Of a DNA stretch of 15,695 nucleotides, positions 1-15,695 are shown one piece after another. Source of the stretch: Nitrospirota bacterium (GTDB lineage: Bacteria > Nitrospirota > UBA9217); contig CAVUCU010000006.1 in assembly GCA_963740085.1 (NCBI GenBank), forward strand, positions 1-15,695. The letters run 5' to 3'. Under the pieces are notes generated by a model. It had not been told where the DNA came from and searched no databases. It saw only the letters and a program-made list of their open reading frames with translations. A program made the position numbers and the translations under genes. Positions within the stretch are counted from its first letter, which is position 1. Each line of letters begins with the position of its first letter.

Positions 1-75
1 GAGGAGTGGATGAAGTCGGCATCCAGCGGCCCGATGGGATAGTTTTTGGATGAGAAGTCGTAACTGCTCAGGCTT

Positions 76-166
76 GCCGCAAAAGAACACAAAGAACTCG
101 AAGAAAAAGCCAAAAATGATAATTTCGGTTTAAATTTATTCTGCGTTCCTTGCGTTCTTTCGCGGC
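76..166. repeat. Imperfect palindromic intergenic repeat (REP/MITE-like)
   Basis: GCCGCAAAAGAACACAAAGAAC (76-97) vs reverse complement of 145-166 (GCCGCGAAAGAACGCAAGGAAC): 19/22 match, AT-rich spacer, internal 9-nt periodicity. Confidence 0.7.
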
Positions 167-247
167 TATTAGATTTTGACCTGAGTAGATACGAGAAATC
201 AAGTTGAAACTCCGGGCCCGAGACTCTACTACATCAGGAGTGGACAC

Positions 248-3200
248 ATGGAACGAAAAAAGAAAAAAGCGCCTCCCAGTCGTTCTTCCCAAGGTCAGAA
301 AACCTCCAAAGGACCCAGGGTCGCGGTAAAGCCGTCCCTCCCTTCCCATGAAGAAATGCAACAGCTGAAGGCCGGTCCCTATGTTGTCGGCATCGGGGCG
401 TCCGCAGGCGGACTCGAGGCGCTGGAACTGTTCTTCAGCCACATGCCCCCGGACAGCGGCATGTCCTTTGTCCTGATCCCCCACCTTTCGCCGGACCGCA
501 AGAGCATCATGGCGGAACTTCTTCAACGGCATACCTCCATGAACGTCGCGCAGGCTGAAGAGGGGATGCGGGTCCTGCCGAACAGCGTGTACATCATCCC
601 CCCTAACCAGGACATGAACATCGAGGGCAATACGCTCAATTTGCTCGAACCCACAGCATACCACGGCATCCGCCATCCCATCGACTTCTTTTTCCGGTCC
701 CTCGCAAAGGACCAGGGAGAGCGTGCCATATGCATCATCTTCTCCGGGACGGGCACGGAGGGCACGCTTGGACTGCAGGCGATCAAGGGCGAAGGAGGGC
801 TTGTGCTGGCCCAGGAGGTCAAGACGGCAAAATATGACGGCATGCCGGCCTCCGCCATAGCCACGGACTCGTCGATTATATTCTCCCGCCGGAAAAAATG
901 CCCGAACTCCTGCTGCGCTACACGAAGAGCACCTTCACCCGCGCATTCAAGCCTCAGGTCAGGCCCGATGAAAAGCCGACCGAGGCCCTGCAGAAGATCT
1001 TCGCGATGATCAGGGTCCGGATGGGGCACGACTTTTCCCAGTACAAGCTGAACACGATCGTCCGCAGGATCGAGAAGCGCATGGTACTCCACCAGATAGA
1101 TACCTTGGACAACTATGTCTCATACCTTCGGAACAATGAATACGAGGTCGAAGCGCTCGCCAACGAACTGCTCATCCGGGTAACGAGCTTTTTCAGGGAC
1201 CCCGAGGCCTTCGACATCCTGAAACAGAAGGCCTTCCCCCGTATGTTCAAAGACAAGGTCTCCGGCAGCAACCTGCGCATCTGGGTCCCCGGATGTTCCA
1301 CCGGAGAAGAGGCCTATTCGCTTGCCATGGTCGCGCAGGAAACAATGCACGAGCACAACGTCAATTATAAGATCCAAGTCTTCGCCACCGACATCGACAG
1401 CAGGGCCATCGAGATCGCACGGGCTGGCCTGTACCCCGAGAGCATCACCGTCGACGTGTCTCCCGTGCGCCTGGCGCGTTTCTTCATCAGGAAGGGTCAG
1501 CAATATCAGATCAGGGATGATCTCAGGGAAATGGTGGTCTTCGCCGCACAGAACCTCATCAAAGACCCGCCGTTCTCGAAGATGGATATGATCAGCTGTA
1601 GGAACCTCCTTATCTATCTCGGGAGTGCGCTGCAGAAAAAGGTGCTGCCCCTGTTCCATTACTCACTGAATCCTGAAGGCATCCTGTTCCTTGGATCTTC
1701 GGAGACCGTGGGAGACTCTGTTGACTTCTTTTCCGTCCTCGATAAACGCTGGAAGGTCTTCTCGGCCAAGAAGATCGATGCCAACCGGGCCGCCGTGGTC
1801 GACCTCCGCTACCCCGTTTCCCCGGCAGGCCGGGCAAGAAAGGATGTCGTTCCTGAAGGCATGGGGCCGGTGAACGTCGCGGTCAGCAACGTCATGGAGA
1901 AGCTCCTGATCGAGCAGTACGCGCCTCCCAGCTGTATGGTGAACGATAAGGGCGATATCCTCTTTTTCCACGGCCGCACCGGCAGGTTCCTGGAGCCGGC
2001 CTCGGGCAAGGCCGCGCTCAACATCCTCGAGATGGCTCGCGAGGGCCTGCGTATCGAGCTCAGAACTGCGATCCGCAAGGCCCTGGACAAGAAAAAGGAC
2101 GTGGTCGTGGAAGGCCTGCAGATCAGATCGAACGGAGGCCACAGGAGCGTCAACCTGGAAGTTCGTTACGTAAAACAGCCGGAGCATCTGCAGGGACTGC
2201 TCCTCGTCGTATTTAACGAGCAGGCCGTCCCCCAAAGGCACAAGCAAGCGGTAAAGGCTACGACAAAGGCGGCGGGACACGCAAAGGTCAGAGCGGACGA
2301 ACGCGTCTCAGCAATGGAGTACGAGCTTAAGTCCACGAGAGAGCGTCTACAGACCACGGTTGAAGAACTGGAGACCTCGAACGAGGAGCTCAAATCGCTG
2401 AACGAAGAGCTGCAATCCTCGAACGAAGAGCTCCAGAGCACGAACGAGGAGCTGGAAACCTCGCGCGAGGAACTCCAGTCCGTGAACGAGGAACTGGTCA
2501 CGGTAAACACCGAACTTCAGAACAAGATCGAGGAGCTTTCCGATGCAAACAATGATATCGTCAACCTGCTCGAGAGTACCCTGATCGCAACGATATTCCT
2601 GGACAGCAAGCTGCGCATCAAGCGCTTTACCCCCACGCTCGCGGACCTCATAAACATCATCCAGACCGACGTCGGACGGCCCCTGGGCGACATCTCCGTG
2701 AAGCTGGACTATGCCGATCTCGTGGCGGACGCGGAGGAGACGGTCAGGACCCTCGAGACAAAGGAAAAAAGCGTCCGGCATGTGGACGGCCGCTGGTTCC
2801 TGGCGCGGGTCCTGCCCTACCGCACGGTTGAAAATGTCATCGACGGCATCGTCATCACCTTCATCGATATCACCGAGCAGAAGCGGGCCCAGGCGCTCCA
2901 GGATGCCCTCACCTATGCCGAGGGGATCGTGGACACCGTTCGCGAACCGCTCCTGGTCCTCGATGCGGACCTCCGGGTGATGTCCGCGAACAGGTCGTTC
3001 TACGAGATCTTCAGCGTATCTCGGGAAGAGACCGAGAAGAAGCTGGTGTACGAACTCGGCAGCGGGCAGTGGAACATCCCCGGGCTCAGGACCCTCCTGG
3101 AGGAGATCCTTACGAAAAGCGCGCAGTTCCGGGACTTCGTCGTGGACCATGAGTTTCCGGGCGTCGGCAGAAGGAAGATGCTGCTGAACGCCCGGCGGAT

Positions 3201-3267
3201 AAATCAGAACGAGGTCGGGACGCAAATGATACTCGTCGCGATGGAGGATGTGACGGGAAGAGGATAG
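248..3267 (+). CDS. CheB methylesterase-CheR methyltransferase-coiled coil-PAS fusion (CheBR type), split by a 1-nt frameshift near 865
   Basis: ORF 248-1009 has CheB motifs (VVGIGASAGG, PHL, PIDFFFRSLA, SGTGTEG). ORF 898-3267 has CheR motifs (VTSFFRD, RIWVPGCSTGEEAYS, FATDID, ISCRNLLIY), NEEL heptads and PAS domains. Adding one G to ACGGACTC (863-870) gives a continuous AIATGLVDYILPPEKMPELL. SD AGGAG at 236-240. Confidence 0.9.
2362..2496 (+). repeat. 21-nt coding heptad repeats (S/T-NEEL-x) in the CheBR coiled coil
   Basis: EELETSNEELKSLNEELQSSNEELQSTNEELETSREELQSVNEEL in the translation. Confidence 0.85.
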
Positions 3268-3279
3268 GGGACTAACACC

Positions 3280-4950
3280 ATGAAAAAAGCAAATTCAGAA
3301 ACTTCCGATCTCGCCGCTCTTCGCCGTAAAGCGCAGAAGAAGCTCAAAGAACAGACGGAGAGGCTGCAAGAGCTTTCCCAGCAGGATACGAAACGGCTCA
3401 TCACCGAACTGGGCACGCACCAGATCGAGCTGGAAATGCAGAACGAGGAGCTGCGCAGGGCCGAAAGGGAGCTCGGGGCCTCCCGCGACCGGTATGCCGA
3501 CCTGTATGATTTTGCGCCGGTCGGTTATTTTACGATTGATGAGCAGGGTATGATATGCGAAATAAATCAGAGCGGGGCCGACCTCCTTGAACTCGGCAAA
3601 CGCCTGTTGCTCAATAAATCGTTCACCTCCTTTCTCCTGGATATGTCCGATCAGCGGATATTTCGCGCCCACTGCGACGATGCGTTCCTCAAACAGACGC
3701 GGCAGTCCTGCGAGGTCAGGCTGAAAGGAAAAGACGGGCCTCCCTTGTATGTTCAGTTGCAAAGCATCGCGGCCGGCACGATCGAGGATAAAGCGGGTTC
3801 CCTGCGGATGACCGTTATCGATATCAACGAGCGCAAGCGGGCGGAGGAAGAACTGGGGAAGAGCAGGGAGCTCCTTCATTCGGTCATTGAAGGAACGTCG
3901 GATGCGATCTACGTGAAGGACCTGAAGGGACGATACCTTCTTTTCAATACAGCCTCTGAAGGCATAACAGGGAAGAACTCCGCCGAGGTGCTCGGCAAGG
4001 ACGACACCGTCCTCTTCCGGCCGGAAGAGGCAAAGATGGTCATGGCCGGCGACCGCGCGGTCATAAAAGCAGGCACGCGACAGACCTATGAAGAGGTCGT
4101 TACAACCGCATCGGGAGAAAAGCGGACCTATCTTTCCACAAAGGGTCCGTTGTTCGATAATGACGGCCGCCTCGCCGGCCTGTTCGGGATCGCGCGTGAT
4201 ATCACGGAACGCAAGAAAGCCCAGGAAGAGCTTCAGTCGACTCATGCTGAACTTGAGCGACAGGCATGCGAGCTCGAAGCGGTGAACCGGGAGCTGGAGG
4301 CCTTCTCTTACACGGTGTCGCACGACCTGAAAACGCCGCTTCGGAGCATCGGCGGTTTTGCCGGCGCGCTGCTCGAAGATTGCCCGGACAAACTCGACGC
4401 GACCTGCAGGGATTACCTTTCGCGGATAAACGCCGCTACGCTGCGGATGAACCAGCTCATCGATGCCATGCTGAAGATGGCGAAGTCAACACGCGGCGAG
4501 ATGCATGAAAATGTGGTCAATTTCAGCTCACTGGCAAAGGTCATAGCGCATGATCTAAAGAAACGGGATCCGGAACGACAGGTCGAATTCGTTATCGTTG
4601 ATAATATGAAGGTCAAGGGCGATGCGACAATGATGGAGGTAATGCTTCAAAACCTCATGGATAATGCATGGAAATTCACGAGTACGCATCAGACAGCCAG
4701 GATCGAGTTCGGGGTTGATGAGAGGGATGGCAAAACGGTATATTATGTTCGTGATGACGGCGCGGGCTTCAATATGCAATATGCCGACAAGCTCTTCATG
4801 CCTTTCCAGCGCCTGCATAAGGATTCCGAGTTTCCCGGCATCGGCATCGGTCTGGCCATCGCCCACCGCATTATCACGCGTCACGGCGGGCGGATTTGGG
4901 CCGAGGGAGAGATCGAAAAAGGCGCGACGATATTTTTCACCGTTGCGTGA
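3280..4950 (+). CDS. PAS/PAC sensor histidine kinase
   Basis: Two PAS/PAC regions, H-box FSYTVSHDLKTPL, N-box NLMDNAWKF, G1 DDGAGF, G2 GIGIGLAI. Starts 12 bp after the CheBR stop. Confidence 0.93.
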   Translation: MKKANSETSDLAALRRKAQKKLKEQTERLQELSQQDTKRLITELGTHQIELEMQNEELRRAERELGASRDRYADLYDFAPVGYFTIDEQGMICEINQSGADLLELGKRLLLNKSFTSFLLDMSDQRIFRAHCDDAFLKQTRQSCEVRLKGKDGPPLYVQLQSIAAGTIEDKAGSLRMTVIDINERKRAEEELGKSRELLHSVIEGTSDAIYVKDLKGRYLLFNTASEGITGKNSAEVLGKDDTVLFRPEEAKMVMAGDRAVIKAGTRQTYEEVVTTASGEKRTYLSTKGPLFDNDGRLAGLFGIARDITERKKAQEELQSTHAELERQACELEAVNRELEAFSYTVSHDLKTPLRSIGGFAGALLEDCPDKLDATCRDYLSRINAATLRMNQLIDAMLKMAKSTRGEMHENVVNFSSLAKVIAHDLKKRDPERQVEFVIVDNMKVKGDATMMEVMLQNLMDNAWKFTSTHQTARIEFGVDERDGKTVYYVRDDGAGFNMQYADKLFMPFQRLHKDSEFPGIGIGLAIAHRIITRHGGRIWAEGEIEKGATIFFTVA

Positions 4951-4955
4951 TAGGT

Positions 4956-5897
4956 ATGACGAAATCATTAGTTCACTCTGCCGCGAAGACACACATGAAC
5001 GAAGGCTGTGAATACCGCGAACAAGTCGGCCCTTCTGCTGATTCCCTGACGCTGCTGGCTTATCTGAGCGAGCGCTATCGTCACTCATCATCAGCGGAGT
5101 GGGCAACCCGCATCGCCTCCGGTCAGGTGCTTATCGATGATCTGCCTGCGCATGCCGACAGCGTGCTGGGCGCGGGATGCGTGCTGGCGTGGCGTCGCCC
5201 GCCGTGGATTGAGCCTGATGCTCCAAGGTCATTTCCCATTTTATATGAAGATGATGACGTGATCGCAGTGAACAAGCCGGCGGGATTGCCAACGCTTCCC
5301 GGTGCTAATTTTCTTCAGTCAACCCTGCTGCACCTCGTGCGGGTCCAAGCGCCTGACGCCGCTCCCCTCCATCGATTGGGTAGATGGACATCCGGTATAG
5401 TATTGTGCGCGCGGAACGACCATGCGCGGACGGAATTGATGCGGCAATGGTCGGCAAGGCAGGTCGGCAAACGCTACCGCGCGCTCGCGAGCGGGCGTCC
5501 TGATTGGGATGAGACGACGATCTCGACGCCTATCGGCCCGGTGCCGCACGCCTTGCTCGGCTCGGTGCATGCCGCGTCCCAAGAAGGCAAATCCGCTTTG
5601 TCTCACGTGACCGTCATCGAACGTCGCGAGGATTCCTTCCTCTGCGATGTACGTATTGAGACGGGCCGTCCACACCAGATCCGCATTCACCTGGCATACT
5701 CGGGACACCCTCTGGTTGGCGATCCTCTGTACGGCGCAGGCGGTTTGCCCCTGCCGGACACACACGCCTTGCCCGGCGACCCGGGCTACCATCTTCATGC
5801 CGCAATTCTGAGCTTTCGTCATCCCGGCACCGGGCGCGCGATGGTCATCGAGTGCGAGCCGCCGTCGTTATTACGAGTTCATTCAGGTTCGCAGTGA
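4956..5897 (+). CDS. RluA-family RNA pseudouridine synthase
   Basis: Motifs VNKPAGL, HRLGRWTSG, KRYRA, ETGRPHQIRIH, GHPLVGDPLY, LHA. Start is ATG 4956 or 4995; the ORF-track start at 4896 overlaps the kinase. Confidence 0.9.
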   Translation: MTKSLVHSAAKTHMNEGCEYREQVGPSADSLTLLAYLSERYRHSSSAEWATRIASGQVLIDDLPAHADSVLGAGCVLAWRRPPWIEPDAPRSFPILYEDDDVIAVNKPAGLPTLPGANFLQSTLLHLVRVQAPDAAPLHRLGRWTSGIVLCARNDHARTELMRQWSARQVGKRYRALASGRPDWDETTISTPIGPVPHALLGSVHAASQEGKSALSHVTVIERREDSFLCDVRIETGRPHQIRIHLAYSGHPLVGDPLYGAGGLPLPDTHALPGDPGYHLHAAILSFRHPGTGRAMVIECEPPSLLRVHSGSQ

Positions 5898-6054
5898 GAG
5901 CCGGGAGGTTGGAAACTGTTTTCGTGCAATTTGAAGAAGATGTTGGGCTTCATTATGCTCAGCCCAATCGACACGCTGCTCTTAGAATCGTAAATTGCTA
6001 CTTGAAATATTCATTTTATGCTATATTCGAATGGCAAGAAGTGCTTTCCGTACT
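5610..6054 (+). repeat. Direct repeat copy 1 (rluA 3' end plus downstream intergenic DNA)
   Basis: Manual alignment to 13851-14287 gives about 94% identity. Confidence 0.95.
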
Positions 6055-6169
6055 CCGCAACAGATACGTTTTATGAAAAATTCATATTTTACGCTGTCAT
6101 CAACCATCTTCATCTCTTCCGAATGGATTGACTTTTATTTAATATAATGTCAAAGAATCGTGTTTTCGC

Positions 6170-8575
6170 ATGACAAGAGAGGGCGCCATGGCGGTTGTTC
6201 TGTTGCTTGCGCTGGTCTGGTTATTGGCATATTTTCGGGTTAAGCTCCGGGTCTGGACCATTGTGGTTGCGGCGTTCCTGGGGTATTTGACCGTTGCAGG
6301 TCGGGGAACCACGGTTGCCTGGTTGATCTTTGTGCTGGCTGCGGCGATCTTGAATGTTGTGCCGCTTCGTCGTGTGCTCCTGAGCAGACCGCTGCTTGGC
6401 CTGTTCCGAAAATTGCTCCCCCCCATGTCCCAGACAGAACGGGAAGCGCTTGAAGCCGGCACCGTATGGTGGGACGGAGAACTTTTCAGCGGCCGGCCAA
6501 ACTGGCAAAAACTTCTGGCCGAACCCGGGCCTGCATTGACTCCGGAAGAGCAGAAATTCCTCGACGGACCGGTGGAAGAGCTTTGCCTGATGCTCGACGA
6601 CTGGAAGATCTGTAAAGAACTCCACGACCTGCCGCCGGAGGTCTGGAAATTCATCAAGGACAAAGGCTTTTTCGGCATGATCATCCCAAAGGAGTATGGC
6701 GGGCTGCAATTCTCGGCCATGGCCCATTCGCAGGTGATCATGAAGATATCCAGCCGCAGCATTACCGGCGCAGTGACCGTGATGGTTCCCAACTCCCTTG
6801 GCCCGGCCGAACTGCTGCTGCACTATGGCACAGAGAAACAAAAGGACCACTATCTGCCACGGCTTGCCCGGGGGGAGGAAGTTCCGTGCTTTGCACTGAC
6901 CGGGCCCGAAGCGGGAAGCGACGCCGCGTCCATTCCCGATATCGGCATCGTCTGCCGTGGGACGTTCGAGGGAAAAGAGAGGCTCGGCATCCGCCTCAAC
7001 TGGGAAAAACGTTACATCACCCTCGGGCCGGTTGCTACCATTATCGGGCTGGCCTTCAGGCTGAATGATCCCGACCATCTTCTTGGCGACAAGGAGGATA
7101 TCGGCATCACCTGCGCCCTGGTCCCCTCAAAACTTCCCGGCATCACCATCGGCACTCGTCACGATCCACTCGGCATTCCGTTTCAGAACGGTCCCACCTG
7201 GGGCAAGGACGTGTTCATCCCGATCGATTTTATAATCGGTGGCGATGCCATGGCCGGCCAGGGATGGCGAATGCTCATGGAGACCCTCGCTACCGGCCGT
7301 GGCATCTCTTTGCCCGCCCTCAGCACCGGCGCAGGTAAACTGACTTCCCGCGCCATCGGTGCTCATGCGCGGATCCGAAAGCAGTTTAAGCTCCCCATCG
7401 GCCGCTTTGAGGGGATCGAAGAGCCGCTGGCCAGGATCGGAGGCGCCACCTATTTGATGGATGCAGCGCGGGTCATGACCTGCGGCGCCATCGACCAGGG
7501 CAGGAAACCGGCGGTGATCACCGCCATCGTGAAATATCATCTGACCGAGCGGATGCGCAAGGTGGTGAATGACGGCATGGATGTGCAGGGCGGCGGCGGT
7601 ATCATTCTCGGCCCGCGCAACTTCCTCGGCCGGACCTATCAGTCGGCGCCGATCGGGATCACGGTAGAAGGGGCCAATATCCTGACCCGTTCCATGATCA
7701 TATTCGGTCAGGGTGCTATTCGCTGCCATCCGTATATTCAGCAGGAAATGCAGGCGGCGACTGATCCGGACCAACAGAAGGGGTTGGCGCTCTTCGACCG
7801 GGCGCTGTTCGGCCACATCGGCTACTTGATCAGCAACGCAGGCCGGACTCTTTTCCTGGGAATGACCGGCGGCCGGCTGGTCAGAGTCTCTGGCGGGCCG
7901 GCCCGCCGCTATTTCCAGAAGGCGACGCGTCTCTGCGCGGCTTTTGCCCTGACCGCCGATGCGGCGCTGATGCTTTTGGGGGGAAATTTGAAGCGCAAGG
8001 AAAAGCTCTCCGGCCGTTTGGCGGACATCCTGAGCATCTCTACCTGCTGTCGGCGGTGCTCAAACAGTATGAGGACCGGCGTCGGCCGCAGGACCAATGG
8101 CCGCTGTTCAAATGGGCCTGTGAGGAAAGTCTTTTCGGCATCTAGGAGAGTTTCGCCGGCCTCCTGCGCAACTTCCCGAATCGCCCTGCGGCCTGGCTTC
8201 TCAGGCTGCTCGTTTTCCCGCTCGGCCGCCCCTTTGCCGGACCGAGTGACCGCCTTGGTCGCCGGGTTGCGGGCATCCTGCTTGAACCGTGCTCAGCAAG
8301 AGACCGTTTGACCGCCGGGTTGTTTCTCCCCAAGAGTTTGACAGAGCCGCTCGGCCGGCTGGAAGACGCTTTGCCCAAGGTTATCGCCGCTGAGCCGGTG
8401 GAGAAAAAACTGCGGGATGCGATGCGGGTCGGCAAACTTAAGGAGCAGCCCGATGTCCTGCTCCTTGAAGAGGGGGCCAGGGCAGGGGTTGCGACAGTGG
8501 CCGAGGCGAGATCTTGCGTCTGGTTCTTCTTGCCCGCGCCTAGGTGGTCCGGGTGGTGATTTCTCCAAATTATAG
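6170..8575 (+). pseudogene. fadE: FadE-type acyl-CoA dehydrogenase with disrupted C-terminal region
   Basis: LPPMSQTEREALEAGTVWWDGELFSG, FALTGPEAGSDA, ITVEGANILTRS. Missing C at about 8035 (LADILS-HLYLLSAVLK), in-frame TAG 8143-8145, shift at about 8508, TAG 8541-8543. The C-terminal remnant ends near 8575. Confidence 0.85.
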
Positions 8576-8889
8576 AAAACAACGCCCATGCAGATTCTCA
8601 GCGCCTACGGCTTTTTCTTTCAGTGCAAAATGAGCCACTGGCGCATAATTACCGGGCCAAAAGGGTTCGATACCTGACCACCCTTCTCCCTTAATCCATA
8701 AAACCGGCTACTTCGAATACCTTTACGAATAACTCCCACGGTATGGTCTTGCTATATTTTGAGAAGCAAGACAACCAATGATTCCTTATCGTTAAACAAT
8801 GAGGCTCCTTACATGAATTAAATAGGCATTTGGTACTACAGATTGTCGGGCTTAAGGTAAAACTATTTTGTTATCAGGAGGGCCGCGCC

Positions 8890-9096
8890 ATGGAATGCAA
8901 TTTTCTATCGGGAAATTATATGAAATACTGCACCGAAAGCCGTGAAGGCTACATCCCAAGTGCATTCGAAATGCAGGAGTATTGCACATCAAGGAGGCAC
9001 ACCCTTTGCACATTCTTCTGCAGAAGGCAAGCGGAATTCCCGAGTTTCAGATCGAACAAAGCGCCGGCCTGCCGCTCGCCAAGTCGACGAACGTAA
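8890..9096 (+). CDS. Small Cys-rich hypothetical protein
   Basis: SD AGGAGG upstream of ATG 8890. Sequence MECNFL...YCTE...YIPSAFEMQEYC...HTLCTFFC. Confidence 0.6.
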   Translation: MECNFLSGNYMKYCTESREGYIPSAFEMQEYCTSRRHTLCTFFCRRQAEFPSFRSNKAPACRSPSRRT

Positions 9097-9154
9097 TGGG
9101 ATCGCCTTCGGGAAAAAATATGAGGCCGCTGCGCGAAACAATAGGAAATACATT

Positions 9155-9327
9155 GTGCAAAAAAATACGGATATCAACGGCATTACTATAGCGGCGGCAT
9201 TACTTGCTCTTTCATCATGCTTTCCGGTTGTTGTTCCAGAAGGCCTGGGCACGGGCACATGCCCGTTCCTGCGCCCGTGCCGGTGCCCGCTCCGGCGCCA
9301 CCGCATCCGAAACCCCAAGTTTATTAA
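9155..9327 (+). pseudogene. Small lipoprotein with Pro-rich tail, frameshifted
   Basis: Frames join into KKIRISTALL-IAAALLALSSC (lipobox)-FPVVVPEG-GHGHMPVPAPVPVPAPAPPHPKPQVY*, with TAA at 9325-9327. Confidence 0.45.
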
Positions 9328-9423
9328 ATGCGGAAAAACACGCGGGGCGGTTTCGAGTTATTGTTGAAGGAAAGCAAAAAGGCCTGATCACAAGCATAAC
9401 GTTCCTACGATGCGGGGGTTGTT

Positions 9424-9522
9424 ATGAAGGACGAAAGAAAAGTGTACGAAGAAAAGCTTGATGCGCAGTTGAAGGAATGGAGCGCACAGTTCGCCCTGCT
9501 CAAGGCCAAGCAAGGAAGATGA
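9424..9522 (+). pseudogene. Truncated coiled-coil stress-protein remnant (Sll1863-like)
   Basis: MKDERKVYEEKLDAQLKEWSAQFALLKAK resembles the N-terminus of this family as I recall it. Stops after 32 aa. Confidence 0.55.
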
Positions 9523-9595
9523 TATTAAAATAGAGTCTAAGAACGCGTCGTCGCCTTGACGGGAAAGTCTCGGAAAAATCCCATAAATCAATGGT

Positions 9596-9937
9596 CAGGA
9601 GACAGTGGCAGGTCTGCCCGGGGTGAAAAGCGTGGACAACAGGCTGGAAGTCAAAGGTGATCACCCCGCCGAGCAGTCGGATGCGTGGCTGATTGCGAAG
9701 GTGAAAACCACGCTCTTGTTCCATCGCAGCGTGAGCGGACTCAAAACCGAGTGAACGCTGAAAGACGGGATCGTCACCTTGCAAGGCGAAGCAACCAGCG
9801 AGGCGCGAAAGCAACTGACGACCAAATACGCCAAGGACGTGGAAGGGTCAAAGACGTTAAAAATCAGATGACCGTGTCCAAGACCCGAAAAAAATGGCGA
9901 GGACAACGGGTGATAAGATCGATGACGCCTCCATTAC
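9596..9937 (+). pseudogene. Multi-BON (OsmY-like) domain protein fragment
   Basis: Across shifts: QETVAGLPGVKSVDNRLEV...SDAWLIAKVKTTLLFHRSVS...KDGIVTLQGEA...YAKDVEG-VKDVKNQMTV...DKIDDASIT. No start, and truncated at the beginning of the next BON repeat. Confidence 0.85.
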
Positions 9938-9956
9938 AAAAAAGGAGGAAACACAA

Positions 9957-10243
9957 ATGAACGAAGACCTGGACAAATTGATTTCCCGTCGCACACTGCT
10001 TAAAGGCGCTGCTGCGGTAACATGCGTCGCACTCGCGTCCGCTTTCGGCGGCAAGGCATTTGCAGCAACAGTAAAATCGACCAAAGCCGTAGCGAAGTAC
10101 CAAGACACGCCGAATGGCGATAAGAAATGAGCAATTCAACTTCTATCGAAGGCAAGACGCCAATGGCTGACGGTACCTGTCAGCTCGTGGAGGGTTCGAT
10201 CAGCCCAGAGGGCGACTGTGCCTTGTATATCAAGAAAGCCTAA
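9957..10243 (+). pseudogene. Tat-exported high-potential iron-sulfur protein (HiPIP), frameshifted
   Basis: SD AGGAGG; Tat motif SRRTLLK and AFA cleavage site; YQDTPNGDKK; in other frames (C)SN(C)NF..EGKTPMADGTCQLVEGSISPEGDCALYIKKA*. This fits the HiPIP C-x2-C...C...C spacing. Confidence 0.8.
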
Positions 10244-10358
10244 TGCAGCGCCTCGGGGCCTCAGCCAGAATGGTTGATAGTTGAAAATTAAGTGACCTGC
10301 CCCTTGCAACGTGGTTATACTTGGGAACAGGGTTCCAAGTAAAAAAGGAGGAGTAATC

Positions 10359-10983
10359 ATGAAATACACATTTGCTCTATCTCTGTTTCTTGTCTCGCAG
10401 TTCTGATCGCTCTTGCACCCTCCGCCTCCCGGGCTGAGACGGCGTCGAAAAAAATTCCAACTACACGGTGATCAAGGGAGGGATCTATTCACCCAGCGAC
10501 TCGTACGATCTTGACAATTTCAACAATGGCAGCACAAGTCGTTTGGACACCAAGACCGGTTTCAATGGAGAGCTCGCGTTCGGTCATTACTTCTTACCCA
10601 TATTCGGCATTGAACTAGGAGCCGGATACTTTGAGAGCAAGGGTTCACCGGCGGCAGAGCCGGGAAGTACGAAACTGAAGGTCATCCCGGTGCTTGCGAG
10701 CGCCAAGGTCTTTCTCCCGCTCGGGCCGATCGAGCCCTACGGCGAGGTCGGGATCGGCGCTTACTTCACGAAACTTGAAGTAAGCGGCAATCTCGGAAGC
10801 TTCAGCGGTTCATCGAAAGTTACCTACGGAGTCCATGCAGGGGTCGGATTGAACATCAACTTTTCGGACACCTTTTTCCTCGGGGCTGAGGGAAGATACA
10901 TCCGGGCCAAGCCGGAATTCGGAGGTCAGCCCGTCAAGTTGAACGGATTTACCGCAACAATTGATCTCGGCTTCAGGTACTGA
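10359..10983 (+). CDS. Small outer-membrane beta-barrel protein (OmpA/OmpW-like), signal region frameshifted
   Basis: SD GGAGG and ATG 10359 start a signal peptide (MKYTFALSLFLV..AVLIALAPSASRA) broken by two shifts. ORF 10468-10983 has amphipathic strands, PYGEVGIG and a terminal aromatic residue (LGFRY). Confidence 0.8.
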
Positions 10984-11029
10984 TCATCCTCTGATAACTT
11001 TTTATGATAAAAAAAGGAGGTGAACCGAC

Positions 11030-11320
11030 ATGAAGATGAAATCTATTATTACCGTCCTGGTGACCGCGGCATTTCTCCTGAGTTTAGCAGGCCTCAGCCT
11101 CGCAGCCGGAGCTGATAAAATGGGAGTTAACGGTTCCGTTACCAGGATCGAAGGAAATAAGGTGACCATACAGGACGATATGGGCAAGGAGACGACCGTT
11201 GATGTACAAGACGTAAAAGACACCAAGGTCGGAGACAAGGTCAAGATCGAAGACGGCGTTATTAAGAATCCAACCGACGAACCTGGAGCGGCCGAGAAAT
11301 CTGGAAAACCGGGCTACTAA
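11030..11320 (+). CDS. Small secreted hypothetical protein (possible OB-fold-like)
   Basis: SD AGGAGG, Sec signal ending SLA, beta-rich GSVTRIEGNKVTIQD...KVGDKVKI. Confidence 0.8.
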   Translation: MKMKSIITVLVTAAFLLSLAGLSLAAGADKMGVNGSVTRIEGNKVTIQDDMGKETTVDVQDVKDTKVGDKVKIEDGVIKNPTDEPGAAEKSGKPGY

Positions 11321-11339
11321 AAAGGACTCTATTTAAGCA

Positions 11340-11374
11340 AAGGTGGAAAACGACTGTTTTCCACCTTGTTTTTT
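11340..11374 (+). terminator. Rho-independent terminator
   Basis: Perfect 12-bp stem AAGGTGGAAAAC-GACT-GTTTTCCACCTT followed by GTTTTTT, 20 nt after the stop at 11320. Confidence 0.85.
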
Positions 11375-11447
11375 GAAGAAGCCACCGCTTATTCATAATT
11401 GGCTGTTTTGGAATGAACAAATTCACTCATTCAAAAAGGAGCATACT

Positions 11448-11540
11448 ATGCTTTGGACGATCTTTGTAATTCTTATGATTATGTGGCTTCTGGGATTAGT
11501 AAGCGGATATACGATCGGTGGATACATTCATATTCTGTAA
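11448..11540 (+). pseudogene. lmo0937-family small membrane protein, C-terminally truncated
   Basis: SD AGGAG; MLWTIFVILMIMWLLGLVSGYTIGGYIHIL* lacks the usual second helix and basic tail. Confidence 0.75.
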
Positions 11541-11629
11541 TCCTGACAGCGAAATAATTTGCGATAATAAGAAGAATGTCCCGAATCTGGACAAGAAAAA
11601 CTCTTATGAAGAACCAAGGAGGGGATGAA

Positions 11630-11818
11630 ATGGCAAGATACGGTAAGAAGGCACAGGAAACGGTTGAGGAAGCAATGAAAAGGTTTAAGAAAGGTGAACT
11701 GAAAAGCGGCAAAAGTGGGGTAAAAGTAAAAAACAAAAAACAAGCGGTCGCTATCGGACTTTCGGAAGCGCGGGCAAAGGGAGCCAAGGTGCCGCCAGTT
11801 CCAAAAAAGTTAAAGTAG
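11630..11818 (+). CDS. Small basic protein, DUF6496-like
   Basis: SD AGGAGG; MARYGKKAQETVEEAMKRFKKGELKSGKSG.KVKNKKQAVAIGLSEARAKGAKVP. Confidence 0.8.
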   Translation: MARYGKKAQETVEEAMKRFKKGELKSGKSGVKVKNKKQAVAIGLSEARAKGAKVPPVPKKLK

Positions 11819-11985
11819 TTTATGGAAGATTCCCTCTTGCGACCGCGGCCGCCTCTAAAAATATCCGCTTTTCTGAAATCCTTATAACCAAGTGATATAA
11901 TAAATTGTGAGTAGCATGGCACTCTATGATTAAGATTGTAATATGTGTAATACTCCTTGGATTCGTCACTTTTTCGAGGTGACTT

Positions 11986-13031
11986 GTGAAACAGAAATTA
12001 CTATCCTTTTCCCTTACCGGCATGTTTCTCCTCGCCCTTTTCTATACTGCATATTTTGCCCGTGCCGTACTCCTTCCTATAATCCTGGCCCTTTTTTTTA
12101 CTTTTCTCCTGAGGCCGATCGTCAGGATGTTAAAGACGATTAAGGTTCCCGAGGCGGCAAGTTCAGCTCTGGTCCTGATCTCGTTTCTGGCGATCGTCGG
12201 GTTTGGTATGGCGAGGCTTGCTGATCCTGTCCAGGAATGGATCGAGAAGGCGCCTCAGACGTTCCATCAGGTAGTGCAAAAGTCCAAAAGGTTCATGAAG
12301 CCCATAAAAAAGGCAATGAAAACTGCCGACGAATTAAAAGAAACCGCAGGGGCCGGCGAGAAGAAAAAAACCGAAGCTGTACCTCCAGACCCAATTCCGA
12401 ACCTGACCTTGACATTTCTTTCAGAGGCCAAAGCTTTTTTGACCAAGACCGGTCTTGTTCTCATCCTTCTTTTTTTCTTCTTGCCTCCGGCGACCATTTT
12501 GTCGTAAAGCTGATGCATCTTTTTCGGCAGAATCAAAAAAAGGAAAAAGTGCAGGAGTTTGTGAATGAGATAGAGAAAACGATTTCGCGATACCTGTTGA
12601 CGGTGACCATGATCAACGCCGGTGAGGGTATCGTGCTCGTAGTGGGACTGCATCTCGTCGGGATGCCGGACCCCGTACTTTGGGGAATAATGGCCGCTTT
12701 GCTCATATATATCCCCTATCTCGGACCGCTGGTCGGCATTACGCTCGTTACCATCGTCGCCTTGGGGACTATAGATGACATGCAAAAAGCAGTTCTTGCT
12801 CCGATTATTTATCTTTCCATCGAGCTTCTTCAGTCCCAACTGGTAACTCCAATGGTCCTCGGCGCGCGGTTTTCAATGAACCCGGTCGTCATCTTTGTCT
12901 GGCTCATCTTCTGGGGATGGCTATGGGGAATCGTCGGCGCACTGATCGCCGTGCCGATGCTTACGATCTTTAAAATATTTTGTGATCATATCGAACCGCT
13001 TCAATCGCTCGGGGAATTTCTGTCGGATTAA
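11986..13031 (+). CDS. AI-2E family transporter, frameshift in a T run at 12470-12476
   Basis: One extra T gives LILLFFLLASGD and joins ORFs 11986-12507 and 12237-13031. Motifs YIPYLGP, LVTPMVLG, WGWLWGIVGALIAVP. Confidence 0.88.
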
Positions 13032-13117
13032 AGATTAAAATAAGTTTGCGCTGCCGAATCATTGGAACGTGGCTGGCCCCTCGGAGGCGTACGGGGTCAG
13101 ACTTAAAGATTGAGTTA

Positions 13118-13146
13118 TTGACGCCCGTCGGGATATTTTCTATCCT
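13118..13146 (+). promoter_or_regulatory. Sigma70-like promoter for the Y1 transposase, probably leaderless
   Basis: TTGACG-17 nt-TATCCT, with ATG 5 nt after the -10 and no SD. Confidence 0.55.
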
Positions 13147-13151
13147 CTGCC

Positions 13152-13822
13152 ATGGCTAGAAAACCCCGAATTGAATACGAAGGCGCCTTTTATCATGTAA
13201 TCACCAGAGGAAACCAGAAGCAGAAGATATTTAAAGATCCCCTCGATTATCGTAAATTTCTTGAAATACTTATCGGCTACAAACAACGCTATCATTTTCA
13301 TCTCTATGCATACATACTCATGTCCAACCATGTGCACCTTCTGATTGAAACCAGGGCCATTCCGCTCTCCAAAATCCTTCAGGGCGTTAACCAGAGGTAT
13401 ACCATGTACTATAACCGAAGGTACAAGACCGTGGGCACAAAAACGGAGCTGTCAGAATTGCTTGACACCGACCTTGTTCTCAGAATGTTTTCCGAGAACA
13501 AAGGCAGAGCACGAAAACAGTACTCGATGTTCATGAACGACGGAGCAACAATCAAGCAGGAAGACGTCTTGCCCCGGCTAGCAGGAGAGATTGCTCGGCA
13601 GTGCGCCGTTTCGCTTGAGGATCTGCGATCATGGAGAGAACCACAAATATCTTGACTGCTCGACCACTCTTCAGTATTCTAGCGAAGGAATATGGTTATA
13701 CAGGGCGAGAGATCGCGGCGTATTTGCGGAAAGACCCCGCGGCTGTGACTGTGTATCTCCGGAGTAGCAAGGATGTTTGGAAAGAAATAGAAGTTGTGGC
13801 CGCAGCTTTAAAGAAGGAATAA
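13152..13822 (+). pseudogene. Y1 HUH transposase with C-terminal HTH, catalytic region deleted and frameshifted
   Basis: MARKPRIEYEGAFYHVITRGN...YILMSNHVHLL (HUH). The usual HLFQGRY...YIH.NP segment is absent after YKTVG. HTH-like GYTGREIAAYLRKDPAAV lies in a second frame. Confidence 0.85.
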
Positions 13823-13850
13823 GTAACTCAATCTTTAAGTCTGACCCCAT

Positions 13851-14138
13851 ACCGTCATCGAACGCCGCGAAGATTCCTTCCTCTGTGATGTCCGAATTGA
13901 GACAGGCCGTCCACACCAGATCCGCATTCACCTGGCATCCTCGGGACACCCTCTGGTTGGCGATCCTCTGTACGGCGCAGGCGGTTTGCCCCTGCCGGAT
14001 ACACATGCCTTGCCCGGCGACCCGGGCTACCATCTTCATGCCGCAATTCTGAGCTTTCGTCATCCCGGCACCGGGCGCGCGATGGTCATCGAGTGCGAGC
14101 CGCCGTCGTTATTACGAGTTCATTCAGGTACGCGGTGA
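13851..14138 (+). pseudogene. 3' fragment of a second rluA-family gene
   Basis: TVIERREDSFL...HSGTR* aligns codon for codon with 5610-5897; no 5' part. Confidence 0.93.
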
Positions 14139-14287
14139 GAGCCGGGAGGTTGGAGGCTGCTTTCCGCAATTTGAAGAAGATGTTGGCTCACTATGCTCAG
14201 CCCAATCGATACGCTGCTCTTAGAATCGTAAATTGCTTCTTGAAATATTCATTCTATGCTATATTCGAACGGCAAGAAGTACTTCCT
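13851..14287 (+). repeat. Direct repeat copy 2, interrupted by the IS110 element
   Basis: About 94% identical to 5610-6049. Similarity appears to resume at 15694-15695 (GT), where the window ends. Confidence 0.92.
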
Positions 14288-14301
14288 CCTACGATTAGTT
14301 G

Positions 14302-14310
14302 TGCTATATA
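14302..14310 (+). promoter_or_regulatory. -10 half (TGc-TATATA) of a circle-junction promoter; -35 TTGACT at 15688-15693
   Basis: Joining right end, core and left end gives TTGACT-17 nt-TATATA. Confidence 0.65.
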
Positions 14311-14314
14311 GATG

Positions 14315-14462
14315 TCATAGAAGGGCAGGAGAACTTAGTTTACTTCCTGGGTCCTTGAACCCTCAGTACAGTTTGTTCCCTGCCTCCCATAGCCATGATA
14401 GGTTGATTGGGCCAAAGAGCCCTGGTAACGATGGAGGATTGGTCGGGAGGCGTTTCCTGCCT
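14315..14462 (+). ncRNA. Putative IS110 bridge RNA (ends approximate)
   Basis: Two stem-loops with large internal loops, each capped by a GGGY-6nt-RCCC hairpin. Loop segments match the target (TACTTCCT, AGTACAG) and donor (GGTTGATT, GGAG). Confidence 0.8.
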
Positions 14463-14490
14463 GTCTAAATCTTGCATGGAGGAGGGATCA

Positions 14491-15687
14491 ATGGAAAGTT
14501 TGACCGTTGGCGTCGATGTTTCCAAAGAGTCCTTTTCTGCCGCTGGCCTTGACGGCAAAGGGACACGCTGTTTCGCCCAAGATTGTACCATGGACAGTGA
14601 TGGGTTCTCGAAGTTGCTGAAGATGATAATGGCACAGCAACCATATGTTTCTACGGTCATCGTCGGCATGGAGTCCACGGGCTGCTATCACATCAATCTA
14701 TTCTCTTATCTCACGTCTCAGGGCATCCGAGCCGTAGTCATTAACCCGCTGTTGATTTCGAACTTTGCCAAACTTACGCTCCGGAAGACCAAGACCGATA
14801 AGAAAGACGCACTGACGATCGCCCAGTTCCTGCTGGCTCACACGGATAAGATTTCTCAGATGTCCGTCAGCCAGGATATGCAGGATATGCGAGATCTCGC
14901 CCGGGAGAGAGAGTCGCTGAGCCATTTGATTTCCGCGACCAAGACCGAGATCAAGCGGGTCTTGCAGACGACCTTTCCTGAGCTTGAGCGGCTCTGCGGC
15001 GTCTATTCGGGCATCATGCTTGAATTTCTGAAGAAGTTTCCCTCGGCTCGTTTGATTGTGCTTGCCAAACCCCGGGCAATAGCTAAAGCTATGGAGCCAC
15101 GAGGTTCAGGGAGCAGAATATCAACCTTTACGGCGGAGGATATCATCAAACTGGCCAAGAACTCGGTTGGGACGGTCAGTCCAGCCAAAGAGACTATCCT
15201 CCGGGGGAAAATCTCGACACTAATCCATCTGGAGGATCGTCGAGATGAGTTGACGGTCATGCTCACGGACTACTGCAACTCTCTGATGGTCGAAGACCTG
15301 GAGATTGTAACATCCGTGGTAGGCATCGGTAACGGAACCGGTACCACTTTTTTGGCTGAGCTAGGACGAATCGAGAGCTACGAGACGCACAAACATTTGA
15401 TTGCCTACGCAGGGATTGATCCAACAGTGTATCAATCCGGCAAGTACGAGGGAAAGAGCAGAATCTCAAAGAGAGGAAATAGGCACCTTCGACGTGTTCT
15501 TTGGCTCATGACGGTAAATGTGATCCTCAATAACGATAAATTCCGAGCGTATTACCAGAAAAAGAAACAAGCTGGATTGCCTTATAAGAAAGCAGTCATG
15601 GCAACAATGCATAAACTTACTCGAATGCTTTTTGCCATGTTGTCACACAAACAGAGATATCTGGCATCATCGGTGAGCTGCACATAG
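14491..15687 (+). CDS. IS110-family DEDD recombinase/transposase (398 aa)
   Basis: VGVDVSK (D), GMESTG (E), KTDKKDA (D,D), Tnp-domain YAGIDP.VYQSG, SKRGNRHLR. SD GGAGG before ATG 14491; intact ORF. Confidence 0.95.
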   Translation: MESLTVGVDVSKESFSAAGLDGKGTRCFAQDCTMDSDGFSKLLKMIMAQQPYVSTVIVGMESTGCYHINLFSYLTSQGIRAVVINPLLISNFAKLTLRKTKTDKKDALTIAQFLLAHTDKISQMSVSQDMQDMRDLARERESLSHLISATKTEIKRVLQTTFPELERLCGVYSGIMLEFLKKFPSARLIVLAKPRAIAKAMEPRGSGSRISTFTAEDIIKLAKNSVGTVSPAKETILRGKISTLIHLEDRRDELTVMLTDYCNSLMVEDLEIVTSVVGIGNGTGTTFLAELGRIESYETHKHLIAYAGIDPTVYQSGKYEGKSRISKRGNRHLRRVLWLMTVNVILNNDKFRAYYQKKKQAGLPYKKAVMATMHKLTRMLFAMLSHKQRYLASSVSCT

Positions 15688-15695
15688 TTGACTGT

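Follow-up and report, generated by a model that had tools for sequence, protein, structure and literature searches.

The site GTGCTTTCCGTACT, at positions 6041 to 6054, is probably a diverged counterpart of the 14-nt address of an IS110-family insertion sequence (IS) found in a second copy of the same repeat, and it appears to have served as a rearrangement junction rather than to represent the empty allele of that insertion. The window, that is, the whole 15,695-nt stretch of DNA that was analyzed, is the entire contig C6 of a 3.46-Mb, seven-contig Nitrospirota assembly and has no sequence past 15695. Another contig, C5, is 100% identical at 70518-67823 to window 13000-15695 (99.4% identity for C5:73485-67823 versus window 10024-15695), and bases past the window end were read from this identical copy. 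The features surrounding the site and the second repeat copy are as follows.

4896 to 5897, forward strand: open reading frame (ORF) of the rluA gene, encoding an RluA-family pseudouridine synthase
5610 to 6046, forward strand: repeat copy 1, the 3' end (last 290 nt) of the rluA gene plus about 150 nt of intergenic DNA
6019 to 6027, forward strand: extended -10-like hexamer TGCTATATT, 14 nt upstream of the site, found in all repeat copies and in the G004 and G005 modules
6041 to 6054, forward strand: copy-1 site GTGCTTTCCGTACT, the unoccupied, diverged counterpart of the 14-nt IS target, at the junction of the rluA-side repeat and the FadE block
6045 to 8579, forward strand: displaced FadE block (homology to C5 from 6041 on), with a leader CCGCAACAG..., an acyl-CoA dehydrogenase ORF (6170-8311), and a short downstream ORF
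13089 to 13852, forward strand: unit with a Y1 (IS200-like, REP-associated) transposase gene (13152-13655) between 29-nt inverted repeats (13089-13117 and 13824-13852)
13851 to 14284, forward strand: repeat copy 2, a 5'-truncated rluA fragment plus intergenic DNA

The two repeat copies (5610-6046 and 13851-14284) were 94.3% identical over 437 nt, and the 11 substitutions between the rluA copies were mostly synonymous (1, 2, and 8 by codon position). The truncated rluA copy begins exactly at the outer end of the right arm of the Y1 unit, whose 29-nt inverted repeats are 97% complementary; the Y1 transposase itself scored 37 bits in NCBIfam, under the cut-off of 80, and has a relative (71%) at C1:130919. 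The FadE block was 90.6% identical over about 2.5 kb to C5:120695-118154. The features of the IS in copy 2 and of its target are as follows.

14279 to 14287, forward strand: left target GTACTTC (14279-14285) and core CT (14286-14287), the left IS junction in copy 2
14288 to 15691, forward strand: body of the IS110-family element, 1404 nt (1406 nt with one CT core), without terminal inverted repeats
14323 to 14384, forward strand: predicted target-binding stem-loop of the bridge RNA (stem 14323-14334 with 14375-14384; inner hairpin 14349-14362)
14339 to 14348, forward strand: predicted left target guide UUUACUUCCU, on the 5' side of the internal loop
14363 to 14371, forward strand: predicted right target guide UCAGUACAG, on the 3' side of the internal loop
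14385 to 14490, forward strand: remainder of the non-coding left end, including the presumed donor-binding loop (GAUAGGUUGAUU ... ACGAUGGAGGA), assigned by eye and conserved in G020 and G036
14491 to 15687, forward strand: recombinase gene (398 amino acids), with Pfam and NCBIfam matches
15688 to 15693, forward strand: TTGACT at the right end, including the core CT (15692-15693)
15694 to 15695, forward strand: GT, the start of the right target, at which the contig ends

The IS starts with CCTACG at 14288, and the window ends in TTGA-CT-GT (15688-15695). The C5 copy continues past the point corresponding to the window end as ACTCGTTGTAG, supplying the missing ACT, and in the copy on contig C7 the same TTGACTGT is continued by AGTCTGCAG. 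The target is thus GTACTTC-CT-GTACT in C5 and C6 and GTACTTC-CT-GTAGT in C7. A preliminary description of the window had reconstructed the copy-2 target as GTACTTCCTGT(ACT), and the C5 copy confirmed it, including the three unseen bases. The three differences that the same description had reported for copy 1, among them a core of CC for CT, were borne out at 6041-6054: G for A at position 3, T for C at position 7, and C for T at position 9, the second core base. The GTACT of copy 1 does agree with the right guide, as had also been claimed, in that the reverse complement of UCAGUACAG is CTGTACTGA, i.e., the core plus GTACT.

A match at 11 of 14 positions is, taken by itself, at chance level; the genome contained 273 14-mers with exactly three mismatches, compared to about 253 expected from arithmetic that assumes uniform base composition. 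The copy-1 site is meaningful because it is placed at the aligned end of the 437-nt repeat. All three differences fall within the 9 nt of left target and core (P of about 0.01 to 0.02 versus the divergence of the flank; 0.07 when all 14 nt are considered), so that the excess of differences in this part over the expectation from flank divergence was only mild.

In an empty-site comparison, the occupied locus is aligned with a homologous site that lacks the element, so that the ends of the element and its target can be read. The comparison requires homology on both sides, and copy 1 offers only the left. The preliminary description had proposed copy 1 as a natural empty-site control; this holds for the left flank, but the right flank comes from a different gene block. 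At the level of the repeat, homology did not resume beyond the IS as had been expected. The sequence after the IS (GTACTCGTTGTAGTTGC..., or GTACTCGTTGTAGTTGCATTTTG...) and that of copy 1 (GTACTCCGCAACAG..., or GTACTCCGCAACAGATACGTTTTATG...) have six bases, GTACTC, in common, after which similarity was about 55 to 60% over about 30 nt, as judged by eye, and then there was no blastn match. Whether the right flank of copy 1 is to be called a different module is a matter of degree, since it has weak, family-level similarity to the right flank of the IS. Similarly, the suggestion that copy 1 fixes the IS boundaries independently stood for the left boundary, which it places within a few bases, but the right boundary was set by the comparison of C5 with C7 and by true empty forms. 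Its further claim that copy 1 supplies the bases beyond the window was correct, as the ACT predicted past 15695 is the ACT of the C5 copy. As far as sequence comparison can tell, copy 1 is half a control and not the empty allele of the copy-2 insertion, and a paralogous "empty site" can mislead unless homology has been verified on both sides.

Homology on both sides was found at two other places. In the related genome G005, the sequence ...GGCAAGAAGTACTTCCTGAACTCGTTGAAGTCGCATTT... joins the left flank of copy 2 to the right flank of the C5 copy; the final 45 nt of the former run directly into the site GTACTTCCTGAACT and then into about 68 nt of the latter. The orthologue of this locus in G004 has a 5-nt deletion (CTGAA) at the site. 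In the soil-metagenome run X1, one contig of 325 nt (depth, 3.2) joins both flanks and omits 1407 nt, with one letter in between; the 1406 nt missing on balance correspond to the IS together with one core. The site in this empty form is GTACTTC-TT-GTACT; with a single contig at depth 3.2, the T in its core may be genuine or an error. No contig bridged the occupied left junction of copy 2 in four metagenome runs, in which contigs only were compared, at the C5 locus, and in which contigs end at the IS boundary; uncovered stretches in this comparison carry no meaning. A scan of the metagenomes with GGCAAGAAGTNCTTNC was set aside because the pattern was too loose; it returned at least 118 loci, all of them chance-like, the best of which agreed with the promoter-like flank at 15 of 31 upstream bases.

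The evidence that the copy-1 site is a junction comes from the positions at which homology stops and starts. Homology between copy 1 and copy 2 stops at 6046, and homology between the window and C5:120695 begins at 6041. The FadE locus at C5:120695 has its own site, GTACTTCCTGAACT, and is syntenic with G004 for about 3.8 kb beyond FadE, where the window is not, which identifies C5:120695 as the native FadE locus. When G004 was compared with the window and with C5:120695, homology began in both cases at the right part of the site, and the sequences upstream were unrelated among all three. In G004 the rluA side lies far from the FadE side. None of the matches listed for 40 relatives spanned the copy-1 site. 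No target-like site was found at the right end of the FadE block (about 8579-8617) or at the right end of the variable region between C5 and C6.

If copy 1 were instead a plain ancestral empty site, the repeat would be a simple paralogous duplication and the loss of similarity on the right would reflect unrelated later divergence or replacement that happened to begin at the site. The close similarity of the left flanks up to the site, the GTACTC common to both copies after it, the distant likeness of all leaders in the module family, and a site followed by a somewhat copy-1-like leader after the closest rluA in G003 would all agree with this. However, identity falls from 94% to family level inside the 14-mer, a second, independent block (the FadE block) begins at the same bases, the same breakpoint recurs against G004, and the last 45 nt of the promoter-like left flank join the other leader type in G004, G005, and copy 2. 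An ancestral empty site therefore seems improbable.

The site belongs to a small family of host modules. A profile of the site and leader found about 10 to 12 members in the genome, upstream of unrelated genes. The rluA-linked left flank occurs with one leader type in copy 2, G004, and G005, with the FadE leader in copy 1 only, and with a third type in G001. Copy 1 can thus be regarded as a recombinant, because it alone joins the rluA-linked left flank to the FadE leader. The IS was found in none of the eight other genomes of the genus that were searched, from which it follows that the motif is a host feature that the IS adopted as its address. A site beside rluA also appears to be old in the genus because the closest rluA orthologue (92.7%), in G003, is followed by one, GTACTTCCTGAACA, 28 nt after its stop codon (locus L015), at a position that lacks the 125-nt promoter-like stretch; the leader there resembles both leader types. 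From its sequence we infer that TGCTATATT is a promoter; a promoter scan that demanded a -35 hexamer did not list it.

The shared module ends on the right in a small hairpin, ATTCGG...CCGAAT in G005 (L025) and ATTCC...GGAAT in the assembly studied here (G000, C5:67780-67760), and one pair differs between the two on both sides. The possibility that the module is a small RNA gene was dismissed, as the folds from G005 and G004 were no more stable than those of shuffled sequences. A palindromic operator (AGTAC N5 GTACT) was also rejected, the palindrome being unconserved in other members of the module family.

The junction would fit the following history. The 1406-nt IS would have recombined into the GTACTTC-CT-GTACT of copy 2, guided by its own bridge RNA. 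On its right, copy 1 carries the displaced FadE leader and gene block, whose native locus is C5:120695, whereas the IS in copy 2 is followed by the leader to which relatives join this promoter-like left flank directly. Homology blocks change partners exactly at the site in three contexts, and the site has therefore probably served as a rearrangement junction, which might most simply have come from events involving copies of the IS. IS copies in different modules could have recombined, with excision afterwards, or an IS-cargo-IS unit could have been mobilized, as in ISPpu10. The layout of the window, in the order repeat copy, FadE block, other genes, Y1 transposase with its 29-nt inverted repeats, truncated repeat copy, and IS, could be read as an 8.24-kb insertion at the rluA-linked site. 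The mostly synonymous differences between the rluA copies would be in accord with a donor and a recipient strain, for which 11 substitutions are thin evidence.

ISPpu10 of Pseudomonas putida is the nearest precedent for an arrangement in which a repeat and a displaced gene block both stop at a target site. According to the report on that element (bioRxiv 10.64898/2026.03.19.712850), its insertions into copies of one conserved intergenic sequence bound segmental amplifications and also IS-cargo-IS units that moved to distant targets. In the ISPpu10 study, the cargo was seen between two IS copies and the events were tracked by laboratory experiment, whereas here there is one IS only, the history is reconstructed from the present arrangement, and the junction at copy 1 has no IS and a mutated site. 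A further preprint (bioRxiv 10.64898/2026.08.31.748434) was part of the literature considered.

A broader proposal, which can be offered only tentatively, is that the 14-nt address is a portable junction: IS110 copies residing in different modules would allow the cell or the recombinase to swap the blocks to the left and right of them, and the window would record one such event. The right junction of one IS copy might pair with the left junction of another to yield a cargo circle with a hybrid target, or an IS-cargo-IS unit might move; by either route, the reshuffling of promoters and gene blocks would be exact to the single base. Under the portable-junction proposal, the rluA-linked site would have received the 8.24-kb segment, which extends from the FadE block to the Y1 transposase and a foreign rluA-promoter fragment; one end of the insertion would be marked by the hybrid site at 6041-6054, since mutated, and the other by the IS. 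If such IS-mediated exchange did take place, IS110 elements would reshuffle promoters and genes in wild genomes. In the window, homology blocks change partners exactly at the target of a bridge recombinase, a natural example that fits the recent laboratory finding that IS110 insertions bound segmental rearrangements, and the junction behavior of the site is the part worth pursuing.

As judged from sequence, the element in copy 2 belongs to the bridge-RNA insertion sequences of the IS110 family and is an ordinary representative of this known kind. The recombinase matched PF01548 (DEDD_Tnp_IS110, the N-terminal RuvC-like domain) with 128.2 bits, PF02371 (Transposase_20, the C-terminal domain) with 87.2 bits, and NF033542 (IS110 family RNA-guided transposase) with 236 bits (cut-off, 140). 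None of the 15 inverted-repeat pairs found connects the two ends of the IS. The core CT stands at both junctions (14286-14287 and 15692-15693), the same dinucleotide, with no longer target duplication. Relatives of the recombinase were found in Nitrospirota, Thermodesulfovibrionales, and delta-proteobacterial metagenome-assembled genomes. The element in G020, the left end of which is 90% identical, is followed by no intact recombinase gene and thus has no readable right junction.

There are three copies of the IS in the assembly, on C5, C6, and C7, in two site contexts; the C5 and C6 copies may be one locus. Loose contig ends in run X1 include the C7-type insertion and a further IS copy at TTCCTTC-CT (left junction only) that has the left flank of C5:197361, a site that is empty in this genome. 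The three site contexts have CTTC-CT-GTA in common (the third as far as its left junction), i.e., insertion is sequence specific. Compared with the C5 and C6 copies, the C7 copy has a G-to-C change at the equivalent of window position 14349, the first base of the inner hairpin directly after the left target guide, and this base would face target position 10.

The non-coding left end of the IS is 203 nt long, and its fold puts both guides in one internal loop around a small hairpin. The left guide (UACUUCCU) reads in the same sense as the left target with its core, and the core plus GTACT is the complement of the right guide (UCAGUACAG). The fold energy of the left end was no better than that of shuffled sequences (z = -0.91), and because a minimum-energy fold alone is no evidence, the assignment of the loop rests on covariation. 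At the Rfam gathering score, no bridge-RNA family matched in the window or in eight loci, the sole match being a tRNA in one of the loci (L011). In the presumed donor loop, as judged by eye, GGUUGAUU can pair with the complementary strand of AGTTGACT if two wobbles are allowed, and CGAUGGAG fits the complement of CTCCTACG only discontiguously; the ends of the IS hardly vary among relatives. On a circular form, TTGACT would lie 17 nt from TATATA (14305-14310) and would form a predicted -35/-10 pair across the joined ends, by analogy with IS621 and ISPpu10.

Many of these properties are shared with IS621, the IS110-family element of E. coli, as it is presented in Durrant et al. 2024 (PMC11208160). 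Both have a two-domain recombinase, CT at both junctions, no terminal inverted repeats, and a long non-coding left end upstream of the gene, with a loop in which a target-sense left guide and a complementary right guide both include the CT core, as is described there for the two guides of the IS621 bridge RNA. They also have in common a -35/-10 pair that is divided over the right and left ends (predicted from sequence in the present case) and a target that is a short motif within a repeated intergenic element. IS621 is reported there to strongly prefer a matched CT core and to tolerate few mismatches, and low tolerance, strongest at the core, was likewise read here from natural junctions. Compared with that account of IS621, the element described here has its own guides and its own target, GTACTTC-CT-GTACT, with a right guide that pairs with 5 nt plus the core; its host element is a low-copy (about 10 to 12) family of promoter-like/leader modules and not a REP hairpin; and it is known from its sequence. 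Exact ends, target, and guides are thus available for a previously undescribed IS110-family element of an uncultured lineage.

Covariation of guides and targets was examined in 81 elements, comprising 80 loci (of the 277 recombinase relatives reported) and the C5 copy, and 40 of the 81 had the same loop architecture. Left targets agreed with their own guides at 4.91 of 7 positions (33 junctions), compared to 3.08 for foreign pairs, and right targets at 3.65 of 5 positions (26 junctions), compared to 1.72 for foreign pairs. For left and right alike, 0 of 2000 shuffles reached the match observed with the own guide; junctions were called by pattern from conserved end motifs and the elements are related, so the shuffles overstate the significance. 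The position-by-position match in the 33 left junctions was as follows: position 7, 33/33; positions 5 and 6, 29/33; position 4, 24/33; position 3, 17/33; and position 1, 10/33. The core at the left junction equaled that of the guide in 30 of the 33, the three exceptions being CA-core elements in which the pattern was out of register. The natural junctions of relatives thus provide a position-by-position map of the target mismatches that these elements tolerate; mismatches were frequent at positions 1 to 3, and there were none at position 7 or, apart from the register exceptions, in the core. At six loci (L155, L156, L163, L171, L176, and L231), elements whose left guide is NTACTTCCT are inserted in NTTCTTCCT, with a recurrent A-versus-T mismatch at left-target position 3, which suggests that this position may not be read.

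The differences in copy 1 can be placed on this map. It had been proposed that they may explain why only copy 2 was hit. In favor of this, two of them fall at position 7 and in the core, where mismatches were not tolerated in natural insertions, although the third falls at position 3, which was frequently mismatched. Since position 7 matched the guide in every left junction of the relatives, copy 1 is probably a poor target, and the junctions of these non-independent relatives, together with the IS621 data, make it most likely that copy 1 would be a poor substrate. However, the emptiness of copy 1 needs no special explanation and carries no information, because two better matches to the target, C1:954357 (perfect, 14/14) and C5:120695 (13/14), are likewise unoccupied in this genome.

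The copy-1 site might alternatively be a scar or an "immunized" site, i.e., a once-good target, possibly occupied in the past, in which changes that disrupt the core became fixed after loss of the IS or through selection against reinsertion. Three of the four unoccupied sites with the promoter-like left flank are changed at or beside the core (copy 1, CC; G004, the CTGAA deletion; X1, TT), G005 being intact, and the clustering of the copy-1 differences in left target and core points the same way. However, only four sites are involved, one of them a single low-depth contig, and other members of the module family retain CT. The absence of the IS from the eight other genomes of the genus makes selection against it there doubtful, and IS110 excision is described in the literature as precise or as leaving the donor site intact. 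This explanation is also unlikely.

Assembly quality bears on whether the junction exists at all. The C5 counterpart of window 1-10023 is poor, with homopolymer runs of 168 and 56 nt, stretches with a GC content of 0.73 to 0.85, 62 indel columns, and a flat codon-position spectrum. The C6 and C5 versions may be one locus assembled twice or two loci. Although the seven-contig assembly, a genome contamination of 2.67%, the repeats that flank C6 at each end, and the poor C5 counterpart would permit C6 to be a chimera or a strain-variant bubble with a copy-1 junction absent from any one genome, such an artifact is very improbable, given that the ORFs of C6 are intact and its differences have a normal codon-position spectrum (41, 39, and 104 in FadE, in addition to the 1, 2, and 8 in the rluA repeat), that the stretch common to both parental types at the junction (about 15 nt at most) would not suffice for a k-mer misjoin, and that the copy-1 14-mer has unique differences found in neither parental type. 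A diverged counterpart of the IS110 address that served as a rearrangement junction remains the preferred reading of the copy-1 site.

Several minor observations concern the same contigs. A third repeat copy (C5:77275-76166) was set aside as poor assembly, in that successive runs of A, T, A, and G interrupt its site right behind GTACTTC. These runs begin at C5:76165, within an anomalous region (C5:73500-77999 of G000), and are followed by 2.5 kb at a GC content of 0.73 to 0.85, plus 500 nt at 0.26, so that the junk sequence starts precisely at the IS target. The FadE ORF at 6170-8311 has a single-column indel compared to its C5:120695 paralogue at window position 8035, about residue 622, and the Pfam ACDH_C and NCBIfam FadE matches end exactly there; the window copy may be frameshifted. 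A gene for an AI-2E family transporter (11986-13031) is divided between two ORFs that overlap, one covering profile positions 6-158 and the other 154-326, probably because of a frameshift or a sequencing error. Near the left contig end, some 135 nt (58-192) form a segment that has about 20 occurrences on C1, C3, and C4 at 72 to 96% identity and is, from this distribution, a putative MITE- or REP-like dispersed short repeat.

Follow-up and report, generated by a model that had tools for sequence, protein, structure and literature searches.

The window (the whole stretch of 15,695 nucleotides that was analysed, which is all of contig C6) ends in an insertion sequence of the IS110 family that reaches almost to its last base (Table 1). 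Its reading frame is intact and encodes a recombinase of 398 residues, which the original prediction had placed in the IS110 family. That it is an IS110-family DEDD/Tnp protein is confirmed by Pfam PF01548 (residues 6-163, E = 2.6e-37) and PF02371 (residues 271-356, E = 9.5e-25), and by NCBIfam NF033542, 'IS110 family RNA-guided transposase', which the protein matches with 236 bits against a cut-off of 140. Sequence matches in the PDB include ISCro4 (E = 1.3e-16) and, by phmmer, IS621 (E = 7.6e-14). With the IS621 chain numbering offset by 2, residues D9, E61, D103, D106 and S316-G317 align with IS621 D11, E60, D102, D105 and S241-G242, whose catalytic roles are given in the available part of PMC11208158.

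The boundaries of the element were fixed from two different flank pairs and a contig that lacks the element, and they fall where the original prediction had placed them. As expected of the IS110 family, a two-base core, CT, is found on both sides at two independent insertions. Terminal inverted repeats are absent, with 10 of the 25 terminal bases matching as an inverted repeat. The genome contains three copies (100% identical save for one base), and tblastn at E <= 1e-5 reveals no other IS110 paralogue in it. The window contig is 99.4% identical to C5:67823-73485 over 5677 bp, and two of the three copies represent the same or an allelic locus.

The window closes with ...TAG TTGA CT GT (15685-15695), in which the stop codon and TTGA together form the left donor half-site; TAGTTGA-CT is kept in most relatives. 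The contig stops at this position because of the insertion sequence there, and the remainder of the right target GTACT lies beyond it. The C5 copy of the same insertion continues past the right end as TTGA-CT-GTACTCGTTG, reading TTGA-CT-GTACTCG, so that the bases ACT, forecast to follow the end of the window, are indeed present.

Table 1. Coordinates of the element and of its assigned or predicted features in the window
Feature	Position	Strand	Basis or remark
Complete IS110-family element	14288..15693	+	1406 bp, including the right-hand CT core copy
Left target ACTTC and left CT core copy (14286-14287)	14281..14287	+	Flank predicted to be read by the left target guide
Extended -10 box TGcTATATA	14302..14310	+	17 nt downstream of the junction -35
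Predicted bridge RNA	14317..14451	+	Start placed about 7 nt past the -10 box; 3' limit provisional
Target-binding loop module (predicted)	14323..14385	+	Fold and alignment of relatives
Left target guide (predicted), TTACTTCCT	14340..14348	+	Flank match at 8/9 positions
Right target guide (predicted), AGTACAG, reverse complement of CT-GTACT	14365..14371	+	Flank match
Donor-binding loop module (predicted)	14386..14447	+	Covarying stems in relatives
Left donor guide (predicted), GGTTGATT	14401..14408	+	Guide changes tracking right-end variants
Right donor guide region (predicted), CGATGGAG, then GA	14429..14438	+	GGAG/core covariation
Ribosome-binding site GGAGGAGGG	14478..14486	+	4 nt ahead of the ATG
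Recombinase gene, 398 aa, RuvC-like DEDD domain and Tnp domain	14491..15687	+	Pfam, NCBIfam, IS621 alignment
Right end	15685..15693	+	TAG stop, TTGA, then right CT core copy
GT, first two bases of right target GTACT	15694..15695	+	C5 copy continues GTACTCG

The left-end structure and its candidate guides

The left end, upstream of the gene, contains a 71-nt stretch (14320-14390) with a predicted folding energy of -25.9 kcal/mol (z = -2.70; 5 of 200 shuffles fold as well). The fold consists of exactly the stem, internal loop and hairpin of the original prediction, whose stem, hairpin and loop words prove correct to the base. In the outer stem, 14323-14334 pairs with 14375-14385, leaving A14330 bulged; the strands read GGCAGGAGAAC at 14324-14334 and GTTCCCTGCC at 14375-14384. 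The capping hairpin, GGGT-CCTTGA-ACCC at 14349-14362, is closed by pairing of 14349-14352 with 14359-14362.

The two sides of the internal loop carry words that recur at the borders of the element. The left word, TACTTCCT at 14341-14348, is repeated at 14280-14287. The right word fits the right flank at 7/7 positions in the C5 copy (CTGTACT) and at 6/7 in the C7 copy (CTGTAGT). The proposal that these words match the left flank plus core, and the core plus right flank, in the geometry of IS621 is thus upheld. When the 203-nt left end was subjected to 200,000 mononucleotide shuffles, the 8-mer match arose by chance 552 times, the 7-mer match 2244 times, and both together 10 times. In both genomic insertions, the longer left guide listed in Table 1 mismatches the flank at -7. 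The right target guide is followed by a U (14372), likely a handshake base.

A second module lies directly downstream. Its stems join 14386-14388 to 14445-14447 and 14392-14395 to 14440-14443, and its hairpin joins 14409-14412 to 14419-14422. The guides assigned to this loop match the joined ends of the element itself, that is, the donor. The left donor guide GGUUGAUU pairs with AGTTGA-CT when wobbles are included, with a U opposite the core C, and GGAG in the right donor guide pairs with CT-CC, made up of the core and the two bases that open the left end. The next base after GGAG, a G, is the likely handshake partner of the C that immediately precedes the target core. In 61 of the 68 loci whose flank is known, the base that follows GGAG complements the one immediately ahead of the target core (57 G/C, 3 T/A and 1 A/T); in seven further loci that lack a flank call, the guide alone was scored, giving 6 G/C and 1 A/T. 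The complementarity is broken in the L061 group of six loci, where A stands opposite A. Beyond core +2, inspection by eye revealed no covariation of the right donor guide with left-end positions 6-9.

Joining of the two ends in a circle would form a promoter, TTGACT-17-TGcTATATA. The -35 element of this promoter (TTGACT, 15688-15693) is formed only once the right end joins the left end, and a promoter and terminator scan of the integrated context found nothing. The junction -35 reads TTGACT or TTGACA in 61 of 65 relatives, and the -10 box matches at least four of six positions in 62 of 65. The start of the predicted bridge RNA was assigned because of the position of this promoter. No 5' stem-loop precedes the first module; only 36 nt separate the left end from the target-loop stem, a space taken up by the -10 box and the predicted start. 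The corresponding distance exceeds 50 nt, with a visible hairpin, in 50 of 69 relatives. Because this feature varies within the clade, the missing 5' stem-loop does not exclude the element from the bridge-RNA group.

Covariation of structure, guides and flanks in relatives

Homologous elements come from Nitrospirota/Thermodesulfovibrionales and from deltaproteobacterial MAGs. The target-loop module is present in 77 of 81 loci; the remaining four are a truncated contig (L013) and three loci in which the region is rearranged or deleted (L022, L032 and L035). Locus L041, which has no start codon within it, lay outside the module scan. RNAalifold alone returned 17 pairs and missed the donor-loop stems, and the structure was therefore written by hand from the window fold and then tested on the alignment. 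This 26-pair, two-module structure is paired in 96.1% of cells across 66 aligned left ends, with changes on both sides in 13 of the 26 pairs, and none of 500 shuffles reaches it on any measure. Sliding the partners by 1-3 columns reduces the paired fraction to 24-63%. The 11 pairs of helix 1 (target loop) are paired in 96.1% of cells and the 4 pairs of helix 2 in 100%, while both-side changes occur in 8 of the 10 pairs of helices 3, 4 and 6 (donor loop). Because G.U pairs are frequent, only the + strand supports the structure, an indication of RNA. Taken as a whole, the 203-nt left end folds no better than its shuffles (z = -0.24), and no Rfam 15 family matches either strand of 13600-15695 at E <= 1.

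The guides also change together with the sites that they are predicted to read. Non-core matches between guide and flank average 4.98 of 7 on the left (null 3.38, sd 0.15; 61 unique pairs) and 3.68 of 5 on the right (null 2.20, sd 0.14; 53 unique pairs). This covariation in homologous left ends is strong: on neither side does any of 10,000 shuffles reach the observed value, although the shuffle controls ignore sequence relatedness and their counts are therefore not probabilities. All rows were kept in the permutation tests, even the mis-called or degenerate right ends of L007, L009 (register) and L082, whose inclusion biases against the result. L006, the nearest relative at 82% amino acid identity, has a left guide of its own, ..GCATCCT, and a flank that fits it, ..CCATCCT. 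Natural sites of the relatives show 1 to 8 mismatches over the 12 non-core positions, mostly 2-3.

On the left, covariation with the guide extends over positions -5 to -1, and -7 and -6 match family-wide no better than composition (0.28 vs 0.27 and 0.57 vs 0.54, respectively). On the right, +1 to +5 co-vary and +6 and +7 do not, so that recognition across the family covers 5+2+5 bp. The family-supported part of the left target guide is ACTTC plus the CT core (14342-14348). Since only five left-flank positions and the core co-vary, the target is better written ACTTC-CT-GTACT than as the TACTTC-CT-GTACT first proposed; all but the sixth left match (T at -6) of that longer version has family support.

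The left-end structure could in principle serve only as a 5'-UTR regulator of the translation or stability of recombinase mRNA, with the flank matches reflecting coincidence or a target preference of the protein. It does lie directly upstream of the ribosome-binding site, and one strand of the second module, CCUCCC, resembles an anti-Shine-Dalgarno sequence. Coincidence, however, would have to produce both words, which happened about 10 times in the 200,000 shuffles, and also the covariation that no shuffle equalled on either side. Guide and flank moreover shift together between close relatives, as a comparison of L006 with the window makes plain. A purely regulatory role is scarcely credible on this evidence.

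The donor guides also vary together with the ends of the element. Where the right end varies to GATGA (L011 and L040) or GTTAA (L062), the left donor guide has changed to match; the GTAGA variant of L055 is the one case without a compensating change. Three relatives with a CA core have GGTG in the right donor guide in place of GGAG. The variants of the left donor guide are transitions that preserve wobble pairing with the bottom strand.

These results also bear on whether the flank-like words act as RNA at all. Before 2024 the specificity of IS110 elements was generally credited to the protein, and the words are present as DNA near the end of the element; they might thus be sub-terminal repeats or recombinase-binding sites that the protein reads directly, with no RNA guide. 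Yet the stems show compensatory changes, and their many G.U pairs would count as mismatches in a DNA duplex or on the opposite strand. The transitions in the left donor guide, too, keep its wobble pairing. The orientation of the words argues in the same direction. In IS621 the left guide (LTG) has the same sense as the top strand and the right guide (RTG) is its reverse complement (PMC11208160, available part), and the same arrangement, experimentally shown to reflect RNA pairing in IS621, is found here. We regard recognition by protein alone as highly improbable, and infer that the left-end RNA has a guide function.

Insertion sites, mobility and a proposed cycle

The insertion at the window locus is flanked in C5 by AAGTACTTC-CT on the left and, beyond the terminal TTGA, by CT-GTACTCG on the right. 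An independent insertion in C7 has an identical left target flank (AAGTACTTC-CT) and CT-GTAGTCT on the right, with one right-side mismatch to the guide. Four sequencing runs were also examined, all as contigs of DNA metagenomes. In run X1, a contig of 325 nt runs from one flank of the C5 locus to the other; it lacks 1407 bases and has only a dinucleotide in their place. That dinucleotide is TT, not CT, and one side shows 7 differences in 168 nt; for these reasons the contig represents a diverged allele or paralogue rather than the exact pre-insertion site. A third site, TTCCTTC-CT-GTACT at C5:197348, is empty in the assembly. A second X1 contig joins the left end of the element to 24 bases equal to C5:197359-197382. 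Other copies are thus found at guide-matching sites, as the original prediction anticipated: the two genomic insertions and the X1 insertion all fit the guides with at most two non-core mismatches.

It could be argued that this is a true bridge-RNA element that no longer moves in this organism, so that the matches merely record past insertions. Just three copies are present, two of which share a locus or occupy alleles of it, and a perfect 12-bp target at C1:954359 is unoccupied. The C7 copy has a G14349C change at a position that is invariant in 66/66 relatives. The right-left circle junction does not occur in the metagenome contigs, although absence from contigs is uninformative. Against immobility, the copies are identical save for one base and the reading frame is intact. 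In addition, the left end is joined in X1 to a position where the assembly has no element, a sign that this insertion is polymorphic and therefore recent. Loss of mobility is unlikely on balance, and from the viewpoint of the host genome the element is probably an ordinary, active insertion sequence.

A mobile element of this anatomy could follow a cycle like that of IS621. Once the element is excised as a circle, TTGA and the CT core of the right end would meet the TGcTATATA of the left end at a spacing of 17 nt to create a sigma-70 promoter. From it, a bridge RNA of roughly 135-155 nt would be transcribed out of the left end, probably with the recombinase mRNA behind it. The RNA would fold into two modules, each with a stem, an internal loop and a hairpin. 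The guides of the first would together specify ACTTC-CT-GTACT; in the second (14386-14447), GGUUGAUU and GGAG would pair with the joined ends of the element, AGTTGA-CT-CC. A tetramer of the 398-residue DEDD/Ser recombinase would then exchange strands at the CT core, as solved for IS621, leaving the element inserted between two copies of CT. We infer these steps, with the transcription, RNA-protein binding and chemistry that they entail, from homology to IS621 and from sequence covariation.

Taken with the anatomy, the boundaries, the conserved catalytic residues and the covarying RNA stems, the covariation of guides with flanks and with element ends and the insertions themselves support the original reading of a complete RNA-guided recombinase. 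We consider it very probable that 14288-15693 is an intact, probably active IS110-family insertion sequence that works like IS621. In this sense the element is a well-supported and unsurprising new case of the RNA-guided "bridge" recombinases reported in 2024, and a further natural element in a recombinase family that NCBI already names 'RNA-guided transposase'.

Relation to known bridge recombinases

The likeness to IS621 (Durrant et al. 2024, PMC11208160; Hiraizumi et al. 2024, PMC11208158, both as available in part; PDB 8WT6) extends well beyond the common RuvC-like DEDD and Tnp domains, in which all five catalytic residues align. In IS621, as predicted here, the RNA gene occupies the left end ahead of the recombinase gene, and the RNA has two internal-loop modules, of which the target module precedes the donor module. 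In both, guides on the left have the top-strand sense, those on the right are reverse complements, and each includes the CT core. A promoter is rebuilt across the core in the IS621 circle, and the sequence predicts the same here; the pairing of the right donor guide is discontiguous, and the bases after the right guides fit the handshake idea.

The label 'IS621-type' is therefore apt for the architecture but not as a statement of close kinship, since the proteins are distant (E = 7.6e-14) and the RuvC part barely aligns. The protein has 398 residues compared to 326 in IS621, with about 150 residues rather than 76 between the aligned RuvC and Tnp parts. The 5' stem-loop that precedes the target loop in the IS621 consensus is missing here. 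The right target guide, including the core, is 7 nt long as opposed to 4, and five rather than seven left positions co-vary; longer right guides were noted in other orthologues (PMC11208160, available part). Because the non-coding right end is just 4 nt, the stop codon falls inside the donor half-site. The left donor guide differs in having a U opposite the core C, and the bridge function of the present element, unlike that of IS621, is a prediction from its nucleotide sequence. By sequence, the best-matching relative with a solved structure is ISCro4 (IS622) of Citrobacter rodentium (PDB 9T56), which aligns over both domains (E = 1.3e-16) and is likewise a bridge recombinase of this architecture. 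According to the accessible portion of Perry et al. (10.1101/2025.05.14.653916), ISCro4 belongs to the IS621-like clade that was mined for 72 tested orthologues; the present element lies outside the close range of that clade.

A more ambitious, and doubtful, proposal is that this element and about 80 relatives form a distinct, compact clade of bridge recombinases with rules of its own. Target recognition may be symmetric (5+2+5 bp), and the bridge RNA, about 135-155 nt here, may be able to dispense with the 5' stem-loop. The donor half-site may double as stop codon and -35 box, and the left donor guide may read the core C by a U.G wobble. Finally, some natural sub-lineages may have switched the core to CA, a change tracked by the right guides but not by the left ones. 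Should experiments bear these rules out, the clade would provide a more compact RNA scaffold and an instance of core reprogramming in nature.

Bridge recombinases are under development as programmable tools for DNA insertion, inversion and excision. Published screens have centred on the IS621-like clade, and few of the orthologues proved active in human cells, 18 of 72 by PCR and one by reporter (10.1101/2025.05.14.653916, as far as the available text goes). A distant orthologue with sequence-defined boundaries, natural target, donor and guide positions is a ready candidate for such screens; the family alignment shows which RNA positions vary, and the clade provides natural data on guide length and core tolerance. 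Among the papers listed by a literature search for bridge-RNA or IS110 elements in Nitrospirota, none mentions either subject, and the available text of the preprint on 72 orthologues (10.1101/2025.05.14.653916) contains neither 'Nitrospir' nor 'Thermodesulfo'.

Two other groups of elements are useful for comparison. Elements of the IS1111 group carry the RNA gene at their right end, after the recombinase gene, whereas here the predicted RNA lies upstream and the stop codon is followed by only 4 non-coding bases. The IS1111 (seekRNA-type) elements otherwise share the recombinase family and an element-encoded guide RNA with target and donor loops (PMC13604230, available part). ISPpu10 of Pseudomonas putida is a bridge-RNA IS110 element with targets in a repeated intergenic sequence (10.64898/2026.03.19.712850, available part). 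One target of the present element is likewise within a repeat, a 437-bp segment that occurs at least four times, but the C7 and C5:197348 sites lie outside it. The target itself is partly palindromic (AGTAC..GTACT).

The predicted left-end RNA and its conservation

The original prediction had described, near the left end of the IS110-family element, a target-binding loop consisting of a stem, an internal loop, a capping hairpin and two guide words. Every one of these strings and coordinates was found in the window (see table), and a 71-nt stretch covering the loop adopts the described fold at -25.9 kcal/mol (z = -2.70). When the 203-nt left end was shuffled 200,000 times, the two guide words co-occurred only 10 times.

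Features of the element's RNA region and recombinase gene (window coordinates)
Feature	Position	Strand	Remarks
First module (target-binding loop)	14323-14385	+	The stem-loop of the original prediction
First-module stem	14324-14334 with 14375-14384	+	GGCAGGAGAAC with GTTCCCTGCC; one bulged A
First-module capping hairpin	14349-14362	+	GGGT-CCTTGA-ACCC; caps the internal loop inside the stem
First-module 5'-side word	14341-14348	+	TACTTCCT; repeat of 14280-14287
First-module 3'-side word	14365-14371	+	AGTACAG; reverse complement of CTGTACT
Second module (donor-binding loop)	14386-14447	+	Stems 14386-14388/14445-14447 and 14392-14395/14440-14443
Second-module hairpin	14409-14412 with 14419-14422	+	
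Second-module internal loop		+	GGTTGATT on 5' side, CGATGGAG on 3' side
Recombinase ORF	14491-15687	+	398 aa; Pfam DEDD_Tnp_IS110 and Transposase_20

Relatives of the element were collected at 80 loci (47-83% amino-acid identity), all in MAGs labelled Nitrospirota, Thermodesulfovibrionales, or Deltaproteobacteria/Syntrophales and similar. Upstream of the gene, shape is strikingly conserved among them, while both sides of the loop are variable. When 66 distinct left ends were aligned (alignment A1), unaided RNAalifold returned 17 pairs. A hand-written 26-pair structure with two modules was then counted on the same alignment, and standard pairs occupied 96.1% of 1713 cells, with changes on both sides in 13 of the 26 pairs (103 cells). 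None of 500 shuffles matched this structure on any of five measures, and sliding the partners by 1-3 columns lowered pairing to 24-63%. The frequency of G.U pairs in the alignment (at three of the pairs, for example, they occur in 16, 19 and 13 sequences) argues that the + strand is the folded one, as expected of RNA. Some relatives are decayed: the RNA region is partly missing or rearranged in L015, L022, L032 and L035, and the recombinase ORF is truncated in L007, L031 and L034.

Predicted target guides, insertion sites and element copies

The source genome assembly contains three copies of the element, namely the window copy, one in contig C5 and an independent one in contig C7. The C5 copy has the same flanks as the window copy and so occupies the same or an allelic locus; the window, which is the whole of contig C6, nearly duplicates a stretch of C5 (99.4% identity over 5677 bp; 96.7-99.4% in blocks, with rearrangements, against C5:67823-81658). 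The C7 copy reads ...AAAAGTACTTC-CT, element, CT-GTAGTCTG. Because the C5 and C7 loci cease to resemble each other within a few bases of either element end, the element can be placed at 14288-15693 (1406 bp including one core copy), in agreement with the anatomy and boundaries first proposed. No terminal inverted repeats were found, with 10 of 25 terminal bases matching. The window holds only the CTGT of CTGTACT, at its very end (15692-15695); beyond this point the C5 copy reads on TTGA-CT-GTACTCGTTG, which supplies the ACT that had been predicted to follow.

Sites lacking the element were also found. An uninterrupted paralogous copy of the left-flank repeat at about 6030-6050 in the window reads GAAGTGCTTTCCGTACTCCG. 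In the DNA metagenome run X1, a 325-nt contig unites both flanks of the C5 locus, skipping 1407 bases and keeping two between the left and right targets. These two read TT, not CT, and with 7 differences in 168 nt on one side the contig represents a diverged allele or a paralogue, and not the ancestral site itself. A second X1 contig fuses the left end of the element to 24 bases equal to C5:197359-197382. The site at C5:197348 is empty in the assembly (GATTCCTTC-CT-GTACTTAAC) and has one mismatch in the 12-bp motif; the X1 joint represents a third independent insertion, one that is polymorphic within the community. Along with the C7 insertion, it bears out the expectation that other copies lie at guide-like sites. 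The assembly also contains a single unoccupied perfect 12-bp target (GGTACTTCCTGTACTC, at C1:954359) and 18 further sites with one mismatch. The sole difference among the three element copies is a G14349C change carried by the C7 copy; it falls in the opening base pair of the target-loop hairpin, directly 3' of the left guide core, in a column that is G in 66 of 66 aligned sequences; it reflects either an impaired RNA or a sequencing error.

Guides and flanks were compared across the relatives for covariation, a check that the original prediction had proposed. The target-binding module was detected in 77 of 81 scanned loci (79 relatives whose locus includes a start codon, and the C5 and C7 copies). 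The left guide was defined as the nine bases before the hairpin and the right guide as seven bases, the last of them three before the closing stem, and element ends were set by conserved CCTAC (left) and AGTTGA (right). With the core excluded, 61 unique left guide/flank pairs averaged 4.98 matches of 7 against a null of 3.38 (sd 0.15), and 53 unique right pairs averaged 3.68 of 5 against 2.20 (sd 0.14). The null, in which guides were shuffled among loci, reached the observed value in 0 of 10,000 shuffles on either side, counts that are not probabilities since kinship is ignored. Matches exceed the composition expectation at -5 to -1 and +1 to +5, and do not at -7, -6, +6 and +7. This gives a family rule of 5+2+5. 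Of the proposed target TACTTC-CT-GTACT, ACTTC-CT-GTACT holds for the present element, and the outermost T at -6 has no support from the family.

Guide and flank changes are visible even between close relatives. In L006 (82% identity), the left guide ..GCATCCT faces the flank ..CCATCCT, and the right guide is unchanged. Other groups switch jointly (..CACCT/..CACCT with CTCCTTT/CTCCTTT), and further groups carry CTACAAA, CTAATTA or CTTATTA with matching flanks. Natural sites are imperfect, with 1-8 non-core mismatches of 12 and a mode of 2-3 (61 loci with both flanks), which fits the mismatch tolerance and "half-match" off-target insertion reported for IS621 (10.64898/2026.08.31.748434). Six insertions of one element in one MAG (L045-L049, L071) provide a natural view of this tolerance: all have CTTC-CT on the left and diverge further out, and the right flanks CTGTAGT, CTGAAGT, CTGTTAT and CTTTAGT face the guide CTGTAGT.

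Predicted donor guides and junction promoter

At the right end of the element TAG-TTGA precedes the core, which places the stop codon within the donor half-site; in the second loop, the 5' side has [A/G]GTTGA-TT. Variant right ends in relatives are usually matched by changes in the left donor guide: GATGA with GGATGATT (L011, L040), GTTAA with GGTTAATT (L062) and TGGTTGA with TTGGTTGG (L053, L066). The right end GTAGA of L055 has no compensating change. On the 3' side of the loop, GGAG complements the core together with left-end bases 1 and 2 (CT-CC). In three relatives with a CA core (L008, L009, L019), GGTG replaces GGAG; their right target guide (..TG) and right donor guide track the CA core, whereas their left target and left donor guides retain U at the second core position, arguing that the two core strands are read unequally.

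In 61 of 68 loci with known flanks, the base 3' of GGAG, at the position of the IS621 "handshake guide" (PMC11208158), complements the base immediately 5' of the target core (G/C 57, T/A 3, A/T 1); seven further loci without a flank call lie outside this count. The non-complementary cases are A opposite A in six loci and G opposite A once. Those six (L061, L064, L068, L070, L075, L079) also have a left target guide ending in CA with a flank core of CT, and a left donor guide ending in TC or TA rather than TT, and are exceptions to the pairing rules. U14372, 3' of the right target guide, is conserved in at least 90% of the aligned left ends and would pair with the final A of the right end.

Joining the right and left ends creates TTGACT, 17 nt, and TGcTATATA, a near-consensus -35 and extended -10. 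Among 65 relatives, 61 have TTGAC[TA] as the junction -35 and 62 have a -10 that agrees at four or more of six positions, with a spacing of mostly 17-18 nt. A promoter built across joined ends has been described for IS110 elements (PMC11208160). In the integrated state CTTCCT occupies the -35 position and a promoter scan found none, which is consistent with the weak expression reported from integrated copies (PMC13626964). Transcription is predicted to begin near 14317, some 7 nt past the -10 box and about 6 nt before the first stem, which would leave the element without the 5' stem-loop that most relatives have. Between left end and target-loop stem, the distance exceeds 50 nt in 50 of 69 relatives and is 37 nt or less in 12, including the present element.

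The recombinase, relation to IS621 and surroundings

The recombinase scores 236 bits (cut-off 140) against the NCBI equivalog model "IS110 family RNA-guided transposase", and its only solved-structure matches are ISCro4 (E = 1.3e-16) and IS621 (E = 7.6e-14). Its D9, E61, D103, D106 and S316-G317 align with D11, E60, D102, D105 and S241-G242 of IS621, which experiments have shown to be essential there (PMC11208158). Family membership tests gave positive results, and the element appears to work like IS621 in every feature visible in its sequence. The two are nonetheless distant in sequence, and the linker/coiled-coil region between the aligned domains is about 74 aa longer in the present element. 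It also differs in lacking the 5' stem-loop of the IS621 consensus, in an almost absent non-coding right end, in having five rather than seven informative left positions, and in a 7-nt right target guide; longer right target guides were already noted for other orthologues (PMC11208160). Nothing in the element is categorically new; the NCBI family model already names such proteins RNA-guided transposases.

The window contig stops 2 bases past the element, arguing that the repeated element caused the contig break. Within the left flank (13851-14284), a segment of 437 bp, lies the 3' end of an RluA-type pseudouridine synthase gene; the segment recurs at 5610-6046 and twice in C5. At C5:75920-76165 (minus strand as read), one copy of this repeat stops exactly at the left target, GAAGTACTTC, and gives way to some 250 bases of homopolymer runs (A8, T56, A12, a long G run), which look like an assembly artefact or filler where another element or target copy would lie. 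About 630 bp upstream of the element is an IS200-like Y1 transposase ORF (13152-13655, + strand; PF01797, E = 6.8e-13), and the contig end is thus a cluster of mobile elements and repeats. An AI-2E family transporter at 11986-13031 (+ strand) is split into two overlapping ORFs, 11986-12507 (profile 6-158) and 12237-13031 (profile 154-326), a frameshift that marks either a pseudogene or an assembly indel.

Follow-up and report, generated by a model that had tools for sequence, protein, structure and literature searches.

The window analysed here is an entire contig of 15,695 bases, the last 1.4 kb of which is an insertion sequence of the IS110 family, with a left end that starts at 14288 and a right end that runs to 15691; the contig stops two bases past the right core. 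All features described below are read on the forward strand. The recombinase gene of the element (14491..15687) encodes an IS110-family protein of 398 aa that matches the Pfam families DEDD_Tnp_IS110 (PF01548, 2.6e-37) and Transposase_20 (PF02371, 9.5e-25), the two representing the DEDD RuvC-like domain and the serine-bearing Tnp domain by which IS110 recombinases are recognized. Among solved structures, the protein resembles the IS621 transposase (8wt6, E 7.6e-14) and ISCro4 (9t56, 1.3e-16). Residues D9, E61, D103, D106, and S326 are among the invariant columns when 24 relatives are aligned and, by analogy, would be the catalytic residues. The stop codon, TAG (15685-15687), coincides with the first three bases of the left donor, and in most relatives the stop lies further upstream.

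A protein search returned 2655 relatives at E up to 1e-30 among 8000 candidates scored, and the alignment of 24 relatives was used to retrieve 80 loci from species genomes (38-83% identity), mostly from Nitrospirota, Thermodesulfovibrionales, 'delta proteobacteria', Syntrophales, Fervidobacterium, and Cloacimonadota; individual relatives are referred to by numbers prefixed with L. The loci barely differ in the right end (...TAGTTGA-CT) and the left end (CT-CCTAC), and the flanks vary from element to element. The left end begins 203 nt ahead of the start codon and, as in other IS110 elements, is non-coding and carries two modules, each composed of a stem, an internal loop, and a hairpin. The first module (14324..14384) is read as a target-binding loop, and comparison of sequences supports the second (14383-14450) as the donor-binding loop of the element's bridge RNA.

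Ends, copies, and insertion site of the element

The genome holds three copies of the element that are 100% identical over 1422-1546 bases. In their alignment, the shared part reads CCTAC...TAGTTGA with CT on each side and the flanks differ, being AAGTACTTC / GTACTCG for the C5 copy and AAAAAGTACTTC / GTAGTCT for the C7 copy; two of the three have a common left flank, a repeat of ~135 bases, and the third lies elsewhere. As is typical of IS110 elements, terminal inverted repeats are absent and an identical core dinucleotide is found on both sides. The host sequence just 5' of the element ends in the left target GTACTTC (14279..14285), which marks the point up to which the flank is shared and pairs with the left target guide. 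It is followed by the left CT core (14286..14287), a dinucleotide that borders the C5 and C7 copies on both sides and is represented by a single dinucleotide in an empty-site contig, and then by CCTAC (14288..14292), which is both the start of the left end and the right donor and is conserved in 72-74 of 76 aligned left ends per column. At the other extremity, the final seven bases of the right end, TAGTTGA (15685..15691), constitute the left donor and are present in 62 of 65 elements. The right CT core (15692..15693) is adjoined by GT (15694-15695), the start of the right target, and it is at this point that the C5 and C7 copies continue into GTACTCG and GTAGTCT, respectively.

The empty site was found in a contig from a public DNA run, where 14150-14285 is followed by TT and then by the right flank of the C5 copy; the same run contains the left flank of the C7 copy and a fourth left flank of the element. 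The empty-site contig differs from the expected sequence by the TT that replaces the CT core and by one more position in the right flank, and it could represent either a paralogous copy or an allele without the preferred core. The flanking repeat of ~135 bases (14150-14285) occurs at least three times in the genome, the other occurrences being C5:76165-76299 and 5909-6046 (99% and 90% identity, respectively). No element interrupts the latter, which has ...GTGCTTT-CC-GTACTCC at the corresponding point. Since the element lies at one end of this repeat, it targets a repeated intergenic sequence. A first-pass annotation of the window had predicted TAGTTGA-CT-CCTA as the donor junction, and rightly so: the alignment of three copies that share CT+CCTAC...TAGTTGA+CT between differing flanks, the uninterrupted repeat at 5909-6046, and the empty-site contig together establish the junction TAGTTGA-CT-CCTAC, and with it the boundaries of the element. 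A circle junction, in which the right end is joined to the left end, was absent from the contigs of four DNA runs, but contigs drop rare forms and this absence therefore says nothing.

Two further irregularities were noted in the vicinity of these sequences. Beyond 76165, on the minus strand, the C5 copy of the repeat runs into long stretches of A, T, A, and G that look like an assembly or masking artefact, perhaps concealing another copy of the element. In addition, a public-run contig matches the first half of the donor loop (14382-14411), its sequence past 14411 being unrelated, and may derive from a copy that is rearranged or truncated.

Joining of the ends is also predicted to assemble a promoter. 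A putative extended -10 box, TG-n-TATATA, is read from the sequence at 14302..14310 and falls in conserved columns, with T in 69, A in 72, T in 73, and A in 69 of 76 sequences, and the TG in 71 and 66. The predicted -35 box, TTGACT, is composed of the right end and the core and comes to lie 17 nt upstream of the -10 box once the ends are joined; of 69 relatives, 40 have this spacer length and 27 a spacer of 18 nt. A promoter rebuilt across the junction is the known route of RNA expression in IS110 elements, as described in the available portion of the source (PMC11208160), and the left donor would hardly vary because it also forms the -35 box. Many relatives (in the range L014-L060) carry a hairpin of 20-40 bases between the -10 box and the target loop, at the place of the IS621 5' stem-loop; the window element and its closest relatives are without that hairpin (14311-14320).

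The possibility that the locus is the bridge RNA gene of a dead element, its loop surviving as a fossil without present function, is improbable. No RNA run was found to contain the sequence, and several relatives are clearly decayed, with interrupted reading frames. Against this, the three copies, located at different sites, show 100% identity over 1.4-1.5 kb, a fourth left junction is present in public contigs, the reading frame is intact with all of the family-invariant residues, and the guides, core, and promoter boxes match the consensus of the clade.

Predicted structure of the bridge RNA

Covariation was tested with a structure of 28 pairs on 62 distinct sequences of the region 14322-14452. 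The upstream alignment leaves out L013, L020, L074, and L079 (<200 nt upstream), alignment A2 leaves out L014 (loop missing), L027 (partial), L076 (aberrant), and duplicates, and alignment A3 leaves out L014, L027, L076, L080, L084, L085, and duplicates. Over the 28 pairs, 94.9% of 1722 cells are paired and compensatory change is observed in 22; none of 500 shuffles reaches these values, and sliding the partners by 1-3 columns lowers the paired fraction to 32-59%. The whole molecule folds no better than shuffled sequences (z -0.39), and the donor loop alone reaches a z of -1.99, so that the structure is visible by covariation and not by the energy of a single sequence. Rfam gave no match at E up to 10 in 13800-15695, nor any at the gathering score over the window (4227 models).

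The donor loop is closed by two stems. The 5' strand of the outer stem (14385..14388) pairs with 14445-14448 (92.4% paired, 3/4 pairs compensatory), and the stem can be extended to 14383 with 14450, its 6-bp version being 93.1% paired. The 5' strand of the inner stem, GCCA (14392..14395), pairs with TGGT at 14440-14443 (91.5% paired, 4/4 compensatory), and the 3' strands of both stems, which together span 14440..14448, derive from the same covariation test. Within the loop stands the hairpin GGGCC-AAA-G-A-GCCC (14409..14422), in which 98-100% of cells are paired and all 5/5 pairs are compensatory. Much of this architecture had been proposed in the first-pass annotation from the window alone, and it holds among the relatives. 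The closing stem that it built from GCCA/TGGT together with CCC (14386-14388) and GGG (14445-14447) is there and covaries, as is the hairpin that it divided into GGGC (14409-14412), CAAAGA (14413-14418), and GCCC (14419-14422) and likened to GGGT-CCTTGA-ACCC (14349-14362) of the target loop. The right loop strand that it described as longer in the donor loop measures 17 nt (14423-14439) versus 12 nt in the target loop (14363-14374). Covariation in homologs, the check that it had set beforehand, is likewise observed, the stems covarying in the 62 RNAs and both guides covarying with the donor ends. The two hairpins, GGGUC-CUU-GAACCC and GGGCC-AAA-GAGCCC, are built alike and contain one partnerless A each; the available portion of the IS621 structural work describes flipped-out A residues at the corresponding hairpin places (PMC11208158).

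The target-binding loop is composed of a stem (14324-14334 with 14375-14384), a left target guide (14341-14348), a hairpin (14349-14362), a right target guide (14365-14371), and a handshake guide (14372-14373). Its stem and hairpin follow from the stem test, and its left and right guides from their pairing with the flanks of each element. When the target guides are compared with each element's own flanks, 73% of positions pair with the bottom strand on the left and 84% with the top strand on the right, and none of 1000 shuffles is as high. As it is the first loop that pairs with the flanks, the target and donor loops are assigned the right way round.

The base of the target loop has a competitor. 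GGCAGG (14324-14329) has two possible partners, the local CCUGCC at 14379-14384, with which it forms the target-loop basal stem, and a copy at 14456-14461. The local partner is 94.7% paired, with no compensatory change and no excess over shuffles, and the distant partner is 98.1% paired, with two compensatory pairs and none of 500 shuffles as high; it is also the distant partner that the minimum-energy fold of the single sequence picks. The second CCUGCC-type strand extends over 14456..14467 and can pair with 14318-14329. Distant relatives keep the long-range helix in other letters, with 10 base pairs in L080 (-22.1 kcal/mol), L085 (-15.2 kcal/mol), and L061, all three of which also retain the local stem; the helix is weak in L084. 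Extension of the helix at its distal end favors the cognate strands (-3.45 vs -2.78 kcal/mol, 8/2000 permutations), a weak signal that is confounded by relatedness. Judged from sequence, the long-range helix, which covariation supports better than it does the local stem, could belong to a three-way junction, could arise when a longer transcript folds differently, or could do both. No description of it was found among the IS110 and bridge RNA papers searched. A tentative and rather doubtful extension of this idea is that the RNA adopts two mutually exclusive folds, the long-range one closing both loops as a three-way junction with a donor stem of 7 bp, in which case the bridge RNA would not consist of two independent stem-loops and could switch between a guide-competent RNA and a leader of the recombinase mRNA. 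This would signify that guide formation is coupled to recombinase synthesis.

Donor-binding loop guides and their covariation with the donor

The left donor guide, GGUUGAU, occupies 14401..14407. Its pairing was tallied position by position in 65 elements that have both a donor loop and a right end and that comprise 18 distinct guide-donor combinations; L014, L075, L076, and L078 (spurious right-end match or loop absent) and elements without a right end were left out. For L056, the first match was taken as the right end, a later match falling in a fluoride riboswitch. That riboswitch (RF01734, 62.1 bits; L056 2099-2162) lies ~115 bases downstream of the relative's right end, and its conserved ...GATGACTCCTAC... 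resembles the right-end / core / left-end junction by chance.

Numbering guide positions 1 to 8 from 14400 to 14407, Watson-Crick pairs are found in 64/65 elements at position 3 (14402) and in 65/65 at position 4 (14403), where L008 and L011 have A in both guide and donor, and at positions 5-6 (14404-14405). Two positions alternate between purines opposite T, namely position 2 (14401), which is A in 38 and G in 27 elements, with the exception of L037, where a guide G equals a donor G, and position 7 (14406), which is A in 44 and G in 21. At position 8 (14407), 65/65 elements have a U facing the G partner of the core C, so that the wobble at the core C, first noticed in the window, proves to be a conserved feature. 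Position 1 (14400) is mismatched in 54/65 elements. The base after the guide (14408) is T in 59/65 and G, C, or A in six CT-core elements, and it remains T in three CA-core elements. As this base is independent of the core and variable, the guide is probably shorter than the eight bases (14401-14408) listed in the first-pass annotation, of which 14401-14407 stand and T14408, which ignores the core change and varies in six elements, probably does not. From the sequence comparison, 14408 is probably not a guide base, and 14400 and 14408 probably flank the guide unpaired. In IS621, a linker comes after the 8-nt left donor guide, and T14408 corresponds to it, according to the available portion of the source (PMC11208158). 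No covariation was found that would give T14408 a partner among the looped-out bases, on the analogy of A131-U159 in IS621.

The donor is nearly invariant in the clade, varying at two positions of the left donor and at one each of the core and the left end, and the covariation therefore rests on two positions at the left guide and two more at the right guide. Metagenome contigs were scanned for donor loops with a base other than T at 14403, the donor base being left free in the search expression. The scan yielded 57 matches, 33 of them with a recognisable right end at the expected distance, and in 33/33 of these informative elements the donor base equals the guide base at 14403 (28 A, 4 G, and 1 C); these are 33 readings and not 33 events, since metagenome elements that share a guide type are probably related. 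The other 24 matches comprise 16 contigs that end too early and eight without a right-end motif, six of which have a disrupted recombinase frame; of the remaining two, L135 has a frame of 377 aa whose 3' end is different, and L095 a read-through frame.

The right donor guide was tallied in 55 elements with a left flank, left end, and donor loop, guides and ends being assigned from alignment columns and L014, L059, L076, L078, and L080 (misaligned or decayed left end) and elements with <16 aligned left-end bases being left out. Its proximal part (14432..14436) contains GGAG (14433-14436), which had been put forward as the complement of CTCC (14286-14289) on the top strand and which is Watson-Crick paired in 55/55 elements at all four positions, with two compensatory changes. 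The CA-core elements L009, L010, and L021 have GGUG in place of GGAG, and L030, whose left end starts with T, has GAAG. The adjacent base, U14432, lies opposite the T of CCTAC, and the 55 elements show 39 U.T, 9 G.T, and 7 A-T combinations at this place, and never C; a non-canonical G.T pair is described at the third base after the core in IS621, the same place as 14432, in the available portion of the source (PMC11208158). Further upstream, G14425, T14426, and A14428 belong to the 10 columns that do not vary among the 62 sequences. Given these invariant columns and the analogy with A157-U158 of IS621, GU at 14425..14426 is a putative distal right donor guide opposite the A and C of CCTAC, and the right guide probably continues discontiguously to G14425-U14426 with 14427-14431 looped out. 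In the alignment columns, the right guide upstream of GGAG shows no covariation with the left end beyond CCTAC. In the three CA-core elements, both right guides follow the core (UG) and both left guides keep U, a pattern from which it follows that the second core base is read only via the top strand, and which fits a free base after the left donor guide.

The donor-loop handshake guide, GA (14437..14438), is complementary to TC (14284-14285) of the target. The first of its bases pairs with the final left-target base in 49/55 elements when the real flanks are used and in 67/72 when the target guide serves as a proxy, and it would pair with the cognate donor base in 3/72 only; as in IS110 elements generally, the handshake guide thus fits the non-cognate and not the cognate DNA. 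The concept of a handshake guide has been described for IS621 (PMC11208158, in the portion available). The exceptions are L043, L045, and L047, in which the dinucleotide AU does not fit the target TA. In this subclade, both left guides end in A or C.

The earlier pairing proposal had started from a comparison of GGTTGATT (14401-14408) with AGTTGACT (15686-15693), and its count is accurate: six of eight bases match, and the two differences, G for A and T for C, are wobble-compatible with the bottom strand. Over the 18 guide-donor combinations, differences at positions 2-8 comprise 31 cases of G for A or U for C and one other, and it is this one-directional pattern that separates RNA-DNA pairing from a mere repeat in the DNA. 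A reading of 14401-14408 as a direct repeat of the right-end terminus, serving as a protein-binding site for the recombinase without RNA-DNA pairing, is consequently very improbable. If one protein domain bound a direct repeat, 14403 would likewise be held equal to the donor base, but such a site offers no reason for the wobble bias, and the second guide does not repeat the other end, being its reverse complement. Moreover, both guides lie in loop strands of an RNA fold supported by covariation, and the solved IS621 complex, in the portion of the source available, has RNA-DNA pairing at these very positions (PMC11208158). The wobble-tolerant 8-mer RGTTGRYT occurs three times on both strands of the window versus 3.4 expected, so that the six-of-eight match is by itself unremarkable; what makes it non-random is its placement in the 5' loop strand of a covarying stem-loop and its covariation with the donor in relatives. 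A chance resemblance within a structured 5' leader of the recombinase mRNA, which this count would allow, has a negligible probability in view of the donor covariation in 98 independent readings (65 + 33) and the parallel fit of the right guide and the handshake guide.

Proposed mechanism and relation to known systems

Taken as a whole, the explanation of the locus as a bridge RNA with a donor-binding loop is very probably correct. Excision of the element as a circle would bring together the right end TAGTTGA, the core CT, and the left end CCTAC, and the joined ends would rebuild the promoter TTGACT-17 nt-TATATA, from which the left end would be transcribed. By analogy with the work on IS621, the RNA would then be made and would bind the recombinase, with the chemistry of recombination to follow. 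The target-binding loop would hold AAGTACTTC-CT-GTAC in like manner, GA (14437-14438) would be positioned for pairing with the target strand that enters once strands have been exchanged, and the recombinase would join the circle and the target at the CT core.

This is the correct identification of a system of an already known type, and the known mechanism is unchanged by it; the guides of the clade may already be listed in Supplementary Data 2 of the original description (PMC11208160, available in part). The window represents a natural bridge recombinase system that is annotated in full, with its recombinase, its RNA, and the donor, target, and core. It stems from an uncultivated lineage closest to Nitrospirota and Thermodesulfovibrionales genomes, and ~100 relatives have the same architecture. 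Several natural rules for the donor loop emerge from comparison within the clade: the left donor, nearly fixed in sequence, would serve as the -35 box as well, a U invariably reads the core C, the guide varies only by wobble-compatible transitions, and the base after the donor guide is free. Such rules are useful for judging candidate bridge RNAs and for choosing orthologues for recombination work.

In the same recombinase superfamily, elements of the IS1111 group use a seekRNA, a single RNA with two guide loops, one for the target and one for the donor. The seekRNA is encoded downstream of the recombinase gene, whereas the bridge RNA described here lies upstream of it, in the left end.

The closest parallel is IS621 of Escherichia coli, the following points being those given in the available portions of its two descriptions (Durrant et al. 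2024, PMC11208160; Hiraizumi et al. 2024, PMC11208158). Both elements have a CT core and encode, in the left end and upstream of an IS110-type recombinase, an RNA composed of two pseudo-symmetric modules of stem, loop, and hairpin. The left guides have the sequence of the top strand, to which the right guides are complementary. The left donor guide extends as far as the core C, where a linker takes over, and the right donor guide comes in two separate parts, probably so in the window element, with the third base past the core in a non-canonical pair. A handshake dinucleotide follows each right guide, and a promoter is rebuilt across the joined ends of IS621, as is predicted for the window element. 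The proteins, in contrast, are only distantly similar, the match (E 7.6e-14) covering the C-terminal part only, and further differences lie in the RNA. IS621 has a 5' stem-loop that the window element is without, and the modules of the window element abut without a linker and have two C residues in common. The core C is met by a U.G wobble here in 65/65 elements versus a C-G pair (C130) in IS621, and the right loop strand is longer, with 12 RNA bases (14425 to 14436) versus the nine described for IS621. Unlike IS621, the window element also has the second CCUGCC strand 3' of the donor loop that allows a long-range helix.

ISPpu10 of Pseudomonas putida offers a second comparison, within the part of its description that is available (10.64898/2026.03.19.712850). 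Its junction promoter has the -35 box supplied by the right end and the -10 box by the left, as predicted here, it shows natural wobble or mismatch pairs at the interfaces between guide and DNA, and it inserts into a repeated intergenic sequence. Wobble or mismatch pairs at guide interfaces have thus already been reported for both IS621 and ISPpu10 (PMC11208158; 10.64898/2026.03.19.712850, each in the portion available). The positions concerned differ, ISPpu10 having a wobble at the left target and a G.G mismatch at the right donor, whereas the conserved wobbles of the present clade fall in the left donor guide.
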